Shown piece by piece: positions 1 to 64,000 of a stretch of 64,000 nucleotides of DNA; positions within the stretch are counted from its first letter, which is position 1; every line of letters begins with the position of its first letter. The position numbers and the translations under genes are program-made. The notes under the pieces are model-generated. The model was not told the DNA's origin and searched no databases. It worked only from the letters and a program-made list of their open reading frames with translations. Origin of the DNA: a virus (lineage: Duplodnaviria > Caudoviricetes); the IMG/VR virus record IMGVR_UViG_3300048858_000027, positions 1-64,000 of that record; one strand, 5' to 3'.

Positions 1-1797
1 TTGTTTCTGCACGATTGTCTAAGCGGACAGTATTGCGCAAGGCATTTCGCCGCTAAAGGCATATTCCTTATCTTGAACGATAACAAATACACCTCCGATC
101 TTCTCCATATCCTGGAGAGTCGTTATTCCGTCGAGTCCGCCGGAATGACCACCGGGGAGTGGATCTGCGCGAACACGACCCATCGGTCGAAGCCCTTCTC
201 GTTCAAGGGCTACGAGTTCCAGCGCGCGATCGCTGATGACCTGCACCCCGAGCTGGACTGCATCAAGATCTCCCAGGTCGGCCTGTCGGAGATCCAGCAG
301 CGCAAGGCCCTCGCGCTCTCGGTGCGCAATCCGGGCATCGTGGGCATCTTCACCCTGCCCAACGAGGGCATGTATCGGAAGTTCTACCAGTCGCGCATCA
401 AGCCGCTGCTGGAGCAGGATCAGGTCTTCGCCGCCCGCGAGGGTGACGTGCGCTCGATGAGCCTGATCCAGATCGGACAGAGCTTCCTGCACGTCGCCAA
501 TGCGACCGAATCCTCAGCTACCTCGATCTCGGCCGACTTCGTGTTCACCGACGAGGTGGATCTCTCGGACCAGAAGATGCTCGCGCTGCTGTCCTCGCGC
601 GTGCAGAACTCCAGCTACAAGATCAAGCAGCGGTTCTCGACCCCGACCTGGACGGGCTACGGCATCGACGCCACCTACTCGATCTCGGACCAGCGGGAGT
701 ATTTCTGCCGCTGCCACGCCTGCCGCCATCACCAGATCCCCCTGTTCAACCGCAACTTCGTCCGCCTGGATGGCCTCCCGGACAGTGGCGAGCTGATCGA
801 GCTGGATGATGCCACGATCCTGGGCCTGGACACCGGCTCCGCCCGCATCGTCTGCGAACGGTGCGGCGCGGACCTTGATCTGGACGACCCGAACCGCGAG
901 TGGGTCGCCTCCCACCCCTCGCGCGTGAATGGCCGCGGCTACCGCGTGAGGCCCTTCACCACGGGCCGCCTGGGTGTCCAGTATATCTTCAACCAGATGC
1001 TGGCTTACCGCCGCCGTGACTTCGTGCGGGGCTTCGTCAACACCGTGCTGGGCGAGCCCTTCACGGATGGCAATGCGCGCCTGAGCGAAGAGGCGATCCG
1101 CGCCAACATGCTCACCCCGGCGGTGCCGGAGGTGAGCAAGGGCACCGATGTCTTCGTAGGCATCGACATGGGCCAGGTCTGCCACATGGTCCTGGGGCGC
1201 CCTGGCCCGGATGAGTCCGTGATGCCGTTTGAGTTCCGCCAGGTGCGCGTGAACGACCTGCTGGCGGAGGTCAAGATCATCCAGGAGAACTACAATCTGA
1301 TTGGTGGCTCCTGCGACCGTCACCCCTACACGCCGACTGCCGACGAGCTGATGAAGCAGACGGATGGGCGGATCGTGCCGATCGAATATCGCGGCCAGAA
1401 GGAGTTCAACCCGGTCAAGGCACCAGACGGGGAGGAGATCCTCTACTGGCAGGCCAACCGGACCCAGATCATCGACGAGGTGGCAAAGCTCGTCCGCACC
1501 AAGAAACTCCCCATGGCGGGCTACGGCGCGCACGGCGGCCTGTTGATCGAGCACCTGCGCGACATGGTGCGCGAAGAGGATCCCGAGAAGCCCGCGGTCT
1601 GGACGAAGCTGAACGGCAACGACCACTACTTCCACGCGCTGGCCTTCCTGGTAGCATCCGTGCGCCTACCAGGCGTGCTCGCCGCCTACCAGAAGCAGGA
1701 GGTGCGCTCGACCATCGCGCTGATGGGTCTGAACCTGCAGTCGGTCGGCATGTTCGGGGGCCAGAAGCTGAGGAAGTCGGCTGGGTCGCTATACTGA
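1..1797 (+). CDS. terL: Terminase large subunit (GpA-like ATPase plus nuclease); true start probably TTG 73 or ATG 145
   Basis: Motifs KISQVGLSE, FTDEVD (Walker B), FSTPT, Zn-binding CHAC/CERC and C-terminal nuclease GIDMG...NDHYFHAL; lies upstream of the portal gene. Confidence 0.9.
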   Translation: MFLHDCLSGQYCARHFAAKGIFLILNDNKYTSDLLHILESRYSVESAGMTTGEWICANTTHRSKPFSFKGYEFQRAIADDLHPELDCIKISQVGLSEIQQRKALALSVRNPGIVGIFTLPNEGMYRKFYQSRIKPLLEQDQVFAAREGDVRSMSLIQIGQSFLHVANATESSATSISADFVFTDEVDLSDQKMLALLSSRVQNSSYKIKQRFSTPTWTGYGIDATYSISDQREYFCRCHACRHHQIPLFNRNFVRLDGLPDSGELIELDDATILGLDTGSARIVCERCGADLDLDDPNREWVASHPSRVNGRGYRVRPFTTGRLGVQYIFNQMLAYRRRDFVRGFVNTVLGEPFTDGNARLSEEAIRANMLTPAVPEVSKGTDVFVGIDMGQVCHMVLGRPGPDESVMPFEFRQVRVNDLLAEVKIIQENYNLIGGSCDRHPYTPTADELMKQTDGRIVPIEYRGQKEFNPVKAPDGEEILYWQANRTQIIDEVAKLVRTKKLPMAGYGAHGGLLIEHLRDMVREEDPEKPAVWTKLNGNDHYFHALAFLVASVRLPGVLAAYQKQEVRSTIALMGLNLQSVGMFGGQKLRKSAGSLY

Positions 1798-1910
1798 AGG
1801 TTCAACAGAAAGATTGGTGTTGAACACCAGTACCCTGAACGCTAGGTACGAGATGTACGGGTCATGGGGCTAGTTTCCCCTTTCAGTCTTTTCAGAGTCA
1901 GTAGCGTTCC

Positions 1911-1950
1911 AAGCCCTTCTCAGATTTGTCCCTGAGAAGGGCTTTCCTTT
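1911..1950 (+). terminator. 13-bp hairpin, terminator-like, between terL and portal
   Basis: AAGCCCTTCTCAG (1911-1923) / CTGAGAAGGGCTT (1932-1944), followed by TCCTTT. Confidence 0.55.
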
Positions 1951-1970
1951 GCCTGATTACCAATCCCTCC

Positions 1971-1982
1971 CTATTTAATAGG
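1971..1982 (+). promoter_or_regulatory. Putative late-promoter motif CTATTTAATAGG
   Basis: Near-identical AT-rich 12-mer recurs before protease (6668) and tail tube (14362). Confidence 0.5.
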
Positions 1983-2019
1983 AATACCCGAAGGGGACAC
2001 TCGCTGGCACTGACCACCT

Positions 2020-3501
2020 GTGCCCTCCGTCCTCGACTCCCTCTTCAAATTCGTGCTGCCGCGCAAGAAGGCTGCGGGTGTCTCTGCGACACCCACCTTC
2101 AACCCGCAGGCGACTGGGCGCGTCCTGACGCTTCCCGACTACCGGGACTACACCAAGGACATCTACAGCGAGCGACAGAACGCCACGGACGCGCGCTCGC
2201 TGCTGGAGCTGATGTTCCGGCTCGACCCGGATGTGTCCGCCGCGGCCAATGCCTACCTGACGGTCGCGGACACCGAACCCATGGTGTTCATCCGCAACAT
2301 TGATGGTGAGTTTGATCGGGACGCCTACAAGAGCTTCGAGCAGTTCAAGCTGACCCTGGCGCATCAGCCTGATCTGACGCAGGGCTACGCCCATAAGATG
2401 GGCCTCCGCTATATCAGTGAGCAGCTCCGCTACATGGCGCTGCTGCGCGGCGCCTGTGCTGCCGAGCTGGTCGCGGACAAGGCGCAGCTCCCGACCGATG
2501 TGCGGATCATCGACCCGTCCAGTATCCGCTGGTACGAGAAGCAGGCTGGCGTCTACAAGCCAACACAGGTCGTCACCGGGCAGAATACTGAGACCCAGCT
2601 CGACATCGCGACATTCTTCTTCAGCTATTACCGCTGCTCGCCGCTGACGGTCTATCCGACACCGCCCTTCGTCGCCGCGATCAACACGATTGCCGCGCGC
2701 CAGCAGGTGATCAACGACCTGTATCGCATCATGGCGATGACCGGGTTCCCCCGCGTCGATGTCACGGTGCTGGAAGAGGTGCTGCGCAATGCGGCGCCTC
2801 CCGCCCTAAAGCAGAACCAGAACGAGCTTCAGACCTGGATCAACGCCCGGATCGAAGAGATCCGCGCCAGCTTCAGCTCCGTCCAGCCCGACCAGGCATT
2901 CGTCCACACGGATTCCGTGGAGACGAAGATCCTCAACGACAAGAACCCCGGTGTGGGCGTGAATGTCGAGAGCATCATCTCGGTGCTTAATGCCCAGAAC
3001 CAGGCGGGCCTGAAGTCCGTCTCGACCATCCTGGGTCGCGGCGAGAGCGGCGTGAACACGGCCTCCGTCGAGAGCCGCATCTTCGCCCTCAACGCCGACG
3101 CGCTGAACGCCCCCGTGGCCCAGATCCTGGGCCGCATCATCACCACGGCGCTCCAGCTCCTCGGGCACCAGGTGTTCTGCGAGGTGCAGTTCCGGCCCGC
3201 TGAGCTGCGTCCCATGACCGAGCTGGAGCCCCAGCTCGTCATGCGCCAGACGCGCCTGCTGGACGCACTCTCGCTCGGGACGATCACCGACGAAGAATAT
3301 CACCTCCAGATGCACGGGCGTCTTCCACCTGAAGGCGCCCCCGTCCTGTCTGGAACCAATTTCCGCCCCGGCGCAGGAGGTCTGAATGTGGAAGGCGTTA
3401 GCCCAAATTCTGATCCAATGGGCCGCAGCCTCTCTCCAGAAGGCTCTCAGCAAGCGCGGTCGAACGCGGTGAAGGGCAAGGGGAATCCTCGAAATGCATG
3501 A
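2020..3501 (+). CDS. Portal protein
   Basis: 493 aa, directly after terL and before head genes; typical portal size and position. Confidence 0.8.
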   Translation: MPSVLDSLFKFVLPRKKAAGVSATPTFNPQATGRVLTLPDYRDYTKDIYSERQNATDARSLLELMFRLDPDVSAAANAYLTVADTEPMVFIRNIDGEFDRDAYKSFEQFKLTLAHQPDLTQGYAHKMGLRYISEQLRYMALLRGACAAELVADKAQLPTDVRIIDPSSIRWYEKQAGVYKPTQVVTGQNTETQLDIATFFFSYYRCSPLTVYPTPPFVAAINTIAARQQVINDLYRIMAMTGFPRVDVTVLEEVLRNAAPPALKQNQNELQTWINARIEEIRASFSSVQPDQAFVHTDSVETKILNDKNPGVGVNVESIISVLNAQNQAGLKSVSTILGRGESGVNTASVESRIFALNADALNAPVAQILGRIITTALQLLGHQVFCEVQFRPAELRPMTELEPQLVMRQTRLLDALSLGTITDEEYHLQMHGRLPPEGAPVLSGTNFRPGAGGLNVEGVSPNSDPMGRSLSPEGSQQARSNAVKGKGNPRNA

Positions 3502-3510
3502 GGTCTCCTG

Positions 3511-3651
3511 ATGTTTTTCGTCCTGGCTGCTGCCCTGGTGAAGAACCCCAACCCCCCGACAGGACTGCCAAAGATCCTGAGTGAAGATGGTCGTCGGCTC
3601 ATGAACGAGCGCGAGATCAAGCTGGTGAGCGAGAAGAAGGCCAATGGCTGA
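3511..3651 (+). CDS. Small hypothetical protein (46 aa, MFFVLAAALVKNPNPP...)
   Basis: Read manually; ATG 3511, TGA overlaps the start of the next gene; GAGG upstream. Confidence 0.55.
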   Translation: MFFVLAAALVKNPNPPTGLPKILSEDGRRLMNEREIKLVSEKKANG

Positions 3652-5269
3652 CATTAAGATTTCGCAGCTTCCGGCGGCATCACCTTTCAACGGCAGCGAA
3701 TCCCTTCTGGGTGTTCAAGGTGGCGAGACCAAGCAGTTCCAGGTCGATGACCTGGTGGCTCCTCTTGCCTCGCAAGTCCTGCAGGACGTGCCTGTCCGTT
3801 CGGTGCCGAAGAAGGTCTCACGGGCCTTCTCGGTCAAGGATCTCGCTGGCTTCGTTGCAGCATGGATGGGCAGCGACAGCATCTGGCGGCTGAGGGGCTT
3901 GCGGATGCTGACCGCCAGCAGCGAGGGTATGCCCTTCTACGACACCGCTGGTGCGCTGCTGATGCGGCTGCGCAGCGGCGCGGTGGACTTGCCGGGTAGC
4001 AGCCAGGCGCAGACCTCGCGCCATGCCTGGAGCGTGCGCGACACGACTGGCTTCCTGGCTGCGTGGGTGGACCATCTGGGCATCTTCCGCGCTGGTGCCC
4101 TGACGGCGAAGAAGGGCACGCTGTCGCGTCTGACGGTGCCACACCCGGTAACGGGCCAGCTTGCCCTGTTCGATGTCGAGGGCACGGCCATCAGGTTGGC
4201 TGGCGTGCGCTATCAGCCGATCCTTGACACACCTGGCAAGCCTGTGTTCCGCCTGAAAGATGAGTACGGCTTTGTGGCCGGCTACATCGACAGGAACGGC
4301 GTCGGCCACGGCGTCTATGCTGCAGGGGGTGGAGGTGTCGCTGTGGCACATCCGCCGATGGTGCTGGAGGTAGTCTCCAGCACCCGGCTGCACCTGCACA
4401 TCCAGGGCAGCAAGGGCGGGGCTCGCTACATCTCGTTCGACATCAGGAATGTGCCCAACCCTGGTAAGAACAGTGATGTCTGGCGCGTGCATTTTGCCCA
4501 TGACAGCACCCGCAGCAATTCCGGCGCCTTCTCGCTGGGAAAGCAGATCCTGATCGAAGGTGAGCAGGAGTTTGCTGTGAAGCCGCGCGGCTCCATCAAC
4601 TTCATCGGCGGCAATGCGCACGGCAATGAGGAGAAGTTCTCCTTCTATGCTCTCGCGGACGGTGTGCCAGTTGATCTGTCCACGCAGACCAAGATCGTCT
4701 GTGACCGCTTCGAGATGGTCCAGGGCTCACGCGGCTACCGGCCAGGTGCCACGACTGAGACGACATGGGCGCCGAAGGGCGACCACATCATGGATCTGCA
4801 GCGGACCTGGCAGTTCACCCGCGCCGATGGCGGTGCCCGCTGGGTGCTGACCAACCGGGTCAAGATGCTGGCTGACCTGGCCTTTGGCGGCTACGGCGAC
4901 CTCAGCGGCCCATCCTACTTCGCCATGGCCTGCATGGCGCGCGCGCTGGACGATGGCACGGTCGTCAGCAACACGGCGGCATGGGAACCTGACTGGCAGC
5001 CGGCCGATGTGAGCCAGGATGGCTTTGCGACGCAGACCACCACCCAGGCCAGCGCCATCCGCCTTTGGGGACCGAACGGCTGGGCACTGGTGATGCGCTG
5101 GCTCAAGGGCTGGGATCAGCCGAAGCGCGAGGTCTACGTCTCCAACCGTGCGGGCATGAACAAGCTCTACCACAATTTCTTTGGCGGCACCGACGCGGCG
5201 CCCGTGACGGTGCAAGCCGGCGACACCTTCGAGGGTGTTGTCGAATACCTCTTCTCCAACAGCAACTGA
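3644..5269 (+). CDS. Virion fibre/spike-like structural protein
   Basis: N-terminal MADIKISQLPAA... anchor motif typical of phage fibre proteins; three internal DxxGF(V/L)A repeats; beta-rich C-terminus. Confidence 0.55.
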   Translation: MADIKISQLPAASPFNGSESLLGVQGGETKQFQVDDLVAPLASQVLQDVPVRSVPKKVSRAFSVKDLAGFVAAWMGSDSIWRLRGLRMLTASSEGMPFYDTAGALLMRLRSGAVDLPGSSQAQTSRHAWSVRDTTGFLAAWVDHLGIFRAGALTAKKGTLSRLTVPHPVTGQLALFDVEGTAIRLAGVRYQPILDTPGKPVFRLKDEYGFVAGYIDRNGVGHGVYAAGGGGVAVAHPPMVLEVVSSTRLHLHIQGSKGGARYISFDIRNVPNPGKNSDVWRVHFAHDSTRSNSGAFSLGKQILIEGEQEFAVKPRGSINFIGGNAHGNEEKFSFYALADGVPVDLSTQTKIVCDRFEMVQGSRGYRPGATTETTWAPKGDHIMDLQRTWQFTRADGGARWVLTNRVKMLADLAFGGYGDLSGPSYFAMACMARALDDGTVVSNTAAWEPDWQPADVSQDGFATQTTTQASAIRLWGPNGWALVMRWLKGWDQPKREVYVSNRAGMNKLYHNFFGGTDAAPVTVQAGDTFEGVVEYLFSNSN

Positions 5270-5279
5270 GGAGCCACCC

Positions 5280-6017
5280 ATGGGCGTGGACATGATCGTC
5301 TCCGGCGCTGACTTCTCGGCGTCCGGCATCTTTGACCCGCCGGTCGATGCGGATTGGAAGCTGTGGCTCTATCCGCAGAATCTGACCAAGGCGGCGCAGA
5401 ACCTCATTGATGGCGGTGGAGGTGTAACCCTCACTGGCTCGCCAACTGAGGTGCCAAGTGGTGTCAAGCTGAAGTCACTGACCAACAGCCTGGACACCAC
5501 CATCGCTGAACAGGTGGTGCAGAGCTGGATCATGGTCTGCAAGGCGGATCAGGACACCACCGTTCCGGCGCAGGTGCCTTGCTTCATGGGCAGCTATGGC
5601 TCGGTCAATGGGAACACCGTGGGCGCCATGGTCAGTCCTTATGCGGCTGGCCGGATCTATTTCACCTGGAGTGAGGTCGCTAACGGCGTCTACGCCCAGC
5701 AGCGCATCGGCCACCCTGCCGTGCAGGACATCAGCCAGCACCGCTTCTACGCCGCAGTCTCGGACGGGGTGAACTACGCCTTCTACGATAAGTCGGCGGG
5801 CCTTACCTATACGACAACCCGCCCTGGCACCACCCGCGCGCTGGGCACTGGTCTTCCGATCAGGGTCGGGTCGCGCTGGAGCGGCACGGCATATGGCGAG
5901 AGCAGCCACGTATTCGATGCGGTCTGCAACACGGCACTCACCGCAGGGGATGTCGATGTTCTCTACAAGGCGGTGAAAGCATACCTCGCCTCGCTGACCA
6001 CCCCGATCGCGATCTGA
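5280..6017 (+). CDS. Putative lectin/concanavalin-like virion protein
   Basis: Start reassigned to ATG 5280 after GAGGAG; beta-rich with HRFYAAVSDG and LPIRVGSR segments resembling LamG/ConA folds. Confidence 0.45.
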   Translation: MGVDMIVSGADFSASGIFDPPVDADWKLWLYPQNLTKAAQNLIDGGGGVTLTGSPTEVPSGVKLKSLTNSLDTTIAEQVVQSWIMVCKADQDTTVPAQVPCFMGSYGSVNGNTVGAMVSPYAAGRIYFTWSEVANGVYAQQRIGHPAVQDISQHRFYAAVSDGVNYAFYDKSAGLTYTTTRPGTTRALGTGLPIRVGSRWSGTAYGESSHVFDAVCNTALTAGDVDVLYKAVKAYLASLTTPIAI

Positions 6018-6053
6018 CGCAATCTCCGCGCAAGCTGACCACGGAGTCCCATC

Positions 6054-6230
6054 ATGCCCACCCCCATCATCGCCGCGATCATCCGCCACGGGCTTCAGGT
6101 CGCCGCCGGTAGCCTGCTGACCCAGGGCGTCATCTCTGACGGCAACATTGAACTGGCTGCAGGCGCGCTGGCGACCTTGGTGTCCGTGGTCTGGGAGATT
6201 TACTCCAAGCGCAAGGAGACCAAGCAGTGA
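6054..6230 (+). CDS. Putative holin (58 aa)
   Basis: Read manually: MPTPIIAAIIRHGLQVAAGSLLTQG...WEIYSKRKETKQ; two hydrophobic segments, basic C-terminus, overlaps the lysozyme start. Confidence 0.7.
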   Translation: MPTPIIAAIIRHGLQVAAGSLLTQGVISDGNIELAAGALATLVSVVWEIYSKRKETKQ

Positions 6231-6664
6231 GTGCGCTGGGGACGCTCCTGGAGAGCGAAGAAGGGCTTCGCCTGACCGTCTATGACGATGCCACGGGCAA
6301 GCCGCTGCTGCCAGGTATGACGATCGTGGGCCACCCCACGATTGGCATCGGGCGCTGTCTCGATCGCAAGGGTATCACCGAGGTCGAGGCGCGCTACCTG
6401 CTGGAGAATGATCTCCAGGAAGTCCGCGCCCAGGTGGCGAAGGAACTTCCATGGTCTGCGAAGCTGAGCGTGAGCCGCCGGATCGTGCTGGAAGCGATGG
6501 CGTTCCAGATGGGCATCGACGGTCTGCTGGGTTTCAGGAACACCCTGGCGATGGTCCAGCGTGGTGATTACGCCGGAGCCGCCGCGGGGATGTTGAACTC
6601 GCTCTGGGCGCGGCAGACCCCTGCGCGTGCCAAGCGTATGTCCGAGATGATGCGTCTCGGCTGA
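6227..6664 (+). CDS. Endolysin, T4-lysozyme-like muramidase (GH24)
   Basis: EEGLRLTVYDD...PTIGIG catalytic region; MAFQMG, SLWARQTPARA motifs. Confidence 0.9.
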   Translation: MSALGTLLESEEGLRLTVYDDATGKPLLPGMTIVGHPTIGIGRCLDRKGITEVEARYLLENDLQEVRAQVAKELPWSAKLSVSRRIVLEAMAFQMGIDGLLGFRNTLAMVQRGDYAGAAAGMLNSLWARQTPARAKRMSEMMRLG

Positions 6665-6667
6665 TCA

Positions 6668-6679
6668 CTATTTAAAAGG
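6668..6679 (+). promoter_or_regulatory. Putative late-promoter motif CTATTTAAAAGG
   Basis: AT-rich 12-mer about 40 nt before the protease start; shared with 1971 and 14362. Confidence 0.5.
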
Positions 6680-6719
6680 CACTGAACCGCTTCAACGTAT
6701 CGCGCATGAATCCTGCGAT

Positions 6720-7847
6720 ATGTTGAAGCAGGTCCCCAAAACCGATCGCGTCAAGAGCCTCGTTGCCGCCGCCTATGGCGACGACAACGTGGACATGGAA
6801 GCGATCGCGGTCTTCGAGGCCGTCGCCATCAACAGTCTGCCCTTGCGCCGCAAGGGTGGTCTGTTCGAGGCGGCACGGGTTCAGCGCGACACCATGCTGG
6901 CGATGAAGGCGCTGCTCGATGAGGGGCGCCACATTCCGCTTCAGCTCATGCACGAAGGTGGCATTCCGGTCGGCAAGGTGATCGCCGCCGATCTGAATGA
7001 GACCGCCAGTGGGCCTGAGCTGCGGACGATGTTCTATCTTCCGACCAGTGAGAGCGAACTGATCACCAAGCTGGACGCTGGGGTGATCGGTGAGGTGTCC
7101 ATCGGCATCCTCGCGAAGTCGGTGACATGCAGCAAGTGCGGCTTCAACTTCTTCAGCGACAGCGCCACCTTCGAGCACATCTACGAGCGGACGTGCGACA
7201 AGGGCCACACCGTGGGCAAGGACGGCACGCACGTCCAGCTCAACGGCCTCGATAAGTGGATGGAGCTGTCGCTCGTTGACCAGGGCGCCGCTGCTGGTGC
7301 GGTGATCCTACCCCGTCCCCGTCAATCCCTTTCAGCATCTGCTGAGCGCCTGGCTGCCTCCGGTTTCGATCCGGGGACGCTGGCTCTGTTCGCGTGCGCT
7401 GAGCACGCTCCCGACGCCCCGGAGAAGCCTAAGAACATGGAAGAAGTCATTCAGCTCAAGGCTGAGCTGATCGTCGCTGGCAAGGAGAAGGAAGCTCTCC
7501 AGGCTGCCGTCGATGAGCAGAAGGGCAAGCTCGAAGCTGCGACCGCTGAGGTCGTGGAGCTGAAGGCGAAGCTGGCCGAAGCCGAGAAGTCCGACGCCGC
7601 CAAGCTGAAGGCCAGCCTGGATGTCGCCGCCGAGTTCATCCAGGAAGCCGCGACCGCCGCTCTGGCCCCGCTGGGCAAGGCCGAGGCGGATCTGCCCGCC
7701 GAGCTGTCCGACCGCATCAAGCTGGTCAAGGAAGCCCGCAGCAAGCTGGCCCTGACTATCCCTGTGGGTGGCGCCTCCGAGGCGTCCAACACCCCCAAGG
7801 ACAAGACCACCCCCGCCAACTACGCCGCCTTCCGGGCTCGGCGCTGA
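6720..7847 (+). CDS. Prohead protease with C-terminal scaffold
   Basis: LQLMH...GKV, EVSIG and ELSLV protease-like motifs; coiled-coil C-terminus; precedes decoration and capsid genes. Confidence 0.7.
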   Translation: MLKQVPKTDRVKSLVAAAYGDDNVDMEAIAVFEAVAINSLPLRRKGGLFEAARVQRDTMLAMKALLDEGRHIPLQLMHEGGIPVGKVIAADLNETASGPELRTMFYLPTSESELITKLDAGVIGEVSIGILAKSVTCSKCGFNFFSDSATFEHIYERTCDKGHTVGKDGTHVQLNGLDKWMELSLVDQGAAAGAVILPRPRQSLSASAERLAASGFDPGTLALFACAEHAPDAPEKPKNMEEVIQLKAELIVAGKEKEALQAAVDEQKGKLEAATAEVVELKAKLAEAEKSDAAKLKASLDVAAEFIQEAATAALAPLGKAEADLPAELSDRIKLVKEARSKLALTIPVGGASEASNTPKDKTTPANYAAFRARR

Positions 7848-7861
7848 AGGAACCCTGAATC

Positions 7862-8269
7862 ATGCCGGGTCTGATGACTGCTGGAGTGAATCTCCAGAAC
7901 ATCCACATGGAGGATTGGCATCTGCCATTCCTCCTCGCCGCCGGGATCACCGCTGCCGATGTCGGCAAGGCTGTGACGATGGACACGGTGGCCAACACCG
8001 TGAAGCTCGCCGGGGATGATGACGAGATCCTGGGCCGTCTGGAGACGGTCGAGATCCGCACGACCGAGGGCATCAATGTCGGCACCGTCGCCCAGAAGGG
8101 CGTGCTGAACCTGCCGTACACGGGCACAGCTCCGACCCCCACCAGCCAGGTCGTCGGCTCCGCCACGCCGGGCGTCGTGAAGGTCGCCGGCACCCCGGCC
8201 GTGGGGCGCCGCAACATCGTGGTGGATCGCAATACCGCGAAGTCCGCCGTCACCGTGATCCTGCTGTAA
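7862..8269 (+). CDS. Capsid decoration/cement protein
   Basis: 135 aa Gly/Val/Thr-rich gene between protease and major capsid. Confidence 0.6.
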   Translation: MPGLMTAGVNLQNIHMEDWHLPFLLAAGITAADVGKAVTMDTVANTVKLAGDDDEILGRLETVEIRTTEGINVGTVAQKGVLNLPYTGTAPTPTSQVVGSATPGVVKVAGTPAVGRRNIVVDRNTAKSAVTVILL

Positions 8270-8281
8270 GGGCTGAGACAG

Positions 8282-9460
8282 ATGGCTGAAAGCCTCCTCG
8301 ACATTCAGCGCAATCGTCAGCCTGTTGAAAAGCTGCTGGCGAAGCTGAAGTCCGACAACCGCGCTGAATCCGCCCAGGCTGGCCTGAACCTGGTCAGCGA
8401 GGCGAACAAGTATGCGCTGAATCTGCGCGACTACCTGACGCTGGCCGTGGAGACCAAGGGCACCGCCCTCTCCGACCTGTCGGGCTACGAGGCCGCGCTG
8501 GTCTACCTGAACCTGCCGGTGGCCGACGACTTCAAGGAAGGCGTGGTTCTCCAGGCCGCGTCCGAGACGTTCCAGACCTACCCCGGCACGCGCGCGATGT
8601 TCCCGCCCGTGATCGACGACATGCTGCAGTGGTCCACCCGTCAGGGCCAGATCGAGCAGCTCGATCCGCTGCTGGCCGGCAGCCGCACGATCTCTGGCGT
8701 CGAGCTGACTTACACCATGGTCAACGAAGACGGCTCCGAGTTCGACAGCTTCACCGTCCCCGAGCTGGGTCGCATCCCGGTGCGTTCGCTCCGCACCAGC
8801 GAAGCGACCGTGAAGATGTTCAAGCACGGCTCCGGCATCCGCACGTCCTACGAGTTCAACCGCCGTGCCCGTCTGGACCTGCTGACGCCCTTCGCTGCCC
8901 GCGTGCAGCGTGAGCTGACGCGCTCCAAGATCCGCGCCGCGGTGAACATCATCGTCTCCGGCGATGGCAACTCCGGCACCGCGGCCCCGGTCGTGAACCA
9001 GAGCAGCTTCAACACTGCGGTCGGCAAGGACGCCACGGCTGGTGAGCTGAGCTATCTGCACCTGCTGAAGTGGCTGGTCTCGCGCGCCCAGGCTGGCGCT
9101 CCGGTCGATACCGTGGTGGGCAACTGGGACAGCGCGTTCCAGTGGATGAAGCTGTTCCAGCCGAACGCGAACACGGTCATCAGCGGCGCCGAAGCTCTGG
9201 CGCGGATGGGTGTCACGCTGAACCTGCCGAACATGGACATCCCGACGCCCAAGTTCGCCATCGCCTCCGCCGCCCCGGCTGGCAAGCTGATCGGCATGAT
9301 CGCCTCCGAGACCCTGGAGGAGTTGAAGGAGGCGGGCGCGGACATCCAGGAGGAGGAGCGGTCGATCCAGAACCAGTCGATCACCTACCTCCGCACCGAG
9401 ACCGCCGGCTTCCGGCTGGTCTTCAAGGATACGCGCTCGGTCTACGACTACACCGCGTGA
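8282..9460 (+). CDS. Major capsid protein
   Basis: 392 aa, strong codon bias, canonical position, followed by a strong terminator. Confidence 0.85.
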   Translation: MAESLLDIQRNRQPVEKLLAKLKSDNRAESAQAGLNLVSEANKYALNLRDYLTLAVETKGTALSDLSGYEAALVYLNLPVADDFKEGVVLQAASETFQTYPGTRAMFPPVIDDMLQWSTRQGQIEQLDPLLAGSRTISGVELTYTMVNEDGSEFDSFTVPELGRIPVRSLRTSEATVKMFKHGSGIRTSYEFNRRARLDLLTPFAARVQRELTRSKIRAAVNIIVSGDGNSGTAAPVVNQSSFNTAVGKDATAGELSYLHLLKWLVSRAQAGAPVDTVVGNWDSAFQWMKLFQPNANTVISGAEALARMGVTLNLPNMDIPTPKFAIASAAPAGKLIGMIASETLEELKEAGADIQEEERSIQNQSITYLRTETAGFRLVFKDTRSVYDYTA

Positions 9461-9466
9461 CTCTGA

Positions 9467-9494
9467 GGGGCGGCGAAAGCCGCCCCTTTCTTCT
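9467..9494 (+). terminator. Rho-independent terminator after capsid gene
   Basis: GGGGCGGC-GAAA-GCCGCCCC then TTTCTTCT. Confidence 0.9.
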
Positions 9495-9511
9495 CTGCCT
9501 GGGGAATCATC

Positions 9512-9838
9512 ATGAAGTTGTTCATCGAAACCACCGGATCCTTCATGCTGATCGACCCGGTATCGCGTCAGGAAGTGCATCACAACCGCCCCACCGTCAT
9601 CGCGGCAGGCGGCTTCGTGCAGAACCAGCACGCTCTGGGCCACGTCACCATTCACCTGCACCAGCTTCCCGATGAGGCCGATGATGCCGAGTTCGGCGCC
9701 TGGCTGAAGGAGTGTGATGGTGACAAGGAACTGGCGATGCAGAGCTACGCCGCCAAGTTCAACGCCGAGGTCGAAGCACCTTCGGCAGTGTCGGATCGCC
9801 CGCAGCGTCAGCAGCGTCAGCAACGCGCGGGGAGCTGA
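9512..9838 (+). CDS. Hypothetical head-associated protein
   Basis: 108 aa ORF with good codon usage, directly after the capsid gene. Confidence 0.65.
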   Translation: MKLFIETTGSFMLIDPVSRQEVHHNRPTVIAAGGFVQNQHALGHVTIHLHQLPDEADDAEFGAWLKECDGDKELAMQSYAAKFNAEVEAPSAVSDRPQRQQRQQRAGS

Positions 9839-9841
9839 TCT

Positions 9842-10402
9842 ATGGGGCTCCAGAAGCTCAACATCAGCACCACACCTGACGGGGGTGATGGTGATCACCT
9901 CCGTGCTGGTGGCGAGAAGATCAACGCGAACTTCGGAGAGCTTTACAGCGGCAAGCATGTCGAGGACGCGCCCACCGCTCAACTCCCCTCCGACACCGAT
10001 CTGTTCGGAATCCGCCAGGTCGGCGCGCTGCAAAAGCTGACCTTCGGCCAGCTCTGGGAATGGTTGCTGCAACGCCTGACGGCAAAGCTGCACCCAACCG
10101 TGATCGTCTCGGGTGTCGTGAACATCACCCAGGCCGCACACAACAACCGGATGCTGATCCTTAATCCCGGTGCTTCAGTTCTCATCGACTGGAACAACCT
10201 GAACAATGGTTTCTCCTGCGTTCTGTTGAACCGCACGGGCGCGAACCTCACGCCGACCACGCTCAACTTCACGCCCGGAGAGCCCGTCAATGCAGACAAC
10301 GCAACCATTCTCCGCCCTGCGGGGATGGCGGCCGTTCTGACGTTCTCACCAGATGGTGGAACGACCCGTATCCTGCGCCTCTCCGGCGAGCTGACTGACT
10401 AA
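9842..10402 (+). CDS. Fibre/whisker-like virion protein
   Basis: N-terminal DGGDGDHLRAGGEKINANFGELY motif typical of fibre and baseplate attachment segments. Confidence 0.55.
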   Translation: MGLQKLNISTTPDGGDGDHLRAGGEKINANFGELYSGKHVEDAPTAQLPSDTDLFGIRQVGALQKLTFGQLWEWLLQRLTAKLHPTVIVSGVVNITQAAHNNRMLILNPGASVLIDWNNLNNGFSCVLLNRTGANLTPTTLNFTPGEPVNADNATILRPAGMAAVLTFSPDGGTTRILRLSGELTD

Positions 10403-10446
10403 CCCTCCCACACCTGCGGGTGTGCCCTGAAAAACCAGAGGCTCCG

Positions 10447-10638
10447 ATGTCCACACCCGAGGAAGTCGCCACCCGCCTTGCTGTCCATGAGGCAGTCTGC
10501 GCGGAGCGTCAGTCTGCTATCATGCGCCGCTTGGATTGGCTCACCTACCTGATGGCAGGAGTTATCGTCTTCCTGCTGTTCGGCAAGGGGGACCTGTCAT
10601 CCTTCGTTCACTCGCTGATCGCCAAGGGCGCGAGCTGA
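10447..10638 (+). CDS. Small membrane protein (XhlA-like or second holin-like)
   Basis: RLAVHEAVCAERQ coiled coil then one TM segment; ATG 10447. Confidence 0.6.
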   Translation: MSTPEEVATRLAVHEAVCAERQSAIMRRLDWLTYLMAGVIVFLLFGKGDLSSFVHSLIAKGAS

Positions 10639-11333
10639 TGCGGGTGGTCACGCAAGGTGAGGATGCGACCTTCGACGTGCAGCTTGACCCTGCTGCCGAT
10701 GCCGGCACGGTGAAGTGGACGCTCCGCGATGCCAGTGGCACAGCCATCGGCACCCTCATGGGCGTGACCGTCAACAACCAGGCGGAGGCTCAGACCGTTA
10801 CCATTGGTGTCGAAGCGGTGGCTCATGCAAGCCTGGGCGCTCGCTTCCTGGCTGTCTCCTGGAAATCGGCGGGCGTCCCACGCCAGCAGTTTCTCAGCTA
10901 CCGAGTGACCCGTTGGTTCCCGATCACCTGCACGCCGGATGATGTGCGGGGCGTCCTGGGGCTCAATGCCGACGCCGAATTACCGGACTCGGACATCGAC
11001 CTGGCGGGTGCGGTGGAGATGGTCGAGGTAGGTCTGCCGAACCTGCTGGAGCTGCTAGCAGATCCCGGTGTGAAAGCGGCCCAGGCGAACCGTGCAGTCG
11101 TGTTGCGCACCGCCCTGACGCTGGCGCCGTCTCTACCCCTGCGTGCGGCGGAGTCCATGTCCTCGGACAGTGTGGCGTTCAAGCGCTTCAGCAAGGCCAA
11201 CCTGCCCAGCATCATCGCGGACATCGCCGCCGAGTATGGCAGCATCCTGCAGACGCTGCGGGGCGAGACGGAGGTGACGCCAACCCTGTTTGCGCTCACC
11301 ACCCGTGAAGCCGACCCAATCACGGGGTCCTGA
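10638..11333 (+). CDS. Putative head-tail adaptor
   Basis: ATG overlaps the upstream stop; CTPDDVRGVLG motif typical of connector proteins; position. Confidence 0.55.
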   Translation: MRVVTQGEDATFDVQLDPAADAGTVKWTLRDASGTAIGTLMGVTVNNQAEAQTVTIGVEAVAHASLGARFLAVSWKSAGVPRQQFLSYRVTRWFPITCTPDDVRGVLGLNADAELPDSDIDLAGAVEMVEVGLPNLLELLADPGVKAAQANRAVVLRTALTLAPSLPLRAAESMSSDSVAFKRFSKANLPSIIADIAAEYGSILQTLRGETEVTPTLFALTTREADPITGS

Positions 11334-11338
11334 TCCTG

Positions 11339-11875
11339 ATGCCCAGCCTCGGTTCCGTCGCCAGCGCCCTCGGCAGCCCCTTCCGTGTGAAGCACGCAGG
11401 GACCGTCCGTGGGGTCCTGCGCGCGCCGCCCGAGAGTGGCGCGGCGCTCAACCCCACCTTTCCGCCGCGCCGGATCCTGACCGTCTCCCGCAAGGAGAGC
11501 CTGGCTGCAGGGAATGTGATCACTGACCTGACGGGAAATCAGTTCCTGGTCGGTTCCTGGGCTGAGGACATCGCCTTCGGCGGCGCGATCGGGCGCAGCT
11601 TCGTGCTGTTCGAGGTTACAAAGACCGTCGCCTGGCAGCGCCAGACCTTCACAGTGGAACCCATCTCCGGCCAACGGATCGCCGGCGGGCTGGCCACCTT
11701 GGGCGAGATCGAGGTCGTCAGTGAACCACTGCGGGAATTGACGGGGACGGTGGGGACCACGCGAGTCTTCCGTTGCCTGACCGCGGCGCCGATCGAGGTT
11801 GGGGACATTGTGGGAGGTCAGAAAATCTTCCATGTCGAGCAGACGCTGGGCCTGACCTATGGCCAAGCCAACTAA
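11339..11875 (+). CDS. Putative head-closure protein
   Basis: Position after the adaptor; beta-rich 178 aa. Confidence 0.45.
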   Translation: MPSLGSVASALGSPFRVKHAGTVRGVLRAPPESGAALNPTFPPRRILTVSRKESLAAGNVITDLTGNQFLVGSWAEDIAFGGAIGRSFVLFEVTKTVAWQRQTFTVEPISGQRIAGGLATLGEIEVVSEPLRELTGTVGTTRVFRCLTAAPIEVGDIVGGQKIFHVEQTLGLTYGQAN

Positions 11876-12776
11876 CCTCACCGCATTCAACAACCAGCGC
11901 TTCGCTGCGTCGAAGATCCTCCAGAAAGCCATCCTGGAGCGGGTCGTCCTCGCGGTTGAGGCGCGGTCTACGGCTGTCGCCTTCGCGGTCCAGAAGGCCG
12001 CCAACCAGACGGTCGATCGCTTCTTCAGTGATCTCGTGACCTATATGGGGAAGGAGGCAGATCTTGCCTCCCAGATTGGCGGCATCGCGCGCCCGTGGAA
12101 TCCACTCAACGCGAAGTACGTGCTCCAGAAGGGCACCAGCGCCTACTGGCTCTACAGCAAGGCACCCCGCATCGCTGGTGGGCAGAAGGCGCGCGCCGCG
12201 CGCAACGCCAAGGTCGCTCGTCTGCGGAAGGGAAAAGCCGGCCCAGACCTGATGACGGAACTGAGGCGGGTGAAGGGTCTGGATATCCTCGGAGCACCCT
12301 CGGTGAGCGTGACCCTGGAAGATCGTGAAGCCCGCATCAAGCAAGAGGCGAAGGCCAAGGCAAGCCGCAGCGGTCGGTTCCTGCGGAATTACGACCTCAC
12401 CGTCTACCGCTACGCTGCCGTGAAGGTCGCAGAGATCTCGATCAGCCTCTGGGGCATGGTCGATCGCGCCAGCACCATGGGCCAAACCCTGGCAGGCCCG
12501 CGGCGCCGGTCAATCCCTCGCAGGCGCAACTTCGCGAACATCGAGAGCGAGATGGCAGCGAAGGGCGCCATCACGCAGAAGGCCCGTGACAAGCTGGTCA
12601 GTCGTAGCCGCGGGCGCTGGGGAACAGGCGCCAGGCGGCCTCACCGCCCTCTGATCCAACCGTTCATCCAGTATTATGCAACGGTCAAAATACCAAACAT
12701 GGTTCGGGCTGTAACCCAGGCCAAGTTCGGCGGTATCACCGCAGGCAACTATCCCACGAGGGCGCCGAGAAAATGA
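11859..12776 (+). CDS. Putative tail-completion/neck protein
   Basis: Basic 305-aa protein between head closure and tail terminator positions. Confidence 0.45.
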   Translation: MAKPTNLTAFNNQRFAASKILQKAILERVVLAVEARSTAVAFAVQKAANQTVDRFFSDLVTYMGKEADLASQIGGIARPWNPLNAKYVLQKGTSAYWLYSKAPRIAGGQKARAARNAKVARLRKGKAGPDLMTELRRVKGLDILGAPSVSVTLEDREARIKQEAKAKASRSGRFLRNYDLTVYRYAAVKVAEISISLWGMVDRASTMGQTLAGPRRRSIPRRRNFANIESEMAAKGAITQKARDKLVSRSRGRWGTGARRPHRPLIQPFIQYYATVKIPNMVRAVTQAKFGGITAGNYPTRAPRK

Positions 12777-13222
12777 TGATCAAGTATAAGCCGCTCCGCC
12801 TGAGCGTGATTCGCTTCATCAAGCAGATCGCAGCAGACTTCATGGCGAAGCATCCAGGTTCGCAGATCGAGTTCGTGGACCTGGACGCTGTGGAAGATCT
12901 GGAGAAGCTGCCAGCAGCGGACTGTATGGGCCTGTCCGCCTTCGCGCTTCAGCCCGACGAGAATATGGCGGATGTGTTCTTCGCGGTGGCGCTGAGCACC
13001 TGGAGTGACCCGGACAACCTGCGCCTGATCGACATGGTGGACCTGGCCTGTGACTACCTGCTGCCAGGCTGCAAGGTGGAAGTGTGGTCCGCTGATCCGG
13101 CGACCAACCCACCGAGCGGCTTCATGGTCGTGGCCAACGACACGTCCATCGACCCGGTGGACCGCGACGGCCACCGGGCCATCCAGTTCATCAACCTGCG
13201 ACTGAAGCCGATTGCTCGCTGA
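12773..13222 (+). CDS. Putative tail terminator
   Basis: Acidic 149-aa protein immediately before the tail-tube genes. Confidence 0.5.
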   Translation: MMIKYKPLRLSVIRFIKQIAADFMAKHPGSQIEFVDLDAVEDLEKLPAADCMGLSAFALQPDENMADVFFAVALSTWSDPDNLRLIDMVDLACDYLLPGCKVEVWSADPATNPPSGFMVVANDTSIDPVDRDGHRAIQFINLRLKPIAR

Positions 13223-13415
13223 GGCCCCGCGTCTGCTTCTCCTGAAGCGCGCGGAGAGCCTCACGGTCGTAGTATTCGGAGGTTTCGAGAGCTGACCGCA
13301 ACAGGAAAATCACTTCCTGATTGAAGCTCCGGTGATGCGTGATAGACCGGAGCTTCAAGATCCGAAACAGATCTTCCTCAATGCGGATGCTGTGACTGAT
13401 AAAAGGCATGATCAC
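13191..13415 (-). CDS. Arc-like ribbon-helix-helix DNA-binding protein
   Basis: SHSIRIEEDLFRILKLRSITHHRSFNQEVIFLLRSAL matches the Arc/Mnt pattern (RSxNxEI..L). Confidence 0.75.
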   Translation of the reverse strand: MIMPFISHSIRIEEDLFRILKLRSITHHRSFNQEVIFLLRSALETSEYYDREALRALQEKQTRGLSEQSASVAG

Positions 13416-13428
13416 TAATTCCAGGGTT

Positions 13429-13466
13429 TTGATTCGTTTCCCATTTTCACTATAAAAAAGTTATAG
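13429..13466 (+). promoter_or_regulatory. Putative promoter/operator between the arc-like gene and the first tail-tube paralog
   Basis: TTGATT-16-TATAAA; inverted repeat CTATAA-N5-TTATAG (13450-13466) overlaps the -10; resembles the late motif. Confidence 0.45.
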
Positions 13467-13484
13467 AGCAAGGAGTTTCAAGAG

Positions 13485-14354
13485 ATGAGCGCAGGCACTG
13501 CCCGCACCAACAAGTTCCTCATCTCTGCAGGCACGGTCCTGCTGGGAATGCCGAACGAGCTGTGGGATCTGACGCCTGAGAAGCACAGCCTTGGTCTCGT
13601 CAAGAACGTCCGCCTGATTACCGAGCCCGACCACACGGTGCTGTCGGGCAACGGCCGGGGTAAAGGGAACATCGCGTCGAACGCCTCGACGCTGAATGCC
13701 TCCATCTCCATGGAGGTGCATGAAGTCACCTCCCGCAACATCGCCTACGCTCTGGGGTTGGAGGGGCGCTCCTTCCAAGAGAGTGCCCCAGGGTATCGGA
13801 CAACGCTGATGCTGGATGACACCAGCACCGTGTCCTTCAAGGCGCCCACCGATGTCACGGCGGAGTTTCCTGTTGGCTCTTGGATCATGATCCAGGATCC
13901 GCTTGAGCCTGACGTTGTGCATCATGCTCAGGTAAGCGGCGCCAGCCAGGTCAATGGTGATCATAATGTCACCTTCACGGACCACCCCATTCCTGCAGGT
14001 AGCTACATCCAGCCGGGGGCTTTGGTGAGGCGGGTCAGCATGTTGCACATGTCCGAGCCGCAGCAACCGTTCTTCTCGATGAAGATCACAGGTGAACTGA
14101 CCAACCACGAGCCGATCTCGATCATCTGCCCGAAGGTGCGGATCAAGAAGGGCTTCTCCCTGGCGGTGAGCCTGGACAACTACGCCTCGCTCCCCTTCGT
14201 GGTCGCCCCGCATGACCTGCTGCCGCAGGATGCCTTCTATCCCATGTTCCGCAGGAACGGGCCGATCATGATCACCTCCAGGCACAATGAGCCGAACAGG
14301 CTCACTCTGGACAGCTTGAGGTCATTGTGGTCCTCGACTTCCATCCGGTTCTGA
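13485..14354 (+). CDS. Tail tube protein paralog
   Basis: Aligns by eye over its full length with 14437..15267 (LWDL.P..HS.GLVKN; FPVG.W.MIQD; QPFF..K; PK.RI..GFS; DLLPQD.FY). Confidence 0.8.
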   Translation: MSAGTARTNKFLISAGTVLLGMPNELWDLTPEKHSLGLVKNVRLITEPDHTVLSGNGRGKGNIASNASTLNASISMEVHEVTSRNIAYALGLEGRSFQESAPGYRTTLMLDDTSTVSFKAPTDVTAEFPVGSWIMIQDPLEPDVVHHAQVSGASQVNGDHNVTFTDHPIPAGSYIQPGALVRRVSMLHMSEPQQPFFSMKITGELTNHEPISIICPKVRIKKGFSLAVSLDNYASLPFVVAPHDLLPQDAFYPMFRRNGPIMITSRHNEPNRLTLDSLRSLWSSTSIRF

Positions 14355-14361
14355 TTGTTCG

Positions 14362-14373
14362 CTAATTAAAAGG
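14362..14373 (+). promoter_or_regulatory. Putative late-promoter motif CTAATTAAAAGG
   Basis: Shared motif upstream of the major tail tube gene. Confidence 0.5.
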
Positions 14374-14436
14374 AACGGACCTTCCGTGCATGACCTCATA
14401 GGTTGCAGCAGACATTTCTGCACCTAGGAGCTACCA

Positions 14437-15267
14437 ATGGCTGGTGAGGCACGTTCCTCCAGTTTCATGTTGGGGACTGCGACCGTCATGATCGGTCCCC
14501 AGAACGCGCTGTGGGATCTGCGTCCTGATCAGCACAGCATCGGTCTCGTGAAGAACTTCCAGGTCAGCTCCGAGCCGACCTACGTGGATCTGACGCAGGG
14601 CGCCAAGGGCACCACCGTCTATTCGGTGATGACCTCGAACCCCGTCCGGGCGCAGATGGAAGTCTACGAATACAGCGCCAAGAACCTGGCCTATGGTCTG
14701 GGTCTGGACGGCTCCGCGCTGGCCCCGGCTGGCTCCGTCTACAACACCGCTGCCGCCGTCCAGGGTAACGCCACGCCTGTGACGACGATCACCTTCATCT
14801 CCGCCACGAACGTCGCTACCGACTTCCCAGTCGGCGCCTGGGTGATGATCCAGGATGTGACGATCCCGGACGTGGTGCATTACGCGCAGCTCACCCTCGC
14901 GACGGCCACCACGGGCACGGCGCCGACCATCACGCACACGCTGACCTTCGCCAACCATGGCCTGAAGGATGGCTACAACTTCCCGGCTGGTTCGCGCGTC
15001 CAGGTGGTGAATCGTGTGGATGTCGGTTCCCCGGCCGAGCAGCCCTTCTTCGCTGCCAAGGTGCTGGCCGTGATGCCGGAGGCCAACAAGCCGGTGGCCC
15101 TGATGTTCCCGAAGATCCGCATCACCCGCGGCTTCTCGATGAGCTTCACCACCGAGAACTTCGCGAACCTGCCCTACCAGTTCACGCCCTTCGACCTGCT
15201 GCCGCAGGACCCGTTCTACTCCACGTTCCGCGACAAGGGCGGTGCCACCTTGATGACCCCGACCTGA
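14437..15267 (+). CDS. Major tail tube protein
   Basis: Strong codon bias, AGGAG RBS, strong terminator downstream, precedes chaperones and tape measure. Confidence 0.85.
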   Translation: MAGEARSSSFMLGTATVMIGPQNALWDLRPDQHSIGLVKNFQVSSEPTYVDLTQGAKGTTVYSVMTSNPVRAQMEVYEYSAKNLAYGLGLDGSALAPAGSVYNTAAAVQGNATPVTTITFISATNVATDFPVGAWVMIQDVTIPDVVHYAQLTLATATTGTAPTITHTLTFANHGLKDGYNFPAGSRVQVVNRVDVGSPAEQPFFAAKVLAVMPEANKPVALMFPKIRITRGFSMSFTTENFANLPYQFTPFDLLPQDPFYSTFRDKGGATLMTPT

Positions 15268-15288
15268 AGCGGGGAAGTCGAAGGGAAG

Positions 15289-15317
15289 AAGCCCGCCTCG
15301 AAAGAGGCGGGCTTTTT
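15289..15317 (+). terminator. Rho-independent terminator after tail tube
   Basis: AAGCCCGCCTC-GAAA-GAGGCGGGC-TTTTT. Confidence 0.9.
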
Positions 15318-15410
15318 CTATTAGTCACTAATACAGATTGCACAAGTTCCTTGAAGCGCCCAGCTCGTGGCCTGTAGAGAATAATAACAACTCCGCTTCA
15401 GGAACATATA

Positions 15411-15797
15411 ATGACTGATAAGTTTCCCGACCACATCATCGTCAACGTGAACGGTCAGCAGAAGTCGGTTCTGATGAGCTTCGGACTGATCCACGAACTG
15501 ATGAAGATCGTCTCGGACGTGACGGACGTTCAGATGCTGCTGCTGGACCCGAAGATGCAGGAAACGGCGCTGGGCGTCGTCTTCGCGGAGCGCAACGAGC
15601 GTGGAGAGGAAACCCGCCGGCCCGGCCTGCATGAGCTGAACCTGTCCGTTGCCGACGCGACCAAGGTGCTGAAGTGGGTGGCGGCCCATGTCCTGGATTT
15701 TTTTCTCACCGGGATCGAGGCGTCAGTGGAGACGCTCCAACCGCAGGAGGCACGCCTGAAAGGCTTGATGCCCTCTGGCGGTGGTTCTCCGGCCTAA
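15411..15797 (+). CDS. Tail assembly chaperone (G-like)
   Basis: Between tail tube and tape measure; overlapped by an open -1 frame. Confidence 0.7.
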   Translation: MTDKFPDHIIVNVNGQQKSVLMSFGLIHELMKIVSDVTDVQMLLLDPKMQETALGVVFAERNERGEETRRPGLHELNLSVADATKVLKWVAAHVLDFFLTGIEASVETLQPQEARLKGLMPSGGGSPA

Positions 15798-16081
15798 GCT
15801 GGTCTGAGGCGGTGTGCTGGGCGTTCGACACCGCGCCCAGCCGCCTCCCGATCGTCTTCTGGGCACACAGCCATAACGATCTTCAGACCAAGGTTCGCCT
15901 GAAGATCGGACATGAGCAGGCCAAGGTCATCCAGGACTTCCAGACCATGGCCCAGATTCTGAGCGCCGCTTTCGGCGGCGGCGGAAAGAGCAGCGGGTCG
16001 GCCCCTTCGGGTGATGTCGCGAAACCTCAGTCGGTCGAGGAGTTGCAGGCCGCCATGACCAACGTGTTCGGGATGCGCTAA
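15674..16081 (+). CDS. Tail assembly chaperone T-like segment, probably expressed by -1 frameshift; true start uncertain
   Basis: Open in the -1 frame relative to 15411; ends 1 nt before the tape measure ATG. Confidence 0.55.
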   Translation: MGGGPCPGFFSHRDRGVSGDAPTAGGTPERLDALWRWFSGLSWSEAVCWAFDTAPSRLPIVFWAHSHNDLQTKVRLKIGHEQAKVIQDFQTMAQILSAAFGGGGKSSGSAPSGDVAKPQSVEELQAAMTNVFGMR

Positions 16082-19000
16082 ATGGCCAACGAAGACCCTA
16101 TCAACATCCCGGTAACGGTATCCCTTGGGGATACTGGCTCTCAGGTCGAGAACCTGTCTCGGAAGATCGAAAGTCTGACGAGGCAGGTAGACAGCCTGGG
16201 TGGGGTCTTCGACCGGCTTGGTAAAGGTCAGAAGGGTCTTCAGGACACACTCGGCAAGCTGACCCAGATCCAGAAGGTTCTGGCCACGCCGAATGCCGAA
16301 GTGGGTCTCCTCAACGCGGTGAAGCGGGCCGCGGACCAGACCAAGAAGGCGCTGGACGAACTCCCGGTCCAGCGCCTGATGGCTGGAGGCCAGCAGGGTC
16401 TCGGGCGCATCGTCGCGAACACGGCGCGCTCGAACGATCCGGCCGCCGTCGCCTCGGCACAGGAAGTCGCTCGTCGTCAGGTAGCGGAACGCACCCTGAC
16501 GGTTGCGCAGCTTGAGGGCGCACGGGCGGCTACCAACAATGCGACCGAGATCAAGGATCTCACGCGGCAGATCAACGCGGCGAACAAGCAGCTCGGAGAT
16601 TGGTCCAAGCGCCTGGAGGGCATCAACGCCCGCATGGCGCAGATCGACAGTGATCTGAAGGTCCAGAAGGGCGTCACCAATCGGGTGCGCGGCCTGGAGA
16701 TCGACCGCCAGTTCCAGGCCACGGCTGAATACCAGGCCCGGATCGCCCGCCGCGCGTCTGAGCAACAGGCACGCGAGACCCAGCGCCAGTCGATCGAGGC
16801 CGATCGGCTCAACACCCGCATTCGTGCCAACACCCTGGGGGCGCCCCGCGCCCGCGATCAGGGCACGATGGAGGGGCTGGAATCCAACTCCCGCCTCCTG
16901 AGCCGGGATGACTACCGCCGTATGGTGGTCCAGAACGGCGTGGCGCGTGGGCTGCTGAACCAGCAGACCAGCGAAGCCCTCCTGGCCAACCCCGAGGGCT
17001 TCTCGCAGGGTGTGACCCTGGGCGTCATGCGTCGGAAGATGCAGGACGCGATCAAAGCGGCGGTCCAGACGCCGTTCGAGGAATGGTCGAAAGCCCTCGA
17101 AACTCTTGGGTCCGTCCGCACCGCCCGCACCCAGTGGCAGGCTCGCCTCGCTGACATCAAGCAGAGCACCGAAGCACAGCGGCTGGAAGAGGTCGCGGTG
17201 CGGGCGGCCGAGACCCGCGCCAACCTGCTGGCCAACAACACCCGGTATCGGACGGCTCAGATCAACGGCGGCGCTGCCAGCCAGCAGCTCAGCCAGGAGG
17301 CCCTGCTCCAGAACCTCCGCAACCCGGCCTATGTGTCGGGGCGCGAGTTCGCCGCGGCGCAGGGGCAGCGGATCAACAACGCCGCCTCCCTGCGGAACTA
17401 TAACGACCCTGATGCTGTCAATGAGATGGTGCGTCTCAGCCTGGCGCGTCAGCGGGCGAACAACCGCAGCCAGCGCGCGCTCATGGACGACCCGGAGCTG
17501 GCCGCTGAGACCCGGAGCATCTCCAGCGCCAAGACGATGGATCGTCTGACGGGCGACGGCGGTGCCACGCTGTTGAAGGTGCAGGGCATCCTGCTGCTGC
17601 ACTACACGCTGCTGAACAAGATTCAGAGCGTCTTCACCAACGCGGCGGGTGCGGTCGTCGCCTTCGACAACGAGCTGAAGCAGCTCCAGGCGATCTCCGC
17701 ATCCACCAACGGTGAGATGGAGGGTCTGCGGAAGACGATCCTGGATGTCTCCACAGGCACCAAGTTCTCGGCCACTGAGCTGACCGAGGCAGCCACGGCC
17801 ATGGCCCAGGCTGGTCTCTCGGCCCAGGACATCGGCTCGGCGCTGAAGGGCGTGAGCCTGCTGGCCACCGCCACGGGCACGGATTTGAAGACGGCGGTTG
17901 AGATCGCCACGACCTCTATGGGCGTCTTCAAGATGCGCGCCGATGAGATGCCCGGCATCGCCAACCAGATGACGGCAGCCCTGAACCTCTCCAAGCTGAG
18001 CGTGGAGCAGGTGGGTGTCGGCTTTCAGTATGTCGCCAACACCGCCGCTGAAGCGGGCCTGACCCTCACGGAAGTCACGGCCGCCATGGCAACCATGGCG
18101 AACCAGGGCATCCGCTCCGGTTCGACCATGGGCACTGGTATGCGCCAGCTCCTGATCGACCTTCAGAACCCATCCGAGGAGCTGACCAAGCGCATCCACC
18201 AGCTCGGGCTCGGCATGTCGGACATCGACGTGCGCGCCAACGGCCTGTCGGGCGTCCTGCAGAACCTGCGCAACGCAGGCTTCACGTCCGCTGACGCCTT
18301 CGCCACGATCGAGGTCCGCGCCGCGGCGGCTTTCACCGCCCTCTCTCGCGGCCAGGCTGACCTGACCAGCCTGACCCAAGGCATCCTGGAGGCGGATGGT
18401 GCCGCCAAGGCGAACGCTGTGCAGATGGAGAGCCTGGCGAACAAGGCGCTCCAGCTCGGCAACGTCATCGTGTCCCTGGCTGCCTCGGCCGCCGAGCCGC
18501 TGATGACGGCTCTGAAGGGCGTCGTCGGCGGGCTGACTGAGGTTCTCGGGCTTATCGACCCGAACAGCACCGCCCTGAAGGTGTTCGGCACGGTCGCCGC
18601 TGCCGTGGCAACGGGCGGCCTGGTGATCTGGCTAGGCCGGCTGGCGGTGAACCTCGTCAGCCTGCCGACCCTCCTCGGCGCGGCGCGCGGTGCAGTCCTC
18701 AGCTTCCAGATCGCGACTTCCAGCGCCACCGGAGCCTCGGTCGCCCTCGGATCCGCCATGAAGGCCATCCCGTTCCTGGCGATCGCAGGCGCCATCGGTG
18801 GCGTGATCACCTACATGGCGACCTATAAGAGCGAAGCCGATCTGGCTGCTGCCAAGAACGAGAAGCTGGCGGAGGCGGTCAACACCGCGAAGGCTGCCGT
18901 CGAGGACAAGAAGCAGAGCCTCGACAGCCTGGACCAGTTCCTCAACACGGTCATTGGCCGCACCGAGCAGCTCAGCCGGAACGAGGAGGAACTGAACCGG

Positions 19001-21805
19001 GTCATCCTCCAGGCACGGGACCGCTTCGGCAGCCTCTCGTCCACCATCTACGACCACATTGGCACCCTGGGTGAACTGGTCGCCAAGATCCGGGAGGTGC
19101 GGGCCGAGCTGCGTGGTGCGGCGCTGAACGATCTTCAGACCTTCCGTGAGACCCTCACCGCCCAGATCGAAGGGCTGCGGACCAATGTGGAGAACGCAGC
19201 GAACCAGAGGGCGCTGGCTCCTGTCCTGAGCGCCTTCGGCGTGCGCCGTGGTTTCCAGGGCCGTGACGTGGACACGATCATGGGTCAGCTCCCCGAGGGG
19301 GTGCGGGGCAACGAGAGCATTCGCCGCGCGCTGGAGATCGTCGGAGGCGCTGGCGCCGAGACCGTCACCGACGACAAGGGCAACAGCACCTATCGGGTGG
19401 ATCTGCTGGATATCCAGAAGATCCGTCAGCAGATCGGGGAGATGAAGGATCTGCCCGAGGCCCAGCGCAAGGCGTTGCAGGAGGCTCTCGGTGGGGTTGC
19501 CAGCAGCCGCTCGCGCCTGACCCAGACCCAGAACACGCTCTCGTCCACCGACCGCCAGATTCGGCAGGAGCAGTATAAGGGAACGCCGGAGTACCGCCGG
19601 GCCGAGGAGATCGTCTCCGCGCTCCGCGAACTGAACAGCACGACCCCGACCTTCGACAAGTTCAAGACCGAGGCGGAGCGTCAGCAGGCGGCGGAGGAAT
19701 ACAAGAAGCGCGCCAACCCCCTCCAGGCCGAATACGCCAAGCTGGCGGAGACCGCCCGCGGCCAGGGCATGTCCTTCGACGACCTGGGCATCGGCGCTGA
19801 TTACAGCAGCGTTAGCGGGGCCTTCACGACGCGGATGCGGCAGTTCGGCGAGGATGTGCGGCAGAACGCCATCGACCTCGCGACCGCCGAGGTCAGCGCG
19901 ATCAACCGCCAGGTCCAGCAGATCACCACCTCGCTGAAGGGCCAGGCCAGCGCCAAAGCGGCCCGTGACGCGCAGGCCGACATCGGCAGGCTCATGGACC
20001 GTGAGCTGGAAATTGAGCTGAAGAAGAATGAGCAGGATGTCGAGAAGGAGTTCAAGAACCGTCCGGTCGATGTCCGCCAGAGGATCCTGAGCGAGCGCAA
20101 CGAAGCCGCCCGCTTCTCGAACCAGCAGGCCCGCGCGTCCGCGAACAACGCGGTCATCGACAACACCTCGCGCGAGATGCAGTCGTTCATCTCCGCGGAG
20201 CAGGACCGGCTGCGCACCTTGGTCCAGCGCAAGGGTCGCTCCGGGGGCACCCGTGGCGGAAGCGACGAGATCGCGGCCTCGCGGAACAAGATCGAGCAGA
20301 TGGTCCGCGAGCGTGGAGCCCTGGAAGGGTGGTCCTCCGAGGTCACTGAAGCGAACGTGCGCCGCGCCCTGGGCTCGTCGGAGCGGTCGGAATACAGCGC
20401 GAACCACTCGGGCTCCGCGCCCAAGCGCGACCCGAACCGCCCCTGGGATGTCGATGATCTCGACACCAAGCCGAACTTCTCGCGGCAGCTCTCGCAGATC
20501 AACAAGGAAGCCGAGACAGCCCTGAACGCGACCGAGTTGCCGATCCAGGCGCGCAAGGCTGAACTGGAAGCGGCCCGCCGGAACCCGAACATGTTCCCGC
20601 AGGCTTATTTCGACCAGCGCAACGAAGAGATCAACCAGATGCAGATCGCGGCAGATGCTGCCGAGGTCAAGATCAGGGAGACCCAGCTCGCACGCCTGGA
20701 GAGCTTGAAGACTGAGGCGCAGAACCGCCTGGCAGAAGTCGAGAAGCGCCTGGCTGACCTGGGCAATCCTGACGAGAAGCTGCGCACCTTCAAGACGGAG
20801 GAGGAGCGCAGCGATTACAGGAGCAGCTACACGCGCGCCCAGCGGGAGGTCGAGCAGCGGCGGCAGGAACTGGAGCAGATCGGCACCCAGAGCCGGCAGG
20901 TCACGACCGATCGCAACCGTGCGGCTGCGACAGGTGCTGCCCGCACCGCTTCAGGGGAACAGACCACCTGGGACGCCTTCACCGTCGCGGGTGACGACTT
21001 CAAGAAGAAGTTCGGTCTCGACGACAGCACGTCTGGCTTCAAGGAATGGGGCGACAACTTCACCAATGTCATGTCCACCATGCAGCAGGCGGCGGGTGGC
21101 TTCTTCACCGACTTCGTGACGGGCAATATGAAGGCGAGTCAAGCCATCAAGGGCTTCGCCAAGTCCGTGCTGACCAGCGTGGCTCAAATGGCGGCGAACA
21201 AGTTCGCAGCGCAGATGATCGGCCTCGGCATCAGCCTGATCTCCAGCCTCGGCGGCGCAGCCGCGGGCGGCGGATTCACCGACGCGGGCACCGCTGTCGG
21301 TGGCTCCACGATGTATGCCTATAACGGCGGCCCCGTGAAGCGTTTCGCTGCAGGAGGCAAGGTCCAGGGGACGCATCTCGGCCGCGATAGCGTGAAGGCC
21401 CTGCTGGCACCAGGCGAGGGCGTGCTGAACCGCCGCGCCATGGCGATCATCGGAGAGGAGGGTCTGGCCGCCCTGAACCGCGGCCAGGCTGTGGTTGAGC
21501 AGGCGCGCACGCGGGTCCGTCGCTACGAAGGTGGTAGCAGCCCGTTGGGTAGCACCATGCAGCAGCCTGCCTCTTCCCTGGTGGGGGCCGGAACCTTCGC
21601 CGGCATCAACAAGGCGGTGGGCAATATCCAGGGGGGCCTCAAGCCCGTCCCGACCCGCAAGCCCGATGAGGTGAATGTCTTCGTCATGGCGCCGGATCAG
21701 AAGCCCAGCCTGGGGCCGAAGGACGTGCTGGCCATCATCGGTGAGGACATCGCCACGGGCGGCAGCACCAAGAAGCTCATCAAGCAAGTGACGGTAGGAG
21801 CCTGA
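16082..21805 (+). CDS. Tape measure protein
   Basis: 1907 aa, Ala/Gln-rich helical, TP901-like core (TKFSATELTEAATAMAQAG), hydrophobic central segment, follows the chaperones. Confidence 0.92.
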   Translation: MANEDPINIPVTVSLGDTGSQVENLSRKIESLTRQVDSLGGVFDRLGKGQKGLQDTLGKLTQIQKVLATPNAEVGLLNAVKRAADQTKKALDELPVQRLMAGGQQGLGRIVANTARSNDPAAVASAQEVARRQVAERTLTVAQLEGARAATNNATEIKDLTRQINAANKQLGDWSKRLEGINARMAQIDSDLKVQKGVTNRVRGLEIDRQFQATAEYQARIARRASEQQARETQRQSIEADRLNTRIRANTLGAPRARDQGTMEGLESNSRLLSRDDYRRMVVQNGVARGLLNQQTSEALLANPEGFSQGVTLGVMRRKMQDAIKAAVQTPFEEWSKALETLGSVRTARTQWQARLADIKQSTEAQRLEEVAVRAAETRANLLANNTRYRTAQINGGAASQQLSQEALLQNLRNPAYVSGREFAAAQGQRINNAASLRNYNDPDAVNEMVRLSLARQRANNRSQRALMDDPELAAETRSISSAKTMDRLTGDGGATLLKVQGILLLHYTLLNKIQSVFTNAAGAVVAFDNELKQLQAISASTNGEMEGLRKTILDVSTGTKFSATELTEAATAMAQAGLSAQDIGSALKGVSLLATATGTDLKTAVEIATTSMGVFKMRADEMPGIANQMTAALNLSKLSVEQVGVGFQYVANTAAEAGLTLTEVTAAMATMANQGIRSGSTMGTGMRQLLIDLQNPSEELTKRIHQLGLGMSDIDVRANGLSGVLQNLRNAGFTSADAFATIEVRAAAAFTALSRGQADLTSLTQGILEADGAAKANAVQMESLANKALQLGNVIVSLAASAAEPLMTALKGVVGGLTEVLGLIDPNSTALKVFGTVAAAVATGGLVIWLGRLAVNLVSLPTLLGAARGAVLSFQIATSSATGASVALGSAMKAIPFLAIAGAIGGVITYMATYKSEADLAAAKNEKLAEAVNTAKAAVEDKKQSLDSLDQFLNTVIGRTEQLSRNEEELNRVILQARDRFGSLSSTIYDHIGTLGELVAKIREVRAELRGAALNDLQTFRETLTAQIEGLRTNVENAANQRALAPVLSAFGVRRGFQGRDVDTIMGQLPEGVRGNESIRRALEIVGGAGAETVTDDKGNSTYRVDLLDIQKIRQQIGEMKDLPEAQRKALQEALGGVASSRSRLTQTQNTLSSTDRQIRQEQYKGTPEYRRAEEIVSALRELNSTTPTFDKFKTEAERQQAAEEYKKRANPLQAEYAKLAETARGQGMSFDDLGIGADYSSVSGAFTTRMRQFGEDVRQNAIDLATAEVSAINRQVQQITTSLKGQASAKAARDAQADIGRLMDRELEIELKKNEQDVEKEFKNRPVDVRQRILSERNEAARFSNQQARASANNAVIDNTSREMQSFISAEQDRLRTLVQRKGRSGGTRGGSDEIAASRNKIEQMVRERGALEGWSSEVTEANVRRALGSSERSEYSANHSGSAPKRDPNRPWDVDDLDTKPNFSRQLSQINKEAETALNATELPIQARKAELEAARRNPNMFPQAYFDQRNEEINQMQIAADAAEVKIRETQLARLESLKTEAQNRLAEVEKRLADLGNPDEKLRTFKTEEERSDYRSSYTRAQREVEQRRQELEQIGTQSRQVTTDRNRAAATGAARTASGEQTTWDAFTVAGDDFKKKFGLDDSTSGFKEWGDNFTNVMSTMQQAAGGFFTDFVTGNMKASQAIKGFAKSVLTSVAQMAANKFAAQMIGLGISLISSLGGAAAGGGFTDAGTAVGGSTMYAYNGGPVKRFAAGGKVQGTHLGRDSVKALLAPGEGVLNRRAMAIIGEEGLAALNRGQAVVEQARTRVRRYEGGSSPLGSTMQQPASSLVGAGTFAGINKAVGNIQGGLKPVPTRKPDEVNVFVMAPDQKPSLGPKDVLAIIGEDIATGGSTKKLIKQVTVGA

Positions 21806-21806
21806 T

Positions 21807-22793
21807 ATGGCGCGCGTAGAAAACCTTCTGCTCTACTCGGGCCGGTTCGATCAGACTGCCTGGGTCAAAAGTGCTTCTCTGGCGCCGCTGTCGTCCACCT
21901 TCAGTGCCAGCTCGCCCACAAAGCGGGTATCCACCTGGAGGGTTACGGCAACAAGCTCACCGAACCTGGGGCAGCGCGCCGATAAAGCCTACCGCGCTCC
22001 CGGCGCGCGTTACGTCGCATCGGTGTGGTTGCAGCCGCAGTTCCACTCCGGCCCGATGCGTCTCGTCTTGCAGGATACCCCCACCGAGACAAGTCGGATA
22101 GATATGTGGTTCGATCCGATCAAGATGATCTTGAAGGGCATCACCGGCACGCCCTCCCCATCGGGGCGCAGTTGGTCCCAGCCGGAGGCAGGATTCGAGG
22201 CACTGGCCGATGGATGGTATCGGGTGTGGCTTGCGGCCACGCTCACCACGGCCACGCAGGCTGACAATGGTATCACCGTGCGTCTCTACACCGACCTGCC
22301 CGCCACGGTCGGATGGGTGATGACGATCGGGGGGATCCAGCTTTCCAGGGCCGATACCCTCTCCAGCTATTACGTGGAGACCAACAACACCGTTGTTTTC
22401 GGAGTCTCCTACGACCCCTTCGACTTCCCGTTCCACACTTTCTCGACCATCTACCCCGACAACTCAACGCGGGTACAACTAGGCAAGAGCTACATCTTCA
22501 CTTCGCGCCCGCAGGGGCCGCCGCAGCGGATCTTCAAGCTGCGCTTCGAGGGTATGCGCTGGTTCCTGACCTCCGAAGGCTTGCGGGATATCTCGACGAT
22601 GCCGCAGCACAACCTGGCGCGGATGGAAGACTTCTACCGGGGCGTCGAACTGTGGAAGTCGTTCCTCTGGAACCACCCCCTGGAGGGTACGAAGACCGTG
22701 CGGTTCAACAAGCCTCTGGAGATCCCGGAGCAGATCAAGGGCGGCTCCGGCGTGGTGAACCCGTTCGACATTGAGTTGCTGGAGCAGCCATGA
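21807..22793 (+). CDS. Distal tail protein with N-terminal carbohydrate-binding-like domain
   Basis: NLLLYSGRF jelly-roll-type N-terminus; C-terminal PQRIFKLRF...EDFY..G..KSFLWNHP distal-tail pattern; follows tape measure. Confidence 0.65.
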   Translation: MARVENLLLYSGRFDQTAWVKSASLAPLSSTFSASSPTKRVSTWRVTATSSPNLGQRADKAYRAPGARYVASVWLQPQFHSGPMRLVLQDTPTETSRIDMWFDPIKMILKGITGTPSPSGRSWSQPEAGFEALADGWYRVWLAATLTTATQADNGITVRLYTDLPATVGWVMTIGGIQLSRADTLSSYYVETNNTVVFGVSYDPFDFPFHTFSTIYPDNSTRVQLGKSYIFTSRPQGPPQRIFKLRFEGMRWFLTSEGLRDISTMPQHNLARMEDFYRGVELWKSFLWNHPLEGTKTVRFNKPLEIPEQIKGGSGVVNPFDIELLEQP

Positions 22794-23278
22794 GCGAGTC
22801 TCTTCCCAGCTCCCATCTTGAATCCGCCCGTGGGCTGGAGGCGGACGCCTTTGTCTACCTTTACCGGATCAACCTCTATCCTGCTGGCAAGGTCTGCCTC
22901 ACGGAAGTGAAGTCTGTCTTCTGGCAGGGCGAGACCTACGAACAGATCGGCATCAAGATGGGCAACGTCTCAGCCTATGCGGATGAGCAATCGTCCAGGC
23001 CGAAGCTCCAGGTGCAGAACCCTGATGCTATCTTCTCGGAACTCATTTCCCAGGGACAGCTCGATGGCGCCTCGGTCACACGCTACCGCGTGCTGCTCGA
23101 TGACCTTCTGAACGACCGGAACGTCTTCATCAAGCAGAGCTGGCGGGTCGGTCGCGTCACCGGGCTGAATCGCATCAGTCTTTCGCTGGAACTCCGCGAT
23201 CTGACGGACGGTCCTAACTTCGTCATCCCGACCATGACGTTCAGCCCACCGAAGTTTCCTGTCGTGAGGATCCGCTGA
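22790..23278 (+). CDS. Minor tail protein, gpL/DUF1833-like
   Basis: FWQGETYEQIG, PKLQVQN, GASVTRYRVLL, SLELRD, PPKFP motifs. Confidence 0.7.
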   Translation: MSESLPSSHLESARGLEADAFVYLYRINLYPAGKVCLTEVKSVFWQGETYEQIGIKMGNVSAYADEQSSRPKLQVQNPDAIFSELISQGQLDGASVTRYRVLLDDLLNDRNVFIKQSWRVGRVTGLNRISLSLELRDLTDGPNFVIPTMTFSPPKFPVVRIR

Positions 23279-23829
23279 TGTTGATTGCCTGGGACAACCT
23301 GCTGGACCTGCCTTACGAGCATGGCACAGCCGACTGCTACCAGCTCGTGAAGCAGTTCTATTCTCAAACATTCAGTATTTCGTTCGCGGATTACGCCTAT
23401 CCCGAAGTCTGGTGGGATACCAACCCCGAACTGAATCTGTATCTGAAGAACTACGACAAGGAAGGCTTCCAACTTGTAGATGCCGATTCGGCTCGTCATC
23501 TGCAATTCGGTGATGTATTCCTCATGGCATGTGCCAGTCGTGTTGCGAATCATGCAGGAATCTGGTTGGGGAATGGGGATTTTCTCCATCACCCGTACCA
23601 AGCGCTCAGCACGACCGCACGCTGGGCGGGAGGGTGGATGACCCGAACGGTGGGCGTCCTTCGCCACCCGGATGTGGCCGCGCTGATTCCGCAGGAAGTG
23701 ATCGGCGTGGAGACCTTGATACCCAAAGGAAAGCGGGACCGTTACCGTGAACTCCTCGCTAAACACACGTCTTCTCAGCTTCCTACCTGGACACAACGAG
23801 AGGGTGGGATTGGTCCTCAAGAGTGGTGA
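23278..23829 (+). CDS. NlpC/P60 (C40) tail-tip peptidase
   Basis: ADCYQLV catalytic Cys, NHAGIWLG, FLHH. Confidence 0.85.
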   Translation: MLIAWDNLLDLPYEHGTADCYQLVKQFYSQTFSISFADYAYPEVWWDTNPELNLYLKNYDKEGFQLVDADSARHLQFGDVFLMACASRVANHAGIWLGNGDFLHHPYQALSTTARWAGGWMTRTVGVLRHPDVAALIPQEVIGVETLIPKGKRDRYRELLAKHTSSQLPTWTQREGGIGPQEW

Positions 23830-24079
23830 AGTGATCGAGCTGCGCAACATCGCAGCCGATCCCCTGCTCGCCTTTGATGTCGATGGACGCGACATGATTG
23901 CACATGAAGAGGATGCAGTTGCCACTTGGCACACACATCCCTTCGGCAAGTCCGAGATGAGCGCCGACGATATGATCGGGTTCCTCATGTGGCCCCACCT
24001 GCTGCACTACGTCATCAGCCCTGAAGGCGTGCGGTGCTACCGGGTGAAGAATGGCGCGGTGCTGCACGATGAAGGTTAA
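23747..24079 (+). CDS. JAB/MPN-domain tail-tip protein
   Basis: ERVG...WHTHP...MSADD JAMM motif intact. Confidence 0.8.
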   Translation: MNSSLNTRLLSFLPGHNERVGLVLKSGEVIELRNIAADPLLAFDVDGRDMIAHEEDAVATWHTHPFGKSEMSADDMIGFLMWPHLLHYVISPEGVRCYRVKNGAVLHDEG

Positions 24080-24695
24080 GATCCACGTTCACGGGGCTCT
24101 GCGCGAACATCTCCCGGCCGTCTGGGAATGCGACGCAGCAACTGCGGCTGAGGCGATCAGCGGCCTGACCCGACAGTTCAAGCTGCGCGCTCCAGGTCCA
24201 GGCCGGCGGTGGGCTCTGAAGGTGCCGGGGTTCGATACCGAAGCCTCACTGAAATCACCACTCGCGGTCGATGAGCTCCACCTGGTCCCCTACTTTGGTG
24301 GGTCTGGTGGTAAGGGTGGTGGCATCTTCCAGGTCGTCATCGGCGTCGTGCTGATCGTGCTTGCTGCTGTGGCAGCCTACTACGGCAACTTTCAGTTGGC
24401 TGCGGCCCTCGCTGCCGCTGGTGTCTCCAGCCTGGCGGGCGGCCTCGTCGCATTGATGTCGGCAGCTCCGAAGGTAGAGCCCAACACCAATGAGGAGATC
24501 GAGGACTCGAAGTATCTCGGCGCAGCGGGGAACACCACCAAGTCCGGTACGCGCATCCCCCGCGGCTTCGGCAGGTTCCTGGTCTACGGCCACTACATCT
24601 CATTCGACATCGAAGCTGATCCTGCGCCTGTGCTGGGCCAGCCCCCGCGTGCGGATCAACGCCGTCTCCTTGGCACCTATCGAGTGACAACCTGA
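24069..24695 (+). CDS. Tail assembly protein, gpI-like
   Basis: MKVKIHVHGAL ubiquitin-like N-terminus, Gly-rich hydrophobic centre, GNTTKSGTRIP.G.G. Confidence 0.8.
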   Translation: MKVKIHVHGALREHLPAVWECDAATAAEAISGLTRQFKLRAPGPGRRWALKVPGFDTEASLKSPLAVDELHLVPYFGGSGGKGGGIFQVVIGVVLIVLAAVAAYYGNFQLAAALAAAGVSSLAGGLVALMSAAPKVEPNTNEEIEDSKYLGAAGNTTKSGTRIPRGFGRFLVYGHYISFDIEADPAPVLGQPPRADQRRLLGTYRVTT

Positions 24696-27600
24696 TGCAG
24701 AACTTCTCCGGTGCTGGTGGCGGAACCACCACGAAGCAGAAGACGCCGACCGAGACCAAGGACAACCTCCGGTCCAAAGACAAGATCGAGGTGCTGCTGG
24801 GGCTCTGCCGCGGGCCTATCCACGGTCTGGTGGATGGGCACAAGTCCGTCTACATCGGTGACACCAAGCTGCAGAACGCGGATGGCACCTACAACTTTCC
24901 TGACGCCGGCTTCACCGTCTATCCTGGGAACAACCCTGGCGAGACGATCTATCCGTTGCTGGGAGGGTTCGAGGACTGGCGCCAGGTCGGCAAGGATCTT
25001 GCCTACAATGTGCCGCATCAGGCCAACACGCAGACAGTGAACCCGTCGCAGGTCATCCTGCGCTTTCAGGTCAAGAAGCTGTATCAGACCACCGACTATG
25101 TGGTGGACGATTACAGCACGCGCGGCACCATCCCACACCGTGCGCGGTTCAACATCCGCTACAAGATGGTCGGCAACGACGAGTGGATCTACCCTTACGC
25201 GGAACCCTACGAGATCCTGGGTCGCACTCTCGACGGGGAAGTCCACGAGATCCGCGTGCCCAACAACTCTGGTCTCCCCGGCCCCTTCACCTTCGAGGTG
25301 ACGCTGCTGACGGCCGACACGGAGATGGCTCCGTGTCAGGTCTATTGGGAGGGCTTCTATGACGTGATGGCGGGGCTCTATGGCCTGACCCGCTCGACCA
25401 CGATCAACACCCGCCTGGAACCCTCCTCGGCCATTACCCGCACGACCGACACGCCGGGTGAGCGGCTGGATGGCTCGACGGGCATCGACATGATCGACCT
25501 GCGTTTCACGGTCAGCTCCCTCTACATCGCCAACCCTCAAGGCACCTTCGACGACGAGATCGACCTGCTGATCGAGGCGAAGCCGACCACCAGCAACACC
25601 TGGCAGAAGCCTTTCGGTGGCACGGTGAAGATCCGCGGTAAGACCACCAGCGCGGTGGTGTTCGAGTATCGCTTCAACGTCCAGCCGATCAATGTCCCGT
25701 ATGACATCAGGGTCACGCGCATCTCGGGCGACCTGCCGGAGCACTACCGTGATATCGTCTGGGAGTCGTTCCAGGAGATCGTCGGCGGCCCGGCGCGGTT
25801 CGATGATGTGGCGGTCGCCCATCTGACGGCGCGGGCCAGTGACCAGTTCTCCAGCCTGCCCGACTTCTCGGCGGAATACTATCTGGAGAAGTGCCGCGTC
25901 CCGACGAACTACGATCCCTGGACGCGGACCTACACTGGTACATGGGACGGCGCCTGGAAGGTCGAGTGGACGAACAACCCGGCCTTCTGCTTCTACCAGC
26001 TCGCCATGGATGCCGTGGATGGTGCCAAGAAGTTCTGGCCCGACCTCAGCATCAACAAGTTCGACATCTACGATGCTGCCCGCTGGTGCGATGAACTGGT
26101 GCCCAATGGGAAGGGCGGCTGGCAGCCGCGCTACACCTTCAATGGACTGATCACCGAAGCACGCGGCATCAAGGACCAGCTCCGCTACATGGCGGGCGTC
26201 TTCAACGCCACCTTCGTGGATGACCTGAACGGTGCAATCCGCCTGGTCATTGACAAGGACGACGCGGCCACCGCCATCTTCGGGCCGGAGAACATCTACG
26301 AGGAAGGGTTCCAATACAGCTATACGGACCCGTCCACGCGCTTCAATGACTTCACCGTCAAGTTCGCCAATCCCGATCTGAAGTACGAGACTGACACCAG
26401 GGTCCTGCGGGATTCGGATCACCAGGCGCGTTATGGTGCGATCCCTTATGACTTCATCGGCATCGGTTGCACCGATGCCCATGAAGCCATGCGGCGGGCG
26501 GCGCACAAGATGATCACGGCGACGACCGAGGTGGAGATGGTGAGTTTCACCACGAACCGCCGGGGTCTCTATGTCCGCCCCTATGACATCATCCTGGTGA
26601 GCGACCCTGACATGGGTTACGCGCTCTCGGGGCGCATCAAGTCCCTCAACGAGAACCGCACGATCGTGTCCGTGCGCGATCCGCTCTACCTGGAAGATGG
26701 TGTGGTCTACACCCTGCAGGTCGAGGTTCCGAACCCCACGACTGGCAGCTTCGATCTCGTTTCTGTGCCTCTGGTTGGCCCCTATGACGGCTATGTCTAC
26801 GACTTCGAGCTGTCGGCACAGCTCCCGGAAGGGCTGCCCGCCTATGCCTACTTCACGCTCGGTGCGGTGGGCAGTCTCGCTGGCACCCCGAAGCCCTATC
26901 GGGTCCTCTCCATGGAGGAGGTCGAGAGCAACCCCGATCAGGTGATGATCTCGGCTGTTGAGGTCAATCGGAACAAGACCATCCTCTCGGATTCGGTCAA
27001 GGATTCCGCGGTCCTCGAATACACCAACATGCCGTCCGAGATCGCGCCTCCGGTGGGGCTGCAGGTCTACACCACCACTGCCAATGTGAACGGCAAGATC
27101 GTCGCCTCGGTCACGCTGACCTGGACACCTTCGCCCGACCCGCGTGTGAACCGCTACCAGGTCCACTATCGCCTGAGCGGCGAGACCGCCTGGCAGGTCG
27201 GCCCGACCGTCAGCGGCACGCGCGCCGAGATCCTGAACATCCCGAACGGCACCTACGATTTCCGGGTTGGTGCCGTGGCGGGCGTGCTGGGCGTGACCTC
27301 CAGCATCACGGCGGATGGCGTTCCGGCGGGCCTGATGGTGCCGCCCTCGAACGTGCCCTACCTGGATGTGGGCGTGATTGGCGATGGTATCCGGCTCACC
27401 TGGGGTGCCGTGCCTGATGCCGACCTGGCCTATTACTGGATCCGCTACACGCCCCTCATCGGTCCCGATGCAACCTGGGGCGTGGCGATGGACTTGGTTG
27501 CACAGGTCACTGGCACCAGCGTGCAGGTGCCTCTGGCTGCGGGAACCTATTTCATCAAAGCGGTGGATGTCACCGGAACGGCCTCGCGCCAGGCAACCGG

Positions 27601-28312
27601 GGGCAGCACCGCCGCCACGCCTATGGGGTTGAACGCGGTCTCGCGCGTCGATCATCACCCGCTCTGGTCCGGTGAGAAGGTCGGTTGCTACGTCGATCAG
27701 GGAATGCTGAAGAAGATTCCAGGCTTTGAAGGCCCGCCCTATTACGTGGCCTATACCGAAGATCTAGGCGTGGATTACGTCTGCCGGCTCAGCCTGGAGA
27801 TGGTCGGGTCCGCGGAGATCGACGGCTACAACATGATCAACTGGCCCCGGCTGGCTGACATGCCGAACCTGACAGGCGCGGCGCCTGGCGACTTCGAGTT
27901 CCGGGTGACGTTCAATGTCAACCGTGGTGGTATCTGGCAGGGTTGGCAGAACTTCGTGCCTGGTGAGTATGAGGGCAGGCACTTCGCCTTCCTCATCAGC
28001 ATGGTCTCGAACCGCGACAAGGTTATGCCGGTTCTGATGCGCGTAACCACTGTGGTGGACATGCCCGATCGCATCGAGTCGAACAGCTACGCGATCGTGC
28101 CAAGCGGTGGTCTGGATGTGACATTCTCCCGGCCCTTCCGCGTTACGCCGAGCATCGGTGTCACTGGCAAGAACGCTCAGACAGGCGATTACTACATTAT
28201 TTCAAACGAAAGCCCGAGCGGCTTCCGCGTGCAATATTACAACGCAGCAGGAAGCCCTGTGAGCAGGACGATCGCTTGGATCGGTGCCGGGTATGGATAC
28301 GGAGTCATCTGA
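24695..28312 (+). CDS. Central tail fibre/tip attachment protein, gpJ-like
   Basis: 1205 aa; EVLLGLCRGPIHG, WTNNPAFC, RYTFNG motifs and FNIII-like repeats. Confidence 0.88.
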   Translation: MQNFSGAGGGTTTKQKTPTETKDNLRSKDKIEVLLGLCRGPIHGLVDGHKSVYIGDTKLQNADGTYNFPDAGFTVYPGNNPGETIYPLLGGFEDWRQVGKDLAYNVPHQANTQTVNPSQVILRFQVKKLYQTTDYVVDDYSTRGTIPHRARFNIRYKMVGNDEWIYPYAEPYEILGRTLDGEVHEIRVPNNSGLPGPFTFEVTLLTADTEMAPCQVYWEGFYDVMAGLYGLTRSTTINTRLEPSSAITRTTDTPGERLDGSTGIDMIDLRFTVSSLYIANPQGTFDDEIDLLIEAKPTTSNTWQKPFGGTVKIRGKTTSAVVFEYRFNVQPINVPYDIRVTRISGDLPEHYRDIVWESFQEIVGGPARFDDVAVAHLTARASDQFSSLPDFSAEYYLEKCRVPTNYDPWTRTYTGTWDGAWKVEWTNNPAFCFYQLAMDAVDGAKKFWPDLSINKFDIYDAARWCDELVPNGKGGWQPRYTFNGLITEARGIKDQLRYMAGVFNATFVDDLNGAIRLVIDKDDAATAIFGPENIYEEGFQYSYTDPSTRFNDFTVKFANPDLKYETDTRVLRDSDHQARYGAIPYDFIGIGCTDAHEAMRRAAHKMITATTEVEMVSFTTNRRGLYVRPYDIILVSDPDMGYALSGRIKSLNENRTIVSVRDPLYLEDGVVYTLQVEVPNPTTGSFDLVSVPLVGPYDGYVYDFELSAQLPEGLPAYAYFTLGAVGSLAGTPKPYRVLSMEEVESNPDQVMISAVEVNRNKTILSDSVKDSAVLEYTNMPSEIAPPVGLQVYTTTANVNGKIVASVTLTWTPSPDPRVNRYQVHYRLSGETAWQVGPTVSGTRAEILNIPNGTYDFRVGAVAGVLGVTSSITADGVPAGLMVPPSNVPYLDVGVIGDGIRLTWGAVPDADLAYYWIRYTPLIGPDATWGVAMDLVAQVTGTSVQVPLAAGTYFIKAVDVTGTASRQATGGSTAATPMGLNAVSRVDHHPLWSGEKVGCYVDQGMLKKIPGFEGPPYYVAYTEDLGVDYVCRLSLEMVGSAEIDGYNMINWPRLADMPNLTGAAPGDFEFRVTFNVNRGGIWQGWQNFVPGEYEGRHFAFLISMVSNRDKVMPVLMRVTTVVDMPDRIESNSYAIVPSGGLDVTFSRPFRVTPSIGVTGKNAQTGDYYIISNESPSGFRVQYYNAAGSPVSRTIAWIGAGYGYGVI

Positions 28313-29226
28313 TGGCACAGGCCAACATCGGTAATATCGACCCGAACGAAACTTCGGGTGTCGATCTCGCGCAGCTTCTTACCCAGGTTGGAGCTGCGCT
28401 TGAGACCAACAATCTCGGCGCTGGTCGTCCGTCCTACGCGAAGCGGGGCACCATCTGGATTCACGACCCCGGTAACGGCACCCTGGGTGTGGCGCTCTTT
28501 ACCGGCGTGGCAGATGTGCTGATCGGCGTGATCAACATTGCCGCGAACACCTTCACCCCGCAGGGTGTGGGCGTCACGCTGGACAGCCTCGGAGGCGTAC
28601 CCTACTGGCGTAATATCGGAACGGGCGCCTCCATCACTGGAGGTGGAAATCTCGAAGCGAACCGCTGGATTACGCTGGTCGGGGATCACGACGCCCCAGG
28701 TGGCAACAAGTATTACGGCACCAACCCGGCGGGGCAGAAGGGCTTCTTCGACCTCCCTTCGCAGCGCGGCCTTTCCCGCGTCGAGCGCATCACCTGGAAC
28801 TGGCCCACGGGTGGTTTCTTCACTTGGTCGGTTCCCGCCAACGTCAACCGCATCAATTTCACAGTCGTCGCTGGCGGCGGTGTCACCCAGATCGGATCCA
28901 ACCCGGACGGCGACGGTCAGTCCACCCCCTACAACTACCCCGGCGGGCGTGGTGGGCAGCTCAGTGGTGTGATGATCGTCTCCCCCGGCCAGGTTCTGAC
29001 CATGCGGGTCGGCGGCGTTGCGGAAGCTTCTGAGATCCAGGGCTTTGTCTTCTGCGATGCTGGCGGCATCGGCGCCATCGGCGGCGGTGCCACAGGAGGC
29101 ATGTCTCTCGCCCCTGAGAATGTGGGAGGGGTCATGGGCGGCCCCCTTCTGCTGAACAGCAACCTGGCCTTTGCAGGCTGGCCCGACACGCACGGCGCCA
29201 TCCAGTTCGATTTCGTGGCGTCCTAA
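28312..29226 (+). CDS. Tail fibre/receptor-binding protein
   Basis: Follows gpJ-like gene; Gly-rich; FTWSVPANV...VVAGGG C-terminal fibre motif. Confidence 0.65.
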   Translation: MAQANIGNIDPNETSGVDLAQLLTQVGAALETNNLGAGRPSYAKRGTIWIHDPGNGTLGVALFTGVADVLIGVINIAANTFTPQGVGVTLDSLGGVPYWRNIGTGASITGGGNLEANRWITLVGDHDAPGGNKYYGTNPAGQKGFFDLPSQRGLSRVERITWNWPTGGFFTWSVPANVNRINFTVVAGGGVTQIGSNPDGDGQSTPYNYPGGRGGQLSGVMIVSPGQVLTMRVGGVAEASEIQGFVFCDAGGIGAIGGGATGGMSLAPENVGGVMGGPLLLNSNLAFAGWPDTHGAIQFDFVAS

Positions 29227-29240
29227 AGGATCCATCCTTC

Positions 29241-30497
29241 ATGCTCACCAAGCGGCAACCTCCCGCTCAACCTGATGTTTTGCTGAAGGCCCGCGCTCTC
29301 TCCGAGCAGGGTCTGAGTAGCACCGAGATCAGTGACCGTCTCGGCTACTCCCCGCGGGCGATCCGCAACTGGCTCTCGCAAGAGCGTCAGGCAGCACCGG
29401 AGGACGCGAGCAACCACATCCGGCTGCTGGAGGTGGAGAACAAGCTCCGCCTGACACAGCGCCGGCTCCTGGAGATGGAACGCGCGAACCTCTCGGCCGA
29501 GCTGGTCCGCCGCGAGATCCTGCAGCTCGCGGAACATTCGCCTGCACCCTCCGAGTGGTCAGTGCGCCGCAGCCAGGTGGGCGACAACACCACCCCGATC
29601 GCCATCCTGTCCGACCTTCACTACGGCGAGGTGACGGACCCTGCATCCCTCAACTACATCAACGAATACAACACGAAGATCGCCAAGCAGCGCGTCAAGA
29701 TGTGGGTGGAGAAGGTTCTCTCCAACTGCTTCGACGCCCGCACCAACCCCGACTTCCCTGGCCTGATCCTCTGCCTGGGTGGCGACCTGATCTCCGGCGA
29801 CATCCACGAGGAGCTGGAGATCTCGAACGAGATCACGGTCCCCGTCGCGCTGCTGGAGCTGCTCGACCTGCTGGTCCCCGCCATCCGTGCGCTGAAGAAG
29901 GAGTTCGGCCGCATCCTGATCCCGGCGACCTTCGGCAACCACGGGCGCAACACGCGCCAGGTTCGGTTCAAGCGCCGGGCCTTCGGTAACTTCGACTGGT
30001 TGCTGAGTGGCTTGCTGGAGCGGGCGCTGAAGGATGATGAGGGAATCGAGTTCCTGACGCCCAGCTCCACCGATACCTACTTCACCATTCAGGGGCGCCG
30101 GATGCTGCTGACCCACGGTGACACGCTGGGCGCCAAAGGCGGCGACGGGTTCATTGGCCCGCTGGGTCCGAGCAAGCGTGGTGAGGGCAAGGCCCGTCGC
30201 GTGTCGGAGTCAATCGGGCTGCCCTTCGAGCACCTGATCCATGGGCACTGGCACACCCAGTTCGTGCTGCCGCGCGTTCTCGCGAACGGGTGCGTCTGCG
30301 GCTACAACGAATATGCCAAGGATTGCCTGCGGGCTGAGCCAGAGCCGCCGCAGCAGATCCTGGCTTTCATCCATCCTGACCACGGTGTGGTGGAATACCG
30401 CCCGATCCTGCTGAGCACGCCGAAATCGGGGAAGGTCGATGATCGCGCCTTCGACCGCATGAAGGCGCAGTTCGGGGCGAAGAGGGGGCGGGCATGA
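29241..30497 (+). CDS. HTH plus calcineurin-like metallophosphoesterase
   Basis: N-terminal HTH (EISDRLGYSPRAIRNWL); SDLH, GGDLISG, GNHG, THGD, HGHWH motifs. Confidence 0.8.
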   Translation: MLTKRQPPAQPDVLLKARALSEQGLSSTEISDRLGYSPRAIRNWLSQERQAAPEDASNHIRLLEVENKLRLTQRRLLEMERANLSAELVRREILQLAEHSPAPSEWSVRRSQVGDNTTPIAILSDLHYGEVTDPASLNYINEYNTKIAKQRVKMWVEKVLSNCFDARTNPDFPGLILCLGGDLISGDIHEELEISNEITVPVALLELLDLLVPAIRALKKEFGRILIPATFGNHGRNTRQVRFKRRAFGNFDWLLSGLLERALKDDEGIEFLTPSSTDTYFTIQGRRMLLTHGDTLGAKGGDGFIGPLGPSKRGEGKARRVSESIGLPFEHLIHGHWHTQFVLPRVLANGCVCGYNEYAKDCLRAEPEPPQQILAFIHPDHGVVEYRPILLSTPKSGKVDDRAFDRMKAQFGAKRGRA

Positions 30498-30829
30498 CAC
30501 TGGACGCTCCGACCCTTCTCCTGCTCCTGCTGGCAGGACATGCCCTGGCGGACTATCCGCTCCAGGGCGACTTCCTGGCGCAAGCCAAGAGCCGTCACAC
30601 GAAGCTGGGCGCCCTCTACTGGCCCCACGCTCTCACGGCCCACTCGTTGATCCACGGCGGCGTGGTGACGCTGCTGACAGGTTCTGCGCTGCTGGGGTTG
30701 GCCGAGACGGTGATCCACGGGATCACCGACTGGCTGAAGTGCGAGGGGAAGATCGACCTCAACACTGATCAGGCAATCCACGCCGCCTGCAAGGTAGCGT
30801 GGTGTGTGCTGGTTATGTGGGGTGCCTAG
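30494..30829 (+). CDS. DUF3307-like membrane protein
   Basis: GHALADYPLQ, LTAHSLIH, HGITDWLK, DQAIH motifs. Confidence 0.75.
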   Translation: MTLDAPTLLLLLLAGHALADYPLQGDFLAQAKSRHTKLGALYWPHALTAHSLIHGGVVTLLTGSALLGLAETVIHGITDWLKCEGKIDLNTDQAIHAACKVAWCVLVMWGA

Positions 30830-31131
30830 CGAACGTGCTCGATAGCACGGTTCGGGTCGGCCGTGCGCCAATCCGGCCAGTTCCGCCGCTCGTTCTTGAG
30901 CTGCTTCGCCTGAAGGGCGTCCACGATCTGCTCCGGGGTGGCGCCTGACCTCCAGGCACCATCCAGCGCCAGGAGCACCACGTCGATCCACTCGCTGAGA
31001 TCCTCGGGCGCGGCCTCGATCTCCTTCAGCTCCTTGCGGATGTGATCAACGACACCTTCCGTGCGGCGACCGGGGCCGAAGGTGGCCAGGCTGAAGGCGC
31101 GCTGGCGGTGGAGGTGGAGGGCGAGGTTCAT
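30826..31131 (-). CDS. DUF550-like dATP/dGTP pyrophosphohydrolase
   Basis: TFGPG...GVVDHIRKELKEIE...EWIDVVLLALDGAWR...KNERRNWPDWR; start reassigned to ATG 31131. Confidence 0.75.
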   Translation of the reverse strand: MNLALHLHRQRAFSLATFGPGRRTEGVVDHIRKELKEIEAAPEDLSEWIDVVLLALDGAWRSGATPEQIVDALQAKQLKNERRNWPDWRTADPNRAIEHVR

Positions 31132-31331
31132 GTCATATCCTGATAGGGTGAGCGCCGCAGGTCGGCCAGGGCGCGGGTTAGGTCCATGCTGGCCCGCTTC
31201 ACGGCGCCCATCTGGCGCGGGTGGAAGCCATCCCACTTCTTCTCGATGTCCCGCAGCTCCTTGATCCGCTGGAGGAAGCGTTTCGCTTCCTCCTCCGCGG
31301 TCTTCAGACGGGCTTCCTGGATGTCGATCAT
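31128..31331 (-). CDS. Hypothetical protein
   Basis: 67 aa, translationally coupled to its neighbours. Confidence 0.55.
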   Translation of the reverse strand: MIDIQEARLKTAEEEAKRFLQRIKELRDIEKKWDGFHPRQMGAVKRASMDLTRALADLRRSPYQDMT

Positions 31332-31567
31332 GCCCGCCCCGCCACACCGGCTGGCAGGTCCACGACCAGGGCGACGGGCGGCTGGTGCCCCATCACCCAC
31401 AGCTCCACGTCACCACCTGTCATCAGGATGCCCAGCTCCTCGGGCGTCGGCCGCCAGCGGGAAACGCTGTAGCCTCCAGCCACCCGCACCAGCAGGTCGC
31501 CTACCTCGGGGTGTCCCTCGGGGGCTTTCATGAGGTGGGTGGCGCCCTCGATCTCGACGGGATTCAT
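31328..31567 (-). CDS. Hypothetical phage protein
   Basis: 79 aa, coupled; SRWRPTPEEL...GGDVELWVMG pattern familiar from phage proteins. Confidence 0.6.
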   Translation of the reverse strand: MNPVEIEGATHLMKAPEGHPEVGDLLVRVAGGYSVSRWRPTPEELGILMTGGDVELWVMGHQPPVALVVDLPAGVAGRA

Positions 31568-32151
31568 TCGCCCGTCCTCCAGGCGTGACCCTGCACAGCG
31601 GTCAGCGCTGCGTAGACGAACTCCTGTGGCGAGGAGTAATCGTTGATCAGCCGGAGGGTGAACATCCGATCGTCCAGCGCGCCTTCGGAAGCGTGCCCGC
31701 CCTTGAAGTCCACACCGGGGCGGGTGAGCATCACCGTGGTGGCGTCTTCGTCCTCCGCGAACTCGAACTCATTCGGGAAGCGCATGTCGTCGTTGACGAC
31801 TGGCTGGCCCGCCTGGCGGAGAGCTGCCGTCTTCATGGCGGTGATGTTCACCCAGAAGCGGTCGCCCATCATGATGCGCCCCCACTCGGTGCCCAGGGTC
31901 TGCATCCCATAGCGGCAGGTGTGCCCACCCAGGTACGGGCAAGGCTCCTCCTTCAGATCCCCTTCGACGTAGCGCTCGATCAGCTCCTCGGGGCATCCAG
32001 CCTCGCGCAGCAGCGCCCGCATCATGGCCTTCAGCGGCCCGGCGAACTTGACCAGAACCCACCCCTGGTTGATCAGGGCCTGGGCCAGTGTGGACTTCCC
32101 CGAGCCCGGCGCGGGGGAGTAGATCGCGACGAAGGGTGCGAGGTTCTTCAC
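31564..32151 (-). CDS. Deoxynucleoside monophosphate kinase
   Basis: PGSGKST P-loop, KFAGPLK, RYGMQTLGTEWGR, DDMRFPNE. Confidence 0.9.
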   Translation of the reverse strand: MKNLAPFVAIYSPAPGSGKSTLAQALINQGWVLVKFAGPLKAMMRALLREAGCPEELIERYVEGDLKEEPCPYLGGHTCRYGMQTLGTEWGRIMMGDRFWVNITAMKTAALRQAGQPVVNDDMRFPNEFEFAEDEDATTVMLTRPGVDFKGGHASEGALDDRMFTLRLINDYSSPQEFVYAALTAVQGHAWRTGE

Positions 32152-32363
32152 AGCACGCCCTCCAGGGAGCCGAACAGGTGCTGGACGGCCAGCTCGATCT
32201 TGCGGAGGCGGGCGATTTCCAGCCGGAGAGGTTCGACATCCTCCTCGCTGTAGCGGAGCACCTTCAGCTCATCGCGGGGACCAAGCAGCTTCTGCTCGAT
32301 CCGCGCCCGATCGGCGGGCGTCAGGTATCCGAACTCGATGGATCCAACGGTCATCGTCATCAT
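32148..32363 (-). CDS. Hypothetical protein
   Basis: 71 aa, coupled to the dNMP kinase. Confidence 0.5.
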   Translation of the reverse strand: MMTMTVGSIEFGYLTPADRARIEQKLLGPRDELKVLRYSEEDVEPLRLEIARLRKIELAVQHLFGSLEGVL

Positions 32364-32388
32364 GGGGCCTTTTCGGGCTCAGGATCAT

Positions 32389-32428
32389 GATCCGGCACCG
32401 CCGGATTGATTGGTTGAATGATTGAAAT
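32389..32428 (-). repeat. TCAAYCAH tandem repeats plus hairpin
   Basis: Minus strand TTTCAATCATTCAACCAATCAATCCGGCGGTGCCGGATC. Confidence 0.55.
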
Positions 32429-32493
32429 CCCGGCTTCGGTGAGGAACCCGAGGTCCCCCGCAGCAGCCAGGCACTCCAGGGCTTGCTCGATAT

Positions 32494-33078
32494 TCACCCG
32501 AGCAGGCTCTTGATCACGGCCGAAGCGCCCTTCCACTCACTGATCCGGGCATCGCAGTAATCGACGCCCCGGTTCCAGGGCTGGTCGAACACGATCGTCC
32601 TGATATCCAGCGCAGCGGCGGCTTTCAGGTGGCCCGGATGGTCCTCGACGACGACCGACCCTGGGGCGTAATTCGAGAAGGCGATGCCTTTGTGGGCATG
32701 GGGCTCGACCGGGATCAGGGTGTTGATCGGCAGGCCGCGGAGCTGCCAGCGGCGGGAGTCCACCACCTTTTCCTCGACGCCGCAGGCGGACACCACCGCA
32801 ATCTCCAGGCTGGGAAGTTCCTCGCGGAGATGGCGCAGGGTGATCTCGACCCAGGGGAGTGGCGTCAGACGCCGGTATTCATAGGAGCGGTGGAACTCCT
32901 CGACGCAGGCGTTCGCCTCCTCGCGGGAGATCTGCGGATAGATCGTGGTGAGGGAATAGTCGTCGCGAGCGCGCCAGTCGGGCGCCAGCTTCTTGTTGTG
33001 CTCCATCCAGCGCTTGAACGGGCCGATCCAGTCGATCAGGACGCCATCGACATCCAGGATAAGGGCGGGGGGCCTCAC
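32494..33078 (-). CDS. HAD-family 5'(3')-deoxyribonucleotidase-like protein
   Basis: LDVDGVL motif I, VEDH motif IV, FDQPWN. Confidence 0.8.
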   Translation of the reverse strand: MRPPALILDVDGVLIDWIGPFKRWMEHNKKLAPDWRARDDYSLTTIYPQISREEANACVEEFHRSYEYRRLTPLPWVEITLRHLREELPSLEIAVVSACGVEEKVVDSRRWQLRGLPINTLIPVEPHAHKGIAFSNYAPGSVVVEDHPGHLKAAAALDIRTIVFDQPWNRGVDYCDARISEWKGASAVIKSLLG

Positions 33079-33512
33079 GAATGATTCCCCGTGCTGCCGA
33101 TACCGGCGGTGCCACGGCGAGATTCAGGCAAAGAGTCCACCCATTCGGGCTCCATGATCTCGCACTTGGTGACGATGAACTGTGCGATCCGCATCCCTTC
33201 CTCCACCTCGAAGATCGTCTCTCCGTGGTTGATGACGCAGACCAGCAGCTCGCCCCGGTAATCGGAGTCGATGACGCCCGCCAGGATGTTGAGGCCCTTC
33301 TTGACGGCCAGGCCAGACCGCGGGGCGATGCGCCCATAGAACCCGAACGGGATCGCCACGGCGATTCCGGTGCGGATCACAGTCCGCTCGCCGGGGAGAA
33401 TGATTGCAGGCTTGATCGCGCAAAGGTCGAGCCCTGCAGCTTCGTCGCTGCCCCGTGTGGGTAGCGTTGCCTTCGGGTGCATCTGCATGAAATGCAGAGG
33501 AGGAAGTGTCAT
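33075..33512 (-). CDS. dut: Trimeric dUTPase
   Basis: AAGLDL, IAPRSGLA, GVIDSDYRGE, RIAQ, RGTAGIGSTG; start reassigned to ATG 33512. Confidence 0.95.
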   Translation of the reverse strand: MTLPPLHFMQMHPKATLPTRGSDEAAGLDLCAIKPAIILPGERTVIRTGIAVAIPFGFYGRIAPRSGLAVKKGLNILAGVIDSDYRGELLVCVINHGETIFEVEEGMRIAQFIVTKCEIMEPEWVDSLPESRRGTAGIGSTGNHS

Positions 33513-33561
33513 GATGAATCCAGCAGGATTTGAGAGAAAGAAGGTGGAAGGAGACGAGCCC

Positions 33562-33870
33562 TTATTCGGGTTCGATGCCGTTGCCCCAGCGGCTGAAGTA
33601 GGCGCGGCGTGGCGCTGTCTTCTTGCGGGGGAACTCGTAGAGCACGAAATGGTCCCCGTGCCGGCCCTGGCACATCTCGCTCTGACCAGCCTCATAGCGA
33701 CTGCGAGCATCGCGAATGCGCGCCCAGTCTTCGAGGGGCCACTCTTCCCAGACGTGTCGGGCCGACACGATGCGACGAGCGTGCCGAATCTCCAGGGCAA
33801 CCCCGGCTTCGGCGTGGCTAAAACCGTGCTTCAGACGGTATTTGGTGAAATCAAAGCGATCGAGGTTCAT
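33562..33870 (-). CDS. Hypothetical protein
   Basis: 102 aa filling the gap between dut and the SbcC-like gene. Confidence 0.5.
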   Translation of the reverse strand: MNLDRFDFTKYRLKHGFSHAEAGVALEIRHARRIVSARHVWEEWPLEDWARIRDARSRYEAGQSEMCQGRHGDHFVLYEFPRKKTAPRRAYFSRWGNGIEPE

Positions 33871-33925
33871 GCAAAGGATTTACATTCCCCGATCGCTTCT
33901 CATCTACGGCGTAGTAGGTTCTTGA

Positions 33926-35932
33926 TTATTCAAGATGGATGTAGTTGTCAGCCTCGTGCCGCTTATGGCTCACGAGGATGATCTGGCTGATGCCAGGGAT
34001 CAGAGACCGCAGTGCCTCGCTGGTGAAACCCGCACGGTCAGCGTCCATGGCGGCGTCGATCTCGTCCGCCATGAAGACAGAGAACACCTGGTTGGTGAGC
34101 ACCTGTCCCAGCCCGATCCGCAGGGCGAGGTTCGCAGCCGCCTTCGCGCTGCCGGAGAGCGTATCGACACCCTGGCCGTCCACCAGGATGTCGAAGTCCT
34201 CGTCCACCTCGATCTGCGTGCGGGCGCCGCCCGTCATGCGGGACAGCAGGATGCTAGCCGCACGGGACAAGCTGGGAACCAGGTGCCCCTTCACCCGCGC
34301 CTTCACCTCAACCAGCGCCTCCTTGACGAGCTTGTACTGCTCGGCCTGGAGCTTAACCTCCGCCAGCTTGGTCTCCAGCTCCGCCCGCTTCGCACTGGCC
34401 TTCTCATAGGCAGCCAGCGCAGCGTGGTAGGTGCGGATCTCGACGATGAGGGTCGTCAGCTCCTCGATCTTGGCTGCAGGGTCGCCCAGCAACACCAGCT
34501 CATCACGGAGAGCGGGCGCCTTCTGGTGCCATTCCTTGTGCTGCTGGTCGAGCTTCTCCCACCGTGCGAGCTGGATCTCGTACTCGCGGCGCATGGTGAG
34601 AGCGGAATCAACCGCAGGAATGGCCCGCAGCTTCAGGTCCAACTCCCTGACCTGGGCACGGATCGGAGCATTCGCCTCCTCGGCCGCGAGCCTGTCCAGC
34701 AGCATGTCCGCCTGAGTGGCGTTCATGTCGAGACGCTTGCCTGAGAGGTTGGCCTCCGCGACCAGGAGAGCGCACCGCTCGTATTCAGCGACCTGCATGT
34801 CCCATGCGGACAGGGCGCGACGAGCGGCCTGGATCTGCGCACGGGTCATCTTGGGCTCGGGGACGGGCTTCCCCTCCCAGTCGCCCAGCTCCGCCATGGC
34901 ACCCGCCTCGACGGGCCAGGAATGGGTGCAGGACGGGCAGGTGTGCGTCCCCTTGGCCCGCAGGTCCGACCAGCGCTTCCAGGCGTGGTGCTGGTCGCAG
35001 AGGGCTTCCTGCTGGTCCAGCAGTGCATGGTCGAAGCCTGGCTGGGTCTGCGACCGGATGTAAGCCTCCGCCTTCAGGACCGCCTTGTGATCGAGCAACT
35101 GCTCCCGCGTCAGGTTCAACCAGCCATCAGGGGTGTCGTTGTAGGTGGGGATGGGCTTGATCGACTTCTGCGCCCGGTCCAGGGCGATCCTCACCCCTTC
35201 GCGCTGGACCCGCAGGGCCTCTAGCTCGGAGAGGGCGCGGGGCTCATCGCACTGAGGAACCAGACCAGGGGCGAGCGGCTCATTGGCCAGGAACCGCTCG
35301 ATCTCCAGCTTGCGGACGGAGGCGGCGTTCAAGGTTCGCACCTCGGCCTGGAGGTCGTCGATCGACGCCATCCGGCTGGGCGGTGAGGGCTCGGAAACGA
35401 TTTCCGGCATGGCGCGCTCGATGGCGGTCGCCTCGCGGGAGGCGGTCAGTGCCTCCTCCCCCGCCCACTTCGCCAGGTCATCGAGCACCGAAAGACCAAT
35501 GGTGCTGTCCACCAGGCGCTTGCGGTCGCCGGCCCGCATGGAGGACAGCGCCTCGATCATGCCCTGATTGGCGCAGTTGGCCACGTCGAACACGTCCAGG
35601 CCGTAGCCAAACAGCTCAGCCATCTTCAGGTTGACGGGCTTGGTGCCCGTTGCGATCACCTCACCGCCTCGGGAGAGCTTCGCCGTGCTGGTCGTGCGGA
35701 CCACTTCGTAGTCCTGGCCCCGCGCGGTGAAGCTCAGCGTGATCTTCGCGCCCTTTAGGGCCTCGGCCTTGTCACGCAGCGCGGCGGTGCCGTGCAGGGC
35801 GAAGCGCATCATCTCCAGGGTCAGGCTCTTGCCCGCCTCGTTGCGGCCCGTGATGCAGGTCAGGCCGCGGTCGAAGGTGATCGTCCGGTCCCGGTGGACC
35901 AGAGCATTTTCCATCTTCAGAGTGTGGAACAT
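33926..35932 (-). CDS. SbcC/Rad50-like SMC ATPase
   Basis: GRNEAGKS Walker A, coiled coils, CPSC zinc hook, LSGS signature, ADEIDAAMD Walker B/D-loop. Confidence 0.92.
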   Translation of the reverse strand: MFHTLKMENALVHRDRTITFDRGLTCITGRNEAGKSLTLEMMRFALHGTAALRDKAEALKGAKITLSFTARGQDYEVVRTTSTAKLSRGGEVIATGTKPVNLKMAELFGYGLDVFDVANCANQGMIEALSSMRAGDRKRLVDSTIGLSVLDDLAKWAGEEALTASREATAIERAMPEIVSEPSPPSRMASIDDLQAEVRTLNAASVRKLEIERFLANEPLAPGLVPQCDEPRALSELEALRVQREGVRIALDRAQKSIKPIPTYNDTPDGWLNLTREQLLDHKAVLKAEAYIRSQTQPGFDHALLDQQEALCDQHHAWKRWSDLRAKGTHTCPSCTHSWPVEAGAMAELGDWEGKPVPEPKMTRAQIQAARRALSAWDMQVAEYERCALLVAEANLSGKRLDMNATQADMLLDRLAAEEANAPIRAQVRELDLKLRAIPAVDSALTMRREYEIQLARWEKLDQQHKEWHQKAPALRDELVLLGDPAAKIEELTTLIVEIRTYHAALAAYEKASAKRAELETKLAEVKLQAEQYKLVKEALVEVKARVKGHLVPSLSRAASILLSRMTGGARTQIEVDEDFDILVDGQGVDTLSGSAKAAANLALRIGLGQVLTNQVFSVFMADEIDAAMDADRAGFTSEALRSLIPGISQIILVSHKRHEADNYIHLE

Positions 35933-35968
35933 GTTGGATCAGATCCAGTGTCAGTTCGGGGTTGAGGG

Positions 35969-36232
35969 TCAGATCGCGGGGTGTGTGAGTATGAGGGTCC
36001 GTGTGAACTTGATGCCCATCTCTCGGGCCGGGCCATACCCTTCGATGAACTGGTTAGGGCAATCGTCCACCAGGCCCCGAGCGTAAAGCTGCGCCAAATG
36101 CTCGACGTGTTCCTGCAAGGTCTCGAAGGGATAGAACCCTTGGCGAAACTCTTCCATGAACTCGGACGTGAACTTGGTCTCGTCCACTGTCACCTTGATG
36201 GTCTGGATGACATCTATCTCGTGGATGCTCAT
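35969..36232 (-). CDS. Hypothetical protein
   Basis: ATG 36232, MSIHEIDVIQTIKV...; coupled to the upstream gene. Confidence 0.55.
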   Translation of the reverse strand: MSIHEIDVIQTIKVTVDETKFTSEFMEEFRQGFYPFETLQEHVEHLAQLYARGLVDDCPNQFIEGYGPAREMGIKFTRTLILTHPAI

Positions 36233-36402
36233 CAGCGCGCTTCCTCGTGGTAGGCGCGGACGGCGGATCCGACCACCTTGGCGAGACCCTCCGGCCCGGC
36301 CTGGACCACCTGGAAGAACGTCCAGCCAACGGCTCCGAAGACGCACAGCACCAGGGTAGCGATGAATGCAAACCACAGCTTGAAGAACAACGGCATCTTC
36401 AT
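36232..36402 (-). CDS. Small membrane protein
   Basis: MKMPLFFKLWFAFIATLVLCVFGAVGW single TM segment. Confidence 0.55.
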   Translation of the reverse strand: MKMPLFFKLWFAFIATLVLCVFGAVGWTFFQVVQAGPEGLAKVVGSAVRAYHEEAR

Positions 36403-36427
36403 GTGGTCGTGATTGCGACGGATCATC

Positions 36428-36688
36428 TCAGAACTCCAACTTCTCGATCTTCTCAATCGACTTCTTCAGGGAAGCGATCTTCCGCTTCCGCATCTCTTCG
36501 GCGCGGGTCACGGCACTCTCGCGGGTGCGGTGCCACTCCCGACCTTCGCCATGGAAGTGGGTCGTGTATCGAGCGCCAACCTTGCTCACCATGCTGGAAC
36601 AGGTTCTGGCGTGCCGCACCTGCATCTCCTCGATCCCGCTGGTCAGCGCATACTTCGTGATGAAAGCTGTGAAGATTTCGTCGCTCAC
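36428..36688 (-). CDS. Hypothetical phage protein
   Basis: GTGA overlap with the upstream stop; FITKYALTSGI...EWHRTRESA pattern. Confidence 0.6.
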   Translation of the reverse strand: MSDEIFTAFITKYALTSGIEEMQVRHARTCSSMVSKVGARYTTHFHGEGREWHRTRESAVTRAEEMRKRKIASLKKSIEKIEKLEF

Positions 36689-37032
36689 GCCACCAGGCTC
36701 CACTTCCGTTCCTTGATCAGTTTACGCGCGGCGTCCAGCTCGGTCTTCGGTATCGAGATGACGATCTGGGTATGGCTCTGTGCCTTGAGCCATCTGCGGA
36801 TCAGGGTGCGAATGGTGAAGCCGTTACCACCGCAGAGCAGCTCGCCTTCGACACCATCCCAGGAGCAGGTCCACCACTCAGGGATCTGGATAACAAGGTC
36901 GCCTGGTTCCGATGACGCGGCGAGATCATCAATGTCGCGACCATCGTTCAGCTTGCTCTCGTCGTCCCAAACGTAGCCTGCAGGCCAGTGGTTCTTCTCC
37001 CACTCGCGCCACTGGGCTAAGGTAATCTTCAT
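36685..37032 (-). CDS. Hypothetical protein
   Basis: ATG 37032 lies just past the SbcD-like stop; Trp-rich. Confidence 0.55.
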   Translation of the reverse strand: MKITLAQWREWEKNHWPAGYVWDDESKLNDGRDIDDLAASSEPGDLVIQIPEWWTCSWDGVEGELLCGGNGFTIRTLIRRWLKAQSHTQIVISIPKTELDAARKLIKERKWSLVA

Positions 37033-37033
37033 C

Positions 37034-38047
37034 TCACACACGCTCCGTGCGATAGCGGTCCATGACCAGCTTGGTAATCTCGGGGCTGATACCCTTCGAC
37101 GCAAAAACATCAGCGAAGATCGAGGCCATGTCGAAGGTCTCGAAGCTGACACTCAACTCTTCCTCCAGCGCCTTCTGACGCATGGGCTTCACCTGGAGGG
37201 CGTCCACCTCCGGCATCTCCTCGCCATCAGCCAGCACGACCCGGAGGCAGAGGTTGCGGGTGTCCTCGATCCGCGCCAGCTCGGCTAGCGAGACCGTGCG
37301 ATACATCTCACCCGTCACATCCTCACCGTGGGCGTAGGGCTGCATCGAGCCCGTCACCAGCACCTGCAGGTCGCCGCCGTAGTTCATCAGGCGGCGGCGG
37401 TGGTCGTGGCCTGTGATGATCAGATCCGTGCGACCGCGCACCGTCTCGACGGGCACGATGTTGTGGTCGCTCCCCGGATTGATGATGTCCCAGTGACCGA
37501 AGATCGCGGTGAGGTGGCGGGCGCTGTAGTTCAGCATGTCCTGCGCCATCTCGGCCGAGGACTTCACCGGGTGCCAGGGAACGAAGCCGAAGGCGCGACC
37601 CTTCACCACCTCAGTCATCGGATGGTCACGCAGCACCGTGATGTTCGACCGCTCCGCGGTCTCGATGATCTGGCGGAAGATGTCGTAGGCCGAGACAGCC
37701 TCCAGGTTCCGCGAGAGATCATGGTTGCCGGGGTAGACGATGAACTGCGTCTCGGGGAAAGCATCCACCGCATTCATGTAAGCTTTGGCAGCGAACATGA
37801 TCGTATCGAGGGATACGACCGCCTTGTCGAAGAGGTCCCCGACACAGACATGAAGATCGGCGTCCTCTGCCATGGCGAGGTGGCGGCAGAAGTCATCCTC
37901 GATCATTCGCTCGCGCTCACCCCGGCGGTGCAGCGGCACATCGTTGACGAACTTCCGGCCTAAGTGGGCGTCAGGCAGCAGAGCCACCCGAACCCCGTCC
38001 AGGTTCAGCGGCTTGCCGTGCCAATCGTCGGAGATCGGAAAGGGCAT
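37034..38047 (-). CDS. SbcD/Mre11-like nuclease
   Basis: DAHLG, GDLFD, GNHD, GHWD, GHDH metallophosphoesterase motifs; near the SbcC-like gene. Confidence 0.9.
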   Translation of the reverse strand: MPFPISDDWHGKPLNLDGVRVALLPDAHLGRKFVNDVPLHRRGERERMIEDDFCRHLAMAEDADLHVCVGDLFDKAVVSLDTIMFAAKAYMNAVDAFPETQFIVYPGNHDLSRNLEAVSAYDIFRQIIETAERSNITVLRDHPMTEVVKGRAFGFVPWHPVKSSAEMAQDMLNYSARHLTAIFGHWDIINPGSDHNIVPVETVRGRTDLIITGHDHRRRLMNYGGDLQVLVTGSMQPYAHGEDVTGEMYRTVSLAELARIEDTRNLCLRVVLADGEEMPEVDALQVKPMRQKALEEELSVSFETFDMASIFADVFASKGISPEITKLVMDRYRTERV

Positions 38048-38216
38048 TCTTGTAACTCCTGTGGTCAGAGGGGGACATGGAGCAGATGTAGATCGCTCCG
38101 GTGAGGTGCCTGAGCTGGAGATGCTGGCTCCGGGTTGATCGCGTAGGCGACCAACCCAGAGCTTCAGCCTCAGCCAATAACTTGCGGAGCTCTGGTCTTC
38201 CGCGCGTTGAGGGCAT
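37971..38216 (-). CDS. HicA-like (dsRBD-fold) small protein
   Basis: AEALGWSPTRST..QHLQLRH.TG...SMSPSDHRSYKNALSDLRR resembles phage HicA-like proteins; overlaps both neighbours. Confidence 0.5.
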   Translation of the reverse strand: MPSTRGRPELRKLLAEAEALGWSPTRSTRSQHLQLRHLTGAIYICSMSPSDHRSYKNALSDLRRLARQAAEPGRGSGGSAA

Positions 38217-38748
38217 GGAAGATCACCTTGATCTGGTGCAGCACATCGAAGATCGCGTCGTGAGCGCCGACCCCATCCACGGGGACGCTGCGATCATCGA
38301 AAGGCGCGTCGGGAAAGGAGAGCCCTGCCAGGAAGCTGCGGAGATCCCGGCCCTTCGAGTGGTTGAAGGGCATCGGATAACCGAACCGCCGGAAGTAGCT
38401 CTGCACGAACGGGAAGTCGAAGGAGAGTGGCTTCGCGACGAAACATTCCTCGCAATACGCGCCGCCCGCCCAGTCATAGAAGTCCTTCATGACAACAGCA
38501 GGATCTTCCATCCGAGCGAAGATGCTCATCAGGATGTCCTTGTTCTGCTTCATCCACCAGGAGCGAGTTTCCTCGTCCCAGAACCGCTGCGGAGGAATCC
38601 CCAGACAGCGGTTGAACATGTTGGCGGTGTCGATCGTTCCCGTGAACGGGTTGAACCGCACCGCCGCGATCTGGATGATAGCGTTGTCATCAGGGGAAGT
38701 GCCGGTGGTCTCAATATCGACCATCACCCAGCTTTGGGAGTCAGACAT
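38170..38748 (-). CDS. DEDDh 3'-5' exonuclease
   Basis: VDIETTG, SFDFP, HDAIFD; start reassigned to ATG 38748. Confidence 0.88.
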   Translation of the reverse strand: MSDSQSWVMVDIETTGTSPDDNAIIQIAAVRFNPFTGTIDTANMFNRCLGIPPQRFWDEETRSWWMKQNKDILMSIFARMEDPAVVMKDFYDWAGGAYCEECFVAKPLSFDFPFVQSYFRRFGYPMPFNHSKGRDLRSFLAGLSFPDAPFDDRSVPVDGVGAHDAIFDVLHQIKVIFHALNARKTRAPQVIG

Positions 38749-39167
38749 GGTTCTTTGGTGCTCCAGAGCCAGGGGCGGAATGTCTCCCAAAGGACACGCC
38801 CCTTGGCGTTGATCAGGACACCTGCTGGTACGAAATACACATCGTTGGTTTTTAGGTTCTTGATGCAGAAGCGGTAGTCGCCTCCTGCTGCGGTCAGGCG
38901 AATAGCCGCCTTGATCTGGCCCCGCTTGATGTTCGACATCGGAAAGCCAACGGGGTTGATCGTCGTCTTGCACTCAACCAGACCCGTCCAGCCTTTCCAG
39001 GCGCAGATGTAATCGGACGGAAGTTCGCTGGTGACGATGATCTTCTTGTCGTTCAAGCCGTAGAGGTCGGCAGGATCTTGGAAGCGGTGAAACCAGGCAG
39101 TCTTGCCGAGGCGGCCCCACCTATCTTCAAACTCTTCCTCGAACCGCTTACCTTCTGTCTTAGCCAT
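38724..39167 (-). CDS. RecU-like PD-(D/E)xK Holliday junction resolvase
   Basis: GKRFEEEF, PSDY, LVECKTT. Confidence 0.75.
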   Translation of the reverse strand: MAKTEGKRFEEEFEDRWGRLGKTAWFHRFQDPADLYGLNDKKIIVTSELPSDYICAWKGWTGLVECKTTINPVGFPMSNIKRGQIKAAIRLTAAGGDYRFCIKNLKTNDVYFVPAGVLINAKGRVLWETFRPWLWSTKEPCLTPKAG

Positions 39168-39202
39168 GTCCGACCCTCGATTGAGGATCGGACCATAGCG
39201 TC

Positions 39203-39571
39203 TCAGAAGTGCGCGTTCCCGGCGAAACTCCGCAGGGAATGATCAGTAATCTTCACGACGCGCAATTCTGGATACTTGTGGTAGGCGCGCTTCCGCACAT
39301 AGCCGAGGTGAGCACCGAGTTCCCTGCTCAACTCCTCGTCGGGCACTCCCTGCACGAACTTCTGGATCGCCGCCTCGACAGCTTGGTCATCGAATTTACA
39401 GTGACCATGCCGCCGGGGCTTGAAGGAGGGATCCTTCCAGGAACGGTTGCGGCAGATGTCCGTCAGAGTGGACTTGTTCAGCCCATAGCGGCGGCCCAGG
39501 TCAGTCTGAGGAACACCCGCCAGGTAAGCCTGGCGGATCTCCTTCACGATCGCAGAAGTCAGCTTTTTCAC
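39203..39571 (-). CDS. Tandem-HTH DNA-binding protein
   Basis: KLTSAIVKEIR...QTDLGRRYGLNKSTLTDI HTH plus a second HTH-like segment. Confidence 0.65.
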   Translation of the reverse strand: MKKLTSAIVKEIRQAYLAGVPQTDLGRRYGLNKSTLTDICRNRSWKDPSFKPRRHGHCKFDDQAVEAAIQKFVQGVPDEELSRELGAHLGYVRKRAYHKYPELRVVKITDHSLRSFAGNAHF

Positions 39572-42177
39572 GCCGCCAGCCGCTCCCGTTCGGCAAACAG
39601 CCAGTCCACGGCGTCACCCCACAGCTCCGGCGGCAGGGCGCCACCAATGCAGTCGCGGGGCACGAAGGGAAGGTCAGGCGCCTCACGCAGCTCGATCTGG
39701 CCGGTGCGTGCCTTCTTCTCGTGCCAGGGCTCGAAGGTCAGGCCGATCGACGGCGTGCAGTCCAGCACCACACGGCTGAAGATGTCGGGGTGCAACGTGG
39801 TCATCACCTCGGTGGCCAGCTCGATGAACTCGCGCACCTTCGAGCGATGCACCGACCAGACCAGCTCGTCGTGGATGGGCATCATGAAGCGCCCTTCCCG
39901 CTTGGTCCAACCCATCTCAGCCATCCGACGCTTGATGGTGCGGATGGCACGCTTCGCCAGGGTGGCGCAGGTGCCCTGAATCTCCGCATTGACTGCCTGG
40001 TTGCCAGCGCGGGATTGGGTGCGGCGGATCACCTGCTCAATGAACCAGGCCACTTCCGGCGTGTTGAAGCGGCGCCACTTCGCGCGGAACTGCGCCGCCC
40101 ACATTGGGGTGGCCTCGTAGCGCACGCGGCGATGCCCATCCGGCAACTGGACGAAGCCCTGCCGCTGAACGGTGTGGATCGCGCCGACGCGCCATGCCTC
40201 GAAGTCCGGGAATTGGTTCCGGTAGTTGTCGCAGGCTGCGAACATCTCGTCCCGCGACCAGCCCAGCTTCTCGGCCACGTTCATCAGCAGGCCGGAATAG
40301 ATATACTCGAAGTTGGCACCCTTCCCGACCTCGGTGCGCCAGAACTTGTAAGCCTTGGCAGGCTCCATGCTCTCGCCGCGTGGGTTGATCAGCAGCTTGG
40401 GATCGACATTGGCGTTGCCGCCCTTCAGGCTCTTGAACTCCTCCAGGTCCACCTGCAGGCAGCCGGAGCAGGCGAACTCATGTAGGTCGCGGTAAGGAAG
40501 CTGCGAGTAGCAGGCCAAGAACGCCGCGTCTCCCGACCGCTGTGCGGCCAGCACCAGCTCAATCTGCGACCAGTCCAGCGAGACGATCAGGTGATCATCG
40601 TAGTCTGCCTCGTAGAAGCCGCGGACGTAGACGCTCTCGCCGCGCTTGGCGAGCTGCATCCCGTTCGGGTCCTTCATCGCCATGCGGCGGGTAGCCAGCA
40701 TGGAGGTGATGACCGGGTAGACGCGATCGGTCTCAGGGTCCAGCAGCTTCAGGTAGGGCGTCAGGTAGAGCTTGGACACCTGCTCGATCGAGGCGATCTC
40801 GCCCAGGTAGCCGAGGATCTCCGCCTGGGTCGTCCGACCCTCCTTCAACATGCGCTCCTTCAGGCGCCCACGGGCGTTGCCGTCCGACTGGACCTTGCCC
40901 TGGTCGAGAATCAGCTTCTCCACCCGGAACAGGTCATACATCAGCACGCGCATCGGCATGTAATGCGTCAGGTTGAGCTGCTTGGCTTCCTTGCGTCCGA
41001 GCGCCGCCGCCCAGGTGGACGAGATCGAGCCGCTGAGCTGCTGCGCCACCTCGTAGGGATCGGCAGGATCAGCGGAGCAGGCCCAGGTCGCCAGGCGGGT
41101 GCGGTAGGAGGCGCCGTTCTTCTGATACCAGCTCTCGCGCTCAGCCAGGGCGGGGTGCAGCTCCGCAGGGAACGGCAGCAGCGACTTGACGGCCGCCTTC
41201 AGCTTCTTCAGCACATCGACGTAGCGGAGCCGGTTCTCAGCCTCCCGCGCCTCCACGGCGGGGCGGTTGACCCGCAGACCCTCGCGCCAGCATTCCGAGA
41301 AGTCCCCGATCATCGGCAGCTCTTGCTCGAAGAACGTCTGGATGACCTGCGGATTGGTCGCCATCATGTGGGCGAGCAGTTTGTGGAACAGCCGCACGCA
41401 CCACACGGCGTCTTCACAGCCGTAGCTCACGACCTCTTCGGTGGTGAGCTGACCCATATGGTCACGGCCACCCAGCACCTGCTCGTAGGTGGTCATCTGG
41501 TGGCCGAAGTGCGCCTGGACGGCAGCCTTCAGGCCGTAGCCATAGGCCATCTGCTTGACGTAGCCGTTGTAGGAATGGCTGGCGTCAGATTCCTTGGCGA
41601 TGATCTTGCTGAGGGTCTCCTGCACCGCGGAGGAGTCCTTCATGCCCAGCGAGACGCGCTGGATCTCACCGACCAGTTTGGCCATGTCGCCCAGGTCGCG
41701 CTGCGCGAAGACCTCGGGGTCGTATTCGTCCGGGCCATAGGCGGAGACTGCCATCTGCAGGGTGCAGATGAAATCCTTCATCTCCCAGCCGACCGTCATG
41801 AGCAGCATGGTCAGCTCGAACATCGCGTTGTGGACGATCCACTTCGCGGCTGGCGCCTTGGCGGCCAGGATGCTCTCGACCACTGCCCAGGGGATCTGCC
41901 CATCGGTGTCAGCGTGACCGATGTTGAAGTAGTAGGCTTCCGGCGAACCGTCGATCCAGAGCGACAGGCCGCACAAGGTGGTGCGGCGGATGTCGAAGAC
42001 CAGCTTCTTGCCCTTGTTGATGGCCTTGATACCATCGTGGGCACGGTCGTTGTGGGTCTCGATGTCGAGCCCGACCAGGCTGGCGGTGGAGAGCTGCTGC
42101 GCAATCCGAGGCGCGATCTCGTGGATGTTGTGCAGCGTGACCGCCACGCTGGTGACGGCAGATTGGATGATGCTCAT
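39568..42177 (-). CDS. polA: Family A DNA polymerase with 3'-5' exonuclease
   Basis: GLDIETH exo I, HNAMFE, motif A DWSQIEL, motif B KGANFEYIY, motif C IHDEL. Confidence 0.95.
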   Translation of the reverse strand: MSIIQSAVTSVAVTLHNIHEIAPRIAQQLSTASLVGLDIETHNDRAHDGIKAINKGKKLVFDIRRTTLCGLSLWIDGSPEAYYFNIGHADTDGQIPWAVVESILAAKAPAAKWIVHNAMFELTMLLMTVGWEMKDFICTLQMAVSAYGPDEYDPEVFAQRDLGDMAKLVGEIQRVSLGMKDSSAVQETLSKIIAKESDASHSYNGYVKQMAYGYGLKAAVQAHFGHQMTTYEQVLGGRDHMGQLTTEEVVSYGCEDAVWCVRLFHKLLAHMMATNPQVIQTFFEQELPMIGDFSECWREGLRVNRPAVEAREAENRLRYVDVLKKLKAAVKSLLPFPAELHPALAERESWYQKNGASYRTRLATWACSADPADPYEVAQQLSGSISSTWAAALGRKEAKQLNLTHYMPMRVLMYDLFRVEKLILDQGKVQSDGNARGRLKERMLKEGRTTQAEILGYLGEIASIEQVSKLYLTPYLKLLDPETDRVYPVITSMLATRRMAMKDPNGMQLAKRGESVYVRGFYEADYDDHLIVSLDWSQIELVLAAQRSGDAAFLACYSQLPYRDLHEFACSGCLQVDLEEFKSLKGGNANVDPKLLINPRGESMEPAKAYKFWRTEVGKGANFEYIYSGLLMNVAEKLGWSRDEMFAACDNYRNQFPDFEAWRVGAIHTVQRQGFVQLPDGHRRVRYEATPMWAAQFRAKWRRFNTPEVAWFIEQVIRRTQSRAGNQAVNAEIQGTCATLAKRAIRTIKRRMAEMGWTKREGRFMMPIHDELVWSVHRSKVREFIELATEVMTTLHPDIFSRVVLDCTPSIGLTFEPWHEKKARTGQIELREAPDLPFVPRDCIGGALPPELWGDAVDWLFAERERLAA

Positions 42178-42192
42178 CGCATTGGTTCCAGG

Positions 42193-42324
42193 TTATCGAC
42201 CGAGGATGTAGAGGCAGTAGAGTGGCGTGTGTGTCATCCGGCACTCCTGCCAAAGCGCTACGTTCAGCGCCGCGAGGATCGGGAAGAACACGATGAGCGT
42301 CACAAGGATGAGGAGGATGCGCAT
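42193..42324 (-). CDS. Small membrane protein (43 aa)
   Basis: Read manually: MRILLILVTLIVFFPILAALNVALWQEC...; overlaps the upstream stop. Confidence 0.55.
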   Translation of the reverse strand: MRILLILVTLIVFFPILAALNVALWQECRMTHTPLYCLYILGR

Positions 42325-42488
42325 CAGGCGGCGCGCTCCCGCATCTCTTCCTCGACAGCTAACTGGGCGTGCTGGGCATCACGCTTCCAGAGGCGTCGGG
42401 CCTGGTCGTCCAATGCCTTCCAACTGATGCCTTTCAACGCCGCGAGTTTCTTGGCGATCGTCTCGATCGTCTTCTCGTCTGCGGTCAC
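42324..42488 (-). CDS. Hypothetical protein (54 aa)
   Basis: GTG start overlapping the 5'-3' exonuclease stop. Confidence 0.5.
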   Translation of the reverse strand: MTADEKTIETIAKKLAALKGISWKALDDQARRLWKRDAQHAQLAVEEEMRERAA

Positions 42489-43285
42489 AGCATGTATTCC
42501 TTCAGCAGCGCCTCGACCTTGCTCAGATCCTGCAGGCCGACCAGCAGGCAGGAGTTGATCTCCTGGGCGGGCACGCCGAACAGGCCCACGATGTCCCACA
42601 TGACCAGCAGCTCGTCGAAGTTCTCCTGGCACCAGGTGAAGTGGCTGGGACGCAGGCCCATCTCTTCCGCCGTGCGGGAGGTGTCCCACTTGCGATTGAT
42701 GAGCTGGACTTCCATCACCGGCTTGTTCAGCAGCACCCAGCTCTTGGGGCCAAAGCCAGGGATGCCGCGGATGTTGTCCGCGCTGTCACCCGTGGTCGCC
42801 TTGAACAACCGGATCTGACGCGGAGTGATGTCCTCGTAGCCCGCCGACACTTCGATCTTCGGGTGGGCGGCGAGTTGTGCAAGATCGCGGTCCACCGTGA
42901 CGACGCGGACCCGTTCACCAACCGAAGCACGCTGCATGGCGAGCGTGCCGATCACGTCATCCGCTTCCCAACCTGGCACAGTGATCTGCACCGTGGGGAG
43001 ATGGGACATGGCATCGCGGATGAGCTGGATGCTGGTGAAGAGATCTTCGCCCGGAGAAGTGCGCTTGGTCTTGTAAGCGGGGTAGAGCGCGCGGCGGCGA
43101 TCGTTACCGCCCTTGCCGTCGAACACGAAGACTGGCGGGAAGAGGCACCCGCGGATCTGGTCGATGACGTTGCGGACGATCATGCCGTTCTGCACGGCGC
43201 GAAGCTGGTTCAGCAGGAAAGCGTTCCCGTCCACGATCTGGAGGACACGGTTCTCGCTGTCGAGCCGAAGAAGGGGTTGAGCCAT
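42485..43285 (-). CDS. 5'-3' exonuclease/flap endonuclease (RNase H-like)
   Basis: VDGN, VFDG, YPAYK, EADD, DRDL, GDSADNIRGIPGFGPK. Confidence 0.92.
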   Translation of the reverse strand: MAQPLLRLDSENRVLQIVDGNAFLLNQLRAVQNGMIVRNVIDQIRGCLFPPVFVFDGKGGNDRRRALYPAYKTKRTSPGEDLFTSIQLIRDAMSHLPTVQITVPGWEADDVIGTLAMQRASVGERVRVVTVDRDLAQLAAHPKIEVSAGYEDITPRQIRLFKATTGDSADNIRGIPGFGPKSWVLLNKPVMEVQLINRKWDTSRTAEEMGLRPSHFTWCQENFDELLVMWDIVGLFGVPAQEINSCLLVGLQDLSKVEALLKEYML

Positions 43286-43304
43286 GAATGTTCCTGTCGG
43301 AATG

Positions 43305-43339
43305 AAAAAGCCCGCCGGAGTGGGGGTCCCCGGCGGGCT
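43305..43339 (-). terminator. Rho-independent terminator (minus strand)
   Basis: AGCCCGCCGG-N11-CCGGCGGGCT then TTTT on the minus strand. Confidence 0.8.
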
Positions 43340-43507
43340 CTATCGAGGCGGCTTTCCCGACCTTTCCCCTAACTGTTTGCCGAGGGGCAGGGTTTGCTCA
43401 CTGCTGCCTGGCAAGGGGAGTCATGGGTCCAGGCAGCTAGAGAGGTCAGGCTTCGCACTCCCTGCCGGGGAGTGTTGGAGGACGCCCCTCACCCAAACTG
43501 GTGAGGG

Positions 43508-44218
43508 TTAGCCGGCGTACTCGCCCATGAACTTGAAGGTGACGATGCCCCAGGCATTGCCGTTCTTGTTCGTGCGGCGCTCGCTGCCGAGTTCGACCTC
43601 GACGACCGAGCCAGCCAGGCCCGCCTTCAGCGCCTCACGATACACCGCTTCCCAGGCCGCCCAGTTGGTGGTGGACAGCGAGTAGCCGAGCTTGGTGCCA
43701 GCGGTCAGGACCGGCTCCTTCGCCTTGGGCAACGTGACATCGTGCAGCAGCAGCATCGGCAGATCGGCCGAGCGATACTCGCGAGCGCGGGGATCGACCT
43801 GCTGGGCACGCTGGATGGCCTGAGCCCAGGAGCCGCCCTGCGCGCAGATCACACGGTCATAGGTCTTCAGGTAGGTGGGCGGGTTGCCGAACTTGATGGC
43901 GAAGTGCGGCGCCACGGCCGTCATGTCGATGGCGACCTTCATGACATCCGTGAAGAGTTCCTTGTTCGGACCAACAACAAGGCCGAACTCCTTCACGCCC
44001 AGCCAGGAGTCCACGCTGATGCCACCGGCCAGCATGTCGTCCATGGTGACGGGCTTGCCCGGAGCGACGGGCGCCACAGCGGTGGAAGCCGCGGGGGCAA
44101 CGGTCGTCGAGATGGCGCCGGCGGAAGCGGCCTGGAGGTTGGACAGCTCGGCAGCGGCGGCCTGGGCCTTGGCGATGGCGGCGGCGATCGGGTCGTGGAT
44201 GGTGACAGCTTCGGACAT
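43508..44218 (-). CDS. Putative single-stranded DNA-binding protein
   Basis: Highly biased codons, beta-rich, between helicase and exonuclease/polymerase; no acidic tail, so the function is tentative. Confidence 0.45.
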   Translation of the reverse strand: MSEAVTIHDPIAAAIAKAQAAAAELSNLQAASAGAISTTVAPAASTAVAPVAPGKPVTMDDMLAGGISVDSWLGVKEFGLVVGPNKELFTDVMKVAIDMTAVAPHFAIKFGNPPTYLKTYDRVICAQGGSWAQAIQRAQQVDPRAREYRSADLPMLLLHDVTLPKAKEPVLTAGTKLGYSLSTTNWAAWEAVYREALKAGLAGSVVEVELGSERRTNKNGNAWGIVTFKFMGEYAG

Positions 44219-44336
44219 TTTCTGTTTCCAGTTCGGTTGAATGAGCAGCCTTGCGGCGGCTTGAGGAAGTTATGCTTGGGTCAGGACGATTACACGCGCC
44301 AAATGCTTCGATAATAGTCAGTAATTCCGACTTTTA

Positions 44337-44564
44337 TTATCGAACCTTCTGTTTTGGTTTGCGTGCTCGGACATGGGCTTCAATATTCGTAGGATCAGTC
44401 CATACGATAACCTTCCCTTCTGCATCGGTGTTGGCCTCACCGCAGACCATATCGACTGCGGTATCCTTCGCCTCCTCAGCGTCCTCGGCATGGACGGTGA
44501 AGGTGGCTTCGACGCGGGTGGTGGTGTCCACCCGCACCGTGATCTCGTAAGGGCGCTTCGTCAT
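44337..44564 (-). CDS. Hypothetical protein
   Basis: ATG 44564 overlaps the helicase stop. Confidence 0.55.
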   Translation of the reverse strand: MTKRPYEITVRVDTTTRVEATFTVHAEDAEEAKDTAVDMVCGEANTDAEGKVIVWTDPTNIEAHVRARKPKQKVR

Positions 44565-45916
44565 GTCTTGGTCCTCAGATCGAAAACTTCCCTGGAAGGA
44601 TCGACCTCGGCCGCAAGCGCCGATTTCCGCTTGATGATGTCGAAGATCCGCTGATCCAGGCTGTCCTCGTATTCGAGGATGGTGATCAGCAGCGGCGTGC
44701 TGCGCTTGCCACGGATCGCCCGACGATACCCCTGCACGAACTCGTCGTCGCCATAAGATAGCGACGAGAAGATCACATGATTGCAGTGATCCCAGTTGTA
44801 ACCAACCGCCGCAACTGCCGGGCTTCCGACCAGAACCTGCACCTTCCCAGCACAGAAGTCCTCGTCGAGCTGGAGGCGCTTGGTGTTGGAGACGGTGCCG
44901 TTCATCAGCCCCACCGTCATGCCACGCTCCTGCACCCACTTCACAAGGCGTTCTTGCTCGGGCACGAAGCAGGAGAAGAGGATCAACGGCTCACCAGACA
45001 TCTCATGGTGCGCCAAGTGGATCTCCAGCAGCTCGTCCTTGCCCGTCCGCTCACCCTCGGTCAGCCCGAAAGTCTCGGGGTGCGACATGATCTGTCGGCA
45101 CCGGAGGGCGTGGACGCCTTGGTTCGGGCTCTCCAGGAAGCTGTCCTCCAGCTCCAGCAGCGCCTGGGTTTCCCACTGGTCGTAGACCTCGCGCTGCTTG
45201 GTCGCCATCGGTGCCAGCTCTGGCACGATGACCTTCGCTTCCTTGCCGTAGATGGACTCGAATGAGCGACGGATGCAGTGTTTACCGATGATCTTGGAAA
45301 CCCGATCGGCGTTATGCCAGCCAATCGTCTTCCCGTTCATGTCCACCAGGGCGTGGTGATTCATGAAACCCTGGTAGCTGCCGTAATAGCGGGGCTCGAT
45401 CACCGCGATCATCGGATAGCAGGAATCCAGGCGGCCCTTGATCGGCGTCCCTGTCATGCCGACGAACCGCTCGATGCGGTTGCTGGCCTGGTAGAGCGCC
45501 TGGGTCGCCGCGGATTCCGTCTTGGTCCAATAGAGGTGGATCTCGTCACCGATGACTTGCTGCACATCCTTGGGCAGCAGGTGCCAGCAAAGGCGGAAGC
45601 GCGCTGGCCCCATCAGGAAGACCTTGGCCTGTGGATCTTCGAGGCGGTCCTTCCACTTAGGGCCGTCGATGATCACCACCTCCTCCGCCTTGAAGTGCGT
45701 GAAGCGGAGCAGTTCCTTTTTGTTCTTGCGCATGAGCTGCTTGGGCATCACCCAGCAGGTGCGTTCCTTGGCGCTGTCCCAGCGCCACCAGGCCATAACA
45801 GCGCAGGTCGGTGTCTTGCCCCCGCCCGGATCATGCAAGATCCCGGCACGGGGGTTAGCCATCAGGAAGCAGAGATCTTCAACTTGGTAGTCGCGTAGTG
45901 GAAGGATCGTGTTCAC
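44561..45916 (-). CDS. SF2 (SNF2-like) DNA helicase
   Basis: PLRDYQ Q-motif, GGGKT, DEIH, MTGTP, VGYNW, Q..RR.IR.G; likely GTG start at 45916. Confidence 0.9.
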   Translation of the reverse strand: MNTILPLRDYQVEDLCFLMANPRAGILHDPGGGKTPTCAVMAWWRWDSAKERTCWVMPKQLMRKNKKELLRFTHFKAEEVVIIDGPKWKDRLEDPQAKVFLMGPARFRLCWHLLPKDVQQVIGDEIHLYWTKTESAATQALYQASNRIERFVGMTGTPIKGRLDSCYPMIAVIEPRYYGSYQGFMNHHALVDMNGKTIGWHNADRVSKIIGKHCIRRSFESIYGKEAKVIVPELAPMATKQREVYDQWETQALLELEDSFLESPNQGVHALRCRQIMSHPETFGLTEGERTGKDELLEIHLAHHEMSGEPLILFSCFVPEQERLVKWVQERGMTVGLMNGTVSNTKRLQLDEDFCAGKVQVLVGSPAVAAVGYNWDHCNHVIFSSLSYGDDEFVQGYRRAIRGKRSTPLLITILEYEDSLDQRIFDIIKRKSALAAEVDPSREVFDLRTKT

Positions 45917-46643
45917 GATTGCGGACCTTGGCCTCGTTGGCCGGAGTTGGTTCACGGTCGAACCAAACACCGTTCCACTCGTTCCGCATGTAGGCCCTGG
46001 TCACGATCGCCCCGAGAGATTCCCACGGCAGCGCAGCCAGATCAGCGGGGTGTTGCGAGAGGAGATGCTGGCTGTCGTGACCCGGCAGGTTGATAGGCAC
46101 ATCCTGGTCCGCGACGATCAGCAGGCGGCGGGGTGAAACCATCGCGGCTTGTGCAGCTATGTCGCGGATCATGGCTGTGTGTTTGGCTTGCACGCCCATC
46201 AGCACGAGCGGCTGGACGTTCGTTGCTTCCAGCTCGTTCATGATGAGCGCCTGGGATGCCATGTTCATCCACAGAAAGGGCGGCTTGATAGGGCTGCTCA
46301 TCTTCGCGAGGAGGGTGAGCCGCAGGTAGTCCACGTCCCCACGCAGCACCGTCACCCCCGATGGGGTTTCAGGGTCCACGTTCTTGGGCAGGGGAAGCAT
46401 GAACCGCATCAGGCTGTTCGAGCGAAGTAGGTTCTCGAAGGCGACCAGGTGGGGTCGGGCCGGGTTGAAAGCGTTCAGAGCAATCAGGTGATTGCAGATC
46501 TTCCGCTTCGGTGCCCGGACGATGAACGGGCTGACTTCCCGAAGGCCCATCGCGTTGACGCCGGAGCGTCCTTGTTCGAGCCAGGCTAGACCGTTGCTGG
46601 CCCAATGGATGCCGTAATGGGAAACCTCGATATGGTAGGACAT
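45879..46643 (-). CDS. Hypothetical protein
   Basis: About 254 aa from ATG 46643; no recognised motif. Confidence 0.55.
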   Translation of the reverse strand: MSYHIEVSHYGIHWASNGLAWLEQGRSGVNAMGLREVSPFIVRAPKRKICNHLIALNAFNPARPHLVAFENLLRSNSLMRFMLPLPKNVDPETPSGVTVLRGDVDYLRLTLLAKMSSPIKPPFLWMNMASQALIMNELEATNVQPLVLMGVQAKHTAMIRDIAAQAAMVSPRRLLIVADQDVPINLPGHDSQHLLSQHPADLAALPWESLGAIVTRAYMRNEWNGVWFDREPTPANEAKVRNREHDPSTTRLPS

Positions 46644-46779
46644 GTTCGGATCACCGAGTGCTTGACTGGTGACTAGGTAGCACGCCCCACCGAGCGAAGG
46701 CACCGCCGGGCCACGGCCGGATGTGCCCACGTAGCCAGGGCCGTGAGGCCCTGTTCAGCCCGAGCGGGTGATTTCCCGA

Positions 46780-47268
46780 TCAGGCGCCTGATGTTCCAGT
46801 AGAGGAGAGCTTGCCCGGAGAGCGTGTGGTGCGATTCACGATCGTGGTCGCCTCCAGCATCAGCTTGTCCGGTGTGGTTTTCAGAAATATGCACAGTTTT
46901 TCGATCTCCAGAACGGTGAAATTGTGGAGGCCGCACCGCATCCGGGCCAGCAGATTGCTGTTGAAGCCCGTTTCGAGATCCACCCGAGCGTTCTCCTTGT
47001 CGAGAATCAGCTCGTTGCAGGCCCGGTCGAGGATCGTGCCCAGGGCGGCGAGGAGGTTGGACGCCGGGCGCTGCTCCTCGGTCGGGGTCCGGGGACGGCG
47101 GGTAGCGCGGGAGATCAGCCCAGCATCCCGGAGGATGCGGCCGATCGTCACGGCATCGACGCCGAACATCTGCCCCAGCGTCTTGTCAGACTGCGAGGGG
47201 TTCCGGCGGAACTCTTCGCAGATTTTGGCATTACGCTCGACCTTGTGGGGATCGACGGTGCGGGCCAT
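46780..47268 (-). CDS. HTH transcriptional regulator
   Basis: SDKTLGQMFGVDAVTIGRIL HTH and an XRE-like C-terminal segment; divergent from rep. Confidence 0.65.
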   Translation of the reverse strand: MARTVDPHKVERNAKICEEFRRNPSQSDKTLGQMFGVDAVTIGRILRDAGLISRATRRPRTPTEEQRPASNLLAALGTILDRACNELILDKENARVDLETGFNSNLLARMRCGLHNFTVLEIEKLCIFLKTTPDKLMLEATTIVNRTTRSPGKLSSTGTSGA

Positions 47269-47925
47269 ATTTTAACCCTCGCAAAAATGATGCCCAGTTT
47301 AGGGCATTCTTCAGACCGAGATATGCAGGAGCTGACACTCCTGCATTGTGCTCCTGCTGGGTCGCACCCCGGCAGGAGCTGTTTTATCTGAGCACTATTG
47401 CTCAGTTTGAATAACGTCAGTTCACAGTGACTGAAGCTCCGCTCCGGGTTGACGCAGATCAACTATAGGATTGAAACAGCACCTTGGTGGTCTTCTTCAC
47501 CGCGGGTGCCGTGACTTGTCCCGGATTTACGCGGAGGTTTCTTTTGCCGCAACAAATTAACGACCTTTATCCCACGGAAAAGTGACCGTGAACCTTCATT
47601 AATCCCAACGCTCATGTGGCGCCTAAGTTCCCTGTTTGTTCTCTTATACGGGAACACCGGGAGGGTGTCGCTAGATTCGGAGGGAGTTGCGCGGAAGGGG
47701 CCGTCTGAGTAGCTTGGGCTTCTCATCCACCCAAAAAGAAAGGCCGTCTGAGACGAAGCACCGAAGCACCCCTCCCAAACGACCCCTACACTTACTGAAC
47801 TGAACCGGCCCCATACTAAGCCAGCTTGTGATCTTGACACTCCCAAGCTAGGCCGGTCGGAAAAAAACCGCAAGGGGCGCGGAGGGGGAATCGCGTGCTT
47901 TCGACGAGGCGCCAAGCGAGGCCCT

Positions 47926-48483
47926 GTGCGGAAGATCCTTCGTAACGTGACCCCCCGCCCCGCTCGTCGGGGATCCCTGCCCATTGCGGCCTGGCAGCGC
48001 CAGCGGCTGGATGATCGGGAAAAGCGGGAGCTTCTCCAGCACGCCTATAACCTGGAGAAGCTCACCTACCGTCAGGGTACTGGCCGCCATGGTGGGGTGT
48101 TGCGTGATACGGCGCTGAAGGTGCTGCGGGCGCTTCTGTTCCGTGCCTGGAGCCGCCATAGCGTGTGCGACCCCTCCCTTTCCCAGCTCGCCACATGGAC
48201 GCAGCTCGACCGCAAGACGGTCCAGGCTGCGATCAAGCGGCTGGAGGAGGCCAATCTGTTGAGGAAGATCCGGCGTGGCCTGGTCGTTGGGGTGCGCTTC
48301 GTCCAGTGGACGAATGCTTACCTCTTCCTCAGCTCTGCTTCGTGGCGGAGCGAGGGGAGTTACTCCCAAGCCGTAGAACATCTTTTAAAAGAAAAGAGGC
48401 TTAGGAGGCAGAAAACCCCCGTTGAGACCTTAACTGACGAACTAATCAATCAGTTAAGGCTTGCAGGGGGTCCAGGGCTCTAA
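47926..48483 (+). CDS. Plasmid-type winged-HTH replication initiator (Rep-like)
   Basis: HGGVLRDTALKVLRALLF...CDPSLSQLA....DRKTVQAAIKRLEEANLL...TNAYLF matches the pattern of alphaproteobacterial plasmid HTH Rep proteins as I recall it. Confidence 0.65.
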   Translation: MRKILRNVTPRPARRGSLPIAAWQRQRLDDREKRELLQHAYNLEKLTYRQGTGRHGGVLRDTALKVLRALLFRAWSRHSVCDPSLSQLATWTQLDRKTVQAAIKRLEEANLLRKIRRGLVVGVRFVQWTNAYLFLSSASWRSEGSYSQAVEHLLKEKRLRRQKTPVETLTDELINQLRLAGGPGL

Positions 48484-48484
48484 A

Positions 48485-48697
48485 TCAGCCCTCAGCCTTC
48501 GAGTCGTCCAGCTTTCCGCTCTTGATCTCCTCGTGGGTTGCCCACGCGGATATGAGCTGCTGCCCCGCGGCCGACATGATCATGGCAGACACCCCATTGT
48601 CGGAGATGGCGACCACAACCTCCCCACCTCCCGTTAGGGGGAGATGGACGAACGTGGACACGCCGTCCTGCTCGATGTGGAAATCCATGGTCGCCAT
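48485..48697 (-). CDS. Hypothetical protein
   Basis: 70 aa with GGAG RBS. Confidence 0.5.
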   Translation of the reverse strand: MATMDFHIEQDGVSTFVHLPLTGGGEVVVAISDNGVSAMIMSAAGQQLISAWATHEEIKSGKLDDSKAEG

Positions 48698-48708
48698 AGT
48701 AGTAGCTC

Positions 48709-49488
48709 CTAATTCAACCTATGGGTTATTAGCGCGTCCCGGACCATCGTGTGGATGGTCTGGGTGTCTTCGACGTTCAGAATTTCCTGGAGCGTGCCCG
48801 CCAGGTCGGCCACTGCCTGCGACGACAACCGCCGTTGCTGTGGATTCAGGTCACGAGCGGTTGCCCGCTTGCGTCCTGATGCCTCTGCCGCCTCAACCGC
48901 CTCGACGATCGCCTGGGCGGCTTCCTCGGTATCTTCGCTGCCGCGGAGAGCGCCGATCACGGTTGTGGCGGCCACCTTCCCGGCAACAATCATTTCCTTC
49001 ACCTCAGTCGGGGCAGTCAGCAGGGTGAGGATGTTCTGCACCTGCCTGACCGTCACACCCGCCTTCTTGGCGATCTGCTCCTCGTCCCAGCCGAACCCCA
49101 GGAGACGCTGGAAGACCTCAGCCTTCTCCAGTGCCTCCAGCGGCTTTCCCGAGTTACGGGTGATGAGAGTCAGTGTCCTGTCGGCTTCGGAGGCATAGCT
49201 ACCCTCGGGCACACAAGGGACGGTCTCGATAGGAACGCCATTCTCGATCGCCCGCATGGTCGCAGCCAGTCGGCAGTGACCGTCAACCAGGAACACCTGG
49301 TTCGATTGCAGACGAACGGTAAGGGCGTTCTGCACCCCGTTCTCGCTGATACTCGCTGTGAGATCTTCCAGATGAGCGTCGAGCGCCGGGCCAGGCTTGC
49401 GAACATTGAAGCCTGGTTGGACGACGATTTTTCGTGGGTCGATCTGAAGAAGGTCACGGACCTTCTTCGCGTGGTCTTTGAGAGCCAT
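48709..49488 (-). CDS. ParB-like (ParB/Srx N-terminal plus HTH) protein
   Basis: FNVR, LVDGHCRLAA, LTRNSG, EQIAKKAGVTVRQV HTH. Confidence 0.8.
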   Translation of the reverse strand: MALKDHAKKVRDLLQIDPRKIVVQPGFNVRKPGPALDAHLEDLTASISENGVQNALTVRLQSNQVFLVDGHCRLAATMRAIENGVPIETVPCVPEGSYASEADRTLTLITRNSGKPLEALEKAEVFQRLLGFGWDEEQIAKKAGVTVRQVQNILTLLTAPTEVKEMIVAGKVAATTVIGALRGSEDTEEAAQAIVEAVEAAEASGRKRATARDLNPQQRRLSSQAVADLAGTLQEILNVEDTQTIHTMVRDALITHRLN

Positions 49489-49566
49489 GGGATGTTCCTA
49501 TCGGAGTGCCCGGAATGTGTCCGGGATGAGCTAAAGGGTGAAGAGGGATTTAGTATTAGTGAGGGT

Positions 49567-49851
49567 TCAAAATAGCTTTTTAGTCTCGATTAGCTCCATG
49601 AGTGCGAGCGTCAGAGCGTCGGTCGTTCGACGCCCATGAGGCTCCTCGGGGAGCTTGCTGAGGTCAGGGCGTAAGTGTCTGATATCAAATATAAAGAGCT
49701 GGGTGCCGCTGCTGTCGGTAAACTGTGGATTGGTTGTCAGGATAAATGTCTCGGGTTGCGCTATATCGTCATCCTCGTAACAGCGAAAGACTTTTACGCC
49801 CTGGTAGTCGAGTATCAGCTCAGGCTCCATGTAGACCTGGGCAAACGGCAT
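49567..49851 (-). CDS. Hypothetical protein
   Basis: ATG 49851, MPFAQVYMEPEL... Confidence 0.5.
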   Translation of the reverse strand: MPFAQVYMEPELILDYQGVKVFRCYEDDDIAQPETFILTTNPQFTDSSGTQLFIFDIRHLRPDLSKLPEEPHGRRTTDALTLALMELIETKKLF

Positions 49852-50491
49852 GATCGTCCTCGTCCTCCTCCTCGGTTTCGGGGTCCTCGTCCTCCTCCTC
49901 GGGCTCGTAGGTTTCCTCCCAACGAGCCCTCTGAAAGAGCATCCGGTAGGTGATCTCATCGGTGAGCCATTCGTCTGTCATCACTCGGTCAAACCCGACG
50001 AGCCAAACGTAGAGCTTACGAAGTTCTTCGAGAGTGAAGGGATCGAGCGGATCGCTGTCAGGGTAATCGGGGTCGGGATAGAGGTGCAGGTCTCGCCCGT
50101 CCGGTAGTTTCTTCCCCTCGAAACGGACGAGCGTATAGGTATCGCCTCGTCTATCCGACTCCAGTTCGTAGTCGATGTCTTCACCTGGGTAGCTGGTCCA
50201 TTCCTTACGGATGAAATTCCAGATGTCCTGCCACTCGCAGTTCTCGACCTCATAGTTCAAGTCTATGACATATTGCTCCCAAACCTTGTCGAGCTTGGGA
50301 TCAAGCGGCTCCTCGAACTTCCCGTGCTTGCGCTCGTAGTCCTCGCGGTCGTCCGGGTAGCAATTCTGAGGGATACTCCACTCGAAGGGGTTGTTACCTC
50401 GCGCCTTGATCAGCTCGATGAGCTGCTGGCGATCGTCGCAGAGTGCGACTTGCACACTCGCGACGATCTCAGGATTTACATCCTCGTCCAT
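49820..50491 (-). CDS. Very acidic hypothetical protein
   Basis: 223 aa, Asp/Glu-rich, coupled to the vWA gene. Confidence 0.6.
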   Translation of the reverse strand: MDEDVNPEIVASVQVALCDDRQQLIELIKARGNNPFEWSIPQNCYPDDREDYERKHGKFEEPLDPKLDKVWEQYVIDLNYEVENCEWQDIWNFIRKEWTSYPGEDIDYELESDRRGDTYTLVRFEGKKLPDGRDLHLYPDPDYPDSDPLDPFTLEELRKLYVWLVGFDRVMTDEWLTDEITYRMLFQRARWEETYEPEEEDEDPETEEEDEDDHAVCPGLHGA

Positions 50492-50492
50492 C

Positions 50493-51749
50493 TCAGCCCA
50501 CCTTGATGTGAATCGTTTCAGCCCATGCCGGGCCTTTCTGCTGCGTCGTCGAGATGCAGAGCACCGGATAGGGCGGTGGTTCCTTGGGGAAGATGATCAT
50601 CATGTCCGAGATGACGATCGCACAGGCAGGTTGGATCCCCTGCTCCTCGATCAGCTCGAAGGCTGGCCGGAAGTCGCTTCCGCCACCCCCTGTGAACCGC
50701 GGCTCGAAGGGCTCACCCTGCTCGAAGCTTTGGATCTCCGTCGCGTGGGCGTCACAGGAGATGAAGTGGGCTCGCTCAGGAAACATATCCTCGACGATAT
50801 ATTTCTGCTCAGCAAATGCCTGGCTCAGCTCGTCCTCGCCCATCGAGCCGGAGGTGTCGGTGATCAATGCGAACTCGCCTGTGCCTTCCCGCAGGATGCC
50901 GGGCAGGTAGATCCCCTGCCAGATGAAGCGGCGGTTCGGCCGCGCCCAGGTTCGGTCGGTCTTCTGGGTCTGCGATACGAACTGGCGGAGGACGTTCTTC
51001 CAATCGACCTGCGGCTCACAGACATCCTCGACCAGACGATCCATCCAACCGGGGGTGGTGCCTTGGTTCTTCATCCGCTGGGCCATGTGCGCCTGGCGGA
51101 TCGCGATCTTCATCTCGTGCTCGTGGTGAGCGCGCTCGGCACCAGTGAGGGGCGCGTCTTGCACGGCACCCCAGCCGTCACCCGTCTCAGGGCTGCCAGC
51201 AGAGCCGTGGGAGGGGTCCTTGCCAGCCTGGCCCGGAGACTGTCCTGGAGACTGCTCAGGCTGCCCCTGGTCGTCCCCCTGCCCCTGCTGGGACTGGTCG
51301 CTCTGACCACCTTGCTGTGGCTTCTTGCCGCCGCCGTTCTGCTCCTCCTGCTGCAGCTTGTCGTAGATAACCTCGGTGGCCATGTCCTTGAATTGAGGCA
51401 TGTCAACGCCGCCCTTCGGGAGAGCGAATTTCGCTTCCTTCAGGATGGCGTTGATCGCCGCGTCGGCCGCGATGTTGAACCGCTTTGGCTCGCGGTGGGC
51501 GCGGCGCAGGTGGTGCAGGTTCGCGACGTGCAGGATCTCGTGAGCGTAGACGCCGATCACCTCGTCCAGAGAGCACTTCTCGACGAACTCGGCGCACCAA
51601 TAGAGATGCACCCCGTCCGTCGCCATGGTTCCGCTCGGGATCTCGATGGGCTTCAGGCGGAGGGCCAGGCTGCCGAAGAAGGGCTGGTGCATCAGGAGCT
51701 GCATCCGTGCCTTCAGCAGCTTCTGGGGAGGTGTCAGCTTTACGTTCAT
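50493..51749 (-). CDS. Metallopeptidase (HEILH) plus vWA domain protein (DUF2201-like)
   Basis: TMATDG, HEILH, NIAAD, Gln/Gly linker, DTSGSM MIDAS, FTGGGGSDF, ISD. Confidence 0.9.
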   Translation of the reverse strand: MNVKLTPPQKLLKARMQLLMHQPFFGSLALRLKPIEIPSGTMATDGVHLYWCAEFVEKCSLDEVIGVYAHEILHVANLHHLRRAHREPKRFNIAADAAINAILKEAKFALPKGGVDMPQFKDMATEVIYDKLQQEEQNGGGKKPQQGGQSDQSQQGQGDDQGQPEQSPGQSPGQAGKDPSHGSAGSPETGDGWGAVQDAPLTGAERAHHEHEMKIAIRQAHMAQRMKNQGTTPGWMDRLVEDVCEPQVDWKNVLRQFVSQTQKTDRTWARPNRRFIWQGIYLPGILREGTGEFALITDTSGSMGEDELSQAFAEQKYIVEDMFPERAHFISCDAHATEIQSFEQGEPFEPRFTGGGGSDFRPAFELIEEQGIQPACAIVISDMMIIFPKEPPPYPVLCISTTQQKGPAWAETIHIKVG

Positions 51750-51762
51750 CGCGATGATCCTT

Positions 51763-51975
51763 TTACGGATTGGCGTTCTTGGCGGCGGCTGCGTCGAGCT
51801 GGTCCGCGAAGCCCAAGAACTGGGACCATAAGGCGGGGCGCTTAGCGGCCAGGGTGTGGATCTCAGCAGCCGTCAGTGGGTTGTCGCTGGCCATCACAGC
51901 CATGAACTGCTGCTGAACCTCAGACGTGTTCCTGCTCGCGGCATAGAACATCTGAGCCTGGGTCATCTGGGACAT
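51763..51975 (-). CDS. Hypothetical protein
   Basis: 70 aa with hairpin-embedded RBS. Confidence 0.65.
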   Translation of the reverse strand: MSQMTQAQMFYAASRNTSEVQQQFMAVMASDNPLTAAEIHTLAAKRPALWSQFLGFADQLDAAAAKNANP

Positions 51976-52026
51976 TGGGATGATCCTCTATGGATTGAGG
52001 GGCGGGCCGTGGCCCGCCCCAGAGCC

Positions 52027-52242
52027 TCAGCTTTTCCCGCTGCTGGCGAGAGATGTTCCATCGTCCAAAGAGACTTCCTCCAGGATCCAGTTCGAGATGA
52101 ACATCTCGACCCCTCCCGCCGCCTGGATCTGATCCGCTACGTGTGCAGCGATGGTCTCTTTGGTGATAGGACCGGCGTAGACGCCGAGAGTGATGGAGAA
52201 CTCCGCCTGGACAGCCAGGCGGATGTTGAGGTCGTCCATCAC
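52027..52242 (-). CDS. Hypothetical protein
   Basis: 71 aa coupled to the DUF3150-like gene. Confidence 0.5.
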   Translation of the reverse strand: MMDDLNIRLAVQAEFSITLGVYAGPITKETIAAHVADQIQAAGGVEMFISNWILEEVSLDDGTSLASSGKS

Positions 52243-53141
52243 AGGAACATCGCCGCCTTGTCGTAGATGGCCTTCGCCTTCGCCGCGGTATCCTGGCGGA
52301 AGCCCTCGTCGGCGCGCAGCGCCGAGGCGTCGTGGCGGGTCAGCTCGCGCAGCTCCAGCACCAGGGCGGCCAGCTCGGGGTCGTTGGTGATGTTCAGGGT
52401 CGGCAGCAGATCCACCAGGTCCTTGATGTTCTCGACCAGGCTGTCCCGGAAGATGCCGTCCACCACCTTGCCCGTCTCAGGGTCCACGCGGTAGGCCGTC
52501 AGCTTATCGACCATCTTCTTGGTCTTGTCCGCGATCCGACCCCAGACCTCCTTCATGGCTTCGGTCACAGCCTGCTCCACCCGCAGATCCGTCGAGCGGC
52601 GCAGCTCCGCCATCTCGGTCTCCGCGATGTTCAGGAACCAGTTGTTCGACACCGGCAGGGGGCTGGCGTTGATCTGGAAGGTGAACCGCTCGCGCAGCTT
52701 AGAGACGGGCGGATAGTCCTCATGGTCGAACATCCCGCCCAACCGTGCCTTGGCCTGGTCGATGAGCTGCGGATATGCCTGCAGGAACTCCTCGACCGCG
52801 GCCTCGAACTGGCTGGTGAAGGCCCGCATCTTCTCCATGTAGGTGAAATAACCGTCCACCGAGAGCAAGCGGGCGCCCTCGTCGGTCCAGGGCAGCGTCA
52901 CATCATAGTGGTGGGCGCGAGCGGCCGAGGCGATCTTCTTGATCCGCTCCAGCGCCTGCTTGCCGATGATCTTCTTCTGGTAGCGCCCGCTATCGGTCAC
53001 GTCCGCATTGTGCGTCTCCGCGATCTCCTCGGAGAAGCGGCGATCCGTCTTCTCTCCCGTGAAGGTGCGGATGTTCAGGGAGATGAGCAGCACGCGGTTG
53101 GCGAGGGTGGTGCTGTCCGACATGGTGGAATCCAGCGGCAT
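52239..53141 (-). CDS. DUF3150-like protein
   Basis: LLISLNI..FTG.K.D, TLPW...G.RLL, F...VEEFL..YP pattern; adjacent to AAA and vWA genes. Confidence 0.65.
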   Translation of the reverse strand: MPLDSTMSDSTTLANRVLLISLNIRTFTGEKTDRRFSEEIAETHNADVTDSGRYQKKIIGKQALERIKKIASAARAHHYDVTLPWTDEGARLLSVDGYFTYMEKMRAFTSQFEAAVEEFLQAYPQLIDQAKARLGGMFDHEDYPPVSKLRERFTFQINASPLPVSNNWFLNIAETEMAELRRSTDLRVEQAVTEAMKEVWGRIADKTKKMVDKLTAYRVDPETGKVVDGIFRDSLVENIKDLVDLLPTLNITNDPELAALVLELRELTRHDASALRADEGFRQDTAAKAKAIYDKAAMFL

Positions 53142-53147
53142 GGGTTT

Positions 53148-53182
53148 GATCCTGACGGATTGAGTGATTGAGTGGTTGAAAT
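53148..53182 (-). repeat. TCAAYCAC tandem repeats plus RBS hairpin
   Basis: Minus strand TTCAACCACTCAATCACTCAATCCGTCAGGATC. Confidence 0.6.
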
Positions 53183-54198
53183 CAGACCATCATGGGCGCG
53201 TTGACCGTCGCCCATTTGATGCCATTGCGGCATTGCATGATGGACACGTTCTTCCGCTGGGCGTCCTTCACCGCCATCACGGCGAAGTCCTGCGGAATAC
53301 GGCCCATGTAGGTGAAGAAGTTCTCGCGAGTGGCGTTGGTCACACGCATCGAGAGCGCTGTGCAGAGCGCATACATGATGGCGACCTCATCGGTCGGGAC
53401 CGGCGCCTTCTCCGGGTTCTTCAGCACCTCGTCGATGTCGGGCATCCGGCTGATCAGCCGCAGGAAGCCCGTGAACTCGGTCGCGGCCCCCTCACCCACT
53501 GCACCGGAGACCATCTCGAACTGGAGGCCGAGATGTTCCTGCGGCAGCTTCAGCAGGCCAGGCAGCATGTCGGAAACAGCTTCCCAGGAGCGCGGCGTCG
53601 GGAAGCTGCGCTCCTTCGGGTTGAACTGGTCCAGCAGGTGGGGACGGTGCTTGATGAAGGCGATTACCTCCTCGCGGACACCGAAGGGGATGGCGAAGTT
53701 GGCGACCCACTCCTCCATGTCCGTCTCGACATCCATGAACACCACGCGGTTGCGGATGTGGCTCGGGAGGTCTCGGGCGCCGGCTCGGTCGGAGAGGCGG
53801 TTGGAGGCGGCGACGATGCGGTGCTGCGGCGCCAGCTTGAAGGTGTGAGCACCGCGCAGGGTGCCATCCAGGATGAACTCGGCCGCGGCGTTGTAGACCA
53901 TGCGCTCCGCGTCAGCGATCTCGTCCAGGAAGACGATCGTGGGGGCGTCGTTCTCACCGGGCAGGGTGTCCGGGAGGGCGTAGCTCATCCGGTGGTTGTT
54001 CACCTCCGGCATACCGCCGACTTCCGAGGCGTCCATCTGTCCCAGGCGCCAGGTGATCAGGCGCATTGCTCGCTCATTGGCGATCTGCTCGACCGTGCTG
54101 GACTTGCCGACACCCGGCGAGGACTGGATCAGCGGCACGCGCTGGCGCGGCAGGCTGAAGAAGATGTCGAGGGCGGGCTTGAGCTGCGAGAGCTTCAT
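53182..54198 (-). CDS. MoxR-like AAA+ ATPase
   Basis: SPGVGKS, FLDEI, AASNR, FPTPRSW. Confidence 0.9.
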   Translation of the reverse strand: MKLSQLKPALDIFFSLPRQRVPLIQSSPGVGKSSTVEQIANERAMRLITWRLGQMDASEVGGMPEVNNHRMSYALPDTLPGENDAPTIVFLDEIADAERMVYNAAAEFILDGTLRGAHTFKLAPQHRIVAASNRLSDRAGARDLPSHIRNRVVFMDVETDMEEWVANFAIPFGVREEVIAFIKHRPHLLDQFNPKERSFPTPRSWEAVSDMLPGLLKLPQEHLGLQFEMVSGAVGEGAATEFTGFLRLISRMPDIDEVLKNPEKAPVPTDEVAIMYALCTALSMRVTNATRENFFTYMGRIPQDFAVMAVKDAQRKNVSIMQCRNGIKWATVNAPMMV

Positions 54199-54218
54199 AG
54201 TCGTTGATCCTTTGCGGA

Positions 54219-54761
54219 TTAAGCGAGAGCTTCCTGGACCAGTCGGGCCAGGGCCTTGGGTGGTAGGATGGAGGACAGGTATCCACCCAGCGTGTCACCG
54301 GGTTCGGGCACATCGTCTGGGTAGGGGAGCTGATAGACCCTGCAGTATTCGTATAGGCGGAGGGACTGACTTCGGATGCGGGTCATGGTGAGGTGCCGCA
54401 TACTGGTGTCTCTGGACCTGCCCAGAGCCACAGCCAGGGACTTCATCTCCTCCTTCATGTGGAGGACTTGGTGCCCTGGGGTGATGTCGAGGCTGGGGAC
54501 GTAGAAGAAGTCCATCCCCCTGTCGATGTCGATCTTCTTGAGCGACTGATTGAACTTCACCGTCGCCGGAAGATCGTTGTCACGCAGGGTGATCTGAACC
54601 GGCGTTCCGTTGGGAGCCCATTCGAGGCGAGCGATGCGCTTGTCACCGAAATACATCGCCCAGCGATCCACGGATGTCTTGCTGGCCACGCCACCTCGAT
54701 ACTTCGTGGCCCTGGCGCAGAACATGGACCGCCATGTGTCGAGGAGGAGTTCGACGCTCAT
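54219..54761 (-). CDS. Hypothetical protein, paralog of 54758..55261
   Basis: Shared F.VP.LD...GHQ and Y(C)..(F/Y).L.....YL...L..K.L..LVQ..LA segments. Confidence 0.65.
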   Translation of the reverse strand: MSVELLLDTWRSMFCARATKYRGGVASKTSVDRWAMYFGDKRIARLEWAPNGTPVQITLRDNDLPATVKFNQSLKKIDIDRGMDFFYVPSLDITPGHQVLHMKEEMKSLAVALGRSRDTSMRHLTMTRIRSQSLRLYEYCRVYQLPYPDDVPEPGDTLGGYLSSILPPKALARLVQEALA

Positions 54762-55261
54762 GCCGCGAGCCGATCCTGCACCAGCTTCACGAGCGTCTTC
54801 GCGCTCAGGTTCTCAGCCAGGTAGGCGCTGACATCCTCGAACTCTTCGGGCAGCTCCAGGTCGAACTGGTCGCAATAGCGGCGCACCTTATCCTTCAGAT
54901 CGTCGATCTGACGGCGATCGGACAGGCGGGCGCTGCTCATCCGGCGCGCTTCCAGGCTCACCTTCAGCGTGATCAACTCGGTCTTGAAGAAGGCCAGGTT
55001 CTTCTGGTGGCCCCAGAGCACATCGAGGTCGGGGACGTTGAAGCGCGGGTGATCCCAACCGATGTAGCGGATCTGCTTGTCCGTGGTGGGACCGTAGCGC
55101 CGGTTGGTAACGAGGAGACAGACACCCTTCGGCGTCTCGAATCGTCGGGCGATCAGCGTCCAGTAGGAGTAGAGCTTATCACCTTCAAAGGAAACGTTGT
55201 GCCCCTTCGCTCGGGGCTTGCTCTGTCGGACCCAATGACCGACGACATCTTCGTTATTCAT
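54758..55261 (-). CDS. Hypothetical early protein
   Basis: LYSYWTLIAR motif common in phage early proteins; paralog of the downstream gene. Confidence 0.7.
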   Translation of the reverse strand: MNNEDVVGHWVRQSKPRAKGHNVSFEGDKLYSYWTLIARRFETPKGVCLLVTNRRYGPTTDKQIRYIGWDHPRFNVPDLDVLWGHQKNLAFFKTELITLKVSLEARRMSSARLSDRRQIDDLKDKVRRYCDQFDLELPEEFEDVSAYLAENLSAKTLVKLVQDRLAA

Positions 55262-55278
55262 GTGATGATCCTTTCGGA

Positions 55279-55635
55279 TTATTTGTCGAGCAGGACTTCA
55301 AGTTTGTCCGCGAGCTTCCGAACAGTGGCGACGGCGACTGGAGCGGGATCTTCGGGATCGAGCAGCGCGGTGGAACCGCGGAACAGCGTGATCGTCTGCT
55401 CCAGGTATTCGTGGTCGGGGATCAGTTGGCGGATCGTCTTCAGCTTAGGGTCAGCGAGCAGACGCTGGGTCCCGCTCACATTCTCCGTCTTGCCCAGGAG
55501 AACCGCCGTGAACTCCTGGTTGAAGTCCTTCCACACTTTGCTTTTGAGAGCACTCTGCGTCAGCGACCGTTCAAGCCTGGTGTGGAGGAGGTGGCAGAGG
55601 TGGGTCAACTGATCAATGCGTTGGTCTTTATCCAT
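55279..55635 (-). CDS. Hypothetical protein
   Basis: 118 aa ORF in the early operon. Confidence 0.55.
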   Translation of the reverse strand: MDKDQRIDQLTHLCHLLHTRLERSLTQSALKSKVWKDFNQEFTAVLLGKTENVSGTQRLLADPKLKTIRQLIPDHEYLEQTITLFRGSTALLDPEDPAPVAVATVRKLADKLEVLLDK

Positions 55636-55704
55636 TGGACGAGTTTCCCCGTTGATCTCTCACGAAGCGAGAGACCGAATGGTTGTTGAATAATCAGGAA
55701 AGAC

Positions 55705-55986
55705 TTAGGAGCGGATGAGAGCGGCCACCGTGAGGATGGCGTCGGCGTTCTCTTCGTTGGGACCGAAGTAGAAGGTGGAGAACTTCCCTTCTCCAGCGCC
55801 CTTCTTCGGTATCTTACCTCGAACGACCCGCAGCCCGACCCAGAACAGTGGTTTGCCGAAGGGCCAGTTGGTCTCTTTGACCAGTCGCAGGTTCGGATCG
55901 GTGAGCGCTCGCTGGAGAGCCTGGTCGCTGAGGTCCAATCGGCCCCCAGCGAACGCAATGGTCTCCCTAACTTCCCTGAGACTCAC
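55705..55986 (-). CDS. Hypothetical protein
   Basis: 93 aa ORF in the operon. Confidence 0.5.
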   Translation of the reverse strand: MSLREVRETIAFAGGRLDLSDQALQRALTDPNLRLVKETNWPFGKPLFWVGLRVVRGKIPKKGAGEGKFSTFYFGPNEENADAILTVAALIRS

Positions 55987-56182
55987 GATCTCGATCTCGC
56001 TTCGGCATCGGGAAGTAGGCTTTGTAGCCCTTGGTCCCTCGGGTGTAGTGACCGATCACGGCGATGCCCTGATCGGTCAGCAGGAGAACTTTGGTGCCTT
56101 CGGGGCAATTCTCCATGTCGTAGCGGAAGATGAAACCCGGCTCGGTGTAGGCTTGCTGAGTGGGATGGAGCGAGGGTTTCAC
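55967..56182 (-). CDS. Hypothetical phage protein
   Basis: MENCPEGTKVLLLTDQGIAVIG...YFPMPK pattern. Confidence 0.6.
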   Translation of the reverse strand: MKPSLHPTQQAYTEPGFIFRYDMENCPEGTKVLLLTDQGIAVIGHYTRGTKGYKAYFPMPKRDRDRESQGS

Positions 56183-56304
56183 TTGTTGATCTGGAACAGC
56201 TCCTCCAGCTCCCTGACCCGCTGCTCCGCAGCCCGCCGCCGCTCAACCTCGCGGTTGATGGCTTCGAGCAGCTCCTGGATGCGTTCCCTGGGGTTACGGT
56301 CCAT
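56179..56304 (-). CDS. Small coiled-coil protein (41 aa)
   Basis: Read manually: MDRNPRERIQELLEAINREVERRRAAEQRVRELEELFQINK; coupled. Confidence 0.55.
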   Translation of the reverse strand: MDRNPRERIQELLEAINREVERRRAAEQRVRELEELFQINK

Positions 56305-56461
56305 CGCGGGTCCACCGGGCAGCGATCAGCTCGTCGATCAGGAAGACGACGAGGAAGAGGTGCAGGATGAAGCTGAACTGCTCCAAGAACATCTGGACCA
56401 AAAGATCCAGGAGAAGGAGCACCACTGTGAGCGCCCGCACCCAGGGCGGTAAGATGGGCAT
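56294..56461 (-). CDS. Small membrane protein (55 aa)
   Basis: Read manually: MPILPPWVRALTVVLLLDLLVQMFLEQFSFILHLFLVVFLIDEL...; AGGA RBS. Confidence 0.55.
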   Translation of the reverse strand: MPILPPWVRALTVVLLLLDLLVQMFLEQFSFILHLFLVVFLIDELIAARWTRDGP

Positions 56462-56489
56462 CGGATGTTCCTTTGCAGGAAAGGGGAAG

Positions 56490-56678
56490 TTACGAAGCTG
56501 ACTGCTTCGCCTTCAACTTGGCGACCTCGGCCTTGTGGAGCCGATACATCAGCACGACCCCGAAACTCAGCAGGATCATCAGCAGGCCGTCTGATGCGAT
56601 GGAGAGCACCTTGCTGGAGAAGTCCATCAAGGTAGCGAGGGCGGCGATCGCGAAGATCGCCGCCATCAGCAGACGCAT
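56490..56678 (-). CDS. Two-TM membrane protein (62 aa)
   Basis: Two hydrophobic segments, directly downstream of terB. Confidence 0.6.
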   Translation of the reverse strand: MRLLMAAIFAIAALATLMDFSSKVLSIASDGLLMILLSFGVVLMYRLHKAEVAKLKAKQSAS

Positions 56679-56679
56679 G

Positions 56680-57126
56680 TTACAGGCCGACCTGATCGGC
56701 TGCCACGCCGAGCACGCTGGCGCACTTCAGCAGGAAGGTGCGCTCGGCAGGCTCGATCTCGCCGTCCGCCTTGGCGGTCGCGACACCCATCCGCATGATG
56801 GCGATGCGCTTCTCCTCGCTGGCGCCGCGGGAGACGACATCACGCAGCTCCTTCAGGCAGGCGTCGAAGCCGGAGTCCACGTCGAACTCCAGTTGCTCGG
56901 CCAGCTCGCGGTGCTTGGCGAAGAGGATGCTCTGGTCATACTGCTTCAGGATCGGGTTGATCTTGAAGCCGCCGACCAGCTTCTTCTTCTCGGACTCTTC
57001 CAGCTCACCATCGGCATAGGCGGTGCCGGTCATCACGGCGACAATGCCTTCGGCCGTCTCACGGTCGTTGAAGCGAGAGGCTGCGGCTTCCAGGTCGGAG
57101 AGCTTGGACTTGAAGAAATTGAGCAA
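56680..57126 (-). CDS. terB: TerB-family protein
   Basis: TAYADGELEESEK and ATAKADGEIEPAER duplicated ADG motifs; 148 aa. Confidence 0.9.
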   Translation of the reverse strand: MLNFFKSKLSDLEAAASRFNDRETAEGIVAVMTGTAYADGELEESEKKKLVGGFKINPILKQYDQSILFAKHRELAEQLEFDVDSGFDACLKELRDVVSRGASEEKRIAIMRMGVATAKADGEIEPAERTFLLKCASVLGVAADQVGL

Positions 57127-57241
57127 GGGGATGTTCCTGTTGTGGATGTGAGATGATCCCCGAAGGGATTGGGTCGGTGATCCGTGAGGATTGAGTGGAT
57201 GGATAATCCTCCCTCACGGACCCGTGTAGAGGTGGAATCGT

Positions 57242-57958
57242 TTATGAAGGTTCAGGAATGCTTTTGGCCCGCTCCTGTTCCACCTTCCACTGGGCGCGCA
57301 GCAGGTCGTGCTCCGCCTCGGTGATCTCGCGCAGACCCTCGGGGAGCGGCGGCCATTCCCCTTCAGTGATAACGGCGTCGGGGTGTTCCTCGCGGATCTT
57401 GGCGATCTGCCTCGTGGTGTTCGGCCCACAGATGACGAAGGTTTCGCCAAACCAGGTCATCTGGATGGGGTTGAAGAAGAAGCTCCAGGAATCTCCTGCG
57501 GCCGAGTTGCCCCAACCCCCTTCCCTCTTCCAGCCATTCTCGGCGCAGGGGCGAACGTATCCTGGCGTGTGCCAGTTGACGTTGCGTGGGACGCCGATAG
57601 CTTCAGCGATGGGCTGCAGGTTATCGGCGCCTGGCAGGGCGTCCAGCGCCTTCCTGGCCTCGATCCCCGCCGCCTTCTGCGCCTTATCGCGGGCGCGGTC
57701 GTGCGGCACCATGTAGTCGGGCTTCCCCTGCTTGCCGCGGACGAGCCTCCAGCCTGGCGGGGTCGGGTGCATGGCGTAGACCCCAGACAGCTTGTGCGTG
57801 TCCAGGTTCTCGTAACCGCCTGTGGAGCCCATCGCCTCGACGAACTGACGCCCAGCCTCTTTGGCGGCCAGGTAGCTGGCCCGCCAGTCTTGGCACATCT
57901 TCAGCCAGGGCTCGCCAGTCACGAGTAGACGGCGGAACTGGTCGGGTTTGTCGCTCAT
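57242..57958 (-). CDS. Hypothetical phage protein
   Basis: 238 aa ORF with good codon usage. Confidence 0.6.
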   Translation of the reverse strand: MSDKPDQFRRLLVTGEPWLKMCQDWRASYLAAKEAGRQFVEAMGSTGGYENLDTHKLSGVYAMHPTPPGWRLVRGKQGKPDYMVPHDRARDKAQKAAGIEARKALDALPGADNLQPIAEAIGVPRNVNWHTPGYVRPCAENGWKREGGWGNSAAGDSWSFFFNPIQMTWFGETFVICGPNTTRQIAKIREEHPDAVITEGEWPPLPEGLREITEAEHDLLRAQWKVEQERAKSIPEPS

Positions 57959-58362
57959 GTCCTCAGTCCCTTCAGCCGAGCCAGCGCCAGCTCGGCGCCG
58001 TCCTTCAGGCCGTAAGCGTGTCCTGCTTCCCAGGCAGTGTGAGGTTCCTCGGCGTCATGGTCCGCGATCGCGTTCTTCTCAGAAGCGATCGCGATATCCA
58101 CTTCGAGCGTGGCCTGGAGATAGTCCAGGAACCCCGCCGTGGGGCAGGCTCCGCGGTAGGTGTAGGAACCCATCTCGCTGCTAGGGATCGGCCTGGAGGT
58201 GGCCATGAGCCACCAGCTCGTGCCGTTCCAGTAGGCAGGCATCGCACCGGCCAGGCCATCATCCAGATCATTGGGGTGGATCAGGTAGTGGCAGCCCTTC
58301 CGCTCGGGGTTGAGGGGCACGCCCGGCCGATTTGGGTCCGGCCACTTGCTCTCACCCGTCAT
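57955..58362 (-). CDS. Hypothetical protein
   Basis: ATG 58362; WPDPNRPGVPLNPE motif. Confidence 0.55.
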   Translation of the reverse strand: MTGESKWPDPNRPGVPLNPERKGCHYLIHPNDLDDGLAGAMPAYWNGTSWWLMATSRPIPSSEMGSYTYRGACPTAGFLDYLQATLEVDIAIASEKNAIADHDAEEPHTAWEAGHAYGLKDGAELALARLKGLRT

Positions 58363-58714
58363 GGCGCGGCTCCAGGGCAGGGGCAGGAGGGGGTGGGGCT
58401 GCGATTTCCTTCGTGAGTTCGCTCGCCCCGACAATCGCGGCTGTAGCAGCAACGCGGATCGGCTCTGGCGCAATGGGGCTGCCCTGGATGTGTGACAGGC
58501 AGTTCGCCAGGAGACCCACCTGCCGCTTGCGGATTTCCAGTTCTGCCACCTCCACCCCCTGCACCTCCGTGCGGCTCAACGACGCGCGGGCGAGGGCGCA
58601 GAGGGCGCGAATGTTGTCATGGCTCAGCGGAGGCGTGCTTGGCGTCCACGGTGCCGTGTAATACTGCTCAATCTCCGCGATCTGCTCCACCGTCAGCGTC
58701 ATGGCATCAGCCAT
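58352..58714 (-). CDS. Hypothetical protein
   Basis: ATG 58714 overlapping the upstream gene end. Confidence 0.45.
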   Translation of the reverse strand: MADAMTLTVEQIAEIEQYYTAPWTPSTPPLSHDNIRALCALARASLSRTEVQGVEVAELEIRKRQVGLLANCLSHIQGSPIAPEPIRVAATAAIVGASELTKEIAAPPPPAPALEPRHDG

Positions 58715-58934
58715 TGGTGCGGGCCTCCACCATCGCCGTTGCGTCATCGTAGATGGCAAGCTGCCTCGCCTGCTCGCGCTGGCAGAGAGCGATAATCTTG
58801 GCGGCAGTAGCGCGAGCAGGCACGCCATAGACGTTGCTCTCAAGCATCCTCTCGACCGAGGCAAAGAGGACGAGCGTGGTATGGGCCTCCGCCGCGACAC
58901 GGGCGTGCTGCTTCGGCGTGTTCTTCTTGCTCAT
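58707..58934 (-). CDS. Hypothetical protein
   Basis: ATG 58934 with GGAGG RBS. Confidence 0.55.
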   Translation of the reverse strand: MSKKNTPKQHARVAAEAHTTLVLFASVERMLESNVYGVPARATAAKIIALCQREQARQLAIYDDATAMVEARTNG

Positions 58935-59266
58935 GTCCGGTCCTCCTGGCTGGGCGTGGGGATGAGGGCGATACCTTCGATCGCTCTCTGACAATCGTCA
59001 CAACCATTCGCCCATGCTGCGGCGAGATTGCCGTCCCCTGGCTTAATCACGCTTGCAAGCTGCTCACACTTTGCCGATGCCTTCTTGATCCCCTCCCGAG
59101 CCTGCGCGACCGCTTGGGCGTGGGCGGCGCGCTCGGTGAGGAGGGCGCGGAGAGTTGCCGCGCCGTCCGTCATTGCCCGAGCAATCGGCTTGCTATCGAC
59201 AAATAAGGCGCACTGTTCCAGATCGACGGCGCGCGACTTGATCTCCGCATCCGTGGGCGTGCTCAT
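58931..59266 (-). CDS. Hypothetical protein
   Basis: 111 aa, coupled. Confidence 0.5.
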   Translation of the reverse strand: MSTPTDAEIKSRAVDLEQCALFVDSKPIARAMTDGAATLRALLTERAAHAQAVAQAREGIKKASAKCEQLASVIKPGDGNLAAAWANGCDDCQRAIEGIALIPTPSQEDRT

Positions 59267-59643
59267 GACTGGTTCCTCGGCTTCCCGGCCGCTTCCCAGG
59301 AGTGGACGGCTTCGAGCCAGCTCTCGGCCTCATCCAACTGCGTCTCTGCAGACCTGACCTCCTCAGCGATCTCCTCATCGGACATGCTGTCGAAGTCGCC
59401 GCGGTATTCTTGCCAGGCGTTGTTGACCGGAGCATGTGGTGGCTCTGGCTCCGGCACCACGATTTCCTCGAAGCGACCGTCGAGAAACTCATCTTCCCGG
59501 CGGGTCCAGACGCGCAGCATATCCACGTCCTGGTAGACAACCATCAGGGCGTTGTCGTGCGGCCCATCCAGTTGCAGCATGGCGTGATGAAGGATGCGGT
59601 AGGTGCCGCCGCGCTTCTTGTGGCGATACAATTTCACGGTCAT
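59263..59643 (-). CDS. DUF1653-like domain protein with acidic C-terminal extension
   Basis: YRHKKRGGTYRIL...MVVYQ...WTR..DEF..RFEE. Confidence 0.75.
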   Translation of the reverse strand: MTVKLYRHKKRGGTYRILHHAMLQLDGPHDNALMVVYQDVDMLRVWTRREDEFLDGRFEEIVVPEPEPPHAPVNNAWQEYRGDFDSMSDEEIAEEVRSAETQLDEAESWLEAVHSWEAAGKPRNQS

Positions 59644-59864
59644 CAGTTCCAAACTCCAGACCATTTCGCCGCCCGCTCAGGTGGGCGAACATGTGCAAGG
59701 GCCAGGCAACATTCCCGCACGAAGCGGGCCACCTCCGGCGGCACCGGGGATATACCCAAGCGCCACTTGCGAACGGTCTGACGGGTGGTGCCCAGCTTGT
59801 TCGCCAGGCGTTGGTCAGACCAGCCGAGTGCCCGCATGTCGTAGGGGAACTGCTCGGTGGTCAC
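59643..59864 (-). CDS. XRE/Cro-like HTH protein
   Basis: [28 protein letters not shown]; GTG start overlapping the thyX stop. Confidence 0.7.
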
Positions 59865-60778
59865 GCCAGCGTTTCCCACAGCTCCTGCCACTCGCGCTTG
59901 CTCAGGCCGGAGCTGGCCTGGTCCACGGGGAGGCCATCCATCCGGCGGCGCAACACCTTCAGCATCTGCGCCGAGAGGGTGAAGGAACCCAGGCGGTAGT
60001 CGCAGAACGCTTCGGCCGTGATCGGCGCCCAGGCCCGGAGGATCTGCATCATGATCTCGGCGTAGGCGCGGATCTCGTACTGAGCATGGGCGTCGGCGCG
60101 CAGCCGCAGGAAGTTCAGGAAGTTGTGGAGATCCACCTTCCAATACCACTGCGTGTAGGTGTTGAGGGTGAGGTTCATCCGGGCCAGCTCGCGGGCCAGG
60201 CCGGCGCCACACTTTTCCTCGGGGCCGATCATAAACTCATAGTCGGAATAGTTCTGATGAGCATCCCTCATCAGGATCTGCCGCACCACCTGTGCAGTGT
60301 CCTGATCCAGCACATCGCCCCTGCCCTGCTTGTTGTCGGAGGACTGGACGGCCAGGTGCTGCGGCTCGGGGATGTAGAACTCACGGTCCATCACCGAGTA
60401 GCGCGCCGAATACTCGTTCACATTGGCGGTGCGGTGCCGGATCCACTGCCGCGCCACGAAGATCGGCAGCTTCACATGCAGCTTGATCTCGCACATCTCG
60501 AAGGGCGTGCTGTGCCAGTGACGCATCAGGTAGCGGATCAGGCCGCGGTCCTCGCTCACGGCCTTGGTGCCGCGGCCGTAGGAGACGCGGGCGGCCTGCA
60601 CCACGGCACTGTCGTCGCCCATGTAATCGACCACGCGGATGAAGCCATGGTCGAGCACCGGGATCGGCTCGAACAGCAGAGCTTCCAGGGCGGGAACGGT
60701 GGGGCGGAGAGTCGTCACGCCCTGCGAACGGGCTTCGGTCAGCTCAGCGAGCTGAGTGTCGGTGAGGTCGGTCATCAC
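59861..60778 (-). CDS. thyX: FAD-dependent thymidylate synthase
   Basis: [30 protein letters not shown] signature, ELARM.L. Confidence 0.97.
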
Positions 60779-61158
60779 AGGGTCCAGTTCGCTTCAACCA
60801 CGTCCTTGGCTTCCTTCAGCCCCATCCCGGACAGGTTGCGCTGCTCCTTGATCGCACCGATCTTGTCGCCCTGGTTGATGTAGGCGCGGACGCTCGGCGG
60901 CAGCGGATCAGGGCCAGTGTTGATCAGCTTGTTGGCCTTGATGGCGAACTCCTGGAGCAGCGTCATCGCGGGGTTGACCGGCGGGCCTCCGGTGATGGCC
61001 CGCAGGCCGATCGCCGCGCGCCAGAACTGCGCGATCCGCAGAGCGTCCTCGGGCTTGCCGCAGAACACCGTGGTGCCATCGGGCCAGGTGATGCTGTTTA
61101 TCGGCTCATGCTGCACGACCACATCGGTCGTCAGCATCTCGAAGGTGATGTCTTGCAT
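60775..61158 (-). CDS. Protein with C-terminal ribosomal protein L7/L12 CTD-like domain
   Basis: [27 protein letters not shown] matches the bL12 CTD core; likely start ATG 61158. Confidence 0.7.
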
Positions 61159-61367
61159 GTCGCGGATGTTCCCTACCGGGAGTGGGAAAAGAAGCTGTGG
61201 ATTCGTTTCTGAATGATCAGAAACGATTTGGGCCACCAGAATGCGGCGAGCCGCACGTACTTAGGGCGTGAGAACGATAAGCATGAGTTATCGTGCCTGG
61301 CGGGGTGTGGGTCTGGCGCATTTCCGAGCTGGAGCTAATCTGTATCCTTCAAGAATTGGGGCGAAGG

Positions 61368-61775
61368 ATGCAGATTTTCGGGGCGCTGATCGCAGTCGGG
61401 CTGCTCGCGGGGTGCTCCAGCGCCCCGATCTCCCTGGCCGATGCCAAGCCAGTTATGGCGGTGGGGCAGTTCCAGGCTGCCGCGCCTGGCACCGCACCTG
61501 TGGTGGTGCGGCGGGACACAGGTTTTGGGGGCGGCGGCTGCACCACCACCCTCTACGTCAATGGCGAGGCGGCGGGGCGGATCAATACCGGGGAGATGGT
61601 GACGATACACGCCCCGGTCGGGGGCGTGATCCTCGGCGCCTCCAACACAAGCGCGATGTGTCCGAACGCCCTGGTCGAGCAGGAAGTCGTGCTGGAGGAG
61701 GGTAAGCCTCGACACTTCCGGGTTGGGATCGACCAATCGGGGTCGCTCGGCCTCTTCCGCACGAACGCTAGCTGA
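61368..61775 (+). CDS. Lipoprotein (lipobox LAGC)
   Basis: MQIFGALIAVGLLAGCSS signal II; opposite orientation to the surrounding operon. Confidence 0.8.
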   Translation: MQIFGALIAVGLLAGCSSAPISLADAKPVMAVGQFQAAAPGTAPVVVRRDTGFGGGGCTTTLYVNGEAAGRINTGEMVTIHAPVGGVILGASNTSAMCPNALVEQEVVLEEGKPRHFRVGIDQSGSLGLFRTNAS

Positions 61776-61778
61776 GGG

Positions 61779-62003
61779 TCAGATCCTGGGTGCCTCCGGC
61801 CGAGGCATCCAGTGCGTCGGCGTCCCATTTATGGGGAAGAAGTTGGGCACCTCAGCATATTTCTGCTGCCATCCTGTATTGCCGAACCCGTGTGGGTCCC
61901 AGCAGCAATCCGGTAGGCGCTCGCCATCACACCAGATGTCGATCAAGGTCCCGTCACGCGGCGCGGTTTCGATGGGGCGCCATGGGGACGTGCCGCAGCT
62001 CAT
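61779..62003 (-). CDS. DUF551-like protein
   Basis: WRPIETAPRDGT...PTHWMPRPEAP. Confidence 0.8.
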   Translation of the reverse strand: MSCGTSPWRPIETAPRDGTLIDIWCDGERLPDCCWDPHGFGNTGWQQKYAEVPNFFPINGTPTHWMPRPEAPRI

Positions 62004-62014
62004 TCATGCCCTCC

Positions 62015-62206
62015 TCAGATCCGCGGTGGATTTAGCTCGGCGCCCAGGATCTCGATTTCCCGGTCGTGGAAGGGCTCATCGTGGCCCGTCAGCATCCACT
62101 GACCATCCTGGCGCTTGGCCACCTCGGGTGGCCAGAGCCCGTGCTTCAGCCTGATCCAGTAGAAGCCTCCCTCCTTCGGCGGAGGGGCAGCGATCTTCCG
62201 CGGCAT
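62015..62206 (-). CDS. Hypothetical protein
   Basis: PKEGGFYWIR motif; coupled. Confidence 0.55.
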   Translation of the reverse strand: MPRKIAAPPPKEGGFYWIRLKHGLWPPEVAKRQDGQWMLTGHDEPFHDREIEILGAELNPPRI

Positions 62207-62424
62207 CAGTGCGGGCTGGAGGGCGCCTCGCTGATATCCAGCCTGCGCTCGATCCTGTCGATGTGGTCGCCCGTGCGGTCGATGCGGCGGCTGATGGAAG
62301 AGGCGATCTCCTCCAGACGGCCGACCCGCTCCTTCAGTTCCCGCACGTCAGCTCGCACGTCATCCATCTTCTGGTCGATGCGCCTCAGCATGACCAGCGT
62401 TAGGTTGTCGGGTTGGTCGGACAT
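62206..62424 (-). CDS. Coiled-coil hypothetical protein of a type common in Alphaproteobacteria
   Basis: DNLTLVMLRRIDQKMD..RIDRIERRLD. Confidence 0.65.
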   Translation of the reverse strand: MSDQPDNLTLVMLRRIDQKMDDVRADVRELKERVGRLEEIASSISRRIDRTGDHIDRIERRLDISEAPSSPH

Positions 62425-62640
62425 TCAGGTTCCCTCGATCTGTTGCAGGAATTTCACCACAGCCTCATCCACAAGCTGTTGGATCGGCCTCCGGGTCTGG
62501 TAGCTCAAGGCCCGGAGCTTGTCGTGGACATCCATGGTCGGTCGGTAGGAGACGAAGACCCTCGCGTCCCTTCCGGCCCGTGCAGTCTCTACCTTCGGAG
62601 GCACTTCCAGGCCCGTCAGGACCACCGGCTTCTTGCTCAT
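62425..62640 (-). CDS. Ribbon-helix-helix partition partner (ParG-like)
   Basis: Flexible N-terminus then VFVSYRP..DVHDKLRALSYQTRRPIQQLVDEAV; overlaps the parA stop. Confidence 0.75.
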   Translation of the reverse strand: MSKKPVVLTGLEVPPKVETARAGRDARVFVSYRPTMDVHDKLRALSYQTRRPIQQLVDEAVVKFLQQIEGT

Positions 62641-63272
62641 ACCACCGCCACCTTACCCATGCGGGCCTTTGCTCCGCTCCAGATTGCACTGATCTCGGTC
62701 GGAGTGGGACCCTTTGGTTCCATTTCCGGCGCCGTTTGCCCGACGCTCATAGCGCGCTTGTAGTCCTCGCGGTCAGTGAGGAACTGCTTGCACACAGGGC
62801 CGTGGGTCTGGAGCAGCTCGACAGCCTGCTGGTTCGCACGGGCGCGGTGCTTTGTCCGCGTAACGACGAACTGCATCGGCTTCCCAGCATCCTCCACCAG
62901 ACGAATGGTCACGCCGATGGCGCGGAGGTCGTTGGGGCTGGGCTGGACCGGGATGATCACCAGGTCGGAGAGGCGGATCGCCTCGGCCACGAGCGGGTCG
63001 ATCGAGGGTGGCGTGTCGATGATCACCGTCTTGTAGCCCAGGCCCCGGAGCTGGGTCAGCGTGGCTGCTAGATCGGCGTGGCGGACGAAGGCGGGGGTCT
63101 GAGCCTCCCGCACATCCCACCACTTCGTCAGGGACTGCATGGAGTCCAGGTCGATCATGGCCACCGGGCCGTCGAGCCGTTCAGCCTCGACGGCGAGGTG
63201 TGTCGCCAGGGTGGTTTTGCCCGCGCCTCCCTTGCGGGAGGCCAGCGTGATGGTCTGCACGGAGTGCTCCAT
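62637..63272 (-). CDS. parA: ParA ATPase, short type Ib (ParF-like)
   Basis: RKGGAGKTT deviant Walker A, IDLD, IIDTPP; 211 aa with no N-terminal HTH. Confidence 0.92.
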   Translation of the reverse strand: MEHSVQTITLASRKGGAGKTTLATHLAVEAERLDGPVAMIDLDSMQSLTKWWDVREAQTPAFVRHADLAATLTQLRGLGYKTVIIDTPPSIDPLVAEAIRLSDLVIIPVQPSPNDLRAIGVTIRLVEDAGKPMQFVVTRTKHRARANQQAVELLQTHGPVCKQFLTDREDYKRAMSVGQTAPEMEPKGPTPTEISAIWSGAKARMGKVAVV

Positions 63273-63289
63273 TACCGAATGCTCGGTAA

Positions 63290-63321
63290 TGATTGCATGA
63301 GTGATTGAACGCGGTCAATCA
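63290..63321. repeat. ACTC/AATC 8-bp-period repeats and inverted repeat upstream of parA (operator/centromere candidate)
   Basis: TGATTGA-N6-TCAATCA (63302-63321) and TTCAATCACTCATGCAATCAT on the minus strand. Confidence 0.5.
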
Positions 63322-63570
63322 GTTGCCACGGCGGGCGCGTTCGGCCAGTAGCGAGCTGAGGCGACTGGCGTGCTGCTGCTTGGTGCTTGCGAAACGGATG
63401 CAGTGTCCAAGGTGGAAGTCGGTCATCTCATGCATGTAAGTCACCTCGTTGCGGTCGCGGGTGCGCCACTGGTCCGCTCCGCATCGTGGTTCCTCATCCG
63501 TTCGTTGGGCGTGCCAGTCGCCCGCCTCAACTGGCACCTTGTGTGGGTCAAGGTTGGCTTCGTTCCTCAT
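63319..63570 (-). CDS. Hypothetical protein
   Basis: ATG 63570 overlaps the upstream stop. Confidence 0.5.
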   Translation of the reverse strand: MRNEANLDPHKVPVEAGDWHAQRTDEEPRCGADQWRTRDRNEVTYMHEMTDFHLGHCIRFASTKQQHASRLSSLLAERARRGN

Positions 63571-63821
63571 GAGTGGAAGCTGTAGCTGCCGGCGTCGTGG
63601 TCGCGGACGCCTAGCATGGCGAACTTCGGGCGGACGCCCCGCCACTCCAGGGTGTCATAGTAGCAGGCCGAGATATCGCCATCGGGCAGGACATGCAGCA
63701 CAGCCACGGGGTAGCTGGCGCTCTGCATGGCCCAGGTCGCGGCATAACCCAGCGCGGCCGTGAACGCCTGGTGGTTCGGCGGCTGGTGGTCGGTCTCGTT
63801 GTGGATGAGAGTCGTTCGCAT
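63567..63821 (-). CDS. Hypothetical protein
   Basis: 84 aa with hairpin-embedded RBS. Confidence 0.6.
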   Translation of the reverse strand: MRTTLIHNETDHQPPNHQAFTAALGYAATWAMQSASYPVAVLHVLPDGDISACYYDTLEWRGVRPKFAMLGVRDHDAGSYSFHS

Positions 63822-63827
63822 GTTGTT

Positions 63828-63852
63828 GATCCTCGCGGATTGAGTGATTGAA
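63828..63852 (-). repeat. TCAATCAC repeat plus RBS hairpin
   Basis: Minus strand TTCAATCACTCAATCCGCGAGGATC. Confidence 0.6.
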
Positions 63853-63853
63853 G

Positions 63854-64000
63854 TCAGTCAGCCGGAGCGTATTCCGACATCAGCTCCGCCTTGACCTGCT
63901 GAGCTATGGCCACGGCGGCGTCATGGGCCGTCTTCCAGGCCATGCTCTGGAGCTGTTGCTGGAGCTGGGCCTCGAAGTCCTTCTTGATGGCCGAGAGGTA
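63854..64000 (-). CDS. 3' end of a CDS truncated by the window edge
   Basis: Open frame YLSAIKKDFEAQLQQ...EYAPAD* running off the window. Confidence 0.55.
   Translation of the reverse strand, partial: YLSAIKKDFEAQLQQQLQSMAWKTAHDAAVAIAQQVKAELMSEYAPAD

Follow-up and report, generated by a model that had tools for sequence, protein, structure and literature searches.

The tail tubes of SPP1 (gp17.1/gp17.1*) and of the lambda gpV type come in two forms, the rarer of which carries extra C-terminal residues, and a single gene gives rise to both the long and the short form, through a frameshift or an added domain, so that their core is identical. Small ribbon-helix-helix regulators inside a late operon are likewise familiar from the immI region of P22 (arc, mnt, ant). 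Phages with two separate tube genes have already been published, namely several actinophage clusters and T5 with its p140 protein. Actinobacteriophages of clusters AU, AM, BI, CC, DJ, EL and AW carry two paralogous major tail protein genes that are conserved across clusters, the second copy being of unknown function (bioRxiv 10.1101/2020.01.10.891226; PMC11080557). In T5, the tube-gene duplicate p140 forms one ring under the last pb6 ring and contacts the p132 collar through its C terminus; it has lost the decoration domain, is 9% identical to pb6 and is encoded among the baseplate genes (PMC10038345). Second tube genes recur in long-tailed phages, and what the extra copy does is mostly obscure.

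Here we analyze a tandem pair of tube genes in a JWF/Seuss-like siphovirus from soil with a genome of 80.9 kb, of which the window, i.e., the whole stretch of DNA analyzed, covers 64,000 nucleotides. The features of the locus are:

12773..13222, plus strand: last gene of the head/neck block, 149 aa (ORF list; positional homologs in many related loci)
13191..13415, minus strand: Arc-like ribbon-helix-helix gene, 74 aa (ortholog profile, E 1e-13; weak Pfam matches of its own)
13416..13484, no strand: divergent AT-rich putative control region (33% GC, inverted repeat, motif site)
13485..14354, plus strand: copy 1, divergent tail-tube paralog, 289 aa (AF2, Foldseek, conserved columns)
14355..14436, no strand: spacer between the copies with motif and RBS (motif site; fold not above shuffles)
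14437..15267, plus strand: copy 2, orthodox major tail-tube gene, 276 aa (phrog_28493, relatives, CAI, Foldseek)
15284..15325, plus strand: intrinsic terminator (fold against 200 shuffles; Seuss annotation)
15411..16081, plus strand: tape-measure chaperone pair (phrog_37198, E 1.5e-17; ORFs)
16082..21805, plus strand: tape measure protein, 1907 aa (ORF list; synteny with annotated phages 2-1 and Seuss)

The initial annotation had recognized two full-length tail-tube paralogs at this locus, and the present analysis bears this out. Copy 1 and copy 2 are 37% identical over ~268 residues (E 2e-64), in an alignment that spans the whole length of copy 1 with the middle region included. Both match phrog_28493 (176 bits for copy 1 and 289 bits for copy 2), a profile of 132 family members, both copies included, retrieves the solved ‘Tail tube’ of Acinetobacter phage Mystique (9n71) with an E value of 1.9e-63, and copy 1 on its own reaches Mystique by tblastn (E 9e-13). 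The 9n71 entry holds six chains of one sequence. The AF2 model of copy 1 (pLDDT 90.9) has the Mystique tail tube 9n71_A as its best Foldseek match (E 1.3e-21, TM 0.76/0.82), followed by 8xkn ‘tail tube protein’ and the tube or major tail proteins of SPR, JBD30, Chi and YSD1, and the model of copy 2 (pLDDT 81.7) returns the same best match (E 5.3e-13, TM 0.64/0.66). Both copies are assigned to the tail tube because the family profile matches the solved Mystique protein and both models share its fold. Furthermore, the pair is placed after the head-tail genes and directly upstream of the genes for the tape-measure chaperone and the tape measure. In the chaperone pair, a G reading frame (15411-15797) is extended in the -1 frame (15674-16081); the slippery site is a T-run at 15698-15704, and a slippage is also annotated in Seuss. 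The location of this pair immediately downstream fixes the tube position of the two genes. Homology, fold and gene position all agree that both copies are real tail-tube proteins of the Mystique/JWF type (phrog_28493). Copy 2, with 741 matches and relatives of up to 66% identity, is the orthodox major tail-tube gene.

For copy 1, the initial annotation had offered a separately regulated minor subunit, an alternative tube or a decoy for tube-sensing immunity. The best reading among these options is a low-abundance minor tube-fold virion subunit derived from tandem duplication of the tube gene, to which we assign a probability of roughly one half on the sequence evidence. How copy 1 arose, how much of it is made, whether it assembles with copy 2 and where it sits in the virion we infer as follows. 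The major tail-tube gene would have been duplicated in tandem, with copy 2 building the hexameric rings of the tail, while copy 1, in the ancestral slot directly after the antisense Arc-like gene, would have evolved three to four times faster and been kept intact by selection. Both copies would probably be transcribed rightwards from the motif-bearing regions, with transcripts from before copy 1 continuing into copy 2 and ending at the terminator 3′ of it. Copy 1 would be made in smaller amounts, as its weaker codon adaptation suggests, and could either be scattered among copy 2 subunits or form a specialized ring in the manner of T5 p140. The divergence between the two proteins is even along their length (40%, 33% and 42% identity in successive thirds) and includes the core, so that co-assembly of copy 1 with copy 2 is not assured. 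A limited search of published work found no virion proteomics for the family.

Within this one family the tube gene has been duplicated several times, and at least three other places have two or three copies of it. Locus L007 carries a tandem pair with 56% identity whose divergence lies mostly in the middle region, locus L093 has a partial copy followed by a full one, and the three paralogs P0019, P0024 and P0025 share the same 14,046-bp longest contig, a grouping drawn from contig count and length only. About 135 related loci among the matches listed have a single tube gene and copy 1 is therefore not essential to the tail design, while from the recurrence of duplication it can be argued that a second tube gene is useful.

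The family also bears on where copy 1 came from, as it could instead belong to an older long-form paralog lineage and have been inherited or recombined into this genome. In two trees, copy 1 clusters with the long-branched, C-terminally extended proteins P0122, P0124, P0125 and P0127 (SH-aLRT 82 and 96). Furthermore, P0124 and the orthodox P0034, which are 36% identical, agree in contig count and in the length of their longest contig (75,976 bp), their co-occurrence being read from those values. However, placement of copies 1 and 2 as sisters is not rejected (AU test on the 34-row alignment, p 0.46), long-branch attraction is likely, and the C-terminal tail of copy 1, a 24-aa extension modeled with low confidence, does not resemble the tail conserved among the four long forms (score -1.1). 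Scans of viral contigs and genome contigs for the long-form proteins gave nothing useful. This different origin survives best among the alternatives and we nevertheless consider it unlikely.

Somewhat weaker is the proposal that copy 1 is a redundant leftover duplicate without a distinct role, drifting and eventually to be lost. Such a fate would fit its long branch, which is 3-4 times that of copy 2 (1.18 against 0.32 changes per column in one tree and 0.94 against 0.29 in a second), the single copy found in most relatives listed, and the absence of copy 1 orthologs from our searches: its best identity to any relative is at most 41% among 1.8 billion representatives, which makes it an orphan, word-index and viral-contig searches with copy 1 returned only copy 1 itself, and megablast of the region against GenBank phages gave zero matches. 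It would also fit the codon usage, as copy 1 is, in keeping with the initial annotation, the divergent member of the pair and the one with the weaker codon bias (CAI 0.625 against 0.80 for copy 2 and 0.83 for the major capsid gene; GC3 0.81 against 0.87 for copy 2). The CAI of the other structural genes is mostly 0.58-0.77, with a single outlier at 0.45, and copy 1 falls inside this range.

Decay, which the initial annotation had named as one way for its proposal to fail, is not what we find. Despite only 37% identity to its neighbor, copy 1 runs through 289 codons without a stop or frameshift and retains 81-87% of the columns conserved at 80-90% in the 132 family members, with deviations at conserved columns that are themselves conservative (L>I, A>G, M>L, Q>N, V>I, T>S, G>S, F>V). 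Its GC3, strong RBS and confidently predicted fold likewise speak against redundancy. In a second, near-identical strain from an independent soil run, copy 1 has one substitution and zero indels over the ~780 nt covered by contigs; this lone difference is non-synonymous (P23S) and amounts to far too few changes to gauge selection. The sequencing runs listed as carrying this DNA are three soil metagenomes, two of them possibly its source and the third the run of the second strain, and include no RNA run. Copy 1 is intact and, judged from its conserved columns, constrained, and simple redundancy appears improbable.

The AT-rich, promoter-like region with an inverted repeat that had been described before copy 1 is indeed present. 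GC content is 33% in 13416-13484 compared with 62% for the window, and a sigma-70-like arrangement can be read from the letters at 13429-13456 (TTGATT, a 16-nt spacer and TATAAA), although a sigma-70 promoter scan did not call this element, its -10 ending in A. The inverted repeat (13445-13455/13461-13471, 82% complementarity) overlaps the -10-like element, and to the earlier description we add that the RBS of copy 1 is strong too (AAGGAG, 13470-13475). A control role for the region is suggested by these elements. The late motif, strong RBS and terminator ascribed to copy 2 could all be located, namely CTAATTAAAAGG at 14362-14373, TAGGAG at 14425-14430 and, 3′ of the gene, a hairpin with a 16-bp stem, GAAA loop and U-run (-31.8 kcal/mol, z -5.18, with 0 of 200 shuffles folding as well), at a position equivalent to that of an annotated terminator in phage Seuss. 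The proposed separate regulation of copy 1 fared less well. In the 80.9-kb genome, the relaxed motif CTAWWWAAWAGK occurs at just four forward sites, two of which precede copy 1, as the variant CTATAAAAAAGT (13450-13461), and copy 2, and a search of the plus strand between the copies (14355-14436) found no terminator, the fold there being like that of shuffles (z -1.06). As the same rare motif precedes both genes and no terminator intervenes, separate regulation is not established.

The antisense reading frame at 13191-13415 (minus strand) encodes 74 aa from a GTG start, or 72 aa from an ATG at 13409, and is ribbon-helix-helix-like. Its own Pfam matches fall below the cut-offs, both for FitA-like RHH (E 4.6e-4, score 20.5, cut-off 27) and for Arc (E 0.095, score 13.0, cut-off 20.4); a profile of the positionally equivalent reading frames in relatives matches it with an E value of 1e-13, and positional orthologs in L007 and in Achromobacter phage 2-1 pass the Arc model (21.8 and 24.1 bits). 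The orthologous gene is carried by both Achromobacter phages JWF and 2-1, which are cultured relatives. Of the 131 related loci listed, most of which have a single tube gene, 106 carry a small antisense reading frame immediately upstream of the tube gene, and the distinct antisense products are mostly ribbon-helix-helix by eye, with 41 of 84 distinct sequences passing a strict pattern filter. The 3′ ends of the antisense gene and of 12773-13222 (plus strand) overlap by 32 nt, the same convergent overlap being found in L007 and L010, and the closest relative among the matches listed, L087, has CTAT/ATAG palindromes in the equivalent spacer. The Arc-type gene noted back-to-back with copy 1 is present, but the arrangement is not special to copy 1. 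Because an antisense small reading frame precedes the tube gene in so many of the listed loci, the slot of copy 1 is the ancestral one for the tube gene; on this comparison, both the Arc-like gene and the adjoining AT-rich region are ancestral and not part of the duplication. In most relatives the conserved antisense gene separates the block of head genes from that of tail genes, and it probably regulates expression of the latter, with the inverted repeat nearby (13445-13471) as putative operator. Such control would matter in this group of phages, for which a plasmid-like or temperate state is suspected.

The same features could be taken to mean that conditions decide whether the tail is built mainly from copy 1 or mainly from copy 2, the ratio being governed by the Arc-like protein at the putative promoter beside copy 1. 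The overlap of the inverted repeat with the -10-like element, the divergent orientation of the regulator gene and copy 1, and the different motifs upstream of the two copies would all suit a switch of this kind. Against it, most listed relatives have this Arc-like gene and this intergenic layout in front of their sole tube gene, which argues for regulation of the tube or tail operon in general. Moreover, copy 2 is not insulated by a terminator from transcription through copy 1, and the codon adaptation of copy 1 is unlike that of a major protein. We regard such an alternative tube as a doubtful prospect, below redundancy.

Weakest is the idea of an immune decoy, a non-assembling look-alike that would soak up a host tube sensor, for instance a sirtuin of the DSR2 type. 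The rapid evolution of copy 1, a frequent trait of counter-defence genes, would fit, as would its Foldseek matches at ranks 2-3, 8xkn_B and 8ygm_A (‘The cryo-EM Structure of SPR’), which are tube chains of the phage whose tube triggers DSR2. But copy 1 keeps the family-conserved positions, it lies within the structural operon, and we know of no decoy that is itself a tube paralog. PADLOC, which covers defence proteins only, gave zero matches. The background invoked in the initial annotation stands insofar as a tail-tube protein triggers DSR2 and a phage protein blocks it, but the inhibitor DSAD1 is described, in the cited portions of the reports, only as a separate phage protein and not as a tube paralog (PMC10981675, PMC11087589), and we find nothing that supports a decoy role for copy 1. 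There is little chance that copy 1 is either a non-structural look-alike directed against tube sensors or an alternative subunit switched by the Arc-like regulator; if it were, it would be a natural structural-protein decoy or variant in the phage-host arms race.

As a putative minor tube-fold subunit, copy 1 adds to the known two-gene systems a cleanly defined case, in which an orthodox copy stands beside a very divergent but constrained one in a family whose structure has been solved. Such a family, with its several duplications, would be a reasonable place to test what extra subunits contribute to rings, to the tail surface or in the face of host defences. The tail tube of Mystique (9n71) is of the same family and fold as both copies, at an identity of only 23-24%, but Mystique has a single tube gene without an antisense gene before it, unlike the soil phage. 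In the actinophages the two genes are cluster-wide and non-adjacent (genes 18 and 23, or 17 and 19), whereas the pair described here is tandem and sporadic within its family; the hosts differ, and the tube family may differ as well. T5 p140 and copy 1 are both tube-fold duplicates of a major tube gene, but copy 1 has kept the middle domain and the full architecture and adjoins the tube gene. Unlike the long and short forms of SPP1 and lambda, copies 1 and 2 are separate genes, 37% identical in product, and copy 1 is extended by only 24 residues. Finally, compared with the immI region of P22, the soil phage has no ant-like target gene, and its antisense Arc-like gene lies head to head with a tube gene and runs into the end of the gene upstream.

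Copy 1 (289 aa) and copy 2 (276 aa) align end to end with 37% identity (E 2e-64), so that the two full-length tube paralogs called in the initial annotation are real and correctly placed. Both belong to phrog_28493, a family that carries no function name and scores copy 2 above copy 1 (289 versus 176 bits), and the pair lies downstream of the capsid and head-tail genes in an order (capsid/head-tail, tube, chaperone, tape measure) that is the same in phages 2-1 and Seuss:

13191-13415 (-), antisense Arc-like gene, back-to-back with copy 1
13485-14354 (+), copy 1, divergent tail-tube paralog
14437-15267 (+), copy 2, orthodox tail-tube gene
15411-15797, tape-measure chaperone (phrog_37198), directly after the tube pair
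15674-16081, -1 frame extension of the chaperone, ending exactly at the tape measure start
after the chaperone and its extension, tape measure protein (1907 aa)

Inside the overlap of the chaperone and -1 frame ORFs, a T TTT TTT run (15698-15704) is a likely G/GT-type programmed frameshift site. A 132-member family profile hits the solved structure of phage Mystique (9n71, six copies of a single sequence) at the chain labelled 'Tail tube' with an E-value of 1.9e-63; the copy 1 model (pLDDT 90.9) finds 9n71_A as its best Foldseek match (E 1.3e-21, TM 0.76/0.82), ahead of 8xkn ('tail tube protein') and then tube or major tail proteins of SPR, JBD30, Chi and YSD1, and the copy 2 model (pLDDT 81.7) also has 9n71_A as its best match. 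Together, the profile match and the Foldseek matches of both models make the tail-tube identity of the two products firm. The virus record, rated complete, spans 80,943 bp with direct terminal repeats, the window being its first 64 kb, and DNA of the phage is present in soil metagenomes. Tube-gene matches come from Achromobacter phages JWF and 2-1, Caulobacter phage Seuss, Xylophilus phage Lumi, Pseudoalteromonas phage KB12-38 and a group of Acinetobacter phages that includes Mystique, all siphoviruses of ~80 kb with a single matching place per record.

Copy 2 is the orthodox tube gene, with 741 relatives at up to 66% identity and, on its 3' side, a 16-bp hairpin with a U-run (-31.8 kcal/mol, z -5.2) at a position equivalent to that of an annotated terminator in Seuss. 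Copy 1 is an orphan: a word-indexed search returned zero relatives, nothing exceeded 41% identity among 1.84 billion representatives, and its terminal branch measures 1.18 changes per column versus 0.32 for copy 2 (0.94 versus 0.29 in a smaller tree). Its codon bias is indeed the weaker of the two, as initially annotated (CAI 0.625 versus 0.80, GC3 0.81 versus 0.87; capsid gene CAI 0.83). No stop or frameshift was found in the copy 1 reading frame, the gene has a strong RBS and its product a confident predicted fold; 81-87% of the family columns conserved at 80-90% are kept, which ranks copy 1 near the 14th percentile of the family, and where it deviates at these columns the replacements are conservative. 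The intact frame, the GC3 value and the retained columns contradict decay, which had been entertained for copy 1, and fit a gene under constraint. In a near-identical strain from an independent soil sequencing run (X3), the ~780 nt of copy 1 covered by contigs differ by a single substitution (P23S), without indels, and those portions of copy 2 that contigs cover differ by four changes, three of them synonymous; these differences are too few for testing selection. The 387-nt chaperone gene of that strain (15411-15797) has 11 differences, 4 of them non-synonymous, which suggests a hot spot of local change or a recombined patch. Because its CAI falls within the range of the other structural genes (mostly 0.58-0.77), copy 1 would fit a lower-abundance product.

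An antisense ORF of 45-110 aa, starting at most 260 nt from the tube gene, is present in 106 of the 131 related loci with sufficient sequence upstream of that gene, and nearly all loci bearing it hold a single tube gene. The AT-rich divergent region is thus the family's normal tube-gene site, which copy 1 merely occupies; the Arc-type gene and AT-rich region do lie beside copy 1, as had been noted, but are not special to it. Judged by this distribution, the Arc-like gene is ancestral and not part of the duplication; it is absent from the distant relative Mystique. By eye, most of the 84 distinct antisense sequences display a beta strand followed by two helices; a strict pattern filter accepts 41 of the 84. 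Orthologs in phage 2-1 and in the related locus L007 pass the Pfam Arc cut-off, and the window protein lies under it and matches the ortholog profile with an E-value of 1e-13. The Arc-like gene overlaps the upstream structural gene tail to tail by ~30 nt (13191-13222 in the window, 4704-4738 in L007, 4695-4723 in the related locus L010), so that the two transcripts would be mutually antisense, possibly an inherent brake between the block of head genes and that of tail genes. This family-wide gene is the most useful by-product of the analysis.

The relaxed motif CTAWWWAAWAGK has four forward sites in the entire 80.9-kb genome (three in a stricter form), and a reversed control pattern has none:

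1971, forward, before the portal gene
6668, forward, before the protease/scaffold gene
13450, forward, before copy 1
14362, forward, before copy 2

Of the late motif and terminator initially ascribed to copy 2, the terminator stands, in the form of the 3' hairpin, and the motif is not exclusive. Versions of one element thus stand before both copies, which suggests that the upstream signal was duplicated along with the gene. The copy 1 site overlaps both a sigma-70-like TTGATT-16-TATAAA and an imperfect inverted repeat of 11 nt, the latter a fair candidate for the operator of the Arc-like protein. Sites 1971 and 13450 are palindromic (CCTATT-T-AATAGG and CTATAA-N5-TTATAG), and the motif sites could be bound by the Arc-like protein instead of serving as a promoter. 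CTAT/ATAG palindromes also occur in the equivalent spacer of L087, the closest relative among the loci compared (58% identity to copy 2), whose tube gene is single as far as the 812 nt of sequence that follow it. No terminator was found between the two copies, so transcripts from the putative start before copy 1 would be expected to run through copy 2 and stop after it.

Tube-gene duplication recurs in the family. L007 holds a tandem pair (56% identity, with most differences in the middle region), L093 starts with the end of one tube copy followed by a full copy, and the tube-family proteins P0019, P0024 and P0025, sister sequences at ~71% identity, occur on one contig each with the same longest contig of 14,046 bp. 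On the trees, the L007 pair groups among its own near relatives and so does the P0019 triplet among its own, which makes these two duplications independent events. The C terminus of P0025 is extended by 90 aa with repeated G-x-I/V-x-C-V-like cysteine motifs, an addition that may serve for display or adhesion on some of the tube subunits. The extended P0124 (317 aa) and the orthodox P0034, 36% identical, have five contigs each with the same 75,976-bp maximum and appear to share them. Copy 1 falls inside copy 2's well-supported subfamily but outside its tight clade, grouping with four other extended proteins on long branches, P0122, P0124, P0125 and P0127 (support 82 and 96 in two trees). Since an AU test does not reject copies 1 and 2 as sisters (p 0.46), and no resemblance was found between the copy 1 tail and the tail shared by the four, copy 1 could be either an accelerated local duplicate or an older paralog lineage.

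The four long-branched proteins are divergent family members of 297-317 aa and may form a distinct long-form tube paralog subfamily; their conserved basic C-terminal tail, roughly L-x-T/L-R-x-G-x-x-x-L/V-R-x-G-x-x-L-x-V-R, is missing from orthodox members. In loci L134-L138, two of them from records titled human gut metagenome, the tube gene (5001-6137) has a ~120-residue middle-region insertion, probably an added decoration domain; P0101, P0102, P0120 and P0121 (383-393 aa), whose alignments span just 60-74% of copy 2, may be of the same kind. Between the tube and chaperone genes, L009 (5899-7049) and L010 (5881-6893) have ~1.2 kb of inserted genes, comprising one ORF of 250-290 aa and another that is small and signal-peptide-like.

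Copy 1, with its tube fold, constraint and apparently lower expression, is most likely a minor virion subunit, which would be mixed into the tube or build a special ring. The initial interpretation, which also offered a decoy for tube-sensing immunity, is therefore partly right: its sole ground for the decoy is that DSR2 senses tube protein, as two reports describe (PMC10981675; PMC11087589), and with no feature of copy 1 speaking for such a role we consider it improbable. The minor-subunit reading has a likeness in T5 p140, likewise a tube-gene duplicate, which forms one ring and, through its C terminus, contacts the collar (PMC10038345). However, p140 has lost its decoration domain and sits among baseplate genes, whereas copy 1 retains the domain and lies outside such genes, and on both counts it is not classed as p140-like. 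Several actinophage clusters also have two major tail protein genes, with a division of labour that is not known (bioRxiv 10.1101/2020.01.10.891226; PMC11080557). With such published precedents, the tube pair is a tidy but otherwise ordinary example of a known phenomenon.
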